A stretch of DNA of 64,000 nt, taken from positions 73,303 through 137,302 of the forward strand of contig CAXTYC010000010.1 in NCBI GenBank assembly GCA_964248365.1. Direction: 5' to 3'. The notes below the pieces were generated by a model. That model saw nothing but the letters and a program-made list of their open reading frames with translations, searched no databases and was not told where the DNA came from. Below are positions 1 to 64,000 of this stretch, piece by piece. Positions within the stretch are counted from its first letter, which is position 1, and the number at the start of each line of letters is the position of its first letter. This DNA is from an uncultured Chroococcidiopsis sp. GTDB lineage: Bacteria > Cyanobacteriota > Cyanobacteriia > Cyanobacteriales > Chroococcidiopsidaceae. Both the position numbers and the translations under genes were made by a program.

Positions 1-2719
1 GGGACAAGTGAAAGGTAGGTATAATGTGTCCTTGCCAGTGCAAAAACCGCTTACCAGCAGACTGCTTGATTTGATCGGGTTGAGGAATCAAAATTTCTAC
101 AATGCTGTCAGAAGGAAAGGCAAAAGCACTAGAGCCGACAAAGCAAACCAGTAACTTAGCAATCGATAAAGTCAGGGGAATGCGTAAAGTAAATACAGTG
201 CCTTCTCCTGGTTCAGAAGTGATGGTAACGCTACCCTTAAGCGATCGCAATTGATCGCGCACTACATCTAGTCCCACTCCCCGTCCAGACAGTTGACTAA
301 CTTGACTTGCTGTAGAAAATCCAGGCTCAAATAGAAATTCGAGTAGGCGCGACGGTTCGGCGGTGTCTGCTTGTTCAGGTGTCAATAGTCCCATCTTTAC
401 AGCCTTAGCGCTAATACGCTCCAGGTTGACACCTCGACCATTATCTCGCACCTCAATGATCGTTTGACTGCCCTGGTGATAGGCACAAATTTCAATTATG
501 CCTTGCTCTGATTTGCCTTGTTTAAGACGATCTTCCGGCGTTTCAATTCCATGATCGAAGGCATTACGGACTAAATGCACCAAAGGATCGTTGAGCTTTT
601 CCAATACTGCCTTATCTACTAAAACCCCCGTACCACTGAGTTTAAGTTCAACTTGCTTTTGATACGACATAGACAAGTCGCGCAACATTCGTGGAAAGCG
701 GTTAAGAATTTCACTCAAAGGCAGCATTCTTGCCCACATCAAGTCATCTCGCAAGTGACCAAGCATTTGGCGTTGTCTTTCTAGTGTCTGACTTGACTGT
801 CCGGCGAGTAAGACAACGTCAACTACGGTTTCTTCGAGTTGCGCCATTTCTTCCAAGGTTGTTTGTACTATGGAGTGTAATTCTCCATAGCTATCCATTT
901 CCAGGGAGTCAAAGTTAGTTTGACCCCATGCGATCGCTTCTGTAGGTGAGCTTGATACTACATTGTAGATATTCTGTTCTGTTTGACTGTTTGTTGGCGC
1001 TAATTGGCGATGTTTATAGCTTTCTGGATTTACTACTATTTGATCGGAAAATTCACGCAACATTTGACCAATTTGCTGAAATTTGCCAAATTTACGCAAT
1101 AACTCCTGAATAAATGCTTGTAACTGTTCGTTTTGCAGGGCAAGGCTATTGCGGTTAATTGCCAATTCGCCGATCAAATTATTCATCCGTTCTAGCCGTT
1201 CTAAGTCAACTCGGACGGAAAGCCCAGCGGTAGAAGTCTTAGGAGCCGAACTAGCTTCGGGTTTTGAACTTGTGGTGTTCGTTTTATTATTAGTTGGAGC
1301 AGAGACTAGGTCAGCCTTGGGTTGCACACTAGGCAAATGAGGAATTGCAGGAACTATAGCAGACTTAGAATCAGCTGGAGTAGTAATATCGTTTATGGGC
1401 GGTAAGTTATTAAATACCTGCTCGATTGATTGAAATGCTGAGGAATTATTTTGGCTATTATTTGGTGATAAGGAAGAATCGGCTGGAGTAGCTGAACCAG
1501 GATTTGCAGCTGTAGGCTCGTGGGAGAAGTTAAAGCTGCCAAAGACATCATCTAAAGAAGGAATAGAGCTAATTGCTTCATCATTAATCGGAGCAGCAGA
1601 GGTATTCGGCTCGGTTGAAACTGATTCTATTACCTGGGCGTTAAGTATTTGTGGCTCCAGATCTGAAAAGACATTAGCTAGATCTAGCGGTACTGTTGTC
1701 GCTGGCTGGGGTGCGATCGCACTCGTTAGAAACGTGCTAGGATCATTATCACTAATTGGCTGGGTCGAACTAAAGACACCAAAAATATCATCTAGCGAGG
1801 GAAGAGTAGAAGCTTCGGCAGTAACAGAATTATCGTTTGGTGGTTCTGTAAATGTGGGTAATTCATCAAATGTTCCTAAAGAGCCAAAGACATCGTCTAG
1901 GGATGTGAGAACATTAGCTTCCAGTCTTGGTGTTGATGCTATTGCTAATTGTGCAAGATCGGTCGAGGTAGTACCGCCACTTGTGCGATCCCCAGCCATC
2001 ACAGCTTGTCTACCAGCCTCAAAATCAGCTAAAGCTAGTTGTGTAATTTGCAAAGCTTGCTCTGGATGAGCCTCAAGTGCTGCTAAGGCTGACTGCGCGA
2101 TCGCGCCAAATCCAGGCAAGTTCAACATCTCAGCGATGCCAGTAAAAACCTCTACTTGCGCCCGCAATTCTCCGGCTATTTCCTTGCCTTGTGGCTGGGC
2201 TAAAACAGCTTCAAGCCGTTTTAGTCCCTGAGCGACATCTACCTCAAAGATAGACAATGCAATATCTACCCCCAAGTCAATTGAGCTAGGAAGGGAATCC
2301 GCCCCCTTGAGAAATTCTCCGATTTGGGCTTCTATCTGAGCAAACACAGGTTCTGCTGCTGTCATTGCCCGATCTGTATCGAATTGACCAGTATCGATCT
2401 GCTCCATCAAAGGGATACGGAGACAGTCGTAAGCTGCCAGCAACAAGCCTTCTACCGAGTCATCAATTTCGAGTTCTTCGTTATGAAGCCCCTTAAAAAT
2501 ATCTTCTAGGCTGTGAGCTAGAGTTTTAATCGTTTCTAGCCCAACACTAGCTGCTCCTCCCTTAATTGAGTGGGCAGCTCGCATCATGTTATGAACTTTG
2601 GCTGTACTGCGCTCTGTTTTTAGCGTCAGTAACTCTTCTTCAATTAGCTGTAGTAGCTCTGGGGCTTCTTGGATGAAGAACTGATAAGCTTGGTCGCGTA
2701 TATCAGAGTCAATTGCCAT
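1..2719 (-). CDS. pixL: CheA-like phototaxis/chemotaxis histidine kinase (PixL/TaxAY type): Hpt, long linker, dimerisation, HATPase, start of CheW domain; 3' end lies outside the window
   Basis: Not in the ORF track because it has no stop in the window. Manual translation from ATG at 2719 gives MAIDSDIRDQAYQFFIQEAPELL...MRAAHSIKGGAASVG (Hpt His); later HLVRNAFDHGIE, DNGRG and SGRGVGLDVV CheA boxes. Last visible gene of the PatA-CheY-CheW-MCP operon. Confidence 0.9.
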   Translation of the reverse strand, partial: MAIDSDIRDQAYQFFIQEAPELLQLIEEELLTLKTERSTAKVHNMMRAAHSIKGGAASVGLETIKTLAHSLEDIFKGLHNEELEIDDSVEGLLLAAYDCLRIPLMEQIDTGQFDTDRAMTAAEPVFAQIEAQIGEFLKGADSLPSSIDLGVDIALSIFEVDVAQGLKRLEAVLAQPQGKEIAGELRAQVEVFTGIAEMLNLPGFGAIAQSALAALEAHPEQALQITQLALADFEAGRQAVMAGDRTSGGTTSTDLAQLAIASTPRLEANVLTSLDDVFGSLGTFDELPTFTEPPNDNSVTAEASTLPSLDDIFGVFSSTQPISDNDPSTFLTSAIAPQPATTVPLDLANVFSDLEPQILNAQVIESVSTEPNTSAAPINDEAISSIPSLDDVFGSFNFSHEPTAANPGSATPADSSLSPNNSQNNSSAFQSIEQVFNNLPPINDITTPADSKSAIVPAIPHLPSVQPKADLVSAPTNNKTNTTSSKPEASSAPKTSTAGLSVRVDLERLERMNNLIGELAINRNSLALQNEQLQAFIQELLRKFGKFQQIGQMLREFSDQIVVNPESYKHRQLAPTNSQTEQNIYNVVSSSPTEAIAWGQTNFDSLEMDSYGELHSIVQTTLEEMAQLEETVVDVVLLAGQSSQTLERQRQMLGHLRDDLMWARMLPLSEILNRFPRMLRDLSMSYQKQVELKLSGTGVLVDKAVLEKLNDPLVHLVRNAFDHGIETPEDRLKQGKSEQGIIEICAYHQGSQTIIEVRDNGRGVNLERISAKAVKMGLLTPEQADTAEPSRLLEFLFEPGFSTASQVSQLSGRGVGLDVVRDQLRSLKGSVTITSEPGEGTVFTLRIPLTLSIAKLLVCFVGSSAFAFPSDSIVEILIPQPDQIKQSAGKRFLHWQGHIIPTFHLS

Positions 2720-2746
2720 ATTTGTAGAAAGGGAGTAGTTCGTTTT

Positions 2747-2931
2747 GGAGTAGGGAGCAGAGGGGCAGGGGGGCAGGGGGGACTCCGAGTCCCCGGTTCC
2801 GAAGGAACTGGGGATAGGGGGGCTTCGGGGTCATTCGCGTAGTGGGGTTGGGGGGAAGAGGGGAAATTAACTTTTCCCTTTACCCTTTTCCCTTTTCCCT
2901 TCCTCTAGCCTCTAGCCCCTAACCCCTAGCG
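2747..2931. repeat. STRR-like short tandem repeats: G-rich tract followed by complementary C/T-rich tract
   Basis: gcagaggg/gcaggggg units, then cccttt/ctagccc/ctaaccc units, between the MCP and CheA genes. Confidence 0.8.
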
Positions 2932-2936
2932 CTTAA

Positions 2937-5900
2937 CTAATTAACTTTGAATTGACTAGCACTAGTTTGCAGTTCTTGCGCCAGTGCTAGCAGTTCCTTA
3001 AATGAGGCTGAAACGATTGTTGCATCGTTTGAGGTTTGACTAGCACTTGCTGCTACATCAGTCATAGCAACAGTCACAACTTGTGAAACTTGTGATTGCG
3101 CTGCTGCTGCTTGGCCGATCGCTGCCACTGATTCACTAATTTGTTGGCTAACAAAGGTAATTTTATTCAGATTCTGACGAGTCTCATCTACTAATTTTGT
3201 TCCAACAACTACTTGCTCTTTACCAGCTTCCATCGCTGCCACCACTTCGTTGGTTTCTTTTTGAATGTTTGCGATCAAATTTTCGATTTCTGCTGTTGCT
3301 TCGGCTGATTGACGGGCAAGAGTTCGCACTTCGTCGGCTAATACAGCAAATCCTCGCCCTTCATCCCCAGCACGAGCTGCTTCAATCGAAGCTTTCAATG
3401 CTAGCAAGTTGGTTTGAGCTGCAAATCTGCCGATCAAGCTCACCACTTTAGAAATCTTTTGTGAAGATTCACCCAATTGCTTGACTTTTTTCGATGTTTC
3501 TGTTATACTTTCCCGAATTGCCATAATTCCATCAACGGTGCGGTTCATTGCCGCATCCCCAGCTGCTACTGTCGTAGTTGCCTCCTGGACGGCTGCTTCT
3601 GCTATGGCAGCACTTTGCGTCACTGCGCGAATCGAAAGAGACATTTCTTGAATTCGATCTAGTGTTGATGCAATTTCTTCGGCTTGCCGTAGTGCTTCAA
3701 TAGACAGTTCTTGTACTGCACCTTCGTTGCTGGTGGTGGTGGATGTGACTTGTTGTGCCGCTGCTTGCACTTGGCTGACAATATTGCGTAAGTTGTTAAT
3801 CGTGGCGTTGTAGGAGTCAGCGATCGTACCAATTTCATCTTCAGTCACGCTGGCACGGATAGTAAGGTCGCCTTTATTAACAGGGTCAACTTCCATCAGC
3901 AATTCCAAGGCGCGACGCTGGAGTAGTTCTTTGGCACTCTTTTGCTGTTCGAGTAGGTGGAAGCGATCTAAAGCAAGTCCCACTTGCGTGGCAAGCTGGG
4001 CAAATAAATCAATTTCTGCCTGTTGCCATGCTCTTGGTGCAGAACACTGATGGGCGATCAATAAGCCTAGTAGCTTTCCTGCTTGCAAAATTGGTGCTAC
4101 TAAATTGGCTTTAACCTCAAATGGTTCAAGTTGTTTGATGTGACACGGGGTTAGACCTGCTTTGTAAATATTCTCAGTAGCCCCGATGCGACCTGCGCGA
4201 TACTTTTCTACATATCTATCAGCAAAACAGGGATCGGCAATTTTGGCTCCTAAAGCGCGAGGGAAACCACTGGCAACAGATTCAGCAATTACAGTGCCTT
4301 GCCAATTTTCATCAAAGCTGTAAACGACGACGCGATCGCTATTAATTGCTTTTCGGATTTGGGAGACAGCAGTATCAAAAATTTCTTTGGGTTGTGCTGT
4401 TTGCGCCAGATGTACAGTAATATCTTTAATCATCTGTGCGCGCTTGGCTTCTGTTTGCTGCTGTTCTAGTAAGCTCTCTCGGTCTAAAATCAGTCCCAGT
4501 TGACTTGCTAACTGTCGCAGAAAATCGATTTCTGACTGCTGCCACTCATGGGGTGCATTGCAGTGATGGGCAATTAGCAAACCATAAAGTTGGTCGTTTT
4601 TTACAATTGGTGTTACCAAATTGGCTTTGATTTGCAGTCGTTCCATTAACTTTTGATGCTCAGGGTGGAAACCCGCACTCATCACATTATTTGTAGGAAC
4701 GACACGACCTTTTCTGTATGCTTGTATGAGATCATCTCCAATACAAGAGTCTTCAATTTTGTCATTCAGAGCGCTCCGCCAACCAGGTAGCACAGATTCA
4801 TTGGCAATGTAGCCGCTCCAGTCTAGGTTGAAGCGATAGATGACTACTCGCTCTACCTTTAGGAGTTCTCTAGCTCCTGTAAGTGCTTTGTTGAAAACAG
4901 ATTCCAAGCCTTGAGAGTCATTTGTACCGGAATTGCCAATATCAGCAAAGAATCTAGCTCGTTCTGCTTCGAGTTGACGGGCTTCCAGGTTAGCCTCAAT
5001 ATTAGCCGCCATCTGATTCAATTCTTGGGAAAGAATGCCAATTTCGTCATGACTGTGGGTGGTTTCTAGTCTAATACCTTCTTCTCCGACTCCGACAGCT
5101 TGAGCAAAACTAGCTAAACGTTTCAATGGGCGAGAAAATGAGCCAGCAATTGGAATACCAACTAGACCAACCAACAGCAATATACCTCCCCCAATGCCAT
5201 AAGCTGTGAGTTGCTGATTTCTTAAGCTAGTATCTACTTCCTTGAGAGACTGACCGATATAGGCTATGCCTACAGGCTTTGCTTGGTCAGGATTGAGTTC
5301 CTTTTGATGGTCATACAAGGGGCTATAGAATGTTAGATACGGCTGACCTATAATATTTGTTTGACCGCTAAACTCTTGCCCCTGATTGAGGACTTTCTCT
5401 GCTACCTCTCTGGCAACCCGCGTTCCCACCGCCCTAGTTTTACCGTCTGTGTAGGGAACATTCGTAGCTACCCGCCAGTCGTGAGCAAATACAGTCGCAC
5501 TAGGTAGTTTGTAATTTTGCGAAAATTTGTCCACTAAGACGTAGTTGCGGTTTTGCACTGCCCCTACGATGACAGTTCCCACTAGCTTATTGTTGATTTT
5601 GATTGGATAAACAGCCATAGCGACCAAGCCTACTTTTCCTCGGTCAGTGTCGTAAGTTCCTTCGGGGAAGGGTTGCTTGGATTGAGGTAAGTCCTTAGTA
5701 GGTTGTGGTCGCAAACCGATATCTGCCTGTTTCTCTAACCCTAAACGTTGGAGTGATTCTTTTTTCAGCAACTCCATACCAGCTAAAGGGCGTTGAGTTT
5801 TTAATGTGTCTTTCACAATTGGAATATCTGCTAAGTTAATCCCTACTGGTAAAGATACTGGGCGATATTTTGGCTCGGTTAATTCTTGGTTATTCTCGGC

Positions 5901-6455
5901 TGGTAGAGGTGGATTACTAGAAAAATCCTCTGCCAGAATTTGAATATCCTGAGCAACTGTTCTACCCTGAGCATCAGTGAAAATTTGAAAGTTTTTGTTG
6001 CTCTGAGGCTCTCCACCATTTTGGATTGCGAGGAAATTTTGTAAAAAGGCACGACGGGCAGATACTTCACTAGGATTACTCAAATCGATTTTAGTAACTT
6101 CTATTAGCTTAGCCAGGTTCTTTGCTTGTGATTGATTTTCTACTTGTGTCCCAAGAACATACTCTTTTTTAAAGGCTGTCCCGTCCTTTTGTAGAGATTC
6201 TTTTAATGTTTTCAACTGATAGTCTTTATTAAGAGTAACTAACCCTTGGGTAACAGCAATCGTAGGCAGGGCAGCACTAATCATTAAAATAAGAGTGAGT
6301 TTAGTACGAAAGTTTAGGTGATTCCAAGGTTGAGTCAGGGACTGTAAAAAAGAAGAAGGCTTACTGGGTTTTTGTTGTGGTGGTAACTTTGATTCTGGTA
6401 ATTTTGGATCTGAATTTGATACTTGGATAGGTTTTTTGATCGGATAATCTAACAT
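2937..6455 (-). CDS. pixJ: Photoreceptor methyl-accepting protein (PixJ-like): TM, Cache-like periplasmic domain, TM, HAMP, 2x cyanobacteriochrome GAF, HAMP, MCP signalling domain
   Basis: GAF2 has DPCF and TPCH (dual-Cys DXCF type). MCP tip [34 protein letters not shown] at 6455 (MLDYP) preferred over the GTG at 6479. Confidence 0.88.
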
Positions 6456-6501
6456 GGCGGTTACTCTAAAACTTTTCACTTCAAAGCGGGAACTTGTCTT
6501 G

Positions 6502-6664
6502 TAGGGGCTGGGGGCTAGGGGCTAGGGACTAGGGGAGGACAAGGGGACAAGGGGACAAGGGGGAGATGGACAAGATAAAGAATTCACTATTGTGACTACT
6601 GACTACTGACTACTGACTCCTTTTCCCTTTTCCCTTCTAACCTTTAGCCCCTAGCCTCTAACCC
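6502..6664. repeat. STRR heptamer tandem repeats (ggggcta, ggacaag, tgactac, ccctag units)
   Basis: Visible tandem heptamers between the two MCP genes. Confidence 0.85.
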
Positions 6665-9600
6665 CTAACTAACTTTGAATTGACTGGCGCTAGTTTGCAG
6701 TTCTTGCGCCAGTGCTAGCAGTTCCTTAAATGAGGCTGAAACGACTGTCGCTTCGTTGGAAGTTTGATTTGCGATCGCCGCTACATCAGTCATCGTAGTC
6801 GTCACCATCTGTGAAGCTTGCGATTGTGCACTCGCCGCCGTTGCGATCGCACCTACTAATTCACTAATCTGTTGACTGACTGAGGTAATTTTGAGCAAAT
6901 TCTGGCGCGTTTCATGCACTAGTACGGTTCCCGTCACCACCTGTTCTGTACCAGCTTCCATCGCCGCTACTACTTCGTTGGTTTCTTGTTGAATATCCTT
7001 CACTAGACTTTCAATTTCGGCTGTAGCTTCTGCTGATTGACGGGCTAGTGTTCGCACTTCGTCAGCAACGACAGCAAAACCGCGTCCTTGTTCTCCAGCA
7101 TGAGCAGCTTCAATCGAAGCATTCAGCGCTAGCAAGTTGGTTTGGTCGGCAAATGTACCAATCAGGTTCACCACTTTGGAAATCTTTTGCGAAGATTCGC
7201 CCAAACGCTTGACTTTTTTCGATGTTTCTGCTACTGTTTTGCGAATTGCCATCATTCCATCTACAGTGCGGTTCATGGCTGCATCCCCTGCTGCTACTGT
7301 TTGCGTAGCTTCTTGTACCGCGGCTTCTGCTTGCTGGGCGCTTTGGGTTACTGCGCGAATCGAATTCGACATTTCTTGAATTTGATCTAAGGCGGCTCTA
7401 ATTTCTTCGGTTTGCCGCAGTGCTTCTTTAGAAAGTTCTTGGACTGCACCTTCGCTGCTAGTGGTGGTTGATGCTACTTGTTTTGCCGCTGCTTGCACTT
7501 GGGTAACAATTTTCCGCAAACTGTTAATTGTGGCGTTGTAAGAGTCTGCGATCGTACCAATTTCATCTTCTGTCACATTGGCACGGATGGTGAGGTCGCC
7601 TCTACTAATTGGGTCAACTTCCATCAGCAGTTCTAAAGCGCGGCGTTGGAGTATTTCTTTAGCACTCTTTTGCTGTTCCAGCAGCATGGCGCGCTCAAGG
7701 GCAAGTCCCACTTGTGTCGCCACCTGGGAAAACATATTAATGTCCTCTTGCAGCCAAGTCCTTGGTGCATTACACTGATGGGCAATCAATAAGCCCAAAA
7801 GTTTCCCGTTGCGCATAATCGGGGCGACTAAGTTTGCTTTAACCGCAAATTGTTCGAGTTGGGCAATGTGACAATCAGTTAAACCAGCATCATAGATGTT
7901 TTCGGTAGCTTGGACACGACCTTGAGTATATTTTTCTACATACCTATCGGCAAAACAGGGGTCATCAATTTGCGCTCCCAGTGCTTTGGGAAAACCACTG
8001 GCAACGGATTCAGCAATTACTGTACCTTTCCACTTGTCATTGAAACCATAAACGACGACGCGATCGCTTTTAATCGCCCCGCGAATTTCAGCAACAGCAG
8101 TATCTAAAATTTCTTGTGCCTGAATACCTTGCGCTAGTTTGAGGGTGATATCTTTAATTTGTGAGGCACGTTCAGCGGTAGCTTGTTTTTGTTCTAAGAA
8201 AGATAAGCGGTTTAAGATAATACCCAGCAAAGCTGCCAGCTGGGTGAGAAAGTTAATTTCCCCTTGCTGCCACTCATGAGTTTCTGCACAATGATGGGCA
8301 ATTAGCAAGCCAAATAATTGGTTATTTTTGAGAATTGGTGTTACCAAATTGGCTTTGATTTGCAGTCGTTCCATCAAGTTTTGGTGTTCAGGGTGAAAAC
8401 CCGCACTCATCACGTTGTTGGTGGGAACGACACGACCTTTTCTATAAGCTTCTATCAGGTGTTTACTAATACAAGGATCGTTGATTTTGTCATTCAGAGC
8501 GCTCCGCCAACTAGGTAGCACAGATTCAGCCGCGATGTAGCCACTCCAGTCAGGGTTGAAGCGATATACGACTACTCGATCTGCTTTGAGGAGTTCTCTA
8601 GCTCCTCGTACTGCCTTATTGAAAACAGACTCTAGTTCTTGAGATTGCTGATCCTTTGCTGAAGCGATAGCAGAAAGGAAGTTTGCCTGTTCAGTTTGGA
8701 GTGCTTGGCTGCTGACGAGGTTCTGCAACTGAATTGCCATCTGGTTAATGTTTGACCCCAGAATTGCCAGTTCGTCTTTACCTGCTACAGCAATGCGGGT
8801 ATCAAGTTCGCCTTGACCTAATTTTTCCACCGCATCAGCAGCAGCTAGGATGGGACGAGTGGCTCGGTTTGCTAGGTAAGCAGCTACAGCACTTACTACT
8901 AATGCTGCTATTCCAGTTCCAATTGCCAAAGTCAGCAGCAGTTGTCTCTGTGGTTCAAATACAACGAGTGTGTCTGCGCTAAGAATTACATCCCAGTTTA
9001 GATCTGGTAAACCTTCTAGTTTTTCAAAAGGCGCGAAGGTTATTAACTGTTGATGATTGCTACTTTTTTCTATTCCTATTACCGAATCTACCTTATTTCC
9101 TTGTTCCAGTTGCTCAAAATTGGGTAAATGTTTCTTAGCTTCTTTACCTATGTCATCTTTTTCCGTAGCTGCTAAAACTTTCTTAGACTCGTCGATCAGA
9201 TAGTATTGGTTGTCATTGGTCTTGAACGATCGTAGTAGCTGTTCAAAGGCTTTTATAGGCATACGCGCTCGCGCTATGGCAATCGTTTTACCAGTAATAG
9301 GATCTTTAACAGGTGCGGCGAAGAAAATGCAGACATCTTTTGTCAGTACTGAAACTTCTTCGGTAATTACAGGACGACCAGTTTTAAGCACTTGCGAAAA
9401 ATAATTTTGCTCTTTAAGTTTGCCATTGGGAATAGGCTTCCCTTGGGACTGAGCAATTACGTTGCCATCGAGATCGAGAACGGCAATGCTTTCATAGACA
9501 CTGTAAGCTTGTATAACGCGGTCTAGGATTGCTTGTTTTTCCTGAACGGATGTTATCGCCGCTAATTTAGGATCGCGGAACACTGAGTAGTTAGCCACTA

Positions 9601-10054
9601 CCTGAATATTTCCAAACCGCTCAAACATAATGCGGTTAACTAGATTTGCTATTTGAGCGGCACGCTCTTGTTGTACTTGTTTAATTTGCTTAACAACCGC
9701 TTGGTTGGCAAAGTAATAAGCTGTTGCCCCGACCGCTACCACTGGGATTGTACCAATAGCGATCGCGGCAAGCATTGCCTTTGTTCTTAAGCGCATCCCT
9801 CCCCAAAAGGATGACTGTTTGATCGCTGGAGATGAATGCAGTGCTGATTCGTCGTGTCGATAAGAGCCTAGTATTGTAGTTGGTTTTTCTAGCTGTGGCG
9901 ATAAGAGCGTTGATTGTGGTGTTTGAGTATCAGATAATTCATCCCCTTCGGAAGTAGAGCTAGTAGAATGACCGTTGGGAGCATTTGTATATTGTTTAGT
10001 ATTAGAGTCATTCATATTGTTATGACCGGAAGATTTGGGAGATATTTGAGTCAT
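6665..10054 (-). CDS. pixJ: Photoreceptor methyl-accepting protein (PixJ-like paralog): TM, dCache, TM, HAMP, 2x GAF, HAMP, MCP
   Basis: GAF2 DPCF...LTDCH; MCP tip [31 protein letters not shown]; follows cheW. Confidence 0.88.
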
Positions 10055-10135
10055 AGGAGAAAGAGTGATAGCTAGTTGTTTGGGAGTTACTTAGGCACTA
10101 TGAATAAAAATGGCTAAGAAAAAAGAAATCTTTAA

Positions 10136-10705
10136 TCAATTTTTAGGCTGAGGCATACCAGCAATGATGGAATTACCATCCAAAACCACTAAGATTTCGC
10201 CGTTGGATTTCAGCCAATATCCACGTAAAAAAGGCACTAACTGGGGAGTGACAGCAGACAGCGGCGGCGATTGAATTTCATCAGGATTGCACCATTCCAT
10301 GTCTTCTAATCGATTGACCAATAGCCCTAGAGTTTTTCTACCTGTTTTTTGGCTACTTTGGTTTTTGTCTGAAGCCTGCCCAGTGCTATGAATTACAACT
10401 GCCGTATAATTTGAGCGGCTAGTTGCCTGTTGGTGCAAAGGGGTAAGTCCGATCAAGTGACCTAGATCTACTATCCATAGAATTTCACCCCGCCAGTTAT
10501 ACACACCCATCACCTCTGCTGGCATCTGCGGAATTGGCACAACAGAGGCAATAGGTATAGTTAGCACTTCTGTCATCTGTTGCACTGGTAACATGGCAGC
10601 AGTATCAGGTAGTAGGTGAATTCGCAAAAATTGCTGTCCAACCTGCGCTGTTTGTGCTGCACTTAACGGTCCTGCTGCTGTACCCCTGGTCAAAAACTCC
10701 AACAT
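10136..10705 (-). CDS. pixI: CheW-like coupling protein (PixI type)
   Basis: VVPIPQMPAEVMGVYNWRGEILWIVDLG CheW signature; operon position. Confidence 0.88.
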   Translation of the reverse strand: MLEFLTRGTAAGPLSAAQTAQVGQQFLRIHLLPDTAAMLPVQQMTEVLTIPIASVVPIPQMPAEVMGVYNWRGEILWIVDLGHLIGLTPLHQQATSRSNYTAVVIHSTGQASDKNQSSQKTGRKTLGLLVNRLEDMEWCNPDEIQSPPLSAVTPQLVPFLRGYWLKSNGEILVVLDGNSIIAGMPQPKN

Positions 10706-10768
10706 GATCGCGGATCTCCTAATGCTGCTGGGGAGCGAATGCGATCGCGCACACGCTGCCCTCGTGGC

Positions 10769-11134
10769 TTAATTTTTAATTAGTTGCTTAACTGTTTGCA
10801 GTAGTGTTTCTTGATCGATTGGCTTGGTAATATAGGCATCTGCTCCTTGTTTCATGCCCCAAAATTTATCCATTTCACTGCCTTTTGTTGAGCAAAGCAC
10901 GACTGGAATTTTGCTTGTTTCTGCTTCAGCTTTGAAATCGCGGCATAGTTCAAATCCACTTCGACCAGGTAGTACAATATCCAAAATGATTACATCTGGT
11001 TTTTGGCTACTAATTTTGGCACGGGCTTCTTCTCCGTTATTGGCTGTCTGAACACTTAAACCACCACGTTGTAAGCAGCTAGCGATTACTTGCATCTCGG
11101 TTGTCGAATCGTCAATAACTAAAACTGTACTCAT
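10769..11134 (-). CDS. pixH: Single-domain CheY-like response regulator (PixH type)
   Basis: VLVIDD, ILDIVLP, GADAYITKP receiver motifs; 121 aa. Confidence 0.88.
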   Translation of the reverse strand: MSTVLVIDDSTTEMQVIASCLQRGGLSVQTANNGEEARAKISSQKPDVIILDIVLPGRSGFELCRDFKAEAETSKIPVVLCSTKGSEMDKFWGMKQGADAYITKPIDQETLLQTVKQLIKN

Positions 11135-11246
11135 GACATTAACCTCAAAAAAATAGAAATTGGCTAGGATAGGCTATGACTCAAAGGAGTCAAAATTCAC
11201 CGCGGCGATAGATAAAACAGCTACACTAAACAAGACGTTTTGTGGA

Positions 11247-12416
11247 TTACTCACTCAAGGAGTTGCTGTTTAGATATTTGTGCGTTATTGATAACACTGT
11301 TTCTGCATCTACTGGTTTGCTCAAGAAATCTGAAGCACCGACAATTTTGGCTCTAACTCGGTCGATAATGCCATCATTTCCGGTCAGGATAATGATAGGA
11401 GTAGTACGGAATGCAGAAACTTTTCGTAATTGGCTACATATTTCATATCCATTGGTATTTGGCATGACTAAATCTAAAAAGATCACATCGGGTTTACGAG
11501 TTAATAAACCTGCGATCGCCCTGAGTGAATCTTGAATTGCTACAAATTGGTAGCCATTTGATGTTAAAATTTGTTCCATACTTTGACAAACTAAAGGGCT
11601 ATCATCCACACAAGCAATCAAAGGTCCTGAAGCCGCAGCAGTACTGCCTGGTGGTGCTGTAGGAGATTTGGCAGAGATTGGTGCAGCTAAATCAGGAATA
11701 TTGATTAACTCCACTAAACCCGCTTGAATGTAAGGCAGTAGGGAACAAGTTACATCTTTAACCTCTCGATTCATTACTACAGCCAAATCCCGCAACGTGC
11801 GTTGTCCATCCAGTAATTTGGTAAGATTTTGGTAAACTGCTGGTGAAACTTGTTGCTGTAGCTGTTCGCGCTGATTAATTACTAACGCTTTGTTGGGAGA
11901 GCGATCGGCAATATTAGCTTTTTGCCAGCTTTGCCAAATCTGCTGTACTTCTGTTAGTAATTGCCCAGGATCTAGCAATACTAATTGTGGCAATGATGTG
12001 TTTTCTGGCTTGAGATAATAATTCACTTGTATTGCTTGAGTGACATCAAACAATACTTCAGCAACAATAGCGGCAATCATTTTTCCCGCTTGCTCTCTAG
12101 TTATTTGTTGCTGTTCTACCCCTGCATACAACAATTGACATTCCCAACATTCAGATGTAGCCGATGAGTTAGAAAGAATGGCAGATAACTTTAGCTGTTG
12201 AAGATCAATTTGAGGGCAGTTTATCTTCAGCTGTCTGAGCCAGCGCCTAACTGGATGATTACCGCCTGTTGCATACAAAATCCGACCAAGAAATAGATAA
12301 ATAATCCATTCTTGATTTCCTGGTCCTTTCAGTAAAAATTGCCCAGTAAATCTATCTTGCTTTAAAGCAGCGATTTGACTGATAAAATCATTAGTTGCAA
12401 GTGGTTCCGCCATCAT
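11247..12416 (-). CDS. pixG: PatA-family response regulator (PATAN + REC; PixG type)
   Basis: N-terminal PATAN (GRILYATGGNHPVRRW); C-terminal REC (IACVDDS, FLDLVMP, FLSKP); first gene of the operon. Confidence 0.88.
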   Translation of the reverse strand: MMAEPLATNDFISQIAALKQDRFTGQFLLKGPGNQEWIIYLFLGRILYATGGNHPVRRWLRQLKINCPQIDLQQLKLSAILSNSSATSECWECQLLYAGVEQQQITREQAGKMIAAIVAEVLFDVTQAIQVNYYLKPENTSLPQLVLLDPGQLLTEVQQIWQSWQKANIADRSPNKALVINQREQLQQQVSPAVYQNLTKLLDGQRTLRDLAVVMNREVKDVTCSLLPYIQAGLVELINIPDLAAPISAKSPTAPPGSTAAASGPLIACVDDSPLVCQSMEQILTSNGYQFVAIQDSLRAIAGLLTRKPDVIFLDLVMPNTNGYEICSQLRKVSAFRTTPIIILTGNDGIIDRVRAKIVGASDFLSKPVDAETVLSITHKYLNSNSLSE

Positions 12417-13630
12417 AATACCAGTTATTTTACTTACATTTATTTTGGGTGAATACTAATTTAAATAAACTGGTTATTGCTCAAGGATTAGATTTTACTT
12501 CAATCGATAATGATGTTTTACTTCTTGAGATTACCAAAATTTTAAAAAAATCTGTTTGCAAAAGTAGGAATAAGGAGGAGCATTAAACTAAAGAAACAAT
12601 GAAGAAAGCAAAAAATCCTGAATTTAAAATCTGACAAAAGCCTCGTCTTAACGTCGCATTGATCATGGCATCAGCTTAATTAAGCAAGTAACCGTATGAA
12701 TACTGAATTTGTTTGACCTAGGCAGAGTTTACGTACGTATGAGCAGGGGTTTATTATTTACTTAAAAAAGTGTTTCAAAAGGAATAAAGACAATCTTCAA
12801 AGCCTATAATAATCAATGCTTAGGCTTATAGAACTAGCATCCTATTAACAGTTACAGCAGGGGTAGCAGTAAGAAATTAGACTTATTGCAAAATTGATTT
12901 TTCTTCTGGGTAACAGGAAAGTAACTCTCCTTCCCACGAGGTCTACCTCTTGACTTCCTATCTGTGTGGAAAGGGAGTAGGTGTGTCCTTCCAAGACTTA
13001 TCCGCCCCATGTTCATACTCCAGCCCAAGCGCGATCGTCATTTGATGACATCATTATTTAGAGTCCTTGCTGGCGTGGACTTTTGCTATTAGCGAGGGCT
13101 TAAGGCGCAGCTAAGGAGGAGCGTAATGTATATTTGCTCAAAAGTAATGTATAAAATTTGCCCAAGGGCTTAAGTAAGAACAACGCCTATGCTGCTAGCA
13201 CTGGTAGCATAAGTTAGTAATGCATCCGCAGCTTGGTGGGATAAGCTGCTCATGCATTTAAGCTGCATTCAATGGACGGGCTTTCCTGCCCATCCCACAA
13301 CAGTTAGATCATAAATATGGTTATATCAAAAACTTTTAACCAGGTAAACCAAAACAAGCTTGTAGAGCAAGTAATAGCCAGCAGTTTGACTAAATTTATA
13401 AGTGATATTATAATTTTCTTCTGAAGCTGCACATTCACTGTTATAGGTACGTAAACCTTGGGGAGGTAAGTACTTACTTACAATGAGAGTGAGTTTAACT
13501 ACAAGTTTTGAGTATTTTGAGTATATTTTAAGTCTTTACTTAGCCTTCACGCTATCACTATTATATTAGCAGAAATATTTACTAATTTTTTAAATTGATA
13601 ACTGTATATTTACTGTGTCTTTACATTTCG

Positions 13631-13670
13631 TTAGCTAAGTGCATATTAGGATTAATATGCACTTAGCTAA
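13631..13670. promoter_or_regulatory. Perfect 18-bp inverted repeat ~90 bp upstream of rfbF
   Basis: ttagctaagtgcatatta-ggat-taatatgcacttagctaa; function inferred only. Confidence 0.5.
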
Positions 13671-13758
13671 ATGAAGGCGTTTGCTCACTCACACAACAGT
13701 GGTGACGGAATCTACCAAAAATACAAACTAGTCTGGTAAAAAATTTCGAGGTAACCAC

Positions 13759-14532
13759 ATGAAAGCCGTAATACTTGCAGGAGGGCTTGGCACTCGTCTT
13801 TGCGAAGAAACCACTGTTAGACCGAAGCCTATGGTTGAGATTGGCGCTAGACCCATTCTATGGCACATCATGAAAATCTACTCAGCCTATGGCATTAATG
13901 ATTTTATTATTTGCTGCGGTTACAAAGGATACATAATCAAGGAATATTTTGCTAATTATTTTTTACATATGTCAGACGTGACGTTTGACATGAGATTTAA
14001 TCAGATGAATATTCATTGTGGCTATGCAGAACCTTGGCGAGTCACACTGGTAGATACAGGTGACAAAACCATGACTGGTGGACGGCTCAAGCGAGTAAGA
14101 GAACACATCGGTAATGAAACCTTTTGTTTTACCTATGGCGATGGTGTCAGCAGTGTGAACATAAAAGATTTAATCGAGTTTCATAAACAGCAAAAGACTT
14201 TGGCAACACTAACAGCAAGCCAACCACCAGGACGATTCGGTGCAATCTGCTTGTCACAAGAGCAAACTAAGATTACCAGCTTTCGTGAAAAGCCAGTAGG
14301 AGACGGTGCTTGGGTAAATAGTGGTTTTTTTGTGCTGGAACCAGAAGTTATTGACTTTATTGCCGATGACTCTACTGTTTGGGAACAAGAACCTTTGCAA
14401 AAGCTAGCTAATATGGAGCAACTGTCAGCTTACAAGCATACTGGTTTTTGGCAACCTATGGACACTTTACGAGATAAGTGCTACTTAGAAGACCTTTGGA
14501 ACAGCGATTATACTCCTTGGAAGGTATGGTAA
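13759..14532 (+). CDS. rfbF: Glucose-1-phosphate cytidylyltransferase
   Basis: [14 protein letters not shown]...[37 protein letters not shown] upstream. Confidence 0.93.
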
Positions 14533-14580
14533 TTGTTTTTGCCACCTGGTATCAACTTCAGTTTGATGGATGACATTCTC

Positions 14581-15795
14581 ATGTATGATTTTGCAATTAT
14601 AGGCGGCGGAATTGTTGGTCTTGCTAGCGGTATGGCTGTAGGTAAACGCTATCCTAATGCACGAATTTTAATTTTAGAGAAGGAAAGTAATTGGGCATAT
14701 CACCAAACTGGAAATAATAGCGGTGTAATTCACTCTGGTATTTATTACAAGCCTGGGAGTTTTAAGGCTAAGTTCTGCCGTGACGGTAGTCGTTCAATGG
14801 TGGAATTTTGCCAGCAATATGGTATTGATTATGAAGTTTGCGGTAAGGTAATTGTTGCGACGGAGGTTGAACAACTGCCACTACTAGAAAATCTCTACAA
14901 AAGAGGTTTAGAGAATGGCTTGAATGTTACTAAGATTAGTGCAGAGCAAGTTAAAGAAATTGAGCCTCATGTTAGTTGTCTAGCAGGCATCCGAGTATCG
15001 ACAACTGGAATTGTTAACTATAAACAAGTTTGTCAGAAATACGCTGATTTAATTAAATCTCAAGGCGGCGATTTGCGGCTCAATACTAAGGTTGAGAAGA
15101 TTAGCCAAACCAGTACAGGTACTGTATTGGAAACAAACAATGGCACGTTTGAGACTCGCTTTGTAATTAATTGTGCTGGATTGCATAGCGATCGCATTGC
15201 TAAATTAGGACAAGTCGATCCGCAAGCTAAGATTGTGCCGTTTCGCGGTGAATACTATGAATTAATACCAGAAAAACGTTATCTTGTCAAGACGCTAATT
15301 TATCCGGTTCCCAATCCTGCCTTTCCGTTTTTGGGTGTCCACTTCACTCGGATGATTGATGGTAGTGTCCACGCCGGACCAAATGCCGTACTGAGTTTGA
15401 AGCGTGAAGGATACAAAAAGACTGACTTCGACCTACGGGATTTTACTGAAGTTATGACTTATCCTGGTTTCTGGAAATTGGCAGGTCTCCACGCCCAGGA
15501 AGGAATTGGGGAAATCATTCGTTCATTTAGCAAAGCTGCTTTTGTGCGAAGTTTACAAAAGCTAATTCCAGAAGTAAAAGCAGAAGATTTAGTTCCAACC
15601 CATGCTGGGGTAAGGGCGCAAGCGTTGATGAGCGATGGTAAGTTGGTAGACGACTTTTTGATTGTTCAAGGTAAGAACGCTACTCATGTATGTAATGCGC
15701 CGTCGCCTGCTGCTACTTCTTCACTGGAAATTGGCAAAGCGATCGCCGCCGCCATTCCCGAACAATCCCATCTTGAACCAAGAGTAAAAGTATAG
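14581..15795 (+). CDS. lhgO: L-2-hydroxyglutarate oxidase family FAD oxidoreductase
   Basis: IIGGGIVG, HQTGNNSGVIHSGIYYKPGS, PFLGVHFTR, NAPSPAATSS; ATG at 14581 preferred over the TTG at 14533. Confidence 0.88.
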   Translation: MYDFAIIGGGIVGLASGMAVGKRYPNARILILEKESNWAYHQTGNNSGVIHSGIYYKPGSFKAKFCRDGSRSMVEFCQQYGIDYEVCGKVIVATEVEQLPLLENLYKRGLENGLNVTKISAEQVKEIEPHVSCLAGIRVSTTGIVNYKQVCQKYADLIKSQGGDLRLNTKVEKISQTSTGTVLETNNGTFETRFVINCAGLHSDRIAKLGQVDPQAKIVPFRGEYYELIPEKRYLVKTLIYPVPNPAFPFLGVHFTRMIDGSVHAGPNAVLSLKREGYKKTDFDLRDFTEVMTYPGFWKLAGLHAQEGIGEIIRSFSKAAFVRSLQKLIPEVKAEDLVPTHAGVRAQALMSDGKLVDDFLIVQGKNATHVCNAPSPAATSSLEIGKAIAAAIPEQSHLEPRVKV

Positions 15796-15807
15796 GAATT
15801 TACACAG

Positions 15808-16830
15808 ATGAAAGTATTAGTAACTGGAACAGAAGGTTATCTAGGCTCATTGTTGCCACCAATTTTAATGCAGCGTGGGCATGAAGTAATAGGGGTAGAT
15901 ACGGGCTATTACAAAGTTGGTTGGCTGTACAACGGAACTGAAGTTACTGCTAAAACCCTAAATAAAGACATTCGACACATCACGGCTGAAGATTTAGAAG
16001 GCGTAGAGGCGATCGTTCACATGGCTGAACTATCGAACGATCCCACCGGACAACTTTCGCCCAATATTACCTACGACATTAACCATAAAGGTTCAGTGCG
16101 CTTGGCAACATTAGCTAAAGCTGCTGGTGTGCGGCGTTTTGTGTATATGTCTTCTTGTAGTGTCTATGGCGTTGCTACCGAGGGAGACGTTACCGAAGAA
16201 ACTCCAGTCAATCCACAAACAGCTTATGCCGATTGTAAAACTTTGGTAGAGCGCGATGTGATGGCAATGGCAGAGGATAATTTCTCGCCCACATTCTTAC
16301 GCAATGCTACTGCTTTTGGGGCTTCTCCCAGAATGCGTTTTGATATTGTTCTAAATAACCTAGCAGGACTAGCTTGGACTACCAAAGAAATCAAAATGAC
16401 GAGTGACGGTACGCCTTGGCGACCACTAGTTCACGCTTTGGATATTTGTAAAGCAATTGTTTGCACATTGGAAGCACCGCGCGACATTGTGCATAACCAA
16501 ATTTTCAATGTAGGCGATACCGCCAACAATTATCAAGTAAAAGAAATTGCCGAGATAGTTGCACAAATCTTTAAAGGATGTCAATTAACTTTTGGGCAAA
16601 ACGGTGCAGATAACCGCAGTTATCGAGTTTCCTTTGAGAAGATCAACAAAACTTTACCAGGATTCAAGTGTGAGTGGGACGCGGTTCGTGGTGCTAAGCA
16701 GCTATTTGACATATTTACTCTAATTGATATGTCAGAAGAGACTTTTTTCTTTAGGGGTTTTACTCGCTTGAAGCAACTTGAGTATCTAATTCGCACTGCG
16801 CAAATCGATCAAGATTTCTTCTGGAAATAA
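15808..16830 (+). CDS. NAD-dependent NDP-sugar epimerase/dehydratase (extended SDR)
   Basis: VLVTGTEGYLG, SSCSVYG, YADCK (YxxxK). Confidence 0.85.
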   Translation: MKVLVTGTEGYLGSLLPPILMQRGHEVIGVDTGYYKVGWLYNGTEVTAKTLNKDIRHITAEDLEGVEAIVHMAELSNDPTGQLSPNITYDINHKGSVRLATLAKAAGVRRFVYMSSCSVYGVATEGDVTEETPVNPQTAYADCKTLVERDVMAMAEDNFSPTFLRNATAFGASPRMRFDIVLNNLAGLAWTTKEIKMTSDGTPWRPLVHALDICKAIVCTLEAPRDIVHNQIFNVGDTANNYQVKEIAEIVAQIFKGCQLTFGQNGADNRSYRVSFEKINKTLPGFKCEWDAVRGAKQLFDIFTLIDMSEETFFFRGFTRLKQLEYLIRTAQIDQDFFWK

Positions 16831-16938
16831 ATAGAAATAGTTAGCCTCTATCTCTAAAGTGCGCTGGCGAAAGTGGAATTTATTTTCAGTTATCTTGCAC
16901 TAATAACTAATAAGGCTCCGCCTTAACGATCTCGTTTC

Positions 16939-16967
16939 TAAGCTGAGCTTAGAAACGAGAGCAAAGA
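16939..16967. repeat. Short palindromic dispersed repeat / hairpin
   Basis: ctcgtttctaagc-tga-gcttagaaacgag; a related degenerate copy ctcgtatcccagg...gggaacgag lies near 20135-20165. Confidence 0.6.
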
Positions 16968-17034
16968 GGTTATACCTCCTAGCTGTGCAAGAAGTGATTC
17001 GTGCTATTCATTAAATCAGTAGGAAACATTAAAT

Positions 17035-18312
17035 ATGAGTAATCAGTGTCGTTTTTGTAATAATCAACTCAAGTATACTTTTGCTGACTTAGGAACATCG
17101 CCTATAGCCAATGACTATTTAAATCCCGAACAGCTCCTGCGGGCAGAAAAATTTTATCCACTCCATGCATACGTTTGTGAGAAATGTCTGTTGGTGCAGC
17201 TAGATGAAGTTGAATCCCCCGATCACATTTTTGGTGATGGTGACTATGCTTATTTTTCTTCCTACTCGGATAGTTGGCTAAGACACGCCAAGGCATACAC
17301 TGATCTAATGGTAGAAAGGTTTGGATTTAACTCTAATCATCGAGTGATTGAAATTGCTAGTAATGATGGTTATTTGCTGCAATATTTTCACGAAAAAGGA
17401 ATTCCAGTTTTAGGGATTGAACCTGCTGCAAATACAGCCAAAGTAGCGGCAGAAAAAGGTATTCCAAGCTGGGTTAAGTTCTTTGGGGTGGAAACAGCAA
17501 AAGAACTGGTAGCGGAAGGAAAAACAGCAGATTTATTGTTGGGAAACAATGTATTAGCTCACGTTCCTGATGTGAATGATTTTGTGGCTGGGATGAAAAT
17601 TGTCTTGAAGCCAAATGGTATTTTGACAATGGAGTTTCCCCATTTGTTGCAACTGATGCAGCAAAATCAATTTGACACAATTTATCACGAGCATTTTTCC
17701 TATTTTTCATTCTTAACAGTAGAGAAAATTTTTGCGGCACATGGTTTGACAATATTTGATGTAGAGGAATTACCAACTCATGGCGGTTCTTTGCGGATAT
17801 ATGGCAAATATAATGATGCGATCGCACCTGCAATTAGTGAACGAGTAACAAAATTAAAAGATAAGGAAACTTCTTTTCTTTTGCACGACGTGGAAACTTA
17901 TTTAACATTTGGGGAACAAGTAAAAGCAACCAAACGTAAACTACTAAGTTTTCTAATTGAAGCGAAAGCTCAAGGGAAAGCGATCGCCGCTTATGGTGCG
18001 CCAGCTAAAGGCAATACCCTACTGAATTACTGCGGTGTTGGCACAGATTTTATTGACTATACAGTAGATCGCAGCCCCTACAAACAAGGAATGTTTCTCC
18101 CTGGAACTCACATTCCCATCCTGCATCCAGATCAAATCCGCTCCACTAAGCCGGATTACATACTAATTTTGCCCTGGAATCTCAAAGAGGAAATTATGAG
18201 CCAAATCGCATATATTGCTGACTGGGGCGGTAAATTTGTAGTACCAATTCCCTATGTACAAGTATATGACCCCTCGCTACAATTTAACATACAGCCTTTA
18301 TTATTGAAATAG
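17035..18312 (+). CDS. NDP-hexose C-methyltransferase (Zn-binding N-terminus, SAM-dependent)
   Basis: CRFC...CEKC Zn ligands, EIASNDG, FDTIYHEH, THGGSLR, YGAPAKGNTLLNY, LPWN. Confidence 0.88.
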   Translation: MSNQCRFCNNQLKYTFADLGTSPIANDYLNPEQLLRAEKFYPLHAYVCEKCLLVQLDEVESPDHIFGDGDYAYFSSYSDSWLRHAKAYTDLMVERFGFNSNHRVIEIASNDGYLLQYFHEKGIPVLGIEPAANTAKVAAEKGIPSWVKFFGVETAKELVAEGKTADLLLGNNVLAHVPDVNDFVAGMKIVLKPNGILTMEFPHLLQLMQQNQFDTIYHEHFSYFSFLTVEKIFAAHGLTIFDVEELPTHGGSLRIYGKYNDAIAPAISERVTKLKDKETSFLLHDVETYLTFGEQVKATKRKLLSFLIEAKAQGKAIAAYGAPAKGNTLLNYCGVGTDFIDYTVDRSPYKQGMFLPGTHIPILHPDQIRSTKPDYILILPWNLKEEIMSQIAYIADWGGKFVVPIPYVQVYDPSLQFNIQPLLLK

Positions 18313-18344
18313 ATTAACCTCAGATCTTGCATCTGGCTTGATTG

Positions 18345-18433
18345 CTACAGCAATCCGCGCATCATTGGTGAACAGTAGATGATGTAGGGCATTGCCCATC
18401 GAATCTGATAATGGTGGGCAATGCCCACCCTAC
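18345..18433 (-). repeat. ~85-bp dispersed repeat, copy 1 (ggtgggcaatgcccaccctac palindrome joined to a tagcaatcc-type end)
   Basis: Reverse complement aligns by eye with 28748-28830 and 54107-54184. Confidence 0.75.
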
Positions 18434-18576
18434 TATAAATTAACTTGTCACCAAAAAATAGAGGCTTTGCCTCATTTAAAAAAGGGAAATAAAGCCCAAT
18501 TATCTTAATTAACTCATCTACAAGTTAATGACTAAATTACTAATGTAAACAAACGTTTTGAGATAAAAATTGATTT

Positions 18577-19119
18577 ATGTTATTTACTGAAACTACTCTT
18601 AAAGGCGCGTTCATTATTGACATAGAGCAGCGAGAAGATCATCGCGGCTTCTTTGCTCGAACGTTTTGCGCCCAAGAATTTGTCGCCTACGGTTTAGAAG
18701 TAACTAATGCCCAGTGCAGCATCGCCTTTAATCGTAAAAAAGGCACAATAAGAGGTATGCACTATAATGCTGAACCTGCAACAGAGGCAAAGTTAGTTCG
18801 TTGTACTCAAGGGGCTATCTATGATGTGATTGTAGATTTACGTCCTGACTCTCCCACTTTTCTAGCTCATATTGGTGTGGAACTAACAGCTGATAACCAT
18901 CGATCGCTATATGTACCGGAAATGTTTGCTCACGGCTACCAGACGCTGACAGATGGGGCTGAGGTTGTATATCAGATGAATAAATTCTACACACCAGGTT
19001 ACGAGCGGGGCTTGCACTATGACGATCCTATGTTAGGTATAGAGTGGGCGCTACCAGTAAGCGAAATTTCTGAAAAAGACTTGAACTGGCAATTTTTGGA
19101 AACAAGTATCATTAAGTAA
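18577..19119 (+). CDS. rfbC: dTDP-4-dehydrorhamnose 3,5-epimerase family (RmlC-like cupin)
   Basis: DHRGFFAR, GTIRGMHY, KLVRC...DVIVDLR, FAHGYQTL. Confidence 0.85.
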   Translation: MLFTETTLKGAFIIDIEQREDHRGFFARTFCAQEFVAYGLEVTNAQCSIAFNRKKGTIRGMHYNAEPATEAKLVRCTQGAIYDVIVDLRPDSPTFLAHIGVELTADNHRSLYVPEMFAHGYQTLTDGAEVVYQMNKFYTPGYERGLHYDDPMLGIEWALPVSEISEKDLNWQFLETSIIK

Positions 19120-19159
19120 TGACGGTATAAAATTTACTGTTGAATACAGGAGCTAGCAG

Positions 19160-20102
19160 GGTGAATAATACGATTTTCTTCGATTCTAGCCATAGTGATG
19201 AAGCCAGACGTGAGCAAATATACAACGGACAACTGTTCGTTTACTCACCTTGCAAGAGCGCGATCGCAATGTGTGAGTTTGCTCGTGAATTGGCACAATC
19301 CGCTTTTGCCCCCCTACATCCAACCGAAGCACAGCATCACCTACCAGTCGAAGAGTATGCAGCAATTTTGGCTGAACTCAAGCCGAAATTTATCCACCAT
19401 CCCAAGTCAAAGCAATTTATTCAGGGAATTCTGAGCGAGTTGGGATGTGATTTAGAAAAAACATACTTCGACGTACCGCGTTTGCGTACAGCAACCAGTG
19501 ACAATTATCTCACCTCTGGCATCGCCTATGCCTTCCATCCCCATCGTGACACTTGGTACTCGGCTCCCCCCTGCCAGTTAAACTGGTGGTTCCCAGTTTA
19601 TGACGTTGAGCCAGATAACGTTATGGCTTTTCATCCCCGTTACTTCTCCCAGCCAGTGAAAAACGGTTCTAGCGGCTACAACTACTACGAATGGAACAAA
19701 GAAAGCCGCAAGAACGCAGCACAGCATATTAAGAAAGATACACGCAAGCAACCACGAGCCGACGAGCCGATGGAACTCGATCCACAAATTCGGATCGTGA
19801 GCAAAGTTGGTGGTATAACGCTTTTTTCTGGTGCTCAGATGCACTCCACTGTACCTAACACTTCTGGACGCACACGCTTTAGTATCGATTTCAGAACAGT
19901 GCATCTTGATGATGTGGTAGCAAAGCGGGGCGCACCGAATGTTGACTCGGCTTGTACGGGAACTGTTTTGCGGGACTTCTTGCGTGGTACTGATTTTGCT
20001 CACATTCCCGAAGAAATAGTCAAACTCTACGATGATGGAAATCCGATAGATGGTGTGCTGGTGTTCGATCCTTCTGTGCTTTCCCACCCTGTCCGCACAT
20101 AA
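19160..20102 (+). CDS. Uncharacterised protein, putative 2-oxoglutarate/Fe(II)-dependent oxygenase
   Basis: HxD...H triad pattern (HPHRDTW...QMHST) and distal RFSIDFR; GTG at 19160 follows AGGAG (ORF track start 19140). Confidence 0.6.
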
Positions 20103-20196
20103 GCCGTCGGGTGCGTTAGAAACGCACCTTTAGCCTCGTATCCCAGGCATCGCTGTGGGAACGAGAATGTAGTGCAAGATATCAGGTAGACAAAGT

Positions 20197-20991
20197 ATGG
20201 CAAGTAATAACCATGATCAACAGCAGGAAGTTATCGCCTTGATACCAGCAGGGGGGCAAGCAACGCGCATATCTCCTTTGCCTAGTAGCAAAGAGTTGTA
20301 TCCAATTGGGTTTCGGTATCACGAAGACGGTAGCTTAAGACCTAAAGTGGTTTCTCATTATTTACTCGAAAAGATGCGACTGGCTGGTATTCGTAAAGCT
20401 TACTTCTTGCTGCGTCCTGGTAAGTGGGATATTCCAGCCTATTTTGGCGATGGCACATTTTTAGATATGCATCTAGGTTATCTAGTTGTGCGCTTGCCTT
20501 TTGGTGTTCCTTACACCTTAGACCAAGCATATCCTTTTGTCAAAAACGCCATAGTAGCTATAGGCTTTCCTGATATTCTTTTCTCTCCTGATGATACCTT
20601 CAAGCGGTTATTGGCACGTCTTGCCGCCGAAAGGGCAGATGTAGTTATTAACTTATTACCGTTTGAGCATCCCCACAAAGGCGGAATGGTTGATTTCGAC
20701 CAAAAGGGGCGAGTGCGGCTGATTGTAGAAAAACCGGAGCAAAGCGATTTACGCTACAGTTGGTGTGCGGCAGTGTGGACACCAACCTTTACCGAGTTTA
20801 TGCATCAGTATTTAGCTGCAATTGAAGCCCTGCGATCGCCTCATCGGCGAGAAATACCGATTGGAGATATGATTGGGGCAGCAATTGACAACGGTTTACT
20901 CGTGAGTGCCGAGCTTTTTAATGATGAACCCTACCTAGATATTGGCACACCAGCAGACTTAGTAAAAGCAGTGCGCCGCTTTACTCCTTAA
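20197..20991 (+). CDS. Sugar-phosphate nucleotidyltransferase (RmlA-like)
   Basis: LIPAGGQATRISPLPSSKEL, VEKP, YLDIGTP. Confidence 0.8.
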   Translation: MASNNHDQQQEVIALIPAGGQATRISPLPSSKELYPIGFRYHEDGSLRPKVVSHYLLEKMRLAGIRKAYFLLRPGKWDIPAYFGDGTFLDMHLGYLVVRLPFGVPYTLDQAYPFVKNAIVAIGFPDILFSPDDTFKRLLARLAAERADVVINLLPFEHPHKGGMVDFDQKGRVRLIVEKPEQSDLRYSWCAAVWTPTFTEFMHQYLAAIEALRSPHRREIPIGDMIGAAIDNGLLVSAELFNDEPYLDIGTPADLVKAVRRFTP

Positions 20992-21115
20992 AATCCAAAC
21001 GTTACTCCCTTTGTGTCCAAAGAATATTCATTGACACAACAAGGCAAGCATTGGCAACCTGGGGGAGAATGATAAATTACAAATTACGAATAGCTTAATA
21101 TATAGGACTTGAGTC

Positions 21116-22459
21116 ATGCTGCAAGAAACACTTAAAACTCTTAGTTTGCCGCAACTGAAAAAAGATATCGAATCTCAAGATATTGGGCAGGAAATATATA
21201 AACTGGTTACAGATTTCTATCCTATTTGCCGCAGTATTACAGGTAACGGAGTTCGAGAAACTCTGAGAATTATTCAAGATTATATTCCTTTAAAAATACA
21301 TGAAGTTCCTACAGGAACAGAAGTATTTGATTGGGAAGTACCAAAAGAGTGGAATATTAAAGACGCATACATTAAAAACTTAAAAGGTGAGAGAGTCGTA
21401 GATTTTAATAAATCTAACTTGCACGTAGTTAACTACAGTATGCCTGTAAACAAGGTAGTGCCTTGGGAGGAATTAAAAACACATATTTTCACTCTACCAG
21501 ATTATCCTAATCGAATTCCTTATCGCACTTCATATTACAAAGAAACTTGGGGCTTTTGTTTAAGTCACGAGCAATTTTTGGCAATGCAGGATGCAGAGTA
21601 TGAAGTGTGTATCGATTCTACTTTAAAACCAGGTAATTTAACATACGGCGAGTATTACTTAGAGGGAGAAAGCCAAGATGAAATTTTAATATCTTGCCAT
21701 ATCTGTCATCCATCCCTGTGTAATGATAATCTTTCAGGTGTAGCTCTAGCTACACTATTGGCTAAACATTTAAGTCAGGTTTCACCCAGAAGATACTCTT
21801 ATCGATTTATCTTCATTCCTGGCACTATTGGTTCTATCACTTGGCTTGCTTTAAATGAACATAATGTTCACAAAATTCAACATGGTTTAGTGTTAACTGG
21901 TGTCGGCGACGCTGGCAAATTTACATACAAAAAAAGCCGTCGAGGGAATGCAGATATAGATCGGGTAGTTATTTATGTTTTAAAATCTTCTGGTCAAGAA
22001 CATCAAGTTATTGACTTCTTTCCCTATGGCTATGATGAACGCCAATATTGCTCACCTGGGTTTAATCTGCCTGTGGGTTGTTTTATGCGATCGTCTCACG
22101 GTCAATATTCTGAATATCACACTTCGGCAGATAACTTGAGTTTTGTACAACCCCAGTATCTAGCTGATTCATTCTCACAATGTTTATCAGTTATAAATAT
22201 TCTAGAAAATAATCAAATTTACTTAAACCAAAATCCTAAATGTGAGCCACGTTTAGGAAAAAGAGGGCTATATCGAGCAATTGGCGGTCATGCAGAAGAA
22301 CAAGTTAATGAACTTGCTTTGTTATGGGTGCTGAATTTGGCTGATGGTGAACATACTTTGCTAGACATTGCCGAACGGTCAAAGTTTAGTTTTGATGTGA
22401 TTAAAAAGGCAGCAGATGCATTGTTAGAAACTGGATTATTAAAAGTAAAATTAGAATAA
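21116..22459 (+). CDS. DUF4910/DUF2172-type M28 aminopeptidase-like polysaccharide biosynthesis protein with C-terminal winged helix
   Basis: PICRSITGNG, IPYRTSYY, HICHPSLCNDNLSG, GYDERQYCSPG, EYHTSAD. Confidence 0.8.
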   Translation: MLQETLKTLSLPQLKKDIESQDIGQEIYKLVTDFYPICRSITGNGVRETLRIIQDYIPLKIHEVPTGTEVFDWEVPKEWNIKDAYIKNLKGERVVDFNKSNLHVVNYSMPVNKVVPWEELKTHIFTLPDYPNRIPYRTSYYKETWGFCLSHEQFLAMQDAEYEVCIDSTLKPGNLTYGEYYLEGESQDEILISCHICHPSLCNDNLSGVALATLLAKHLSQVSPRRYSYRFIFIPGTIGSITWLALNEHNVHKIQHGLVLTGVGDAGKFTYKKSRRGNADIDRVVIYVLKSSGQEHQVIDFFPYGYDERQYCSPGFNLPVGCFMRSSHGQYSEYHTSADNLSFVQPQYLADSFSQCLSVINILENNQIYLNQNPKCEPRLGKRGLYRAIGGHAEEQVNELALLWVLNLADGEHTLLDIAERSKFSFDVIKKAADALLETGLLKVKLE

Positions 22460-23385
22460 TGAGCAATCCTTTTGAGCAATTGTTAGGAAAAAGAGTATTG
22501 ATTACAGGTGCAAGCGGATTTTTTGGCTCTCATTTATGCGCTCGCCTGTGCAAAACTATAGAAGTACACGCTGTTTCTCGCACACAAAGATCCACCTCAC
22601 AAGGTGTGCAATGGTGGCAGGGTAACATGGAAGATATTCAGGTAGTGCAAAACCTGTTTCAGACAGTTAAACCTGATGTGGTTTTTCATCTATCTGGGAT
22701 GGTGACTGGGGCGGCTGGTTTAGAACTTGTGTTGCCTACTTTTAATAGTTTGCTGGTAACTACTGTCAATTTATTAACTGTAGCCGCTTCCCATAGGTGC
22801 GATCGCATCATATTGATCGCCTCTTTGGAGGAACCAGAACCCGGACACAATGAAGCAATTCCTTCTCCTTATGCTGCTGCTAAGTGTGCCAGTAGTGCCT
22901 ACGGTCGGATGTTTCATCAACTCTATCAAACACCTGTTGTTCTGGTGCGTCCCTTTATGACCTATGGACCTGGGCAAAACGTACGCAAGATCATTCCTTC
23001 GGTAACGCTGTCTCTGCTACAAGGTGAAGCACCTCTTCTCGCTAGCGGACAGCGACAGGTTGATTGGATTTATATTGATGATGTAATTGATGGACTAATT
23101 GCCGCAGCAGGTATGCCTAATGTTGAAGGCTGTACTTTTGATTTAGGGTCAGGCATCCTAGTGTCTATTCGCTCAATAGTACAGCAACTAACAAACTTAG
23201 TCAACCCACAAATTCAACCTTTGTTTGGTGCTTTACCGGATAGACCAGTAGAAAAGGTGCGGGTAGCAGACACAAGTTATACACAGGACAAATTAGGATG
23301 GCAACCTTTAATTTCTCTAGAAAAAGGTTTAGAAACTACAGTGAATTGGTACAAACAACAACTAGCAACTGTAAGTATTCATTAG
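22459..23385 (+). CDS. NAD-dependent epimerase/dehydratase (extended SDR)
   Basis: ITGASGFFG, PYAAAK, YGPGQ; TAATG overlap with the previous gene. Confidence 0.85.
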   Translation: MSNPFEQLLGKRVLITGASGFFGSHLCARLCKTIEVHAVSRTQRSTSQGVQWWQGNMEDIQVVQNLFQTVKPDVVFHLSGMVTGAAGLELVLPTFNSLLVTTVNLLTVAASHRCDRIILIASLEEPEPGHNEAIPSPYAAAKCASSAYGRMFHQLYQTPVVLVRPFMTYGPGQNVRKIIPSVTLSLLQGEAPLLASGQRQVDWIYIDDVIDGLIAAAGMPNVEGCTFDLGSGILVSIRSIVQQLTNLVNPQIQPLFGALPDRPVEKVRVADTSYTQDKLGWQPLISLEKGLETTVNWYKQQLATVSIH

Positions 23386-23786
23386 ACTAGCTTTTAGTGT
23401 CTAATACGGCAAATATTAAAAAAAACATCATTGACAAAACAGCATCAAGGTTGTTTTCATAATTGAATGATCTGAAAATCAATTTTTCAGAAAATCAAGC
23501 ATCTGAATAACAAAGTAATTCCCAGCTAACCCATCCTAAAGATAGAGCCTTTGTCTGTATTTCATCAAAGACGATGTAGGAAAAGATGACATTTTCTAGT
23601 CCTACTGACTGCTGTTAAAGGTAATATCAAATTAGTGTATCTACAGTGTAGGTAGGGAAAGCGCTCTACCATCAGACCAATTTCATTGTATGTAGCATCC
23701 TCGACGAGGATTGACATCATTAGCAACAAGCTATGTGAGGAGAATTTCTTACCCCTGAGGCAGACGATACCAAGAAGTACAAATCA

Positions 23787-24968
23787 ATGAAAACATCTTT
23801 TCATAACAACAAAATTATTAGCTTTCTGCTGTTCACCCTTCCAGCTGACGGTGTATGTCGCGTCATCCTCAACCTGGCAAAGAACTTGGTAGAACGTGGT
23901 TTGAAGGTAGATATTGTCGTCTTGAAAGCAGAGGGAGAGGCTTTAGCATGGATACCCCTAGGTGTGCGAGTTGTAGAACTAAACACCCAGATGCAGGGTT
24001 ATCGTAAAATATTGTTCTTATTCTCTTTAGTACGTTATCTGCGCTCCTTTCAGCCTGCAACCCTGGTAGTTTGTAGAGACGACATCAACTTCGGTTCAAT
24101 AGCTAAATATCTGGCAATGGTTAGTACGCGGGTGATATTAACTAGTCATCTCAATCTGTCTCAGTATCTCGAATACAGCTGTGATGATGTAAAAAACAGC
24201 TTCACAGCCTATCTATTGAGACGGTTTCTCTGGTTTTACGGTTTGGCTGATGGAATTATTGCAGTTTCCCAAGGTGTTGCAGATAGTCTAGCAAGTATTG
24301 CAGGTCGCCCTTTAAAGCAGATTCGCGTGATTTACAATCCCGTCGTAACGCCAGAAATGTTGGCACTCGCCCAGCAACCATTAGATCATCCCTGGTTTGC
24401 ACCTGGGGAACCTCCAGTTATTTTAGGGGTAGGGCGTTTACAAGCACTGAAAGATTTTCCCACTCTGATCCGAGCATTTGCTTTGGTACGGCAGCATATA
24501 CCAGCTCGACTAATGATCTTAGGCGAAGGTGAAGAACGACAAAACCTTGAAACCCTAATCGACGAATTGGGCTTAACATCCGTTGTCGCATTACCAGGCT
24601 TTGTTAGTAACCCGTATGCCTTTATGTCCAAGGCATCAGTTTTGGCAATGTCTTCTGTGTGTGAAGGTTTTGGGAATGTGATTGCGGAAGCTTTAGCGTG
24701 TGGTACTCCAGTAGTAAGCACAGACTGCCCAAGCGGTCCTGGTGAGATTTTGGAATATGGTAAGTATGGCAGTTTAGTCCCACTTGCAGATCCCCAAGCT
24801 CTAGCTGAGGCTATTGTGACTACGCTTACTAGTGCAACAGACTCGGAAGCATTACGGCAACGAGCTAAAACTTTTTCAATAGAAACTGCTGTTGATAGCT
24901 ATCTAGAAATATTAGATTCTGATTATGAGCAAAAAACTGTAACACCTAATACCTATATCAAAGTTTAA
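23787..24968 (+). CDS. Glycosyltransferase family 4
   Basis: GVGRL...KDFPTLIRAF, EGFGNVIAEALACG. Confidence 0.88.
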   Translation: MKTSFHNNKIISFLLFTLPADGVCRVILNLAKNLVERGLKVDIVVLKAEGEALAWIPLGVRVVELNTQMQGYRKILFLFSLVRYLRSFQPATLVVCRDDINFGSIAKYLAMVSTRVILTSHLNLSQYLEYSCDDVKNSFTAYLLRRFLWFYGLADGIIAVSQGVADSLASIAGRPLKQIRVIYNPVVTPEMLALAQQPLDHPWFAPGEPPVILGVGRLQALKDFPTLIRAFALVRQHIPARLMILGEGEERQNLETLIDELGLTSVVALPGFVSNPYAFMSKASVLAMSSVCEGFGNVIAEALACGTPVVSTDCPSGPGEILEYGKYGSLVPLADPQALAEAIVTTLTSATDSEALRQRAKTFSIETAVDSYLEILDSDYEQKTVTPNTYIKV

Positions 24969-25087
24969 GCTAAGTAAGGTATGAGCGTAATGTTTTTCGT
25001 GCAATAAGCCTTACTGGCGTACTAGATAAATCCTCGCACGAAAATCCTCATTTTAGACCATAAAAAATTGAGTAACTAACTTGCATT

Positions 25088-25852
25088 ATGGACAGCAAAC
25101 AAGTTTTTAATAGGTTACGAGTAAACTTAGGCTGTCACCTACGAAACATTACCTCTTATATATTGTTTCAGTTGATTTTATCTGGCAAGAGTCGAACACT
25201 TGCTCCCAGTCGTAAGTCAGCAATCGTGTTTTCTCCCCACCAAGATGATGAAACTTTAGGCTGTGGTGGCATGATTGCTCTTAAACGTCAGTTAGGAATA
25301 CCAGTAAAGGTCGTTTTTATGACTGACGGACGGTATGGCATACCTAAGTGTAAGCCAGAGGAAGTAATCAAAATTCGCGGCGGGGAAGCTGTTGCTGCTC
25401 TGGGTACTTTGGGAGTTACGCCATCAGAAATTCACTTTTTCAATTTAGTGGATGGTGATTTGGCAATTTTACCTGCTCAGCAACGTCAACAAACGATAGA
25501 TAAGTTGTCTCAATTGCTACAAACTTTTGTGCCAGAAGAAGTTTACGTTCCCCATTACAAAGACTTTCATGACGATCATGAGGCTACCTACAAGTTGGTG
25601 CGTGAAGCGATCGCCACTTCTGGTATCAAAGTAGAATTGTGGCAATATCCAATTTGGTTGTTGTGGCAAAATCCCCTATCTCTTAAACTAAACTCGCAAG
25701 ACATTGCTGGTGCTTATCGCCTAGCTATTAATTCTGTTCAAACTCAAAAACATCAAGCGATCGCTTCTTATAAATCACAAATTCCTGGTTTAACAAGGGG
25801 CTTCTTAAAGCGTTTCTTTTCTCCCTATGAGCTATTTTTCAAAAATGAGTAG
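25088..25852 (+). CDS. PIG-L/LmbE-family deacetylase
   Basis: SPHQDDETLGCGG, HDDHEA, YKSQ. Confidence 0.85.
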   Translation: MDSKQVFNRLRVNLGCHLRNITSYILFQLILSGKSRTLAPSRKSAIVFSPHQDDETLGCGGMIALKRQLGIPVKVVFMTDGRYGIPKCKPEEVIKIRGGEAVAALGTLGVTPSEIHFFNLVDGDLAILPAQQRQQTIDKLSQLLQTFVPEEVYVPHYKDFHDDHEATYKLVREAIATSGIKVELWQYPIWLLWQNPLSLKLNSQDIAGAYRLAINSVQTQKHQAIASYKSQIPGLTRGFLKRFFSPYELFFKNE

Positions 25853-25866
25853 CTACTTATGATAAA

Positions 25867-25899
25867 AGCTATTAGCTGTTAGCTATTAGCTTTTAGCTT
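25867..25899. repeat. Heptamer tandem repeat (agct[ag]tt / ttagctN)
   Basis: agctattagctgttagctattagcttttagctttt. Confidence 0.7.
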
Positions 25900-26139
25900 T
25901 TTGTACGAGTGTCCGAAAAACGACTAATAAAGACAATATACAATATTTCATTGCTCAAATGAGATGAGATGGCTGGAGATGTAGCGTAAACTTACTATTA
26001 GTGATGGACGTTTTGAGATAATTTATATAAAATATTAGATGGGTGTAAATAGAAACAACGCTATTTATTACAGTCAAACCTATATCCATTTTTACCACAT
26101 TTAACCCCTAGGAATCAACCACTCCTATTTAGATATCAA

Positions 26140-27306
26140 GTGGAAACTTATATAGATAATTCTACTAAAAAAGCTGCAGACATTGCGTGTGTAGGTATGG
26201 GTTGGTTTCCAAAAACGCCAGGAGGACTTGATCGCTACGTTTATGAACTCACCCATAATCTAGCAGCAGGTGGCGATCGCGTTGCCCTATATGCCCTCGA
26301 TCTACCATCCGCTGCACCCAACGAGCCTGTTGAACTAATTAATTTAGCAACGCCAGATAGTCCTCTCTGGCAACGGCTATGGTTAACCAGGAGAAACTTT
26401 TCTCGTTTTCTGGCAGTTAAACCAGATGCAATCAACTTGCATTTTGCTTTATATAGCTTGCCATTATTGTCTCGTTTACCTGATAAAGTACCAGTTACTT
26501 TCACTTTTCATGGACCTTGGGCATTAGAAAGTGAGAAAGAGGGAGAAAGTAAACTAGCTGTGTTTTTGAAGCGGCAGCTAGTGGAAAAAACAGTATATCG
26601 TCGCTGCGATCGCTTTATTGTTTTAAGCCGCGCTTTTGGGAATATTTTGCATCAAGAATATCAAGTTCCTTGGAGCAAAATTCACATTATTCCTGGTGGA
26701 GTCGATTTAAAACGATTTCAGCCCAATTTATCTCGCCAACAAGCCCGCCTTCAGCTTAACTGGTCTTGCGATCGCTTTATCGTATTTGCCCCGCGACGCT
26801 TAGTTAACCGCATGGGTTTGGACAAGTTGTTGCTTGCTATAGCACAAATCAAGTCCAGAATGCCCGATATTATGCTTGCGATCGCAGGCATTGGACGAAT
26901 GAAGCAGGCGCTAGAACAACAGGCTACTGATTTAGGGCTGAAAGAATACGTCAAATTTCTGGGTTTTTTACCCGATTACCAGTTACCCATAGCCTACCAA
27001 GCTGCCGATCTTACTATCATGCCTAGCCAGTCTTTAGAAGGATTCGGATTGACATTAGTAGAATCCTTAGCTTGTGGAACACCAGCTTTGTGTACTCCTG
27101 TTGGCGGTATGCCAGAAATATTAACTCCTTTCTCTCCTAATTTGATCACCTCTGACCAAGAAGTAGCAGCCATTGCTGAGAGACTAGAACAACTGATAAC
27201 AGGGCAGATACCATTGCCTTCTAGAGCAGCCTGTCAACATTACGCCGCCACACATTTTGACTGGCACAAAATTGCTTTGCAGGTTCGCCAAGTTTTATTA
27301 ACCTAA
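26140..27306 (+). CDS. Glycosyltransferase family 4
   Basis: FHGPWALES, RRLVNRMG, EGFGLTLVESLACG; GTG start uncertain. Confidence 0.87.
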   Translation: METYIDNSTKKAADIACVGMGWFPKTPGGLDRYVYELTHNLAAGGDRVALYALDLPSAAPNEPVELINLATPDSPLWQRLWLTRRNFSRFLAVKPDAINLHFALYSLPLLSRLPDKVPVTFTFHGPWALESEKEGESKLAVFLKRQLVEKTVYRRCDRFIVLSRAFGNILHQEYQVPWSKIHIIPGGVDLKRFQPNLSRQQARLQLNWSCDRFIVFAPRRLVNRMGLDKLLLAIAQIKSRMPDIMLAIAGIGRMKQALEQQATDLGLKEYVKFLGFLPDYQLPIAYQAADLTIMPSQSLEGFGLTLVESLACGTPALCTPVGGMPEILTPFSPNLITSDQEVAAIAERLEQLITGQIPLPSRAACQHYAATHFDWHKIALQVRQVLLT

Positions 27307-27761
27307 ATCAGGCAATTATGCTAAAAAAACACCTATCAATTGCTATATAAAATCACAAATTTTATGATAAAATAAGTGATAATTTAAATAAATAATATTG
27401 CTTTACGAAAATTTTGTATTCAGCCAAAATTTTAAGGAAACAATGAAGAAATTGGATTTACGTAGTCTTTCGGTTGAATTTATAATACCATGAGCTTAGC
27501 TTGACGAGAGCAAATACAAAAAATATGAGCGAAAATTCCTATTTTTTAAATACCAGAAAAATTTGGTGTTTGGTCGCTCCTGCTTCAAACTAATATAACT
27601 GATAATTTTTAGCATGAGCTAGAAAACTGAATAATCAGTTTATTTGCCATTTGTCAAATAATTAATATCTAAAAATTCGACAAACAAGCAGATAAATTTT
27701 ATGTATATGCTTGTCCTAGCATCTACTTCCAAACTAGGAATTCATTATTCTGACTAGATAC

Positions 27762-28550
27762 ATGACTACATATAAGTCAAATATTATACCAATTAGCTCT
27801 ACTTTTAAGCAACAGCTAGACGAGCCATTGCTAAGCTGTAAACTTAAGTGGAGACAAAAGCAGCTGTTGGTAAGCCTCAATGCGCCAAACAGACAGCTGT
27901 ATCTTCCGCCGTTACCTGCATTGGAAACAGAGCAATCGTTGGTAGAGTGTTTGAAGCACTCTTATGTAAAGTTAATTCGCCTTGATCCAGCCTTGGGCGA
28001 AGTTAACTTGAAGCTTTGGGCTGATGCGTGTGAAAAAGCTAACAAAGCTGTGTTCCTGCGTTTACCTGCTACAATTAAACTAGAATGGCAGCGATCGCCT
28101 CTTGGGAAGCTGATTGCCCTACTTGATTGGATTATTGCTGCTCTATTGTTGTTGGTTTTAAGTCCAGTCATAGTAGTATTATTTTGTCTGTTACGTCTGC
28201 AATCATCAGAACCAATTTTTTCTGGTCAATGGCACGTTGGAGAGCGAGGTAAATTATTTCAGATCTTAAAGTTTCGGACAACAGTTGTTAATACCCAAAC
28301 GTTTGAAAATAAATTGATAAGTGAGCCAAAGTACATTTTAAAACGCGGCGAAAGCTCCCAAATAACAAATTTAGGTTATTGGATGTGCAAGTATAAATTA
28401 GATCAACTGCCGCAGCTATTCAACGTGTTGCGGGGCGAAATGATGCTAATTAAACCACGTCCTCTAACTTTAGAGCAGGTAGTAAGGCTCAGCTTAGAAA
28501 AACAACATATCAATACTTTATCAGAAATTAAAGAAGCAGACAAGTACTGA
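27762..28550 (+). CDS. hepC: HepC-like sugar transferase homolog (partial bacterial sugar transferase domain)
   Basis: N-terminal LKWRQKQLLV...LWADAC...VFLRLP typical of HepC; KFRT, LDQLPQLFNVLRGEM; ends before the usual PGITG motif. Confidence 0.7.
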   Translation: MTTYKSNIIPISSTFKQQLDEPLLSCKLKWRQKQLLVSLNAPNRQLYLPPLPALETEQSLVECLKHSYVKLIRLDPALGEVNLKLWADACEKANKAVFLRLPATIKLEWQRSPLGKLIALLDWIIAALLLLVLSPVIVVLFCLLRLQSSEPIFSGQWHVGERGKLFQILKFRTTVVNTQTFENKLISEPKYILKRGESSQITNLGYWMCKYKLDQLPQLFNVLRGEMMLIKPRPLTLEQVVRLSLEKQHINTLSEIKEADKY

Positions 28551-28747
28551 GACTTGCCAACTTAATAGAATTGAATGCACTAGTCATCAGCTAGGCAATA
28601 AATCTAACTGACAACTTTAGCTTTGCTATATTCATTTACTAACTTGAGATCCTGCAAACAAGTTAGAATAATCAATATTTTAACTCAAATTATGCAATAA
28701 CTTAGGTTAGTAAAACGGAATTATTTATAATCAGCAAATATTAGTAT

Positions 28748-28830
28748 CCCACCCATGCCCACCATTATCAGAAGGAGTGGGCATGGGTGGCTTGCCTAGA
28801 ACTGTTCACGAATGTTTTAGGATTGCTATA
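28748..28830 (+). repeat. ~85-bp dispersed repeat, copy 2
   Basis: The 30-mer actgttcacgaatgttttaggattgctata (28801-28830) is identical to 54154-54183. Confidence 0.8.
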
Positions 28831-28998
28831 TATCATTTGATTACCAACTTACTAGCCTTTAAAGCTTTGGGCGATGCTAGTTTATTATTTATTAGTAATT
28901 GTTAATCCGCAGTATATAACACAGGAGAGAGTAGTTTTGATTCAAAGGCTGGACAAGTACACACTTTGGTGGTGGTTGGTAATTGAGGAGGTTGGCGG

Positions 28999-30333
28999 AT
29001 GAAAAATGTAGCAAATAGTGTCCGTTGGATATTACAAGGACGTGGTGGCACTGCTGCAACCTTACAAACTGTGCTAGCAAAAATTCTCATCCTGGCACTC
29101 AACATGGGTACTGGAATTATTACAGCACGTTTCCTTGGACCTCAAGGGCGGGGCGAACAAGCGGCAATAATTTTGTGGCCACAGCTTTTGGCTTTTCTGA
29201 TCACTTTGGGCTTACCTGCTGCTTTGCGCTACAACCTCAAACGCCACCCAGAGGAGAAATCAGAACTCTTCTCTGCTACCCTCGTGTTGAGTATAGGGCT
29301 AGGCATATTAGCTTCGCTCTTGGGCATATTATTTATTCCGCAATGGTTAGGACACCAATACTCACCAGAAGTTGTTCACGTTGCCCAGTGGTTTATGCTT
29401 ACAGCACCAGTGGGGGTGTTTTGGGCAAATATGGTAGCTGCTTTGGAAGCAACTGATGACTTCACTACTGCTAACCAAGGACAGTACCTGACACCGCTTT
29501 TTACCCTACTCATGTTACTTGTGCTATTGGTAACACGGTCACTGACACCGATTACTACTTCACTAGCTTATATACTAGCTGGTCTACCTATATTTTTCTG
29601 GATATTGAACCGCCTGTGGAAACGCTTTCGTCCTCGGTGGCATAATTTAGGCATACAATATAAACGGCTACTAGGCTATGGCTTACGTGCGTATGGTATT
29701 GATATATTAGGTACATTGGGCAACCAAGTGGATCAAGCCCTGGTTGTCGGTTTACTATCACCAACCTCGATGGGGCTGTACGTAGTAGCTCTGAGCCTAT
29801 CTCGGATGTTAGATGTGTTTCAAAGTGCAATTATTACCGTACTGTTTCCGAAAACAGCCGCTCGTCCAATCGAAGAAGTGATTGCTTTGACTGGGCGGGC
29901 TGCGCGTGTTGGTATGGCTTGTTCCCTGCTTGCTGCTATAGGTGCAATGTTGGTAGTGCCATTTTTACTACACTTGCTCTATGGTTCTAAATTTGTCGGA
30001 GCATTGCCCGTGTTCCGCATTCTGGCTATAGAAGTAGTGATTGGTGGCACAACTTGGGTTTTAGCCCAAGCTTTTATGGCATTAGGGCGACCTGGAAATA
30101 TCACAGTTATGCAGGGTATTGGCTTGGGGCTGACTGTACCTTTGATGTTAGTAATGATTCCCACCTACGGATTGGTAGGTGCAGGCTTGGCACTACTATG
30201 TTCAACAACCATCCGCTTTATTTTTGTGCTAGTAAGCTATCCGCTAATATTAAAGGTTCGTCCACCGAGTTTACTAATTACACGCGAAGATGTGGAGTTT
30301 ATGCAAAAAGCGTTTCGATTAAATAGAGGATAA
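28999..30333 (+). CDS. wzx: Oligosaccharide flippase (Wzx/MATE-like)
   Basis: About 12 hydrophobic segments, ARFLGPQGRG, MGLYVVA; GAGGAGG RBS. Confidence 0.82.
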   Translation: MKNVANSVRWILQGRGGTAATLQTVLAKILILALNMGTGIITARFLGPQGRGEQAAIILWPQLLAFLITLGLPAALRYNLKRHPEEKSELFSATLVLSIGLGILASLLGILFIPQWLGHQYSPEVVHVAQWFMLTAPVGVFWANMVAALEATDDFTTANQGQYLTPLFTLLMLLVLLVTRSLTPITTSLAYILAGLPIFFWILNRLWKRFRPRWHNLGIQYKRLLGYGLRAYGIDILGTLGNQVDQALVVGLLSPTSMGLYVVALSLSRMLDVFQSAIITVLFPKTAARPIEEVIALTGRAARVGMACSLLAAIGAMLVVPFLLHLLYGSKFVGALPVFRILAIEVVIGGTTWVLAQAFMALGRPGNITVMQGIGLGLTVPLMLVMIPTYGLVGAGLALLCSTTIRFIFVLVSYPLILKVRPPSLLITREDVEFMQKAFRLNRG

Positions 30334-30445
30334 ATATCGGCTAGTTACTAATCTTTGAGATTTAGGTTGAGTTAAATTTAGCTCTAAACCAGTGATTTAG
30401 ATGCATAACATAATATCTGATCAATTTGCTTTATGACTTAAAGAT

Positions 30446-31423
30446 ATGGTCTTATATACTGATACAGAAAAACCTTTAGTTAGTGTTATTATCCCAACCT
30501 ACAATCGCCCAGCATACCTAAAAGAAGCAATTAAAAGTGCTGTTGGGCAGACTTACCAAAACATTGAAGTCTTAGTTTCGGATAATCATAGTCCTGAAAA
30601 TCCTCAAGCAATTGTTGAATCTTTTCAAGATTCACGAATCCGATTTTGGCGAAATGAAACCAACATAGGAATGTTCGCCAACGCTATGAACACATTTAAA
30701 AAGGCGCGAGGGAAGTATGTTGCTAGTCTCAACGATGATGACGTATGGAACGAGGACTTTTTAGAAAAGCTTGTTCCTCACCTTGAAGCCAATCCTGATT
30801 TAGCCTTAGCTTTTTGCGATCATTATGTAATAGATTCGAGTGGAGTAATTGATTACTCTGCCACCGAAAGGTCTACCCGCCTTTGGAAGCGTCACCAGCT
30901 AAAAGAAGGAATTTATCAGCCTTTCTATGAAGTTGGGTTAGTAAATGCGTCTGTACCTAGTGCAGTTGCTGCTGTTATTCGCAACGATGTTGTTGATTGG
31001 GGTAATATTCCCCCCGAAATCGAACATAAATGGGATTTGTATGTAACTTATCTGTGTTGTCGCAAGGGTCTTGGAGCATACTACTGTCCAGAAAGATTAA
31101 CTCGATATCGTGAACATACGCAAAGTGATACGGCAAATGGCGGAAGGCGAGATATTGAGGCAAAAATCCGAAAAGCAAAGGTCGAAATCTTTTGCTGGGA
31201 ACGTTTTATGGAAGATGAATACCTACAAGAACTTAAGCCTTATTTTAGGCAGAAATGGGCGCAGGAAAATACAACTTTGGGTATTGGTTTGATGCGTTTA
31301 AGACAGCTAGAAGTAGCACGCCCTTATTTTTTACGTGCTATGAAGGAACAAAGGTTCAATTTGCGAACTATGGCAGCGCTTATGTTCAGTTTTACTCCTC
31401 CAACAATCGCTAGTCGATTCTAA
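30446..31423 (+). CDS. Glycosyltransferase family 2
   Basis: VSVIIPTYNR, VSDN, LNDDD. Confidence 0.88.
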   Translation: MVLYTDTEKPLVSVIIPTYNRPAYLKEAIKSAVGQTYQNIEVLVSDNHSPENPQAIVESFQDSRIRFWRNETNIGMFANAMNTFKKARGKYVASLNDDDVWNEDFLEKLVPHLEANPDLALAFCDHYVIDSSGVIDYSATERSTRLWKRHQLKEGIYQPFYEVGLVNASVPSAVAAVIRNDVVDWGNIPPEIEHKWDLYVTYLCCRKGLGAYYCPERLTRYREHTQSDTANGGRRDIEAKIRKAKVEIFCWERFMEDEYLQELKPYFRQKWAQENTTLGIGLMRLRQLEVARPYFLRAMKEQRFNLRTMAALMFSFTPPTIASRF

Positions 31424-31483
31424 AGAAATTGATAATTAGTGTTCCCTTGGAGCAGCAGACACGAAAATCTAGTATTCAAGATT

Positions 31484-32461
31484 ATGTATATAGATACTAG
31501 CTCACAACAGCCTTTGGTTAGTGTTATTATTCCCACCTATAATCGTCCGCTCTACCTGAAGCAAGCGATTGAGAGTGCTATTAGGCAGAAATATCAAAAT
31601 ATTGAGATTATTGTTTCTGACGATTGTAGTTCCGAAAGCCCTCAAGCATTGGTTGAGTCTTTTCAAGATTCCCGCATACGTTTCTATCGGAATCCGCAGA
31701 ATTTAGGGATTTGTTTAAATGTTGTAAATGCATTTAAGCAGGCAAAAGGAAAGTATGTTGCTAGTTTGAACGATGATGATATGTGGAACGAGGATTTTTT
31801 AACAACGCTTGTTCCACCCCTGGAAGCCAATCCAGATTTAGTATTATCCTTCTCTGATTATTACAATGTGTACCCAGATGGCACGATTAATGATAAATCC
31901 ACTCTATCAGATACTCGACGCTGGAAACGCGATCGCTTAAAAGAAGGAATTTATCAACCTTTCTATGAACTTGGAATAGTACACCAATCTGTATTTCTTG
32001 CTGTATCAACTGTGATGCGGCGAGACGCGATTAATTGGGATGATATTTCGCCTGAAGTTGGACCTATTTGGGATTTTTACATGACCTACCTGGCTTGCCG
32101 TACTGGGAGGGGAGCATATTACCATCCAGGGAAATTGGCACGCTACCGTGAGCATACCCAATCAGAAACACAAATTAGCGGAAAACGCAGCTTTGAAGCC
32201 AAAATTCGCAAAGGCAAAGCAGAAATTTTTTGCTACGAACGTTTTAAGGAAGACGAGAAGCTACAACAGTTGAAACCGTATTTCGAGCGGAAATGGGCGC
32301 AAGCAAATACAACTTTAGGCATTGGCTTAATGCGGTCTGGACAGATAGCACAAGCACGTCCTTATTTTTGGAATGCCTTGAAGCAACAAAAGTTCGATTT
32401 GCGAACAATAGCGGCACTCATGCTGAGTTTTACCCCGACCTCATTAGCAAGTAAATTCTAA
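31484..32461 (+). CDS. Glycosyltransferase family 2 (tandem paralog of the previous gene)
   Basis: VSVIIPTYNR, SDDCS, LNDDD; collinear with 30446-31423; ATG at 31484 chosen by alignment. Confidence 0.88.
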   Translation: MYIDTSSQQPLVSVIIPTYNRPLYLKQAIESAIRQKYQNIEIIVSDDCSSESPQALVESFQDSRIRFYRNPQNLGICLNVVNAFKQAKGKYVASLNDDDMWNEDFLTTLVPPLEANPDLVLSFSDYYNVYPDGTINDKSTLSDTRRWKRDRLKEGIYQPFYELGIVHQSVFLAVSTVMRRDAINWDDISPEVGPIWDFYMTYLACRTGRGAYYHPGKLARYREHTQSETQISGKRSFEAKIRKGKAEIFCYERFKEDEKLQQLKPYFERKWAQANTTLGIGLMRSGQIAQARPYFWNALKQQKFDLRTIAALMLSFTPTSLASKF

Positions 32462-32517
32462 GTAGCTCCAAATTAGAGAATAAATTGTAGATGTGCCTAT
32501 ACTCAAAATTTATAGTT

Positions 32518-32566
32518 TGCCACCCTTGCCCACCATTATCTAATTTGGTGGGCAATGCCCACCCTA
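32518..32566. repeat. REP-like palindromic repeat (partial copy of the ggtgggcaatgcccaccctac family)
   Basis: tgcccaccattatctaatttggtgggcaatgcccaccctac. Confidence 0.75.
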
Positions 32567-32623
32567 CTGCTGTTCACTAGAGTAAATAACGATGATAATT
32601 GACAATCCCTAGGAGATATAGAA

Positions 32624-33667
32624 ATGGCACTAAGAATAGGCATGGTTCACTCGGATTTGCCAGAAGAAGGTAAAAAACCTGGGGGTGTTTTTGTTGCTGT
32701 ACATGAACTTGCTAATGCACTAGTTCGAGCCGGAAATTATGTCCGCTTCTATTCTCATACAGCTAAACCCAAGGATGCCATTTATGAAGTTGTAGATTTA
32801 CCCCACACCAATTCAGGTACTATTAACAGGCGGATAGTTCTACCTTTCCAAATAGGTTATTTGGATTTAAAAGGATTAGATATTTTACATTTACATGGCG
32901 ATGATTGGGCATTTTTGAACCGCTCTATTCCAACTGTAAGAACATTTCATGGATGTGCAATTAATGAATCGAAGTTTGCAGATAACTTAAAAGCAAAGTT
33001 AGTTCATGCAGCTTACCATCCACTTGAGTTATGGGCTAATAAACTTGCAGATTATTCGGTAGGAGTAGGAGATGATCCTGTAAAGTTATTAGGAGCAAAA
33101 GCGGTTATTCCAAATGGTTATGACACATCTTTATTTTACCCAGGACAAAAGTCGCCCACACCAACAGCAATTGTAATTGGAACTTTGAAAGGGCGTAAAC
33201 AGTCAGAACTTGCCATAGAACTACTTTTATCTTTACGTCAAGAAATTCCTGACTTAGTAATACACGCAGTAATCGATCAACCATACGACAATTCAACGGT
33301 TCAAAGCTGGGTAGGTATTTCTAGAGAGCAGTTAGCACTCTTGGTAAGAGAGTCATGGATTGGGGTATCTACAACGCTTTATGAAGGATTTGGGATGTAT
33401 TATTTAGAGTGGATGGCTGCCGGAACTGTTCCTGTAACATTCGGGAATATAGGAACAAAAAGTTTAATTCAGAATTCTCAAGCCGGAATAATTGCTGAAA
33501 ATATGTCCCAATTACGTGAGGCTACATTACACCTTTTAAAAGACTCATCTACAAGAGATACATATTCAAAAAATGCTGTAGCAGCAGGCAAAATGCTTAC
33601 TTGGGATCACATAGCGCAGTCGTATATGAAAATTTATGATCAAGTGATTAGAAGTCAGGAAAATTAA
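32624..33667 (+). CDS. Glycosyltransferase family 4
   Basis: PGG near N-terminus, IPNG, YEGFGMYYLEWMAAG; AGGAG RBS; visibly AT-rich. Confidence 0.83.
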   Translation: MALRIGMVHSDLPEEGKKPGGVFVAVHELANALVRAGNYVRFYSHTAKPKDAIYEVVDLPHTNSGTINRRIVLPFQIGYLDLKGLDILHLHGDDWAFLNRSIPTVRTFHGCAINESKFADNLKAKLVHAAYHPLELWANKLADYSVGVGDDPVKLLGAKAVIPNGYDTSLFYPGQKSPTPTAIVIGTLKGRKQSELAIELLLSLRQEIPDLVIHAVIDQPYDNSTVQSWVGISREQLALLVRESWIGVSTTLYEGFGMYYLEWMAAGTVPVTFGNIGTKSLIQNSQAGIIAENMSQLREATLHLLKDSSTRDTYSKNAVAAGKMLTWDHIAQSYMKIYDQVIRSQEN

Positions 33668-33916
33668 AACTCGGTAGAATGACATACAAACCGTAAGTGC
33701 TATCTGCAATTTTTCTAACTATCAGAAAACAAATTTGTATCTTTTCGTGCGCGTTGGTAAGACTGGCATACTTAGCAACAAGGCTTTATCGTGAATCAAA
33801 GAGCGCTTCTGTTGAGTGTTAGACCGCTCTTTAAGCCGTAAGCTTTAATTGGCGGCTTTGCAAGAGCGCTGTTTTATAAATAGTTGAAGAAGTAGTTTTA
33901 CTGTGGAGATGCACTA

Positions 33917-35395
33917 GTGAGATCTAAGCAAATACTTTACAATAGCCCACCGAAAAAGGGCGTTGGCTTTTTGCAACCCGCCCCAGCTTGGACAGCAATA
34001 CTGGCGTTAGTGCTTTTTACAGTAGCTTTCTTACTAGTAAAAGCTGGAAGCCTCTTACAGCTACTATTTCCCCTAGGCTCTCTTGCTGTAGGGGTTTTAC
34101 TATATCGGCGGTATCCTATCCTTTACATAGGCTTCACCTGGTGGCTATGGTTACTATCACCATTAGTTGCCCGTATAGCTGATTATGTAAGTAGTAGTGG
34201 AGGTGGGGGGAGACCACTGATAATAGTCACACCCTATCTAGTAACGGTCTTGACTTTTGCTACCTTTGTGCGACAGCTTCCCAAATTTTGGAAGAGTGGC
34301 TTACCCTTTATCCTAGCTTTTACAGCAGTGTTTTATAGCTTTTTGGTAGGAGTGAGTCATCATTTCGCTCCCGATAACAGTGATATCTACCTTAGTCTTG
34401 ACCCAAGTTTCCTGCCATATGCACCAATGAAAATTGCTGAGTCCTTTCTCAGTTGGATAGCTTCAATCTTGTTTGGTTTTCACTTATTTGTCAACTGGCG
34501 AGATTATCCTAGCTATCGTCAGAACTTTCAGCGTACATTCCTCTGGGGTGTTTTAGTGGCGGGAGTTTATGGAATAGTGCAGTATTTGCTAGTGCCTGAT
34601 TGGGATCGATTTTGGTTTAAAAATTCGCCTGATATGCAGCTATGCTGTGGCTCACCTGAACCTTTTATGCTGCGCTTGTGGAGTACATCGAATACCCCCG
34701 CCACTTTTTCTAGCTTTATGGTGGCTGGGCTGCTGTTATTGTTCTGTAGCCCAGGCTTTTTAAAAGTTCCCGCTGCTGTAACTGGCTACTTATCGTTTCT
34801 ACTGTCAGCAGTACGTATTGCTTGGGGCGCTTGGTTTGTGGGATTGCTTGCCTTAGTTGTTTCTATGAAGCCGCGCTTCCAGATGCGTTTGCTTGCGACT
34901 GTCGTAGTGATGGTAATATTTGTCGCTTTAGTGAGTTCGGTAGAACCATTTTCCGATGTTATTGCTACCCGCTTTCAAACTTTCTCTAACATTCGGCAAG
35001 ATCAAAGCCTGGGCGAAAGAGCCGATATTTATAATGATCTGCTCAATAAGACTCTTAGTGATGGTTTAGGCAGAGGAATGGGAGGCAGCAAGATTGTCGA
35101 TGCTGGTATTCTAGACGTACTTTCAACTTTGGGCTGGTTTGGTCTGATTCCTTTTTTAGGTGGGAGCATCTTGCTCCTGGTCGATTTATTCCGATATGCT
35201 CAGGCTCGCTCTGATCCCTTTATGAGCGCTGCCCGCTCCATTAGCCTTGGTATGTTTATGATGCTACCTGGAACTAATACGATGATGCTACTTCACGGGA
35301 TGCTTTTTTGGGCATTTGCAGGCATGGCAATGGCAGGACATAAATACTATGAGCATCAAAATACTGCTGAACTTAAGGGGAGGTCAGCTACGTGA
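33917..35395 (+). CDS. Wzy/O-antigen ligase-like polytopic membrane protein
   Basis: About 11-12 TM segments, R in LSAVRIAW, periplasmic GLGRGMG loop; inside the GT cluster. Confidence 0.7.
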   Translation: MRSKQILYNSPPKKGVGFLQPAPAWTAILALVLFTVAFLLVKAGSLLQLLFPLGSLAVGVLLYRRYPILYIGFTWWLWLLSPLVARIADYVSSSGGGGRPLIIVTPYLVTVLTFATFVRQLPKFWKSGLPFILAFTAVFYSFLVGVSHHFAPDNSDIYLSLDPSFLPYAPMKIAESFLSWIASILFGFHLFVNWRDYPSYRQNFQRTFLWGVLVAGVYGIVQYLLVPDWDRFWFKNSPDMQLCCGSPEPFMLRLWSTSNTPATFSSFMVAGLLLLFCSPGFLKVPAAVTGYLSFLLSAVRIAWGAWFVGLLALVVSMKPRFQMRLLATVVVMVIFVALVSSVEPFSDVIATRFQTFSNIRQDQSLGERADIYNDLLNKTLSDGLGRGMGGSKIVDAGILDVLSTLGWFGLIPFLGGSILLLVDLFRYAQARSDPFMSAARSISLGMFMMLPGTNTMMLLHGMLFWAFAGMAMAGHKYYEHQNTAELKGRSAT

Positions 35396-36525
35396 AAATT
35401 GCTATTGTCATGCCACTGGCTGAGCAACGCGGCGGTGCTGAACAGGCGCTTTGGCATCTAATGCGGCAGGGTCAGAATCTAGGCGTAGACTGGCTAGTAG
35501 TATTCTTTGAAGATGGACCTATGGTGGGGCAAATCCACTCTCTTGGGGTGGAGACGCACATCGTTCCAGCAGGTCGCCTGCGTGAAGCGTCGCATTTCAT
35601 TGCTACAGTTACAAGAATCGCTTCCATTGCTAAACAAAGTCGTGTCGATGCGCTTTTCAGTTGGATGGCAAAGTCACACCTATACAGTAGTTTAGCAGCA
35701 ATATTATCTGGCATTCCGGCGCTGTGGTATCAGCAGGGAGTACCGTCTAATAGCGGTTGGCTAGACAAAATTGCAACAATGCTTCCTGCTTGTGGTATCC
35801 TCGCCTGTTCAAAAACGGCAGCCCAAGCTCAAGCATCTGTTCGACCGTTGCGCCCTGTCCGTGTTGTCTATCCTGGGGTGGAGCTTGACCGATTTGAGCC
35901 TGAAAAACTGCCGTCGCCCTTCGAAGTGCGGCGGCGGTTGGGTTTGCCCGAAAACGATTTTCTAATTGGCATCGTGGGTCGTCTACAACGTTGGAAAGGC
36001 ATTCATGTGCTGGTGGAGGCAATGCCTAAAGTGCTGCAAAATTATTCCAACGCCCAGTGTATTGTGGTCGGTGGTAAACATGAACTGGAGCCTGATTACC
36101 CGGCATATCTCGAAAGCCGAATTGCCGCATTGGGTGTGCAAGACAATGTAAAAATGGTTGGTTTGCAACGCAATGTCCCAGAGTGGATGCAGGCAATGGA
36201 TGTCATAGTTCATGCTTCTGACTTTGAGCCATTTGGCATGGTGATCATTGAAGCAATGGCTCTAGGCAAGCCAGTTGTGGCGGGTGCTACTGGTGGTCCT
36301 ACAGAAATCATTACGCCTGATATAAACGGCATCTTAACGCCTTACGGTGATGCGGATGCACTTGCAAATGCTATTGTTCGCTATCTGGACGATCCGAATT
36401 TTGCCCAGAAGACCGGAATGGCTGCACGGCTGCGGGCGTTGGATTTCTCAACACAGTTTTACGCTAAGAACTGGGTTGAGGCAGTGCGTGATTTGTTACC
36501 AAGTGTTTCCCCGTTCGGTCGATGA
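35392..36525 (+). CDS. Glycosyltransferase family 4
   Basis: GRLQRWKG, EPFGMVIIEAMALG; GTGA overlap with the previous gene. Confidence 0.88.
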   Translation: MKIAIVMPLAEQRGGAEQALWHLMRQGQNLGVDWLVVFFEDGPMVGQIHSLGVETHIVPAGRLREASHFIATVTRIASIAKQSRVDALFSWMAKSHLYSSLAAILSGIPALWYQQGVPSNSGWLDKIATMLPACGILACSKTAAQAQASVRPLRPVRVVYPGVELDRFEPEKLPSPFEVRRRLGLPENDFLIGIVGRLQRWKGIHVLVEAMPKVLQNYSNAQCIVVGGKHELEPDYPAYLESRIAALGVQDNVKMVGLQRNVPEWMQAMDVIVHASDFEPFGMVIIEAMALGKPVVAGATGGPTEIITPDINGILTPYGDADALANAIVRYLDDPNFAQKTGMAARLRALDFSTQFYAKNWVEAVRDLLPSVSPFGR

Positions 36526-36781
36526 AAAAAACCAAAAATCTTTGATTAATTTATGTTTTAATTTTAACTGGTGTTGGCTATTAACTACGTAAAAGCCGAA
36601 CCCTATCAAATTTATGTTTATGAATGGACTTCTTGCAAAAGTAGATTTAGCCTTATCCTACGTGGTTGCTTTAATCGTCCTAATAAACTTGTGAGCTTTC
36701 ATAATTCTTCTGTCTTGTGTCTTTTGTCTCCTACCATCACCCAAACAGAGCGCGATCTAGCAAGAGATCTAATGTATATTT

Positions 36782-38146
36782 ATGAATAACTTACTTAAGC
36801 TACTAAACCGATCCAAGCCTTACATATTAGCTCTGCTGGGCGCAAATGTTCTTTTTGGTTGCACTCAACAAGTAGCCGTTACTGAAGGTGTCTCTACTGC
36901 CCAGCAGACACCTTCAGTTCAAAAGAAATTACCCCAAGCAAACAAAGGGCTACAAGCCAAAAGTTCAGACTCATTTGTCGAGTTTGTGGGTGTAAATACA
37001 CATCTTACCTATACAGATACTGCCTATGGCAACTTTAATAGCATCATCAAACCCAAGTTGCGAGAATTAGGCATTCGCCACATCCGTGATGGAGGCTTCA
37101 ACGATGCAACGTTCTTCAATAAAATTAAGGAACTCAACCGCCAGGGAATCAAGACAGTATTAACCTTCGCTGCCAACCCCCCAGAGGAGGTGGTTGCTAC
37201 TGCTAAAACACTTAAAGGCGCAATAGAGGCTGTGGAAGGTCCAAATGAGTCAGATTTAGAACATTTCAATTTTTCGTACAAAGGACAAAGGTTCCCAGAA
37301 GGAACCCGCACTTACCAACAAGAACTCTACACGGCGATCAAAGCCGACCCTGAAACAAAATACCTGCCTGTTGTACTGCCGTCAATGGGTTGGGGGGAAA
37401 ACGCGCAAAAATTGGGTTACGTGCCTTGGGGCGATATCGGTAATATGCACAGCTACCCTAATCTCGGTAATCCCCCAACAGATGGTCTGGATTGGTATTT
37501 CATCCCTCACGTGCGTACCATAACTGGGAAAACAAAACCGCTTTGGTCAACCGAGACTGGTTATCACAATTATATTAAAGATGACTTGGGAATTTCTGAA
37601 CGGGCAGGGGCTAGATACATTCCCAGGGTATTGTTTGAGCAGTTTAATCGTGGTGTCAAGCGGGCTTACCTGTACGAGTTCATTAACCTAAATGCAAATA
37701 AGGAAGGGAATGGACAAAATAACTATGGGTTGTTGCGAGCTGACGGCTCGCCAAAACCATCCTATACCACTATTAAAAACTTAATTTCCCTGCTGAAAGA
37801 CCCTGGAAGAAGCTTTCCTTTGAAGTCCTTAGATTATAAGTTGAGTGGAAACACAACTGATGTAAAACAAACGCTGCTGCAAAAGCGTGATGGCAATTTC
37901 TACCTGGTTCTTTGGCAAGATGCGCGCAGTTGGGATAATAAGAAGAAGAAAGACATTGCAATTAGCGATCGCAAAGTAACCCTCAACCTGAATACGCCAA
38001 TTAGCCAAGTTGTTGCCTATCAGCCTATCAGGTCAATTAATCCAACTTGGCGCAAGACAAACCCCAGTGGGCGAGTTAAGCAGCTATCAATAAATGTACC
38101 TGACTATCCATTAATACTCAAGTTAGTATCTGCTCGCAAAAAGTGA
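36782..38146 (+). CDS. Secreted lipoprotein, putative clan GH-A glycoside hydrolase
   Basis: Lipobox VLFGC; acid/base motif EGPNE, nucleophile motif WSTETG, YGLLRADGSPKP. Confidence 0.65.
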   Translation: MNNLLKLLNRSKPYILALLGANVLFGCTQQVAVTEGVSTAQQTPSVQKKLPQANKGLQAKSSDSFVEFVGVNTHLTYTDTAYGNFNSIIKPKLRELGIRHIRDGGFNDATFFNKIKELNRQGIKTVLTFAANPPEEVVATAKTLKGAIEAVEGPNESDLEHFNFSYKGQRFPEGTRTYQQELYTAIKADPETKYLPVVLPSMGWGENAQKLGYVPWGDIGNMHSYPNLGNPPTDGLDWYFIPHVRTITGKTKPLWSTETGYHNYIKDDLGISERAGARYIPRVLFEQFNRGVKRAYLYEFINLNANKEGNGQNNYGLLRADGSPKPSYTTIKNLISLLKDPGRSFPLKSLDYKLSGNTTDVKQTLLQKRDGNFYLVLWQDARSWDNKKKKDIAISDRKVTLNLNTPISQVVAYQPIRSINPTWRKTNPSGRVKQLSINVPDYPLILKLVSARKK

Positions 38147-38149
38147 AGG

Positions 38150-38232
38150 TTGGTAATGGGTAATGAGAAAGGGAGTAGGGGCTAGGGGCTAGGGACTGGG
38201 GGAGAAATTATGAATTCCCTTTACCCTTTCAC
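38150..38232. repeat. STRR heptamer tracts (ggtaatg, ggggcta, cccttt)
   Basis: Visible tandem units between convergent genes. Confidence 0.75.
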
Positions 38233-38240
38233 CTTAGAAC

Positions 38241-39690
38241 TTACTCAAAAGACTTTATCGCATCTGCAAGTATGCCAAACAATTGATCAATATGCTGTTT
38301 CTCAATAATCAGCGGTGGCGATAGGGCAATATTATCCCCAGCAGCACGAACCAGCGCCCCCATTTCATAACAGCGTAAGAAAGTCTAATATCCTCTTGCG
38401 CCAGGTTTACCAGGAATCGGTTCAAATTCAATTCCCGCTAGTAACCCCAAATTACGGGTATCAATTACATGAGGCAAACCGCGTAAACTGTGAACAGCAT
38501 CTTCCCAATAATCTGCTATTTCTTGCGCGCGTGTAAGCAATTCTTCTTTTTTGTATATATCCATTGTTGCTAAAGCCGCAGCACAGGCTACAGGATGACC
38601 AGAATAGGTATAACCGTGATAAGAATTCAATCCCGCTTGCAGCGGCTTGCATAAAGGTTTCGTAGATATCCTCACGCACAAACACAGCCCCGCCTTTTGG
38701 CTCCTGACAAATATGGTCAGTTTTGTATTGGGATCTATCGGTTGGTGGGAGGGATAATTGACCCGTTGATTCGGGCTGACCATATTTGTCTACATCCTTT
38801 GTAACCCCCATCGGCACTGTACCGTTAGTAATACCCTTAGCTACAGTAATCATGTCTGGCACAATACCAAAATAATCTCTGGCAAAAGGTTTACCCAACC
38901 GCCCAAATCCGGTAATGACTTCATCAAAAATTAGTAAAATGCCATGTTTGTCACAAATCTGCCGCAACCTTTCCAGATAACCTACAGGTGGAATCAGAAC
39001 ACCTGTAGCCCCTGCAATTGGTTCTACAATCACTGCTGCAATGGTTGAAGCATCGTGTACGACAATTCGCTCCAACTCGTCGGCTAAATTCGCCCCCCAC
39101 TGTGGTTGTTTGCGGCTGAAGGCATTTTTTTCTAGATTATGCGTGTGTGGTAAATGATCGACTGCTGCTAACATATTGCCAAATAACTTGCGGTTAGCAC
39201 CAATTCCCCCAACAGCCGCACCGCCAAAATTTACACCATGATACGCGCGTTCTCTGCCAATTAGACGCTGACGCGCTCCTTCACCCTTTAGCCGATGGTA
39301 GGCGAGCGCAATTTTCAAAGCTGTATCTACACATTCCGATCTTGAATTGGTAAAAAATACCCGATTTATTCCACTAGGCAAAAGTTCTACCAATCGTGTC
39401 GCCAATTCAAAAGCGCCTGGATGACCCATTTGAAATGTAGGGGCATCCAGACGAGTCACCTGATCTCGCACTGCTGCTGCAATTTCTTGCCGACCGTGAC
39501 CAGCAGCGACACACCACAGCCCTGCTGTACCATCAAGGATATTACGACCATCATTTGTGGTATAATACATCCCTTCGGCTGCAACTAGCAAACGCGGCTG
39601 AGCTTTAAACTGGCGGTTAGCCGTAAATGGCATCCAGAATGCTTCTAAATCGCTAGGGGTTTGAGGGAAAGATGTCTCAACTAATTCCAT
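38241..39690 (-). pseudogene. Class-III PLP aminotransferase (omega-amino acid/beta-alanine:pyruvate type), inactivated
   Basis: FWMPFTANR, DGTAGLWC, FDEVITGFGR, AKGITNG. Lesions: 117-bp insertion, frameshift near 38620 (HGYTYSGHP continues in another frame), premature TAG at 38385-38387, then TFLRCYE...ALSPPLII...KSFE* ending at 38241. Confidence 0.88.
38689..38808. mobile_element. Non-autonomous ~117-bp mini-element with 15-bp subterminal inverted repeats, flanked by CCC direct repeats
   Basis: Inserted in the conserved VPMG^AVF; IR gacaaatatggtcag (38706-38720) / ctgaccatatttgtc (38776-38790). Confidence 0.75.
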
Positions 39691-39719
39691 AATCGGTACG
39701 CTCTTGAGCTAAGTTATAG

Positions 39720-39812
39720 ATCTCGTAACCTTTGCGATCGTAAGGGTTACGAGATGAGCCTCGCTCAGACGAGGTTTCGAGGGTCTAGTTACTAGACGCT
39801 AGCTCAGCCTCA
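39720..39812. repeat. Hairpin-rich intergenic element
   Basis: atctcgtaaccttt-gcgatcgt-aagggttacgagat followed by short stems (cctcg/cgagg, gtctagt/actagac). Confidence 0.5.
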
Positions 39813-39896
39813 ATTTACTAATTAAACTTTTTCGAGTCCTACCATGCTAATAAAACATCGGTACGATAGTTAAAGAACAATCATAGGAGAAAGACA

Positions 39897-40493
39897 ACGG
39901 TTTACGCACGTCCTTTGGCGCGTCTGATTGAGCAGTTGCAGCGTTTGCCTGGAGTTGGACCCAAAACTGCCCAGCGCCTTGCTTTACATATTCTCAAGCG
40001 CCCAGAAACCGAAGTACAGGCTTTGGCACAAGCCCTAGTTGAAGCAAAACAGCAGCTTGGTTTGTGTTCTGTTTGTTTTCATCTATCTGCTGAACCAGTC
40101 TGTGACATCTGCCGTAATAGCAACCGCGACAACAATACTATTTGCGTTGTGGCTGATTCTCGTGATGTAATTGCACTGGAAAAAACTAGAGAGTATCAGG
40201 GCAAATATCACGTCTTAGGCGGAGTGATTTCGCCAATGGATGGAATTGGACCAGAACAGCTAACGGTTGAGGCTTTAGTGCGACGAGTCAGTCAGCACAA
40301 ACCCAAAGAAACAATTTTGGCAATTAGTCCGAGTGTGGAAGGAGAGACAACAACACTGTATGTAGGTGGATTACTCAAGCCGTTTACCAGAGTAACCAGA
40401 ATCGCTTTTGGTTTACCTGTGGGTGGTGATTTGGAGTACGCCGATGAAGTGACTTTAGCAAGAGCTTTGGAAGGAAGACGGGAACTCGATTAA
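39897..40493 (+). CDS. recR: Recombination mediator RecR
   Basis: [13 protein letters not shown]hH, C4 Zn finger, YHVLGG, Toprim [14 protein letters not shown]. Probable ACG start at 39897 (ORF track uses TTG at 39915). Confidence 0.95.
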
Positions 40494-40505
40494 ATTAAGA
40501 ATAAT

Positions 40506-41063
40506 TTATTCATGGGTTGTACCGTCAGGCATGAGCGCCCCTTTCAGGTTTGCCCCCTGAAAGTTAGCAGCATTCAAATTAGCTCCTTCTAATTCTGCTT
40601 CTTTCAAGTTAGCTCGACTCAAGTTAGCACTATCCATAGTTGCCTGGTTTAGCCTAGCTCGCTCTAAATTTGCCTGTCTCAGGTCGGCTTGTTTGAGCAA
40701 GGATTCTTCCAAGTTTGCTCTATTAAGGTTAGCTCCTTGTAAGTTGGCATTCTTTAGTATTGCCTCCTCCAAGTTTGCCCTAGTAAGGTTAGCTTTCTCT
40801 AAGTTAGCTCCGGCTAAGAGTGCATCACTCAGCTTTGCCCCCCTAAGGTCTGCTCCTGCCAGATTTGCTCGCTCCAAATCACACCTTTCACATTTCTTTG
40901 TTTCTAGTAAACGTTTCACTACAGAACGTGCAGGTGATATAGCTTCAGAGGTTGTAGGCTGTGTAGGTGCAGACTGGGGCTGTTCGTTAGCACCACAGGC
41001 AGACACAAATCCTAACAAAGAAATAGTTGCAGCCCAATGAATGATTTTTGTTGAAATTGTCAT
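40506..41063 (-). CDS. Pentapeptide repeat lipoprotein
   Basis: Lipobox VSAC; LLETKKCERCDL then A(N/D)Lxx repeats; ATG at 41063 preferred. Confidence 0.85.
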   Translation of the reverse strand: MTISTKIIHWAATISLLGFVSACGANEQPQSAPTQPTTSEAISPARSVVKRLLETKKCERCDLERANLAGADLRGAKLSDALLAGANLEKANLTRANLEEAILKNANLQGANLNRANLEESLLKQADLRQANLERARLNQATMDSANLSRANLKEAELEGANLNAANFQGANLKGALMPDGTTHE

Positions 41064-41138
41064 TTTAAATTCATATAAATTGAGCATTATTAGTTAGTAA
41101 GGTGCGTTACTAACCATCCTATTTTTGATTAATTGTTA

Positions 41139-43148
41139 TTATTTATTAGCGGCAAGATTGACTTGTTGTAACTGCCAAATTTTGATAGTTTTATCCTCAC
41201 TACTACTAACAAGAATTCTGCCATCATAATTAAAACTGACACAATTGATATTACCTGAATGCCCAGAAAGAGTGCCTAACAATTCTCCAGTATTTAGACT
41301 CCAAAGTTTGATCGTCTCATCATCACTGCCGCTGGCGATAATTTTACTATCAGGACTAATGGCAACTGAATTAACATAACCTGAATGTCCAGTCAAGGTA
41401 CGTAATAATTTTCCAGTTTGTAGATTCCAAATTTTGATTGATTTGTCCCAACTGCTAGAGACTACGGTTTGACCATCAGGACTAATTGCAACGGATCTAA
41501 CTCTATCTGAATGCCCTGAAAGAGTGCGAAGCAATGCCCCAGTCTGGAAATTCCAAATTTTGACAGTTTTATCCTTACTTCCACTCACCAAAGTTTGTCC
41601 ATCAGGGCTGATAGCAACAGACCAAACTGTGTCTGAATGCCCTATGAGGGTGCGGCGCAATGTCCTAGTTTGCAGATTCCAGATTGAGATGCTTCCATCC
41701 CCACTACTACTGGCTACATTTTTTCCATCGGGACTAAGTGCAACTGACCAAACGTTGCTTGCTATCCCAAAAGTAGGACGGGGTTTATCAGTATTTAAAT
41801 GCCAAATTTTGATTGCCTGTTGTGTTGCATAGCTACCGCTTGTCAAGATTTGACCATCAGGGCTGAGGGCGACTGACAAAATCGCGGCTGAATCTTCAGG
41901 TAGTGTGCGTACTAACTGCCCTGTATCCATATCCCAAAGTTTAATCGTCTTGTCTCCACTCCCACTAACTAGGGTGTGTCCATCACGGCTAACCCCTACT
42001 GTCCACACTGCATCAGTATGCCCAGTTAAAGTGTGTGCTAGGGTGACATTAGCTATCTGATTTTGCGATCCTAGAGCAATTTGGGATTGAGCAATAGAAG
42101 GGGCGATATTTGTAGCCCTTCGCAAGGTAGAATAACTCCCCAAGAATAAGCCCAAGGCGGCGATGACACCTATTGATGTCCCTACGTACAATGGCACCGC
42201 ACGTTTGCTAGTTTTGGTTGTCTGATTCGTTTTGGTGGTGATAGGCGGTGGTGAAGTTGTCTCGCTAGCTATTGCGGGCTTCAAAAGATTTGGCGCAAAT
42301 TTTTCCACCAACGGTTGCAGGGAAGCTAATACTTCGGTTACACTCTGGTAGCGATCGCTAAACTGATAGCGCACCATTTGATTTATAATTGCTGCCAATT
42401 GGGGATCTACTTCTACCAAGTGTTGCCATATCACTTCCCCAGTCTCAGCATCTTCTAGTAGCTGCGTCGGTTGCATCCCAGTTAGGGCTTGTATACCAAT
42501 CATCCCTACAGCATAGATATCACTATTCGGTCGCGGACGACCCCGACTTTGTTCGCTGGGCATATATCCCGAAGTGCCGATCGCTAGCGTCGCCGGAATT
42601 CCTACTGCATAGTTGGCATTGGTTTGTCCTTGAGATGTAACTACTTGTGTCCAGGCTTGTTTGACACTACCAAAGTCAATCAGCACCAACACCCCATCTT
42701 TTTCTCGACAAATTAAGTTGCTAGGTTTGATGTCACGATGAATCAATCCATGAGTGTGTACTATGTGTAAAATGTTTAGGATTTCATACAATAATTCGAT
42801 GACTTGTTTTTCATTCCACCGCACTCCAGGTAACAAAATTGCATCCAACGGCTGTCCTGCGATGTATTCTTGTACTAAATAAAACTGTTGGTTTTCTTCA
42901 AAATAGTCTATTAGCTGTGGCACTTGGGCATAAGTGCCGAGTTTTTCTAGGGCAGCGACTTCTCTAGTAAATAAGCGTCGCAAGCTTGACATTGAAGCGG
43001 TCTGAGTGCTTGCTGGCAATAGGTGTTTAATGACACAAGGAGTCGGCTGATTGTGGCTAATGTCATGTGCTAGGTAGGTGTGACAGTAGCTGCCCCTACT
43101 TAATATTTGTACTACTTGATATTTACCCTTGATGATTTCACCTATCAT
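41139..43148 (-). CDS. Hanks-type Ser/Thr protein kinase with TM segment and C-terminal WD40 repeats
   Basis: IHRDIKPSN, LIDFG, GTSGYM; seven GH...IKIW WD40 repeats. Confidence 0.92.
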   Translation of the reverse strand: MIGEIIKGKYQVVQILSRGSYCHTYLAHDISHNQPTPCVIKHLLPASTQTASMSSLRRLFTREVAALEKLGTYAQVPQLIDYFEENQQFYLVQEYIAGQPLDAILLPGVRWNEKQVIELLYEILNILHIVHTHGLIHRDIKPSNLICREKDGVLVLIDFGSVKQAWTQVVTSQGQTNANYAVGIPATLAIGTSGYMPSEQSRGRPRPNSDIYAVGMIGIQALTGMQPTQLLEDAETGEVIWQHLVEVDPQLAAIINQMVRYQFSDRYQSVTEVLASLQPLVEKFAPNLLKPAIASETTSPPPITTKTNQTTKTSKRAVPLYVGTSIGVIAALGLFLGSYSTLRRATNIAPSIAQSQIALGSQNQIANVTLAHTLTGHTDAVWTVGVSRDGHTLVSGSGDKTIKLWDMDTGQLVRTLPEDSAAILSVALSPDGQILTSGSYATQQAIKIWHLNTDKPRPTFGIASNVWSVALSPDGKNVASSSGDGSISIWNLQTRTLRRTLIGHSDTVWSVAISPDGQTLVSGSKDKTVKIWNFQTGALLRTLSGHSDRVRSVAISPDGQTVVSSSWDKSIKIWNLQTGKLLRTLTGHSGYVNSVAISPDSKIIASGSDDETIKLWSLNTGELLGTLSGHSGNINCVSFNYDGRILVSSSEDKTIKIWQLQQVNLAANK

Positions 43149-43342
43149 GGTGTAATATTAATAACAACTATCGAATTAAGAAGTAGAGTTAACTTCACCA
43201 GGGAAAAAGGCAAGAATTTTAGCCTTGCGATCGCACTCTTAGCCTTGAAGATATAGCCCCTTTATTAACAATATGACACTTTCTTGAAGGAAGTATTGTT
43301 GTTTTTATCGCTTATCTTGTGCAAATTTTTGGAGATGATTAA

Positions 43343-43487
43343 TTAGCTGTTAGCTGTTAGCAGGAGTGCTGGCACGCTCCTCGACAGTTTCTAGCAGATA
43401 GTTATCTTTGTAAAGGGGTACGTCAATTGTGTTGCTACTCGCTAAAAGCTAATCGTTAATCGCTAAAAGCTAATCGCTAATTGCTAT
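43343..43487. repeat. Heptamer tracts in inverted arrangement (ttagctg... / gctaaaa, gctaatc)
   Basis: ttagctgttagctgttagc and gctaaaagctaatcgttaatcgctaaaagctaatcgctaa. Confidence 0.6.
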
Positions 43488-43496
43488 AGTGTTAAT

Positions 43497-44453
43497 TTAT
43501 TCTTCCACACGATAACCTAACTCGGACAATCGGAGGCGGGAGTGTCGCCACTTAGGTTGTACCTTGACAAATAGCTCTAGATAGACTTTGCCAGCAATTA
43601 ACTTTTGAATTTGTTCACGAGCAGCACTACCAATTGCTTTGAGCATCGTTCCACCTTTACCAATTAAAATTCCTTTTTGGGAATCGCGCTCAACATGAAT
43701 CGTGGCGAACACACGGGTAATTGTTGGTGTTTCCTCTACTTTATCAATTGTGATGGCTACCGAATGAGGCACTTCCTCGCGCGTTAGCAGCAAAATTTGT
43801 TCTCGAATTAATTCTCCCATGATAAAGCGTTCTGGCTGATCGGTTACTAAGTCAGGGGGATAGTAATATGGTCCTGGTTCGAGGCGATCGCCGATCGCTT
43901 GCTGTAGCATTTCCAAACCGTCACCCGACAGAGCTGAAAATTTCACCATTTCCCACTGGTAGGGAGCTGCTAACTGGGTATATGTACTATCTATGTGTTG
44001 AGAATCACCACTACGCTGATCTATTTTGTTCAGCCCTAAAATTACTGGTGTTTGGGTTTGACTCAAAAGTTCAACAATGTAGCGATCGCCGCCGCCAGCT
44101 TCGACCGAACCATCTACCACAAACAAAACCACATCTACCGAATCAATGGCTATTTGGGCATTTTTTACCAGCACTTCTCCTAACTGGTGGTGCGGCTTGT
44201 GAATTCCTGGTGTATCAACAAAAATTAGTTGTGCTTGAGGTGTTGTCAGAATACCCCGCAACCGATTTCGCGTTGTCTGAGCAAGTGGTGAAGTAATAGC
44301 AATTTTTTGCCCTACCAGCGAGTTCATCAGCGTTGATTTACCGACATTGGGGCGACCAATAATTCCAATAAAGCCTGATTTGTACCCAGCAGGAGCAGGC
44401 GGAATGCTTACTACTGCTGACAAGTCTGGGATATTATCATCAATCGTACTCAC
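43497..44453 (-). CDS. era: GTPase Era
   Basis: GRPNVGKST, QTTR, DTPG, NKID, KH domain ILIGKGG; GTG at 44453 preferred over the TTG at 44537. Confidence 0.95.
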   Translation of the reverse strand: MSTIDDNIPDLSAVVSIPPAPAGYKSGFIGIIGRPNVGKSTLMNSLVGQKIAITSPLAQTTRNRLRGILTTPQAQLIFVDTPGIHKPHHQLGEVLVKNAQIAIDSVDVVLFVVDGSVEAGGGDRYIVELLSQTQTPVILGLNKIDQRSGDSQHIDSTYTQLAAPYQWEMVKFSALSGDGLEMLQQAIGDRLEPGPYYYPPDLVTDQPERFIMGELIREQILLLTREEVPHSVAITIDKVEETPTITRVFATIHVERDSQKGILIGKGGTMLKAIGSAAREQIQKLIAGKVYLELFVKVQPKWRHSRLRLSELGYRVEE

Positions 44454-44702
44454 AAAATTAAATCCACCCTGAAATTTTGCAGCCTGCTTAAGTTTATTAT
44501 TTCGGATATTTCGGAAAATAACGAAAGATGAAGTCAAATTGTAATTACTTCAAATTGCCTCACCTTCAGTTTAATCTACAACTTGACAACGCGCCGAAGG
44601 CGCAGGAGAGCAGAGGGGCAGAGGGAGATAACATTTATTAACCTCTAGCTATAGCGCTATAGCGCTATAGCGCCTCTCGCCCCCTCACCCCTCACCCCTT
44701 TT

Positions 44703-45791
44703 ATGAAAATGGGAGAACGTAAACGAATTGGAATTCTGACTAGTGGTGGAGACTGTGCCGGATTGAATGCTGTAATTCGAGCCACCGTCCATCGCGCTGT
44801 AGGAACTTATGGCTGGGAAGTGCTGGGAATTCGGCAAGCCACTCACGGTTTGATGAGTAGACCACCTCAAGTTATACCTTTAGAAATCGAAAAGGTGGAT
44901 TCATTACTTACGTTGGGCGGCACTATTTTAGGAACTACTAATAAAGGAGATCCTTTTGCCTTTCCGATGGCGGATGGGAGTTTGTGCGATCGCTCACAAG
45001 AAATTATAGATGGCTACCATCAATTAGGTTTAACAGCAATGATTGGCATTGGTGGTGATGGTAGTATGGCAATTCTGCGTCGCCTCGCCCAGCAAGGTAA
45101 TCTCAACCTGGTGGCAATCCCCAAAACCATTGATAATGATGTAGGTGTCACAGAACTTTCTATTGGTTTTGATACAGCAGTTAGCATTGCTACCGAAGCA
45201 CTGGATCGATTGCATTTCACTGCTGCTAGTCATAGCCGCGTCATGATTTTAGAAGTGATGGGGCGTGATGCTGGACATATCGCCATTAGTGCTGGAATTG
45301 CTGGGGGAGCAGATGTTATCCTGATTCCAGAGATTTCATACACAATTGAGCGCATCTGCCGCCAACTCAAAGAACGTCAGGAGCAAGGCAAGAATTACTC
45401 TTTAGTAGTTGTGTCAGAAGCAGTACGTACAGAAGCTGGTGAGAGTGTAATGTCCACTAATCGCTTGGGTCAATCTCGATACGGAGGTATTGGGCAATAC
45501 TTAGCTGATGAAATTTGTACTCAAATTGGTGCAGAAACGCGAGTCACAGTTTTAGGACATATTCAACGCGGGGGGACTCCTTCACCCGTCGAGCGATTGA
45601 TTGCATCTGCTTTCGGTGTGGCGGCAGTTGATTTAATTGCCCAAGGAAAATATGACCAGATGGTGACTTGGCAAAAACGCCAAGTTGTGAATGTCCCAAT
45701 TGCGGAAGCGATCGCCCAATACCGCGCTGTAAACCCTGATGGGACTCTAGTTAAGACTGCGCGTGGGTTGGGTATTTGCCTGGGAGACTAA
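44703..45791 (+). CDS. pfkA: ATP-dependent 6-phosphofructokinase
   Basis: TSGGDCAGLNA, GGDGS, PKTIDND, EVMGR, LGHIQRGG. Confidence 0.94.
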   Translation: MKMGERKRIGILTSGGDCAGLNAVIRATVHRAVGTYGWEVLGIRQATHGLMSRPPQVIPLEIEKVDSLLTLGGTILGTTNKGDPFAFPMADGSLCDRSQEIIDGYHQLGLTAMIGIGGDGSMAILRRLAQQGNLNLVAIPKTIDNDVGVTELSIGFDTAVSIATEALDRLHFTAASHSRVMILEVMGRDAGHIAISAGIAGGADVILIPEISYTIERICRQLKERQEQGKNYSLVVVSEAVRTEAGESVMSTNRLGQSRYGGIGQYLADEICTQIGAETRVTVLGHIQRGGTPSPVERLIASAFGVAAVDLIAQGKYDQMVTWQKRQVVNVPIAEAIAQYRAVNPDGTLVKTARGLGICLGD

Positions 45792-45814
45792 CGCGGTAAA
45801 AGTCTTTTTTTGTT

Positions 45815-45880
45815 TCGCGCATAGACGCGTTCGCGGCTTCTCGAAGAGTAGGCGCTAAGCCGCGATCGTTCGGACGCAAA
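45815..45880 (+). repeat. Short dispersed repeat (cgcgcatagacgc...ggcgctaag type), apparently nested
   Basis: Resembles the reverse complement of 63801-63827 with extra sequence in the middle. Confidence 0.45.
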
Positions 45881-46070
45881 AAGTTTCGCGCCTCCTTATG
45901 CAAGAAGTCTATTGCATTTCTACTTGGCATTGAGCCGAGATAGGTGTAATTTCCTGTAAGATGGTCTGAAAGCTCTTATTCTGTCTGGGTTTGAAAAGTT
46001 GTTACATGAGATTCAAACAAGCCTAATTGACAACGAAAAATCAAGCTTAGTGAAGGCATCTTGCACTTTT

Positions 46071-48194
46071 TTACTCACATCTCGGCACAACCCCTACTTC
46101 TTTAATTTTCAATGGTTTTACCAGTTGTGCCACAGTCGCCACCAAGACGGTAGGTGCAACTGGTTTAGAAACGTGCATTTGAAAGCCTGCTGATAGTGCT
46201 TGCATTTGATCTTCGAGTCTAGTGTAGGCGCTTAGGGCGATCGCTGGTATTTTTCCGCCTCCTCGCTGTTGCTCTAAATCTCGCAACATCCGAATTAATT
46301 GATAGCCATCTTCCCCAGGCATAGCAATATCGCTTACTAGTACATCAGGGTTGGACTGATCGAGGCACTTCATTGCCTCACGCACTGATTCAACCGCCGT
46401 AACATCGGCTCCTGACTGCTGCAATACAATTTTGATAAATTCACGAGTATCGGTATTATCCTCAACAACTAGCACTTGTACGCCATCAAGTCTAGGAGCT
46501 ATGGGTTCAGGGCTAGAAGCTGGGGATTTCTGCCCATTCTCGCCTTTTGTCTCTTGCTTCGCATCCGACTCCAACAAAGGCAGTTGGACGGTAAACGTTG
46601 CCCCTTTTCCCTCGCCTGCACTCTCGGCACAAATCTTGCCCTTGTGCAACTCTACCAAGTGACGGACGATTGTTAATCCTAACCCTAGTCCTCCACTAGA
46701 GCGGGTGGAGGAACTGTCTGCTTGACGAAAACGGTCAAAGACATAAGGGAGAAAGTCGGGACTAATGCCTATACCTGCATCAATTACTTGAATTTGAGCA
46801 TATTCGGTAACTGGTAACTGGTAACTGGTAACTGGTAACTGTCCATTTTCATCATCTATTGCCTTTTGCTGACTACTTTTTACCGTTGATAATCGCACTT
46901 CAACCCGTCCGCCTTCTGGAGTAAACTTGATAGCATTCGAGAGCAAATTCCAAATAATTTGCTTTAGGCGTTCTGAATCGCCAGCAACTTTTGGTACGTT
47001 AGGATCGAGCGTGGTTTCGAGTTGAATTGCTTTGGTGTCGGCTTGAGGGCGTAGGGTGTCTAGTACGGTTTCAATTAACTCAAATAGGTTGACTGGTTGG
47101 ATCATCAGCCGCAGTTTGCCTCGGACGATCTTGGAAACATCCAAAATATCTTCAATTAATTGCGCTTGGGATTTGGCGTTACGTGCGATCGTTTCCATCG
47201 CCCTGGTTGTGGTAGTTTCATCAAACTTTCTATTGAGTAACAGTTGCGACCATCCCAGTATGGAGTTGAGAGGAGTGCGGAGTTCGTGGGAGATGATCGC
47301 TAAAAACTCATCTTTCATTCGGTTAGCAGCTTCTGCCTCAGCTCGTGCTGCCTGTTCTCGAATGATTTGCTCGAATACTATTTCTGCCTGCTTGCGCTCT
47401 GTGATGTCTTCTATAGTGCCAACGTGACCTAACAATTGCCTTTGATCGGAAAGTAGTGGAGATGTGCGGACGTGAACCCAATGCACAGCAAGATCGGGTG
47501 TGTAAATCCGAAATTCAGCCGAGTATACCTGTTCTCGGTAAATGCAATTTTTCCAATCATTCAACACGCGATCGCGCTCTTCGGGATGAATAATTTTTGC
47601 CCAGCCATCATACCAATCTTCCTCGATTTTGAAGCCACAAATTGCCTGACAATTTGGGTTGGTGTAGGTACACTGTCCAGTTGTATCGGTCAAAAAAATT
47701 CCGATAGGAGAGCAAGTACTTAGTGAGCGAAACCGCTGTTCACTCTGGCTCAATTGGGCATTGATCGCTGCGAGTTGGGCTGCTTGTTGTTGCACCTCCA
47801 TTGTTTTTTTGAACAGATCGACAAAGACTGACACTTTTGAAGTCAAAATCACCGGATCAATGGGCTTGTGCAAGTAATCTACTGCGCCCAGAGCGTAGCC
47901 TTTAAATACCATGTTGTCGTTGGTACTAAAGGCGGTGAGAAAAATAATTGGGGTGGAGCGCGATCGCTCTCGTTGCCGAATTAGCGTTGCCGTTTCAAAC
48001 CCATCTATCTCTGGCATCTGCACATCGAGCAAAATCACAGCAAAATCTTGATGCAATAGACACCTTAAGGCTTCCTTACCCGAATGTGCTTTTACCAAGT
48101 TTTGACCAAGCCTCTCTAAAATTGCTGACAAAGCAATCAGATTTTCGGGATGGTCGTCTACCAAGAGGATATTTGCTTTTGGTGTCGACTGCAT
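46071..48194 (-). CDS. Hybrid histidine kinase REC-PAS-HisKA-HATPase-REC
   Basis: LLVDD/LLDVQMP, PAS, SHELRTPL, NAIKFT, GLGLGL, C-terminal REC. Confidence 0.92.
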   Translation of the reverse strand: MQSTPKANILLVDDHPENLIALSAILERLGQNLVKAHSGKEALRCLLHQDFAVILLDVQMPEIDGFETATLIRQRERSRSTPIIFLTAFSTNDNMVFKGYALGAVDYLHKPIDPVILTSKVSVFVDLFKKTMEVQQQAAQLAAINAQLSQSEQRFRSLSTCSPIGIFLTDTTGQCTYTNPNCQAICGFKIEEDWYDGWAKIIHPEERDRVLNDWKNCIYREQVYSAEFRIYTPDLAVHWVHVRTSPLLSDQRQLLGHVGTIEDITERKQAEIVFEQIIREQAARAEAEAANRMKDEFLAIISHELRTPLNSILGWSQLLLNRKFDETTTTRAMETIARNAKSQAQLIEDILDVSKIVRGKLRLMIQPVNLFELIETVLDTLRPQADTKAIQLETTLDPNVPKVAGDSERLKQIIWNLLSNAIKFTPEGGRVEVRLSTVKSSQQKAIDDENGQLPVTSYQLPVTEYAQIQVIDAGIGISPDFLPYVFDRFRQADSSSTRSSGGLGLGLTIVRHLVELHKGKICAESAGEGKGATFTVQLPLLESDAKQETKGENGQKSPASSPEPIAPRLDGVQVLVVEDNTDTREFIKIVLQQSGADVTAVESVREAMKCLDQSNPDVLVSDIAMPGEDGYQLIRMLRDLEQQRGGGKIPAIALSAYTRLEDQMQALSAGFQMHVSKPVAPTVLVATVAQLVKPLKIKEVGVVPRCE

Positions 48195-48302
48195 ACGCTT
48201 ACTACGATTTTGGATTTAAACAATGAGAATAGCTAATTACCTGGTTCACTACTTTTGCCTATTATGAATTACTTATTAGACATATTCACCCTTTATCCTT
48301 GA

Positions 48303-48896
48303 CTAGCAAGTGCGAGAATATGTGGAAGAACAGACATTGACCAAGAAGGGAGCGATTTGGGGCAATGGTAAAATTCTAGCTGTTCCCACTGCCGCAATTG
48401 CTGCATCTGGCATGATCCGGCATTTTGCTCTATCAGGTTCTTGTATAATTGTCAAGCCACCGTAAGCTTTTATTTTTGCTAGTCCTTGTGAGCCGTCGTG
48501 ATTTGCTCCGGTGAGAATCACTCCAATCGCTCTGTCTCCATAGGTATCAGCTGCCGATTCAAATAATACATCAATCGAGGGACGGGCATAGGAAACCGGA
48601 GCTTCGGTAGAAAGGGCAAAGTGATCGACTTCTACTAGCAAGTGATAATCTGCTGGAGCGAAGTAAACGTGTCCAGGCATAATTGCTTGTTTGTCTTCTG
48701 CCTCTACAACCGACAATAAACTTTGCCGCTGTAAAAAAGTAACTAATTCACCGTCTGAGTCTTTGTGACGATGTTGAGCGATCGCAACGGCAAGCGGAAA
48801 ATTTTGAGGTAAGCCCTTGAGAATAACTTTCAAGGCATTTAAGCCGCCCAGAGATGCACCAATTACAATAATTTTAAATTTAATTTCAAATTCCAT
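48303..48896 (-). CDS. cheB: Stand-alone CheB-type methylesterase (no REC domain)
   Basis: GASLGG, AQHR, RPSIDVLF, LTGANHDG; ATG at 48896 overlaps the cheR stop (TAATG). Confidence 0.88.
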   Translation of the reverse strand: MEFEIKFKIIVIGASLGGLNALKVILKGLPQNFPLAVAIAQHRHKDSDGELVTFLQRQSLLSVVEAEDKQAIMPGHVYFAPADYHLLVEVDHFALSTEAPVSYARPSIDVLFESAADTYGDRAIGVILTGANHDGSQGLAKIKAYGGLTIIQEPDRAKCRIMPDAAIAAVGTARILPLPQIAPFLVNVCSSTYSRTC

Positions 48897-49729
48897 TAGG
48901 CGACCCTCCGGTAAAGCTTTTCCCGACTTGCCAAAACTTCGTAGTATTGTTCGTAGGGTGTTCTGATCAGCGTTTCCTGCTTTCCCAATCCCAAAATTCC
49001 CCACCTGCTCAAACTTTCGTATAGCAGTTTGTGAACCTTTTCTTGAAGCTGTTGGTTGAAGTAGATCAAAACGTTACGACAGAAAACGACGTTGAATTCG
49101 TTGAAAGAAGCATCCGTTACCAGGTTGTGCGGCGAAAAGACGATATTCTCTTTCAGGAATGAGCGGATAATAGCGCCCTCGTAAGCAGCAGTATAATACT
49201 CGGAAAAAGACTTTTTGCCCCCTGCCTGAAGGTAGAGTTGGGTATACTCCTGCATTAAATGGAGGGAAAAAATTCCCGCTTTGGCTTTGCGTAATACAAC
49301 TTCATTCATATCAGTGGCGTAGATCCGACAACGGTGATACAGCCCTTCTTCAAACAGCAAAATTGCCATTGAATAAACCTCTTCACCCGTAGAGCATCCA
49401 GCGTGCCAGATGCGAATATAGGGATAGGTACGCAACAGGGGAACAACTTTGTTTCTGAAGGCAATATAAAAGCTAGGATCGCGGAACATCGAAGTAACAT
49501 GAACCGAAAGACCTAGTAGAAAGCGCTCCATACAGGCGGGATCGTGCAGAACTTTTTCCTGAAGCCCAGAGACACTAGTCAGCTTCTCAGCTCGAATTGT
49601 GTTCCAGATGCGACGTTTGAGAGAGGCGATCGCATAGTTGCGAAAGTCAAATCCATAATAGCAATACACCCCTTCGAGCAGTAGCTGAATTTCAATGTCT
49701 TCGAGTTCATTAGGGTGCTTGAGGGGCAT
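48896..49729 (-). CDS. cheR: CheR-type protein-glutamate O-methyltransferase
   Basis: VTSMFRD, IWHAGCSTGEEVYS, CRNVLIYF. Confidence 0.92.
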   Translation of the reverse strand: MPLKHPNELEDIEIQLLLEGVYCYYGFDFRNYAIASLKRRIWNTIRAEKLTSVSGLQEKVLHDPACMERFLLGLSVHVTSMFRDPSFYIAFRNKVVPLLRTYPYIRIWHAGCSTGEEVYSMAILLFEEGLYHRCRIYATDMNEVVLRKAKAGIFSLHLMQEYTQLYLQAGGKKSFSEYYTAAYEGAIIRSFLKENIVFSPHNLVTDASFNEFNVVFCRNVLIYFNQQLQEKVHKLLYESLSRWGILGLGKQETLIRTPYEQYYEVLASREKLYRRVA

Positions 49730-49736
49730 TGGAAAG

Positions 49737-49994
49737 ACAAGGATGAAGGATGAAGGGTAAAGGTTGTAGGGCTTCGCCCTTGCCGAAGGCGCTTGTTGAA
49801 GGGTAAAGGCAAAAAGGATGGCAGGGGAAAGGGGAAAGGGAAACGGGGAAAGGCTGAAGGTTAAAGGATGTACAACGGAGCGTTGCCGTAGGCTAGGCTA
49901 AATTTCACACTTCACACTTCACACTTCATCCTTTATACTTTATCCTTCATCCTTCACACTTCATTTTTCCCCTAGCAAGAGCGCCCCTAGCCCC
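49737..49994. repeat. STRR heptamer tracts (ggatgaa, gggaaag, ttcacac, ttcatcc) in inverted arrangement
   Basis: Visible tandem heptamers filling the intergenic gap. Confidence 0.85.
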
Positions 49995-52900
49995 TCATTT
50001 ATACAGCCAAACTCGTAGCAGTGAGAGCAGTTGCTCGGTATCAACCGGTTTAGTGATATAGTCGGAGGCTCCAGCTTCGATGCACTTTTCCCGATCGCCT
50101 TTCATTGCCTTTGCTGTGAGGGCGATCATCGGTAGAGTGTTGAACTGGCTGATTTGACGAATAGCACTCATGGTTTCGTAGCCATCCATCTCAGGCATCA
50201 TTATATCCATTAGCACAATGTCAATGTCTGGATTTTGTTGCAGTTCGGCAATGCCGTCTGTGCCGTTTTCAGCGTAGAGAACCTCCATTTGATAACGCTC
50301 CAGCATACTGGTAAGGGCGAAAATGTTTCGCACGTCGTCATCGACAATTAGGACTTTCTTACCTGCCAAGATGGGATCGTTTTGCTGCAATTGCTCCAAC
50401 ATCAGCCGTTGAGGAGCTGGTAGATTTGCTTGTACTCGATGCAGAAATAGGGCAGTTTCGTCTAGCAAGCGTTCGGGCGATCGCACATCCTTGACGATAA
50501 TTGTGTCACAGATGCGTCGCAGAAGAGTTTCTTCCTGCGGGTTCAACTCTTTTCCAGTGTAGACAATGATTGGCAAATAGCCTAGATTTGGCTCCTTTTT
50601 GATCTGCTCGATCAGCTCGAATCCATTCATGTCTGGTAGCCCCAAGTCCAGCACAATACAGTCAAATCGCTCGGACTTGAGCGCTTCCAATGCTGCTGCA
50701 CCTGTACCAACCGCAGTGCTAGCAACGTCACTATTGCCGATCAGATCGACAATACTTTGGCGTTGGATTTCGTCATCTTCTACCACAAGCAATTTCTTTA
50801 CTGGGCGTTCGACAAATCTCTTAATATCGCTCAAGGACCTGGACAGTGCTTGACTACTGATAGGTTTTTGCAAGTAGGCGATCGCGCCCTGTTGCAAACT
50901 TCGCTGTTGCCCTTCCTCAACTGTCATGATATGAATGGGAATGTGACGAGTGCTGGGGTCGTGCTTCAGGCGATCGAGTACCGTCCAGCCATCCATAACG
51001 GGCAGGCGAATATCTAACATAATCGCAGCAGGCTTGTATTCTCGTGCCATTGCTAGTCCCACATCGCCCCTGGTTGCCACTAGGGCTTTAAAGCCTTGCT
51101 CTCGTGCCATATCGAGTAAAATACGGGCAAAGTTGATGTCATCTTCGAGGATCAGTAGGATGCGATCGCCTGCTTGAATAGTCTCCCGATCATCCTCAAT
51201 TGCTTGATGAGTCAGCAAGAGTAATTCATCATCGCTCTGCTGCGAGGAGGGGCTAGGGGCTAGAGGCTGGGGGCTAGAGGCGAGAGGATTTTGGATTAAG
51301 TTTTCTCCCCAGATCCTCTGCTCCTCTGATCCTGTGGCCCTCTGCCCCTCTGCTCCCCCAGCTCCCTGCGGTAAGTAGAGGGTGAACGTGCTGCCCTTAC
51401 CTGGTTCACTAACTAAGCGAATCTCTCCACCTAATAATCGGGCAATTTCTCGGCTAATCGACAAGCCCAAACCTGTGCCGCCATACTTACGGCTGGTTGT
51501 TCCATCTGCCTGCTGGAATGCTTCAAAAATCACCTGCTGTTTGTCGGGAGCAATGCCAATGCCAGTATCGGAAACGGCGAAGGCGATCGCGCATTCTGCA
51601 CTGTTAAGGGCTTTGTGTTCCCCACTCCAGCCGCTTTGAGACGGGAACACATTCAAACTGACAATCCCTTGCTCGGTGAATTTGAAGGCGTTTGACAGCA
51701 GGTTTTTCAGCACTTGCTGGAGCCGCTTTGCATCGGTATAGATAGCGCTAGGTAGGCGATCGTCGAATTGGACATTGAAACCCACCTTTCTTTCTTCTGC
51801 TACTTGACAGAATGTTTGTTCTATGTATATACGCAAGTTAGAGAACAAAGTTTCTTCAATTTCGACTGATATCGTACCCGACTCGATTTTTGCCAAATCA
51901 AGGATATCATTGATCAGTGCTAGCAAGTCGTTTCCGGCAGAGTAGATAGTGCGGCTATACTCCACCTGCTTTTGAGTCAAGTTGCCTTCGCTGTTGTCTG
52001 ACAGCAGTCGCGCCAAAATTAGCAAACTATTAAGTGGTGTCCGCAACTCATGGGACATATTTGCCAAAAACTGAGACTTGTACTTGGATGTCGTCGCCAG
52101 TTGTTCGGCTTTTTCCTCTAAAGCTTGACGTGCTTGCTCGACTTGGTGATTTTTGCGCTCCACCTCGCGGTTTTGCAGAGCCAGTAGCTCCGTTTTCTCT
52201 TCCAACTCCTCGTTTAGCTGCTGCAACTCATCGTAGCTTTGCTGCAACTTTTGCTGTTGCTGCTTCAATAGCTCCTCGGATAGCCGTAGTGTTTCCGTCT
52301 GTTCTTCCAAACGTTGATTGCTCTCCATCAGTTCTTCTTGCTGGCTCTGTAGCTCCTCTGTTAGAGTGCGCGACTGTTTGAGCAAGTCCTCGTTTTGCTG
52401 ATATGCAATAATGTTGTTGAGTATAATGGCTATAGTTTCGCTCAGTTGATCAAGAAAGCTCAGATGAATTTCACTAAAGCATTGGAAAGAAGCAAGTTCA
52501 ATTACGGCTAATACCCGATCCTCATACAATGCAGGTAGCACTACGATGTTGATGGGGGTAGCTTCCCCAAGACCAGAACTGATCTTGATATAGTTATCTG
52601 GCACTTCCAATAGCAAAATTCGCTCTTTTTCTAAAGCGCATTGTCCCACCAGCCCTTCACCCAACCCGAAAGAGTTCGCCAAATGCTTGCGTTCGCGGTA
52701 GGCGTAAGTACCAAGTAGCTTTAGACAAGGCGGATCTTCTGTTGTCATCAGGTAAAACACGCCATGTTGAGCAGAAACTAGGGGAGCCAGTTCTCTAAGG
52801 ATGAGTTTAGAAACAATTTCCAAGTTTCTTTGTCCTTGGAGCATCTGGGTGAATTTTGCTAGGTTAGTCTTCAACCAGTCTTGCTGGGCGGTTTGCCGAG

Positions 52901-53678
52901 TTGTCTGCTGCAAGTTGGCAATCATTTGGTTAAATGTCTGTGCCAACACGCCAATCTCGTCTCGGCGAGAGTCAATAGCTACACTCGTATTTAAATCTCC
53001 TGCGGCAATTTTCTCTGCGACGCTAGAGACTTTTTGAAGCGGTTTAGAAATGTTGCGATTCAGGACAAAGCTGATTAATGTCAGGAGAACAAAATATAGT
53101 GGAATGCCAAACCCAATGCTGTAAGTCATCTGCTGGGCAGCCTTACTAGCTGCCGCAGAGCGTGCTTCCAACAATCTCCGTTCCTCATTCTTCATCTGCG
53201 CAATCTCACGCTGGATGGCATCCATCAGGTTTTTGCCCAGATCCAATACAACAGCCTGTGTTGCACTTTCAACTCCTCTAGTCCGGCGAATATCGATTAC
53301 CTGCTTTAGCCTTGCTATTCTCTGCTTGATTAGAGACTCTACAATGTCAAGCCGTTGCTGTTGAGTAGGGTTATCTCTAGTCAGCTGGCGTAGTTCAGTA
53401 ATTTTCTGCTCAACTAGGGCAGTCACTGTCTCATAAGGTTTCAAATACTGTTCATTTCCAGTAATCAGGTATCCCCGTTGCCCATTCTCAGCATCTTTGA
53501 GCGTAGACAGCAGGTTTTCAAGTTCTGCAAGCACCTGGTAGGTGTGAGTTTCCCAGCGAGAAGTTTCTACGGTTTGAGTCGCGTTGCGGTAAACAACCAG
53601 ACCAATCGTAGTAAAAATTGCCAAGCTAAGCGCAAAACTTGCGCCAATCTTTGTACCAATCCTCAACTTATTCAACAT
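49995..53678 (-). CDS. Membrane hybrid sensor kinase CHASE3-HAMP-GAF-coiled coil-HisKA-HATPase-3xREC
   Basis: DAENGQRGYLITG (CHASE3), FLANMSHELRTPL, GGTGLGL, three receiver domains. Confidence 0.92.
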   Translation of the reverse strand: MLNKLRIGTKIGASFALSLAIFTTIGLVVYRNATQTVETSRWETHTYQVLAELENLLSTLKDAENGQRGYLITGNEQYLKPYETVTALVEQKITELRQLTRDNPTQQQRLDIVESLIKQRIARLKQVIDIRRTRGVESATQAVVLDLGKNLMDAIQREIAQMKNEERRLLEARSAAASKAAQQMTYSIGFGIPLYFVLLTLISFVLNRNISKPLQKVSSVAEKIAAGDLNTSVAIDSRRDEIGVLAQTFNQMIANLQQTTRQTAQQDWLKTNLAKFTQMLQGQRNLEIVSKLILRELAPLVSAQHGVFYLMTTEDPPCLKLLGTYAYRERKHLANSFGLGEGLVGQCALEKERILLLEVPDNYIKISSGLGEATPINIVVLPALYEDRVLAVIELASFQCFSEIHLSFLDQLSETIAIILNNIIAYQQNEDLLKQSRTLTEELQSQQEELMESNQRLEEQTETLRLSEELLKQQQQKLQQSYDELQQLNEELEEKTELLALQNREVERKNHQVEQARQALEEKAEQLATTSKYKSQFLANMSHELRTPLNSLLILARLLSDNSEGNLTQKQVEYSRTIYSAGNDLLALINDILDLAKIESGTISVEIEETLFSNLRIYIEQTFCQVAEERKVGFNVQFDDRLPSAIYTDAKRLQQVLKNLLSNAFKFTEQGIVSLNVFPSQSGWSGEHKALNSAECAIAFAVSDTGIGIAPDKQQVIFEAFQQADGTTSRKYGGTGLGLSISREIARLLGGEIRLVSEPGKGSTFTLYLPQGAGGAEGQRATGSEEQRIWGENLIQNPLASSPQPLAPSPSSQQSDDELLLLTHQAIEDDRETIQAGDRILLILEDDINFARILLDMAREQGFKALVATRGDVGLAMAREYKPAAIMLDIRLPVMDGWTVLDRLKHDPSTRHIPIHIMTVEEGQQRSLQQGAIAYLQKPISSQALSRSLSDIKRFVERPVKKLLVVEDDEIQRQSIVDLIGNSDVASTAVGTGAAALEALKSERFDCIVLDLGLPDMNGFELIEQIKKEPNLGYLPIIVYTGKELNPQEETLLRRICDTIIVKDVRSPERLLDETALFLHRVQANLPAPQRLMLEQLQQNDPILAGKKVLIVDDDVRNIFALTSMLERYQMEVLYAENGTDGIAELQQNPDIDIVLMDIMMPEMDGYETMSAIRQISQFNTLPMIALTAKAMKGDREKCIEAGASDYITKPVDTEQLLSLLRVWLYK

Positions 53679-54106
53679 TATTATTTGGCATCTACTATAG
53701 CTCTATCTATACCGAATAAGTTTGTCAGCTTGGTATAGATCCTAATTATGACAATTTTGGCTCGATAGAACCCTGCCTCAGTTGCTAAAAGCTGCTAATG
53801 GTAGGTTTTATTATTATTGTTAGTTTTTTGCATAGTTTGATTCTTGAGGGAGTATTCCTAGTATCTCCCAGTTTTATTTTCACTTAGTCCACTGTCTTTC
53901 ATGAGGAAAATGTGCCATCTACTATCTTTTATTAAGATTTGATTTAAAATTGTCAAGTTAACTTAAAGATTACTAACTGGCAATTTACAGTAAATTAATT
54001 TTTAATTTTTCAAATTTTTACTCTTTTTCAGTAATCTCTCCAATTTCAAACCCTCAATAAATAACTAAACTTTAAGTTATCTTCTCATACATTTTATGGA
54101 TTATTA

Positions 54107-54184
54107 GTAGGGTGGGCACCCACCATTATCATATTTGATGCGCTAGATCATCTACTGTTCACGAATGTTTTAGGATTGCTATAG
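54107..54184 (+). repeat. ~80-bp dispersed repeat, copy 3
   Basis: gtagggtgggc...caccattatc...catctactgttcacgaatgttttaggattgctatag; matches copies 1 and 2. Confidence 0.8.
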
Positions 54185-54318
54185 GTAAAAATGATTTTTC
54201 AAAAACAACTTGAAGAAGTAACAGCAGCTACTATAATTAGCTTGATAATATTTGTATTGGTATTGTTTTCAACTTGTATTTGACTTTTTTTAACAGGTAG
54301 GTAGGCAATACCCACCTA

Positions 54319-54966
54319 CTATTCATTGCTCAAATATACAATTTTATCTCTTACCCATGCTCGAAATGATTTGAGCAAGGCAATTTCCCCTAGTATTTTA
54401 CTCTGTTCAACAAATCTATTTATGTCAGGCGGGGATACGAGGGGAAAGGCAAGGCTAGACTCGCACTCAACATATTGTCCTTCTACCAATTGATAAAATT
54501 TTAAATCTCGTCCGTTATATCTCCAAAGTTCGGGAACTCCCAAGGCTGAATAAATACCAAATTTGTTAACAGAACTGTTAGTAATATCAATCTCAATCGC
54601 TAAGTCAGGCGGCAAATTTGTTTCTAAATCTAATTCTTGCCTACCTCTAACTGCAAGTTCATTTTGAATATAGTAACAATTATCAGGTTCTATTCCTCGC
54701 TTTACTATTGTGCGCTTTAATGTCGTAGAACCAGCACTTTTAATTTCAATTTCAAGTTCTTCTGCTAAAGCAAAGATCAAACGATCAAACTGAATTTTGG
54801 GATTTTCATGTTCAAACAGTGGAGTCATAATTTCCAGAGTGCCACAGTCATAAGCGAATCTAGAACCTCTGTGTTCACCTGTTTCTTTGAGCAGAGTTTC
54901 AAAGGTTTCCCAGCTGATGTTCTGTAGCACAGTTCTTTGTTCTGCAAGATTTGAGGTAGCAATCAT
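54319..54966 (-). CDS. Uma2-family (DUF820) putative restriction-endonuclease-fold protein
   Basis: ISWETFE, LEIMTP...HE, IEPDNCYY, PPDLAIEID, LGVPELWRY. Confidence 0.9.
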   Translation of the reverse strand: MIATSNLAEQRTVLQNISWETFETLLKETGEHRGSRFAYDCGTLEIMTPLFEHENPKIQFDRLIFALAEELEIEIKSAGSTTLKRTIVKRGIEPDNCYYIQNELAVRGRQELDLETNLPPDLAIEIDITNSSVNKFGIYSALGVPELWRYNGRDLKFYQLVEGQYVECESSLAFPLVSPPDINRFVEQSKILGEIALLKSFRAWVRDKIVYLSNE

Positions 54967-55090
54967 ATCAAAGTAAGTAGGTGGTTAAAAATCATAATAA
55001 TAAAACCTCAAACTTTGCTGATTAAGGAGGGAATTAAAGGGGGATTATAATGGTGAGATTTTAATATTATTTATGTCTATAACAAAGTAA

Positions 55091-55140
55091 TTTGGTGGGC
55101 ATTGCCCACCCTACTTGCTAATTTGGTGGGCATGGGTGAC
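55091..55140. repeat. REP-like palindromic repeat (ggtgggcattgcccaccctac) plus a partial second copy
   Basis: Exact palindrome-family sequence between the Uma2 gene and sufS; a degenerate copy lies at 54297-54319. Confidence 0.75.
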
Positions 55141-55145
55141 ATACC

Positions 55146-56405
55146 TTAACTGAAAATGCTACCAAAAAAGTCAACAGCTTCCTTTAATGTTGCGATGAAT
55201 ACATCAATTTCTGCACGGGTATTGTAGAAAGATAGACTTGCCCGTGCAGTTGACTGGGCTGCTAAATGACGGTGTAATGGTTGGGTACAATGATGCCCAG
55301 CACGAATGGCAACCCCAGCTTGATCCAAAATAGTAGACAAGTCATGAGGGTGAACATCGCCAGCAGTGAATGCAGCTAGTGCAGCTCTGCCAAAACCTGC
55401 TATTTTTGGTTTAGGACCATAGGTGCGAATTTCGGGAATCTTTTCTAGTTGCTCGAATAGATATTGGGTCAATTCTGCTTCATAGGCATAGATTTTGTCC
55501 ATACCTATCCCACTAAGATAGTCTACGGCTGCACCAAGAGCGATCGCTTCCGCAATAGCTGGCGTACCCGCTTCAAATTTGTGTGGCAAATCAGCATAGG
55601 TGGCATGATCCAGATATACATCTGCAATCATTTCACCACCACCCAAAAACGGCGGCATCGATCGCAACACATCCAACTTGCCATACAAAAAGCCTATACC
55701 TGTAGGACCACACATTTTGTGTCCAGAGGCAACTAACCAATCACAGTCCATCTTCTGTACATTGATGGGCATATGTGGTACACTTTGGCAAGCGTCGATT
55801 AAGACTTTCGCACCGTGTTGGTGGGCGATCGCAATAATCTCTTGCACTGGGTTAATACACCCCAAGGTGTTGGAGACGTGTACAATGCTAACTAGTTTGG
55901 TTTTGTCTGAAATCAGATATTTGAATTGTTCTAAATCGAATTCTTCCTCTGGTGTCAGTTCAACAAACTTCAACACCGCACCTGTTCTTTGTGCCAATAG
56001 TTGCCAAGGAATCAGGTTGCTGTGATGTTCCATTACTGAGAGAATAATCTCATCCCCTCGCTGCAAATTCTTTGTACCCCAGCTGTAGGCGACTAGGTTA
56101 ATCGCCTCAGACGCATTGCGGGTGAAGACGATTTCTTGTCTGGAAGTTGCGTTTACGAAGGCAGCAACTTTGTCTCGTGCGGCTTCATAAGCGTCTGTAG
56201 CTTTGGCGCTGAGCGTATGCACACCACGATGCACGTTGGAATTATACTGCTGGTAGTAGTCCCGTATGCTGTTGATAACGAGCAGGGGTTTTTGAGAGGT
56301 GGCGGCGTTGTCTAGGTAAACTAGGGGTTTGCCGTTGACTTCTTGGTGAAGAATTGGGAAGTCGGCACGGATTTGATCGGCTAGGGTTTTTTCTTGGGTG
56401 ATCAT
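55146..56405 (-). CDS. sufS: SufS cysteine desulfurase
   Basis: [25 protein letters not shown]. Confidence 0.96.
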
Positions 56406-56424
56406 GGTAGGAACAGGGGGGAAT

Positions 56425-56460
56425 TTAACGAACCGCAGAGGCGCAGAGGGCGCAGAGGGA
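56425..56460 (+). repeat. Short dispersed repeat aacgaaccgcagaggcgcagag(ggcgcagag)
   Basis: Inverted near-identical copy at 58629-58664. Confidence 0.85.
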
Positions 56461-56464
56461 GTTT

Positions 56465-57829
56465 TTAGTTTGAGGTTTGGCGGTTGATGGTTTTGGTGAG
56501 GGTTTTTTGGAGGGAGGGGAGTGGGATGGTGTTGATGATTTCGGCGGCGAAGGCGTTGACTAGCAAGTTTTGGGCAACCAGAGGATTAATGCCGCGACTT
56601 TGTAGGTAAAAGAGTGCTTCGTCTTCTAGCTGGCTTACTGTTGCGCCGTGTGTACATTTGACGTTATCTGCTATGATTTCTAATTGGGGTTTGGTGTCTA
56701 CACGGGCTTTGGGTGAGAGTAGTAAGTTGCGGTTAAGTTGTCCTGCGTCTGTTAGTTGGGCTGCTTTGGCGACAAATACTCTACCATTGAATACTGTGTG
56801 CGCTCTGTCAGCCGCGATACATTTATGTAGTTGGCGAGTTGTGCTATGGGGATGATTGAGAACGATCGCACTGTGAGTATCTGCTAGTTGGCGATCGCCA
56901 ATCGTCGTTAAACCATTGAGGGTTGTTTCTGTTTGCTCACCTGACTGGTAAATCTCTAGGTTGTGTCGTGACAGTTTCGCCCCTAGTGTAATGGCGTTGC
57001 AGGTATAGCGGCTATCACGCGCTTGGGTAATTGCAGTTTTACCAATGTGAAATGCTTCTTGACTTTCGCGCTCAATTCTAGTATGATTTATAGATGCATT
57101 TTCTGCGACCCAGATTTCCGTAACGGCATTGGTGAAGTAAACCGCCTCTTTTTGTTGATTTGTCTGATTCAAATAATCTTCAATCAAGGTTACACTACTA
57201 CCAGTTTCTGCCACTACCAAACAGCGTGGTTGGGATATAGTAGGTGTTTCGCCCCCTGTGGAGATAAATAGGAGATGAATTGGTGTTTCTACCACCAAAT
57301 TCTTAGTCACCCATACCACAGCCACATCTGTCAATCCGGCTGTGTTGAGGGCGGTAAATACTTCGTGCGATCCTTCAGCTTGAGCTAAGTAATTTTGTAC
57401 CTTAGAGCGGTGGGCTAAAGCCAAATTAGCCAGGTTAGTAACTACCAATCCTTCTGGCAATTGGGCTGCTGATAGTTCGGGTGCATATACCCCATTCACA
57501 AATACCAACCGACTGTTAGCAGCTTCGGGTAGGGTTAGAGGCGTGATATCTGGTAAAGACTGATGAAACGTCTCTACATTATTGAATTTAATTTGTCGTA
57601 GCGATGATAAATCGGTAAAGCGCCATTCCTCATCCCGTGTGGTGGGGAGAGCGGATAGATGTACAATAGCAGCAGCGCGATCGCGTAATTCTTGTAACCA
57701 CGCGACAGTTTCCTGTTCAATTACTTGTATACTCTGCCCGTGAGACTGATTTAACAACTGTGTCAAATATTCATCTCTATCTGACACATCAGTCAAACTA
57801 GAAATTGTACTAGGAAGAATATTCATCAC
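56465..57829 (-). CDS. sufD: Fe-S cluster assembly protein SufD
   Basis: [31 protein letters not shown]. Confidence 0.95.
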
Positions 57830-58614
57830 GCTCCTACCCCAGTTCCAGCTTGTTCTAACACCCAGTCATAGCCACGAGACTCTAATTCGTGTGCCAATTC
57901 CTTACCACCACTGCGGATAACTCGTCCATTCGCCATCACATGAACAAAATCAGGCACAATATAATTGAGTAACCGCTGGTAGTGAGTAATCAAAATCGTC
58001 GCATTCTCAGGGCTAGCCAATTGATTCACACCATTAGCAACAATCTTCAGCGCATCAATATCCAACCCTGAATCTGTCTCATCCAAAATTGCTACCTTTG
58101 GTTTCAACAGAGCCATTTGCAGAATTTCATTCCGCTTCTTCTCGCCACCGGAAAAACCTTCATTTACACTCCGACTCAGGAAAGCAGGATTCATCTTCAC
58201 CACATCTAACTTTTCCTGCACCAACTCATCAAAATCAAAAGCATCCAACTCCTCTAAACCCTGCTGCTTGCGACGGGAATTGTAAGCCACCCGCAAAAAA
58301 TCCAAATTACTCACACCAGGAATTTCCAACGGATACTGAAACGCTAGAAATATGCCAGATATAGCCCGTTCCTCCGGTTCCATTTCCAGCAGATTCTCAC
58401 CTTGGAAAATCACCTCACCGCCAGTCACCTCATAAGCAGGATGCCCAGCCAACACCTTAGAAAAAGTACTCTTACCAGAACCATTTGGTCCCATAATCGC
58501 ATGAATTTCCCCAGAGCGAACCTCCAGATTCACCCCCTTCAAAATCGGAGTTCCATCAACCTCAGCCGTCAGATCCCGCACCGACAGCACAACATCACTA
58601 TTCTCAACAATCAT
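57826..58614 (-). CDS. sufC: Fe-S cluster assembly ATPase SufC
   Basis: [26 protein letters not shown]. Confidence 0.96.
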
Positions 58615-58628
58615 CTCTCTTCTTCTCT

Positions 58629-58664
58629 TCCTCTGCGTTCTCTGCGCCTCTGCGGTTCGTTTAA
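58629..58664 (-). repeat. Short dispersed repeat, inverted copy of 56425-56460
   Basis: Reverse complement ttaaacgaaccgcagaggcgcagagaacgcagagga. Confidence 0.85.
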
Positions 58665-58679
58665 CAAGGTGGGCATTAC

Positions 58680-60116
58680 TTAACCCACACTACCTTCCAA
58701 CTTCAGGCTCAACAACCTATCCGCTTCCACAGCAAACTCCATCGGTAGCTGATTAAACACATCCTTACAAAAACCACTAATCATCATCGAAATCGCATCT
58801 TCTGCCGAAATACCACGCTGGGCGAAATAAAATAGCTGATCCTCCCCAATCTTGGAAGTAGAAGCTTCATGCTCAATCTTTGCCGTGTTATTCTGCACCT
58901 GGATATATGGGAAAGTATTCGCACGAGCATTATCCCCAATCAGCATCGAATCACACTGAGAATAATTCCGCGCCCCTTCTGCCTTGGGATTAACTTTCAC
59001 CAAACCTCGGTAGCTGTTTGCCGATCGCCCTGCCGAAATTCCTTTAGATATAATCGTGCTGCGGGTATTCTTCCCAACGTGAACCATCTTGGTTCCCGTG
59101 TCGGCTTGCTGCATATTATTTGTCAGCGCCACCGAGTAAAACTCACCAACCGAGTTATCACCCACCAGCACACAGCTTGGATATTTCCAGGTAATTGCCG
59201 AACCTGTTTCTACCTGTGTCCAAGAAATCTTAGAATTAACTCCTTGACACAAACCGCGCTTGGTGACGAAGTTGTATATCCCACCTTTACCGTTTTCATC
59301 TCCAGCGTACCAATTCTGCACGGTAGAGTATTTAATCTCAGCATTGTCGAGGGCGATGAGTTCGACTACAGCCGCGTGTAGCTGATTGGTATCGTACATC
59401 GGTGCGGTGCAGCCTTCCAGGTAGGAAACCGAACTACCTTCATCAGCCACAATTAGTGTGCGCTCGAACTGTCCTGTATCTCCGCTATTAATACGAAAAT
59501 AGGTAGATAGTTCCATTGGGCATTTTGTGCCTTTGGGAATATAGACAAACGAGCCATCGCTGAAAACAGCCGCGTTAAGAGCAGCAAAGTAGTTATCTGC
59601 TACGGGTACAACGCTACCCAGATACTTCTGTACTAATTCTGGATATTCCCGCACAGCTTCGGAAATTGAGCAAAAGATCACTCCATCTTTGGCTAGCTTT
59701 TCCTTAAAGGTGGTTGCGACAGAGACGCTATCAAATATCGCATCTACCGCCACGTTAGAAAGCCGCTTTTGTTCGGATAGGGGAATGCCCAGCTTGTCAA
59801 ACGTTTCTAGCAGTTCTGGATCAACTTCTTCTAAACTATTCAGCTTTGCCTTTTGTTTTGGTGCTGAGTAGTAGATAATGTCTTGATAATTGATGGCAGG
59901 ATATTTTACACTATGCCAAGTCGGTTCTGTCATCTTTAGCCACTGGCGGTAGGCTTTGAGGCGGAATTCCAGCATGAATTCTGGCTCGTTCTTCTTGGCA
60001 GAGATCAAGCGGATGACATCCTCACTCAGTCCACGCTCAATTGTGTCTGCCTCAATGTTGGTGACAAAGCCGTACTTGTATGGCTGATTGACTAAGGTAT
60101 TGACAGTTGCACTCAT
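58680..60116 (-). CDS. sufB: Fe-S cluster assembly protein SufB
   Basis: [30 protein letters not shown] at 60116 (MSATVN). Confidence 0.96.
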
Positions 60117-60203
60117 TGGTAGTGTTCTCTTGTGTTCTAGGACTCTCTTTAAGGAGGAGGGCGGTGGCACGGGTTGTTCTACGTCTGTTACAATAAAGAC
60201 GAC

Positions 60204-60227
60204 TTAAACAACCAACTTGTTGTTTAA
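60204..60227. promoter_or_regulatory. SufR operator 1 (CAAC-N6-GTTG)
   Basis: ttaaaCAAC-caactt-GTTGtttaa, a perfect 9-bp IR between divergent sufB and sufR. Confidence 0.85.
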
Positions 60228-60250
60228 CATATCTCCATTTTAAGCTACAT

Positions 60251-60270
60251 TAACAACAGGTATGTTGTCA
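60251..60270. promoter_or_regulatory. SufR operator 2 (CAAC-N6-GTTG)
   Basis: taaCAAC-aggtat-GTTGtca. Confidence 0.8.
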
Positions 60271-60305
60271 AAGTCAAATTTTCAGCAGAAATATTTGGAA
60301 TCAAA

Positions 60306-60977
60306 ATGGTGACAACGCAGCAGCCCTCGACTAAGCAGGATATCCTGCAACATTTGCTCAAGCAGGGGATGGCGACTGCACACGACTTAGCAATAGAACT
60401 TAATATTAGTCCCCAAGCAATTCGCCGCCATCTTAAGGATATGGAGGCGGAGGAGTTAATCTTATACCAAACAGTGCAGGTGGGGATGGGTCGTCCACAG
60501 CACGTATATAAGCTTAGCAGTAAAGGGCGCGATCGCCTACGTCAAGAATTGGGCGAACAAGATAGTCATGGTAAATTTGCTGTTTCGCTGCTCGATACGT
60601 TAGCACAGACAGTAGGGCATGACCAAATGAGTGCCATTTTGCGTAAACAATGGGAACTTAAAGCACTAGAATACCGCGATCGCGTGGGTAATGGTTCGCT
60701 GCAAGAGCGAGTAGCCAATCTGGTAGAACTCAGAAAAGCTGAAGGTTACATGGCACAATGGTATTGTGTAGATGGAGATGCGGATAGAGATGGCGATCGT
60801 TTTATGCTAACAGAGCATAATTGTGCTATCTCCAATGTCGCCGCCTCTTTCCCCGTTGTGTGTGGACATGAATTAGAAATGTTTGCAACAGTTTTGCCAG
60901 ATTGTATTGTAGAGCGCACCAACTGGCTGATTAACGGCGAACACCGCTGCGGATACTTAGTGCAATTACGAACATAG
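60306..60977 (+). CDS. sufR: Fe-S cluster biosynthesis transcriptional repressor SufR
   Basis: HTH ISPQAIRRHL, MGRPQH, EHNC...VCGHE...CGY; divergent from sufB. Confidence 0.94.
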   Translation: MVTTQQPSTKQDILQHLLKQGMATAHDLAIELNISPQAIRRHLKDMEAEELILYQTVQVGMGRPQHVYKLSSKGRDRLRQELGEQDSHGKFAVSLLDTLAQTVGHDQMSAILRKQWELKALEYRDRVGNGSLQERVANLVELRKAEGYMAQWYCVDGDADRDGDRFMLTEHNCAISNVAASFPVVCGHELEMFATVLPDCIVERTNWLINGEHRCGYLVQLRT

Positions 60978-61040
60978 TAGCATAATCTATAAATTTCTTT
61001 TGCAACTACCAATTACCAGCCCAGTTATAGACGCAATTTT

Positions 61041-61298
61041 ATGAATATTCAACAGCAACCATCAACGCAATTTTTAAGCCTGGAAGAATCAGCCAAGGTA
61101 GACGCTGCTTTGCTTACTTCCCCTGAAAAATTTTTAGCTAGATTAACGATTTCATCCCTGAGAATATTGCAGCATATTGCTCAAGAATACAATGTAAAAA
61201 TTGAAGATTTAACAGCGCAGCAGATAATCGATTGGTTTGAGAAGGATGGGAAGGTTAGGCGAGAGCAAGGAATTGATGCTGCTTATTTGAAGTGGTAA
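61041..61298 (+). CDS. Small hypothetical protein (85 aa)
   Basis: ATG-started ORF with protein-like composition, followed by a hairpin. Confidence 0.7.
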   Translation: MNIQQQPSTQFLSLEESAKVDAALLTSPEKFLARLTISSLRILQHIAQEYNVKIEDLTAQQIIDWFEKDGKVRREQGIDAAYLKW

Positions 61299-61322
61299 AA
61301 AAAGATATCTTTAAATAGATTA

Positions 61323-61357
61323 ACCCTCCTAACCAATAGGGGGGTATTTTGTATTTC
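61323..61357 (+). terminator. Possible intrinsic terminator after the 85-aa gene
   Basis: accctccta-accaa-taggggggt followed by attttgtattt. Confidence 0.45.
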
Positions 61358-61439
61358 CCTGAGTTGTTCCTCCCTTATAAAGGGGGTTAGGGGGATCATC
61401 TTCCTGGGAACGACGCTAGCGACAAGCGTGCAACACCAA

Positions 61440-61484
61440 TTGACGAAACTATTAAGTCAAGCATATAGTGTTTGGTTGACTTAA
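61440..61484 (+). promoter_or_regulatory. Putative sigma70-type promoter of the Argonaute gene with an overlapping 9-bp inverted repeat
   Basis: TTGACG (61440-61445), 18-nt spacer, TATAGT (61464-61469); ttaagtcaa (61452-61460) / ttgacttaa (61476-61484). Confidence 0.45.
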
Positions 61485-63671
61485 ATGCATATTTCAAATA
61501 TGACAATTCATGAACTGAGCTTTAAATCTGTAAATGCAATTTCACCAGTCTCTTACTACAATCATCGGATAAGATTAAAAGAAGCGATCGCACCTGATAA
61601 ATTAGCATCCGAGTTAGGCTCGTTAGCTTCACATCTACGTCGGATTACTAAAACGCCTGTAGTAGCAGACACAGCGGAATTTTGCTTACTTAGTCCCTAC
61701 GAATTAACAACTGATGATACTTTTGAGATATTCTCAGTTTTAGCCGTAGATATAACCGCTACTAGATATCGTCGTCAGCTACAGCAGTTACTCAATCAAT
61801 GCCTGTGTGATTTCTTTCGTAGTCAGCGTTTGAGAGTAGATGCTTATAAACATAAAGCTTATTTATAAAAAGTACAAATTTCTGATGAAATTGAAGCACA
61901 AAGAGTTGTGCAATGGAATCTACGAATTGATAATAACAACTACGTATTTCTAGCAATTGATTATAGCAACGAATACCATAGCCTTTATCCTCTAGAGCAT
62001 GGTAACTTATCAACACTAGCCCCAGAGCAAGCGTTAGTTCATACTTATGATGGTAAAACTTGCCAATATGTGGGTATATCTGGATTTACTGTCTCAGAAC
62101 CCCAAACAGAATTAGGTAATGTCAGCTTACTAGAATACCATCGTCGCAAAGGAGAAGTGCCTGAACAAATCCTGAATGCTATTCCTCCAGAAACTCCTGC
62201 TATATTTGTTAAATATGGCTCAGTGGGAAATACTTTTATTGGTTCCCACATCCCTCAATTACTAAAAAAGTCCTTTACTAAAGATGACATTGAATCAAGA
62301 ATATTTAATGCTCGAGTTTTATCTATAGATGACCGATTTAAAAGAGCAATTAAGGGAATTGAGCAAATCAACTCTTCTGGGGTATTAAATATCCCAGGTA
62401 TGAATATTACCTTTAATACTCAACCATATTTACCGAACACTCAAATTAATTATATCAAAGTTAGCTCGAATAAAATAACTAATAAGTATGAAAATAATCT
62501 TGATTTTGGTAAAGGTGTGTTTGGTAGCTATCCAAGTCAAGGGTTAGCAAAACGAAGATTACTAGAAACACCAATCAACCCTATCAAAACAGTAATTTTC
62601 CATCCTGATAGTTTTAATGTTGTAAATTGGTGCAATGTTTTTAGAAGCTTTTTGACAAGTTTTAAAATCAATCTAGAATTCACCGAATTTCGCTCCTACA
62701 CTGTAGGCAATATGCTAGACATTCAAAGAAAATGTCGGGATTTGGGTAAATATGACCTTGCCTTGATGTTTGTACCAGATAAAGAAACATTTAGATCTAC
62801 ACCAAAATCTGACCCATATCCTATTCTGCGAAGACAGTTCATCAAGACGATGCTACCTTCTCAGGCGATAGAAGAAAGCACATTACGCTCTGGCTTTGAT
62901 AGTCCAAAAGGATATAACCTGCTGCTGCAAATTTTGGGTAGATTGGGTTATTGTCCTTGGCAACTTAAAAATATGCCTGGACAAGCTCAAGCTTTTCTAG
63001 GTTTGGATATTGGGCGCAAAGATGGTTTAGCTGTTGGTGTAGCTGCTTTTGTTGTCAGTCCGCAAGGCAAGGTTATTAGTTGGTTTCCATCTACATTTCA
63101 GGCACACCGCGAAACTTTTGATATATCAGCTTTACGTCAAATTATTTTTGATTTAGTAAATGTTTATGAGCAAAAATATCCAGATGCTCTAAATCATCTA
63201 GTTATTCACAGAGATGGAAATTTTCAAGCAGATGAACTTGACTTACTAGATACACTAACACCAGAGTTAAAACAAGCAGGAATTCAAAAATTAGATTTGG
63301 TAGAAATTCTTAAGTCAGGATACACCCGTGCTGCTCAGTGGAACGAAAGCTCCCAAAAATGGGAAAATCCACGTAGAGGATGGGCATGGTCTATATCTGA
63401 TGATGAAGTTGCTTTAATGACGGTGGGACAAAAAGAAATAAAAGGAGGAACTAACTTTGTTCCGCGTCCCATTGTAATACGACGGCGGCGGGGTGATACC
63501 AGCCCTGGAATTTTGGCTGCTCAAGTTTATTGGCTAAGTGAAATGCACGTTGGTTCAACTCAAACAATTCGCTTACCAATTACCACTTACTATCCCGATA
63601 AAGCTGCTGAGTTTGCTTTAGAAGGATTGTTACCAACAGGATTGCAAAGTAGTGGTAAATTGCCTTTCTAA
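61485..63671 (+). pseudogene. ago: Long prokaryotic Argonaute (N-PAZ-MID-PIWI) interrupted by a single in-frame TAA at 61866-61868
   Basis: ORFs 61485-61868 and 61908-63671 share a frame (...HKAYL*KVQISDEIEAQRVVQW...), 728 codons in total. PIWI motifs FLGLDIG, HRET, VIHRDG, LVEILKSG, TIRLPITTYYPDK give a DEDD tetrad. Family call is strong; pseudogene vs split gene is unresolved. Confidence 0.85.
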
Positions 63672-63800
63672 TTTTTCATCCCCATCGGAACCGCAATATT
63701 TTTGTTCCCAGCTGTGAGACTGAGAACAAGGCGTGTCTGCAACTCCAGAGATAAAAGCAAAGTGGCGTTGCACAACTAAGAGATTGATCTTCTTTGTTTT

Positions 63801-63827
63801 CCTTAGCGCCTTTGCGTCTTTGCGTGA
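63801..63827 (-). repeat. Short dispersed repeat (tcacgcaaagacgcaaaggcgctaagg)
   Basis: ccttagcgcctttgcgtctttgcgtga on the plus strand. Confidence 0.65.
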
Positions 63828-63866
63828 CACTATCATACAGACAAGATGCAACGCCGAATACACAAC

Positions 63867-63900
63867 AAAAAAGCGCCTCCCTAAAAGGAGAGCGCTTTTT
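63867..63900. terminator. Bidirectional intrinsic terminator downstream of psbA
   Basis: aaaaaagcgcctcc-ctaaa-aggagagcgcttttt; GC stem with A and T tails. Confidence 0.75.
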
Positions 63901-63920
63901 GTATTAGCTATAAGCTAGAA

Positions 63921-64000
63921 TTAACCATTGATGCTAGGAGCTTCAACTGCTGCCAAGTCTAGGGGGAAGTTGTGAGCGTTACGCTCGTGCATTACTTCCA
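63921..64000 (-). CDS. psbA: Photosystem II D1 protein, 3' end only
   Basis: Manual translation EVMHERNAHNFPLDLAAVEAPSING*. Confidence 0.95.
   Translation of the reverse strand, partial: EVMHERNAHNFPLDLAAVEAPSING

Follow-up and report, generated by a model that had tools for sequence, protein, structure and literature searches.

Short intergenic repeats, here called arms, are surrounded by a halo in which third codon positions on one DNA strand are enriched in G and T, and this halo is genuine and general in the source cyanobacterium and in many of its relatives. The same arm sequence brackets the gene for a predicted nuclease of the GxxExxY family. In our reading, to which we give a probability of roughly one half, the repeats in the suf operon are solo arms at which the GxxExxY protein likely nicks one strand, the patch at each arm then being recopied with fixed polarity.

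Results

Third codon positions flip around two repeats in the suf operon

The halos were read on the sufBCDS operon of the window, as we call the whole 64-kb stretch of DNA that was analysed (Table 1). NCBIfam profiles name its four genes sufS, sufD, sufC and sufB. Two repeats in this operon form a 38-nt inverted pair with 89% complementarity; the arm between sufD and sufS lies antisense to the operon and the one between sufB and sufC lies sense, with a purine-rich tail that extends into the start of sufC. We rejected the idea that the two form one composite unit, as each occurs independently in orthologs. Neither suf arm has a match in Rfam up to an E-value of 1.

A sequence-only reading of this DNA had described third codon positions that change polarity within the operon, and our recount reproduced its figures. 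All 31 of the last sense codons of sufD end in C or A (the full run is 32), as do 17 of the 21 codons after the sufS ATG, and codons ending in G or T make up 35 of the first 38 in sufC (P = 4e-8) and 35 of the last 39 in sufB. Over longer spans, the G/T-ending fraction is 0.15 in the last 80 codons of sufD and 0.31 in the first 80 of sufS; it runs through 0.86, 0.80 and 0.70 along sufC, and in sufB is 0.80 in the last 80 codons versus 0.41–0.50 elsewhere in the gene. The same polarity had been suggested for the 3' end of pfkA, where we found it not to be significant (14 of the last 20 codons G/T-ending, P = 0.06; 22 of 40, P = 0.34).

Table 1. Positions of the suf operon, the arms and the flanks of the two halos in the window
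Feature	Position	Strand	Remark
Host sufBCDS operon, substrate on which the halos are read	55146..60119	-	NCBIfam identities
Type-A arm (ACGAAC head and three CGCAGAG words) between sufD and sufS, centre of halo 1	56424..56461	+	
sufD 3' end, long 3' side of halo 1	56465..57000 (outer bound approximate)	-	Coding strand C/A-ending
sufS 5' end, short 5' side of halo 1	56100..56405 (outer bound approximate)	-	
Type-A arm between sufB and sufC, centre of halo 2	58627..58664	-	
sufC, long 3' side of halo 2	57826..58614	-	
sufB 3' end, short 5' side of halo 2	58680..59000 (outer bound approximate)	-	
Interrupted type-B-like arm 3' of pfkA, without significant halo	45805..45900	+	
Type-B arm (TCA CGCAAAG array) near the window end	63814..63827	-	

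The halo recurs around arms across the genome

For 74 of the arms, the G/T skew at third codon positions of the arm-reading strand is 0.247, compared with 0.001 ± 0.010 at matched control spacers. The excess has the same sign on both sides of the arm and decays with a length of 316 ± 26 bp on the 5' side and 643 ± 49 bp on the 3' side; it reaches about 0.3 kb 5' and 0.6–1.5 kb 3' of the arm and is gone within ~2 kb. Skew around other copies of the repeat had been anticipated from the suf operon, and among 50 full arms it is present in 46 of 50 upstream and 42 of 48 downstream flanks. In all four orientation contexts of the flanking genes the skew is 0.21–0.28, and it tracks the DNA strand, not the mRNA. 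The earlier argument that replication, transcription and codon selection all fail to explain the pattern is borne out. Nor is the arm a bidirectional replication origin, at which the skew would not keep its sign and end within ~2 kb. G/A and T/C shift alike near arms, with no strong neighbour effect, and both the GC content and the purine share are unchanged.

When 8511 intergenic 9-mers were ranked, the top 30 all came from arms or arm inserts (z up to 24), and with the arms masked the best z fell to 5.0. Flanks of 30 ACGAACCGC matches that lack the word units are G/T-skewed in 15 of 27 and 16 of 30 cases, and those of GTAG-type hairpin repeats in 126 of 249 and 131 of 255. Three arm types of differing sequence, each tied to its own GxxExxY group, give the same halo polarity; type-C copies in genome G022, for example, have it at 28 of 36.

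Arms are mostly solo copies of the ends of a GxxExxY cassette

The source genome holds ~100 dispersed, non-palindromic type-A arms, in which ACGAAC is joined to CRCNRAG words spaced 9–10 bp apart and which carry purine-rich tails. Solo copies account for 97 of 101 type-A arms, close inverted pairs for 4 of 101 type-A and 8 of 102 type-B arms, and neighbouring arms are arranged inward in five cases, in tandem in five and outward in two. On their own, solo arms fold marginally better than shuffled sequence (z −1.0 to −1.9) and are not hairpin palindromes. Their inner letters differ genome by genome, as under concerted evolution. Gene calls were the longest ORFs from a custom script, and some intergenic arms were therefore counted inside ORFs. 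A similarity-based classifier for young copies gave one type-A case in G000, too few to compare.

The sufD–sufS arm and the arms that bound the GxxExxY cassette at G000:C42:11159-11608 are members of one family. The sole GxxExxY gene of the source genome, at G000:C42:11152-11577, is bracketed by inverted type-A copies, and the arm also encodes the N terminus of the protein. Arms lie directly on both sides in 17 of 18 GxxExxY loci inspected, and at the eighteenth the second arm is ~0.8 kb off. Each of the 10 genomes whose gene lies between type-A arms has 20–129 type-A copies, and such numbers are reached in 3 of 31 other genomes, an association in which related genomes are not independent. Type-C arms (CGCAGAT), which have no purine tail, are present in all four genomes with a type-C gene and in neither of two others tested. 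Type-B arms reach at least 15 copies in 11 genomes, three of which have the type-B gene, a distribution that counts against a role for the nuclease. Proteins with type-A arms form no single supported clade.

The cassette protein scores 138.6 bits against TIGR04256, for which the curated cut-off is 35, and carries the GxxExxY motif. Its structure model (pLDDT 91.5) best matches the nuclease domains of BpuSI and Cas4 with a middling Z of 8.1 (rmsd 2.9 and 4.5), a shared fold that alone demonstrates no function, and there is a match to lambda exonuclease (E = 1.7e-3). Invariant across 63 sequences are E44, D83, E93 and K95, the expected catalytic positions, and also Q107. From the modelled fold and these residues we predict that the protein is a PD-(D/E)XK nuclease. 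A sequence search of the PDB with the protein gave no match. We rejected a RAYT/Y1 transposase as the partner of the arms: PF01797 matches occur in 40 of 41 genomes, and the three inspected among the genome's own five matches are without flanking arms.

Halos accompany their arms in related genomes

In suf orthologs the halos track their respective arms, and one element that is turned round carries a halo of opposite polarity. Orthologs that lack the arm had been expected to lack the skew, which holds at the same junctions in most such genomes but not in G010, G011 and G037, whose sufC retains G/T skew (0.76, 0.78 and 0.64) despite little or no arm left. The sufD–sufS arm of G030 is without a halo. 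In G010, 23 copies inside larger repeated elements have a mean skew of 0.015, versus 0.123 for seven solo copies (P = 0.055).

G009 (100% complete) has no GxxExxY gene, yet its halos at shared arms match those of G020 (G/T 0.659 versus 0.651). We explain this as a consequence of gene loss, taken as recent because the empty valS site still bears the cassette footprint. Halos are likewise present in G013, G030 and G037, where the type-A gene is absent. In G039 and G040, which carry the gene and numerous arms, the halo is slight (4 of 8 and 6 of 10). At 11 non-cyanobacterial loci we saw no halo (5 positive).

Transitions are redistributed between strands

Near shared arms, the totals are close to expectation (157 transitions versus 159.6 expected; 62 transversions versus 61.2). 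Purine transitions on the arm strand number 109 versus 81.5 expected and pyrimidine transitions 48 versus 78.1 (P = 4e-6), so that transitions are shifted between the strands, mainly through A→G, which is up on the arm strand, with T→C down. Around eight arms, A→G on the branch with the intact gene occurs 19 times versus 9.5 expected, and on the branch with the frameshifted gene 16 times versus 13.4. In polarised counts, C→T is hardly raised (21 versus 19.6). The G000–G005 comparison, which is near saturation, gave a pattern of symmetric up-and-down shifts that a closer genome pair narrows to mainly A:T→G:C. The metagenome contigs, which are mixed relatives, mostly 90–99% alike and unpolarised, were set aside as uninformative.

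The sequence-only reading had proposed that the repeat directs strand-specific mutagenesis or biased repair. The repeat does set the polarity, and a candidate nuclease exists because the suf repeat is an arm of the GxxExxY cassette; extra error-prone mutagenesis is not supported, the totals being unchanged. Since transitions are redistributed between strands at constant totals, repair or re-synthesis of fixed strand polarity fits better than a hypermutation hotspot. Loss of endonuclease V as the cause of A→G was rejected, as the gene is present. A diversity-generating retroelement, with adenine-to-any-base changes and raised divergence, disagrees with the unchanged transversions and total divergence, and the footprint of a context-specific cytidine deaminase (C→T only) with the similar G/A and T/C shifts, the lack of a strong neighbour preference and the absence of GC loss.

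Discussion

A proposed nick-and-recopy origin of the halo and its alternatives

We suggest that the GxxExxY protein recognises the phased CRCNRAG words and nicks one strand at each arm, after which a stretch of DNA would be removed or displaced and re-synthesised with fixed strand polarity. The arm strand might be recopied 3' from the nick in a Pol I-like manner, which fits the longer 3' tail, or the partner strand might be removed, which fits the drop in T→C. A halo would accumulate slowly once an arm arrives and would persist after gene loss. On the strand synthesised by error-prone Pol I, A→G changes outnumber T→C by 32 to 9, and this footprint declines over a distance of 1.3 kb or more (PMC3167613). 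Near arms C→T is barely raised, unlike the Pol I spectrum, and halving T→C would demand recopying about once per generation; both points count against a nuclease-made patch, as do the halos of genomes that lack the gene, the slight halos of G039 and G040, the halo-less sufD–sufS arm of G030 and the want of a single clade for proteins with type-A arms. More tentatively, and at somewhat less than even odds, GxxExxY proteins may be a widespread class of repeat-guided strand-specific nickases, with dozens of chromosomal arm sites recopied often enough to rewrite the substitution spectra of neighbouring housekeeping genes. If so, halos would preserve a trace of how an orphan nuclease family acts in vivo, recording its strand, its direction and the length of its tracts. 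Overlap between two polar halos of this kind might also explain the mirror-image halos that surround palindromic repeats in other genomes.

The halos that remain without the gene in G009, G013, G030 and G037 would also be expected if the arm were a polar host-factor site for priming, restart or helicase loading that fixes the local direction of synthesis without GxxExxY, replication direction being otherwise mixed and the nuclease only spreading arms. A constant total with transitions moving up and down is the outcome of fixed replication polarity, and in mismatch-repair-defective E. coli A-over-T and C-over-G biases of 2.3–2.4-fold occur on one template (10.1101/346874). The absence of sustained skew in 40-kb bins of large contigs (within ±0.10), the multiple replication origins reported for some cyanobacteria (PMC7198777) and the non-cyanobacterial loci without halos agree with such a site. 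In cyanobacteria that lack a fixed replication origin, the arms would then be candidates for priming or restart. However, fork polarity would span tens of kilobases rather than 0.3–0.6 kb, an origin would reverse the sign at the arm, and three unlike arm types, each tied to a GxxExxY group, share one polarity while other abundant repeats have little or none. We regard this explanation as unlikely, though the most probable of the rivals. Less probable still is that recombination, whether between chromosome copies or with incoming DNA and possibly started by the nuclease, is concentrated at arms, where heteroduplex of fixed geometry and uneven resolution of transition mismatches amount to strand-asymmetric biased gene conversion. 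The unchanged divergence, the restriction of the shift to transitions, decay lengths that resemble conversion tracts, the genome-specific inner letters of arms and the presence of MutS are consistent with it, but under a uniform fixation bias the purine-to-pyrimidine flux ratio should be 1.13–1.28, where we observe 2.18 (95% interval 1.55–3.06), and the bias would have to act mostly on A:T pairs.

Transcription through a purine-rich arm could form R-loops whose displaced arm strand is deaminated, and the polarity agrees with an exposed arm strand, type-A arms have the required tails and co-oriented genes show a somewhat larger shift. With both flanking genes antisense, however, the halo is nearly the same (0.225 versus 0.279), type-C arms have halos without a tail, purine runs alone give ~0.02, and neither a lower GC content nor more than a slight rise in C→T is seen, which makes R-loops very improbable. 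Largely refuted is the idea that the skew precedes the arm, through insertion into G/T-rich strands, or is selected at the level of codons or RNA structure. The sufC skew of G010, G011 and G037 speaks for it; against it stand the G010 copies within larger elements that have no halo, the mostly unskewed suf junctions of arm-less genomes, the reversal of skew with a reversed element, the dependence on DNA strand rather than mRNA and an unchanged purine share, contrary to general selection for G/T.

Relation to known systems

Arms and GxxExxY genes resemble the REP/REPIN elements and their RAYT genes, which likewise comprise one nuclease gene between inverted repeats and many gene-less intergenic copies, some in doublets (PMC3116915; see also PMC3333891). 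RAYT, however, is an HUH Y1 enzyme, whereas the arm-flanked gene encodes a predicted PD-(D/E)XK protein (TIGR04256), and REP/REPIN repeats are hairpin palindromes, mostly doublets, whereas arms are polar tandem words that fold poorly and are mostly solo; the abstract and available passages of PMC3116915 do not mention a strand-polar halo. The Pol I footprint at the ColE1 origin (PMC3167613) is likewise marked on one strand by extra A→G and C→T changes, which fade over ~1 kb from a fixed site. That footprint is one-sided, with raised rates, on a plasmid copied by an engineered error-prone polymerase, whereas the halo lies on both sides of dozens of chromosomal arms, has little extra C→T and leaves the totals unchanged. 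Replichores of mismatch-repair-defective E. coli have the same A-over-T and C-over-G asymmetries at similar size, but over megabases and with a flip at origin and terminus (10.1101/346874), whereas around arms the asymmetry is confined to the vicinity, keeps one sign on both sides and takes its direction from the repeat. By its profile score, the cassette protein falls in the PDDEXK_3/GxxExxY family (PF13366, TIGR04256), whose function is tabulated as unknown in a passage that does not link it to repeats (PMC3424549).

Our literature search, in the main texts of largely open-access papers, found no description of such strand halos. A 30-bp intergenic repeat sets the substitution spectrum of essential genes over ~1 kb, enough for 32 consecutive C/A-ending codons. 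Halos would confound analyses of codon bias, expression prediction, horizontal transfer and skew-based origins in cyanobacteria, and a large nuclease family of unknown function gains a candidate DNA target, strand and tract length.

Cyanobacterial small dispersed repeats (SDR), reportedly described by Elhai et al. in 2008, are said to be short and to contain nested insertions. Arms are likewise short and dispersed with nested insertions, and the arm sequence may already be among the catalogued SDR families; we know of no nuclease link or flanking skew for SDR. Several other candidates for the signal were rejected: single CGCNNAG or CRCNNAG words have no skew at 6274 and 12296 masked sites, and the effect of purine tracts, HIP1, GTAG hairpins and heptamer repeats is nil or slight. 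On the downstream side of AGGGGCT repeats there is a weak lean (160 of 252, mean 0.04).

A strand skew anchored to oriented repeats

The suf operon (sufBCDS, with sufR) lies in the window, and the host is a cyanobacterium with 5561 HIP1 sites. The four suf codon counts of the sequence-only reading match exactly (31/31, 17/21, 35/38 and 35/39), and the suf repeats form an inverted pair of 38 nt; the polarity it had claimed for the pfkA 3' end is not significant (14/20, P 0.06). The skew is real and genome-wide, and its polarity is fixed by the orientation of the repeat, a short dispersed element that we call an arm. We term the flanking G/T excess at third codon positions of the arm-reading strand the halo.

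A scan of the host genome (G000) that was blind to the repeat returned 234 skewed segments; shuffling within genes gave 93 and 123. The intergenic 10-mers most enriched near these segments derive from arms, in a single orientation (e.g. 15 vs 0), and the best 9-mer has z = 24 unmasked and ≤5.0 once arms are masked. A same-orientation arm lies within 400 bp of 23 of the 31 strongest segments and of 68 of all 234, against 2 and 8 for the opposite orientation. Each arm consists of the head ACGAAC and, after it, CRCNRAG words at a 9-10 bp spacing, whose inner letters are free; a looser pattern yields 101 type-A arms (the suf type) and 102 type-B arms, which differ in their words. The arm-reading strand is G/T-skewed in 46/50 upstream and 42/48 downstream flanks of full arms (n = 50), in 22/24 and 16/22 flanks of arms with inserts (n = 24) and in 15/27 and 16/30 flanks of head-only matches (n = 30). 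Type-B arms act mainly on their 3' side (67/102 up, 82/99 down).

Plotting skew against distance around oriented copies, as the sequence-only reading had proposed, gave a pooled value of 0.247 over 74 arms versus 0.001 ± 0.010 (maximum 0.036) at control spacers (1000 draws, matched for gene orientation), with 0.21-0.28 in every one of the four gene-orientation contexts. The fading claimed over some hundreds of bp is borne out at 66 isolated arms, where the decay length is 316 ± 26 bp 5' of the arm and 643 ± 49 bp 3' of it. Close to an arm, the log-odds of T against C and of G against A each increase by 0.35-0.8 (two-fold and four-fold sites), with virtually no change in GC content or purine share and no strong preference for any neighbouring base. 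The shift therefore lies in transitions.

Small palindromic inserts, GCCTGGGGTTTAAACCCCAGGG and others, are nested within many host arms, and the halo persists despite them. Some strong segments have no recognisable arm nearby, possibly because the arm was lost or because they belong to a different repeat family. AGGGGCT heptamer arrays show a slight downstream G/T lean (160/252 flanks, mean 0.04).

Coordinates of features (G000, host genome; G016, a compared genome; C, contig; L, locus)
Feature	Location	Context
Sole host GxxExxY gene (L171)	G000:C42:11152-11577	divergent from valS; between inverted arms
Frameshifted GxxExxY gene (L175)	G016:C15:52620-52916	break near C-terminus
Arms with nested inserts (examples)	G000 C7:5072; C14:42719	
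Strong skew segments, arm-less	G000 C1:342918-344465; C25:11158-11718; C60:11846-13100; C3:100285-101136	
AGGGGCT arrays (examples)	window 6503-6537; 51248-51296	
ORF of 215 aa	window 54319-54966	after sufS
Tandem paralogous ORF pair	window 2937-6479; 6665-10054	~1150 aa each

Arms and skew in suf orthologs

We compared 22 suf operons, judging arm state (intact or degenerate) by eye. The sufD-sufS junction holds an intact or degenerate arm in 13/22 genomes. Over the final 80 codons of sufD, the G/T-ending share is 5-30% in 11 of these 13 (exceptions: G021, 41%; G030, 59%) and 46-70% in the nine genomes lacking the arm. At sufB-sufC, the first 80 sufC codons are 70-86% G/T-ending in seven genomes where an arm, or its head, can be recognised and 39-57% in 11 without an intact arm. 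Most orthologs without the repeats are unskewed, as the sequence-only reading required, but in G010, G011 and G037 sufC is skewed (64-78%) though little or no arm remains. A related element is inverted at sufB-sufC in G038, and the skew is inverted too (sufB 16%, sufC 31%). Six genomes have the sufD-sufS halo alone, so the suf arms act independently of each other. In runs X1, X2, X4 and X7, environmental contigs with loose ends at the arm at window 58624-58664 have ends that, to either side of it, are rich in A and C on the + strand (crude consensus), which is what the halo would predict for other arm copies.

A cassette with a predicted nuclease, bounded by arms

The same repeat forms the arms of a cassette in which the gene for a GxxExxY protein (PDDEXK_3, TIGR04256) lies between inverted arms. 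TIGR04256 scores above cut-off in 18/41 genomes, once in the host, where the left arm encodes the protein's N-terminus. Of 18 loci inspected directly, 17 have inverted arms on both sides, and at the 18th the second arm is ~0.8 kb off. The protein is a stand-alone PD-(D/E)XK domain by structure prediction (pLDDT 91.5), a predicted nuclease whose model matches BpuSI and Cas4 (Z 8.1) and lambda exonuclease (E 1.7e-3); E44, D83, E93, K95 and Q107 are invariant. One review table gives PDDEXK_3 as of unknown function (PMC3424549). The frameshift in the G016 gene may reflect either recent pseudogene formation or misassembly.

Three arm types (A, B and C) recur at these loci. The sequence-only reading had looked to a gene tracking the effect. 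For type A, the number of arms tracks the gene: 10/10 genomes carrying a type-A gene hold 20-129 copies and 3/31 others do, in a grouping that was defined using the arms themselves and in related genomes that are not independent. G009 has a halo without the gene. Type-C arms occur in 4/4 genomes with a type-C gene and in 0/2 others tested, with halos of the same polarity (28/36 in G022, 12/17 in G027). Type-B arms reach at least 15 copies in 11 genomes, only three of which have the gene, and show halos at 19/25 mixed loci. The protein tree has clades for type-B and for type-C proteins and no supported type-A clade. Further GxxExxY groups have different arm words: L173 (G030), L177 (G031) and L178 (G005). 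At L327 (G020) and L362 (G009) an arm is apparently in frame within a coding gene, presumably homoserine kinase-like from its motif, and word number differs between the two genomes.

The valS-side site is occupied in seven genomes of several genera. It is cleanly empty in G008, G009, G013 and G015, which retain a cassette-like G/T bulge (0.60-0.68 in codons 151-300, against 0.32 and 0.56 in G004), and this points to precise cassette loss at the arm heads.

Halos in other genomes

Halos are present in G005, G007, G009, G011, G016, G020, G030 and G037 and at 8/10 in G035; G039 and G040 show little. Among the matches listed (80 of at least 123 loci found), halos occur at 18/20 named Microcoleus-group loci, are weaker in other Nostocales (10/16) and in Nostoc (14/27), and are not evident at non-cyanobacterial loci (5/11). 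In G010, 23 copies within larger repeated elements average 0.015 and seven solo copies 0.123 (P 0.055), a contrast suggesting that halos build up after an arm arrives. The G010 arms at L031-L060 sit within larger, MITE-like elements that have inverted ends, fall into two families and have apparently spread recently.

Substitutions near shared arms

G016 and G020 are 94.8% identical in aligned stretches; of 47 candidate arms in the examined G016 DNA, 12 are common to both, 3 are not and 32 have no aligned partner. Near the 12 shared arms, arm-strand purine transitions number 109 versus 81.5 expected and pyrimidine transitions 48 versus 78.1 (P 4e-6), with transversions at 62 versus 61.2. Both pairs involving G009 agree, although they are not independent. 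At six arms matched in G020 and not in G009, where some are degenerate rather than absent, G020 G faces G009 A 70 times and the reverse occurs 34 times. We polarised changes at eight arms with G009 as outgroup and expectations hand-computed from far counts. On the G020 branch, whose gene is intact, A→G numbers 19 versus 9.5 (P 0.004); on the G016 branch, where the gene is frameshifted (possibly through misassembly), it numbers 16 versus 13.4. With the two branches taken together, T→C falls to 20 versus 29.5 (P 0.04), with C→T at 21 versus 19.6 and G→A at 50 versus 47.1.

Candidate mechanisms

The halo has the same sign on both sides over a few hundred bases, which excludes both a bidirectional origin and resection at a double-strand break, since each of these leaves a mirror-image footprint. 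It fits a one-strand event at the arm, then excision or displacement of a patch and its re-synthesis. We give nuclease-driven processing at arms a probability of about 0.5, and nicking of arms by GxxExxY is the best explanation that we can infer. In one study of error-prone Pol I, A→G exceeds T→C by 32 to 9 on the newly made strand and the footprint fades across 1.3 kb or more (PMC3167613), a spectrum that fits 3' extension from an arm-strand nick. The drop in T→C instead fits loss of the partner strand.

At shared arms the halo of G009 has not decayed (0.659 vs 0.651), which, with the gene absent, counts against dependence on GxxExxY. A host factor acting at the arm as a polar site is a tentative alternative to nuclease-driven processing. 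Biased conversion is unlikely: a uniform fixation bias predicts a purine/pyrimidine transition ratio of 1.13-1.28, and near shared arms we find 2.18 (1.55-3.06). R-loops are very improbable, and least probable is that the skew preceded the arms or reflects selection. The literature searched, which did not cover the published SDR paper, yielded no description of a repeat-anchored strand halo; this case adds the same-strand profile of solo arms, the dissociation seen among orthologs and the spectrum of substitutions.

Other features of the window

The ORF after sufS, which we take to resemble a Uma2-type putative endonuclease, has no NCBIfam match at E 1e-20. The tandem paralogous ORFs are 78-79% alike in DNA (300-nt blocks).

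Follow-up and report, generated by a model that had tools for sequence, protein, structure and literature searches.

A probable recent nonsense knock-out of a stand-alone long Argonaute gene in Chroococcidiopsis, with an independent stop at the same codon in a second genus

The window, the whole stretch of 64,000 nucleotides analysed here, derives from an uncultured Chroococcidiopsis sp. (genome G000), and the gene under study lies near its downstream end (Table 1). Translation of 61485-63671 on the forward strand gives 728 codons with a single internal stop, a TAA that is codon 128 when counted from the ATG at 61485. The initial annotation had described one TAA in an otherwise open frame of this length, and re-translation agrees. 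Homologues begin at the second ATG (61500), from which the stop is codon 123 of 723; this numbering is used below unless stated otherwise. An in-frame GTG (codon 137) follows after 13 codons and has no SD-like sequence 5' of it, both as first read. The domain names given to the upstream piece (N and L1) are ones we presume from general prokaryotic Argonaute (pAgo) architecture.

Table 1 Features of the Argonaute locus in the window.
Feature	Position	Strand	Basis or remark
Winged-helix regulator, divergent from suf operon	60306..60977	+	Pfam, ORF list
Conserved 85-aa ORF, unknown function, 3' of sufR	61041..61298	+	Genome comparison
Terminator-like hairpin parting upstream genes from Argonaute gene	61323..61345	+	
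Putative sigma-70 promoter TTGACG-N18-TATAGT	61440..61469	+	Promoter scan
12-bp inverted repeat over -10 box of Argonaute promoter	61452-61484	+	Repeat search
Argonaute gene, 723 codons from homologous start	61500..63671	+	Long-A-type prokaryotic Argonaute, one TAA inside
Upstream ORF, 122 aa	61500..61868	+	N domain and first portion of L1
Premature TAA at Glu position	61866..61868	+	Codon 123 from 61500; inside beta-strand 119-126, L1 region of model
Downstream ORF from first in-frame GTG, 587 aa	61908..63671	+	Remaining L1, PAZ, L2, MID, PIWI; without residues 123-136 including IEAQR
MID 5'-end pocket residues Y445, R449, Q460, R486	62817..62942	+	Alignment; numbering from 61485
PIWI catalytic tetrad D508 (63006), E543 (63111), D577 (63213), D705 (63597)	63006..63599	+	Alignment; numbering from 61485
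psbA 3' end, convergent with Argonaute gene	63921..64000	-	Translation; contig ends here

The regulator gene upstream is one we take to be sufR, and the minus-strand gene at the contig end is presumably psbA. The locus had been described as an Argonaute gene sitting alone between these two; translation bears out the psbA 3' end, and on the other side the 85-aa ORF separates the gene from sufR. This ORF has no Pfam family above cut-off and no PADLOC match, and is present in 26 of 28 family genomes. The Argonaute gene follows it in just three of those 26 (G000, G010 and G023), which marks the gene as a patchy, stand-alone passenger and the 85-aa ORF as something other than a dedicated partner. 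The Argonaute gene is richer in AT than the genome, with GC contents of 37% and 43%, respectively. Both boxes of the putative promoter are conserved 5' of the G010 and G023 Argonaute genes, while the promoter scan as a whole does no better than chance (8 matches, 8.8 expected). The inverted repeat over the -10 box may be an operator; G010 and G023 retain only part of it. Neither the ORF list nor PADLOC places a Cas4-family ACE1 gene beside the Argonaute gene, and a Pfam scan of 29 ORFs flanking related loci returned no Cas4 and no other conserved partner, in line with the earlier statement that no partner nuclease or APAZ gene is adjacent. At three distant loci (L062, L064 and L069, two of them Pfam-scanned) a 730-aa ORF with pentapeptide repeats and a helix-hairpin-helix lies 5' of the Argonaute gene on the same strand.

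The frame matches Pfam Piwi (E 6e-17) and, less strongly, PAZ_3 (E 9e-5, under the cut-off), and its best PADLOC model is PprPIWI (E 2e-92). A profile of 23 homologues finds CpAgo (E 2.5e-50) and CbAgo (E 2.8e-46) as its best matches, followed by AaAgo, KmAgo and 9IAD (E 2.2e-20) and, at a distance, TtAgo (E 2.4e-8). The predicted structure of the nearest intact relative (P0001; pLDDT 81) matches CbAgo and CpAgo over the full length (TM 0.72-0.73) and KmAgo at a TM of about 0.72. The DEDD tetrad is complete in both translation and alignment, as the initial annotation had it: D508, E543 and D577 (numbered from 61485) are invariant in 28 of 28 rows, and the fourth residue is Asp in 25. The N-L1-PAZ-L2-MID-PIWI architecture is found in the reading frame and not in a product of the window allele, which, with its TAA, falls short of a full-length single polypeptide and is a broken member of the family. 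Taken together, the Pfam, profile, fold, PADLOC and neighbour scans back the earlier description of a catalytically complete, stand-alone long pAgo; sequence profiles and predicted folds support its placement in the CbAgo/CpAgo-like group, with the long-A assignment resting on these matches, as our tree comprised unnamed homologues.

CpAgo (PDB 9JH7) and CbAgo (PDB 6QZK), the stand-alone long-A proteins of Clostridium, resemble the window protein in tetrad, length and C-terminal motif. They differ from it in sequence (about 20% identity), in having Lys where it has Arg at two MID positions, and in lacking its stop. CbAgo acts on plasmids and phages by way of small DNA guides, according to the parts of PMC12094033 available to us. 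The likeness to the Synechococcus elongatus enzyme suggested earlier holds in the loose sense that SeAgo is also a cyanobacterial long-A pAgo. It does not hold more closely: SeAgo is nearest to TtAgo (PMC10653904, as excerpted) and so relates to the window gene only through the weak TtAgo match, CpAgo and CbAgo being nearer. Our partial coverage of the literature returned nothing on this clade. PLSDB gave 13 distant matches, 12 of them haloarchaeal by name, and of 34 candidates from a profile scan on viral contigs none was confirmed. The clade appears to be an unstudied stand-alone branch of CbAgo/CpAgo-like proteins, and its intact members P0001, P0007 and P0009 are candidate programmable nucleases.

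Two unusual traits, a Y/R/Q/R MID pocket and a shortened C-terminus, had been remarked on at the outset. The pocket residues are as read, and Arg is rare at both positions, which are Lys in 25 and 26 of 28 rows. Against the YKQ(TN)K pattern the protein has Y, Q and N, with Arg at both Lys positions; the accessible text of 10.1101/366930 allows K, R or Y as the second residue and assigns proteins with a non-Lys last position to class MID*. The C-terminus is no oddity, since LPF is the norm of the close clade (11 of the 11 rows that reach the C-terminus, of 12 in all). As both Arg residues also occur in intact P0001 and the LPF end is common to the close clade, neither is a lesion. The clade thereby offers a natural Arg/Arg variant of the MID pocket.

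At the stop codon, intact relatives available as DNA carry GAG or GAA. The nearest relative, P0001, is intact with Glu123 and shares 662 of 723 residues with the window (92%); like P0007 below, it is the single sequence that represents its cluster (13 members for P0001, 8 for P0007). The two form a pair with support of 100 in a quick tree, and the end branches are not lengthened (0.049 for the window, 0.038 for P0001). Of the changes that could be polarised, 31 fall on the window and 24 on P0001, with 2 and 0 at strongly conserved columns. Pairwise dN/dS is 0.23-0.27 for the portion 5' of the stop and 0.14-0.18 for the portion 3' of it; because the pairs are deep, these values record past selection and do not date the loss. 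Purifying selection on both halves and the kept promoter fit a recent loss and, equally, a maintained gene.

The same stop occurs a second time. A genome of another genus in the same family (G026) has TAA at codon 123, in the context TTA TAA ACA as compared with TTA TAA AAA in the window. The two genes share 495 of 714 residues (69%) and about 72% of nucleotides, and several well-supported branches part them. The G026 gene pairs with P0007 (support 98), which is intact with Glu, shares 697 of 721 residues with it and has an end branch of similar length (0.016, against 0.015 for G026). Each stop-bearing copy is therefore sister to an intact Glu gene, and the two stops are independent. The branch lengths of both pairs indicate that both lesions are recent, which upholds the earlier reading of a recent knock-out as far as the Glu codon of the intact close relatives and the branch lengths go. 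Gene conversion between the stop alleles was considered and rejected: near the site, G026 is closer to G013 (25-30 of 30) than to the window (20-23 of 30). On its contig (L051:1-10776) the stop-bearing gene sits amid ParA-like, ribbon-helix-helix, integrase and toxin-antitoxin-like ORFs, which suggests that this pAgo is plasmid-borne.

How surprising is the coincidence? Under four mutation spectra, with about 250-260 stop-accessible codons, two alleles would share a codon by chance in 0.3-0.5% of pairs, and any pair among 3-7 alleles would do so in 1-10% of cases. The coincidence is unusual, not extraordinary, and under simple mutation models it counts against a plain knock-out. In the portion of PMC7918605 consulted, independent same-position stops make up about 1.5% of orthologous stops. 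The cases described there share with ours a same-codon stop in more than one genome and surrounding dN/dS below 1; they differ in that most are not independent, whereas the window and G026 stops are. Elsewhere codon 123 is not a common break point. It is a stop in just two of the six close-clade genomic copies that cover it, and none of six short N-terminal database proteins ends there, all six ending at other positions. A site-anchored pattern found one locus in metagenomes, identical to the intact gene of G013, and none in viral sequences. The literature, as partially covered, yielded nothing on recurrent stops in pAgo genes. Two database proteins that are 73% alike (P0179 and P0180) both end just 5' of Gln68 without an out-of-frame tail; judged from the proteins, this is possibly a second recurrent nonsense site.

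A trivial explanation would be that the strain really has GAA, that its nuclease is intact and that the TAA is an assembly or sequencing error. The lesion is indeed a single-base difference with no further damage, and the close relatives are intact. No sequencing run carried at least half of the window's words (best word share 0.26; no RNA run among those listed). Contig sets of four relatives cover the gene; 61866 is not among the 40 differences listed, with 476 more beyond these. The assembly can nonetheless be judged by its other genes. From 800 kb of the congeneric genome G004 (40 stretches) came 401 ORFs no shorter than 200 aa, 193 of which have orthologue-like matches in G000. None of the 193 (79,193 codons) has a mid-gene stop; two have stops close to an end, and one is split into two in-frame pieces. 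This control, the nature of the change as a substitution instead of a homopolymer indel, the recurrence of the allele in G026 and the abundance of broken copies in the clade make a sequencing error, one of the options first raised, very unlikely.

A second alternative is that Glu123 is a favoured GAA/TAA site, through a mutational hotspot or through leaky readthrough that yields a low dose of a costly nuclease, so that populations contain on and off alleles and the gene stays under selection. On this view the switch would have been thrown separately in two or more lineages of cyanobacteria from rock, surface and airborne habitats, with all else in the gene left intact. Reversion or readthrough would restore the protein whenever defence is worthwhile. 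The outcome would be on/off heterogeneity in an immune gene without a repeat tract, a form of immune tuning that would be new for prokaryotes. The independent G026 stop speaks for it, as do the lack of a second lesion in either stop copy and the kept promoter. Brief, reverting in-frame stops are described as common in bacteria in the sections of PMC7918605 at hand. Both stops also create an 8-bp palindrome, TTTATAAA. Sequencing run X5 has two contigs from a close relative that share an overlap of 30 bases (61836-61865), as a graph branch at the stop base would produce; the break would be explained equally well if the variant lay at 61835, the third base of a codon, and we treat it as a lead only. 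The site itself has no repeat tract and no long inverted repeat, and k-mer counts in the genome show no bias for TTTATAAA over TTTAGAAA (0.91 vs 0.96); a palindrome-driven hotspot was dropped, as TTTATAAA is not enriched. The scarcity of stops at codon 123 among the close copies and short proteins weighs in the same direction. TAA is, moreover, the least leaky stop, and ARAGORN calls include no stop-anticodon tRNA, in a set that is incomplete. Programmed readthrough would be expected to keep the stop clade-wide, whereas the two carriers seen here are unrelated and each pairs with a Glu allele. Readthrough control, which the initial annotation had offered, finds no support, with no ochre suppressor among the tRNAs called, and a reversible switch as a whole seems to us unlikely. 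In G000, ARAGORN assigns anticodon ATC to a tRNA-Asp and TAT to a tRNA-Ile; Arg-ACG, Leu-TAA and Ile-GAT are missing from the set, possibly as intron-containing or unassembled genes.

The two open pieces might instead be functional, either as an active heterodimer of the 122-aa N piece and a GTG-started PAZ-MID-PIWI protein or with the downstream piece acting by itself. The downstream piece has an open frame of 587 aa that includes every catalytic residue, the break point is seen twice, and split pAgos of several origins are known (PMC10954474, in the parts available). The AfAgo-N/AfAgo and APAZ/short pAgo systems treated there likewise lay out one Argonaute fold as two adjacent frames. In them the division runs between N-L1-L2 and an inactive MID-PIWI, and effector partners are present; the window gene is broken within L1, keeps PAZ together with MID-PIWI and its tetrad intact, and has no partner. 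We found no pAgo split inside L1 in the literature as partially covered. In the model of P0001, residue 123 lies within strand 119-126 and the GTG restart within strand 131-143, so that break and restart would cut two adjacent strands and remove the IEAQR stretch. A restart at codon 137 would cost the protein residues 123-136, of which E132 is conserved in 26 of 26 homologues, I131 in 25 of 26, and Q134 and R135 in 24 of 26 each. G026 lacks the GTG at 137 and has its first downstream start at codon 149, with no SD in either genome; a GTG common to both occurs at codon 191, within PAZ. Of 29 homologues of 400-1274 aa, with each cluster represented by one sequence, not one starts immediately 3' of the site, and both stop copies have intact sisters. 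The initial annotation would have counted uninterrupted relatives throughout against a split protein; the relatives are not all uninterrupted, since G026 has the same stop, separately arisen. A natural split is nevertheless highly improbable, given the mid-strand break, the loss of invariant residues and a restart codon not shared with G026. Selection for the 122-aa product itself, acting in DNA binding or as a modulator of another pAgo, is just as hard to credit. The whole N-domain core of the model lies in the fragment, and several other lesions fall at codons 106-123. This clustering is partly an artefact of a 60-214 aa length filter, and the fragment ends vary. Folded alone from an 8-row alignment, the fragment reaches a pLDDT of 43, which tells for neither side.

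The locus is best read as a real and recent nonsense knock-out of an apparently uncharacterised stand-alone long-A pAgo, which we consider probable. The intact protein would most likely load short 5'-phosphorylated DNA guides and cleave matching foreign single-stranded DNA, judging from its tetrad, its fold and the solved relatives. A recent G-to-T change would have turned a Glu codon, presumably GAA, into TAA. Translation from the conserved promoter would now stop after 122 residues, probably with no downstream product, and leave no working nuclease. The loss may have been tolerated or favoured because this is an accessory defence gene in a genome with a second, intact pAgo+Cas4 system, and because active pAgos stand in the way of keeping plasmids and taking up DNA. 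The G026 stop would then be a parallel knock-out in an often-lost family, arising by chance or at a modest mutational hotspot. What is new here is the independent same-codon stop in G026, alongside an apparently unstudied clade. If this reading is correct, the window gene is an ordinary pseudogene, and active Argonautes in this cyanobacterial family are often lost, matching the laboratory selection against SeAgo. In S. elongatus, all eight of eight strains selected to keep RSF1010 plasmids had mutated ago, four of them by the same substitution (PMC10653904, in the excerpt seen). Those mutations arose in the laboratory under plasmid maintenance and, like the stops considered here, include repeated identical changes; they provide a precedent for selected, parallel ago loss.

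The second system is encoded at L072:6255-9361 (G000:C1), where an intact pAgo of 743 aa (pAgo_II, E 0) is followed by a Cas4-like gene (E 1.5e-141). An XRE repressor and a metallopeptidase-like ORF are found near this pair. The arrangement is that of APACE1 (CtAgo/MaAgo with the ACE1 Cas4 nuclease), as set out in the available parts of PMC12094033. APACE1 resembles the window gene in being a cyanobacterial long-A system with an intact tetrad in the same host family. The window gene differs in belonging to another clade, with 24% identity over 314 aa to the genome's APACE1-type pAgo, and in having no Cas4-like neighbour. Because this second system remains intact, the earlier suggestion that the knock-out might make the strain more transformable is doubtful.

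Broken copies are common among the relatives, though most comparison copies that are broken come from metagenome-assembled genomes and some of their indels may be errors. Among the seven close genomic copies (at least 55% identity), four are broken, two are intact and one runs across two contig ends. The broken four are G000 and G026 with the codon-123 stop, G023 with frameshifts, and G017, which has lost its first 282 codons. In a more distant set of 19 cyanobacterial copies, from which three non-cyanobacterial loci were left out, four are broken, 14 are intact and one is cut by a contig end. For APACE1-type loci, 14 were tried, 12 gave a match and four of these are broken; APACE1-type pAgos with a stop or frameshift occur in four other genomes of the family (L083, L084, L085 and L030). 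The 282-codon loss in G017 (L076:5823-6384) lies beside an ORF that we take to be transposase-like, and some 850 inserted bases disrupt the copy in G258 (L079:3176-4022).
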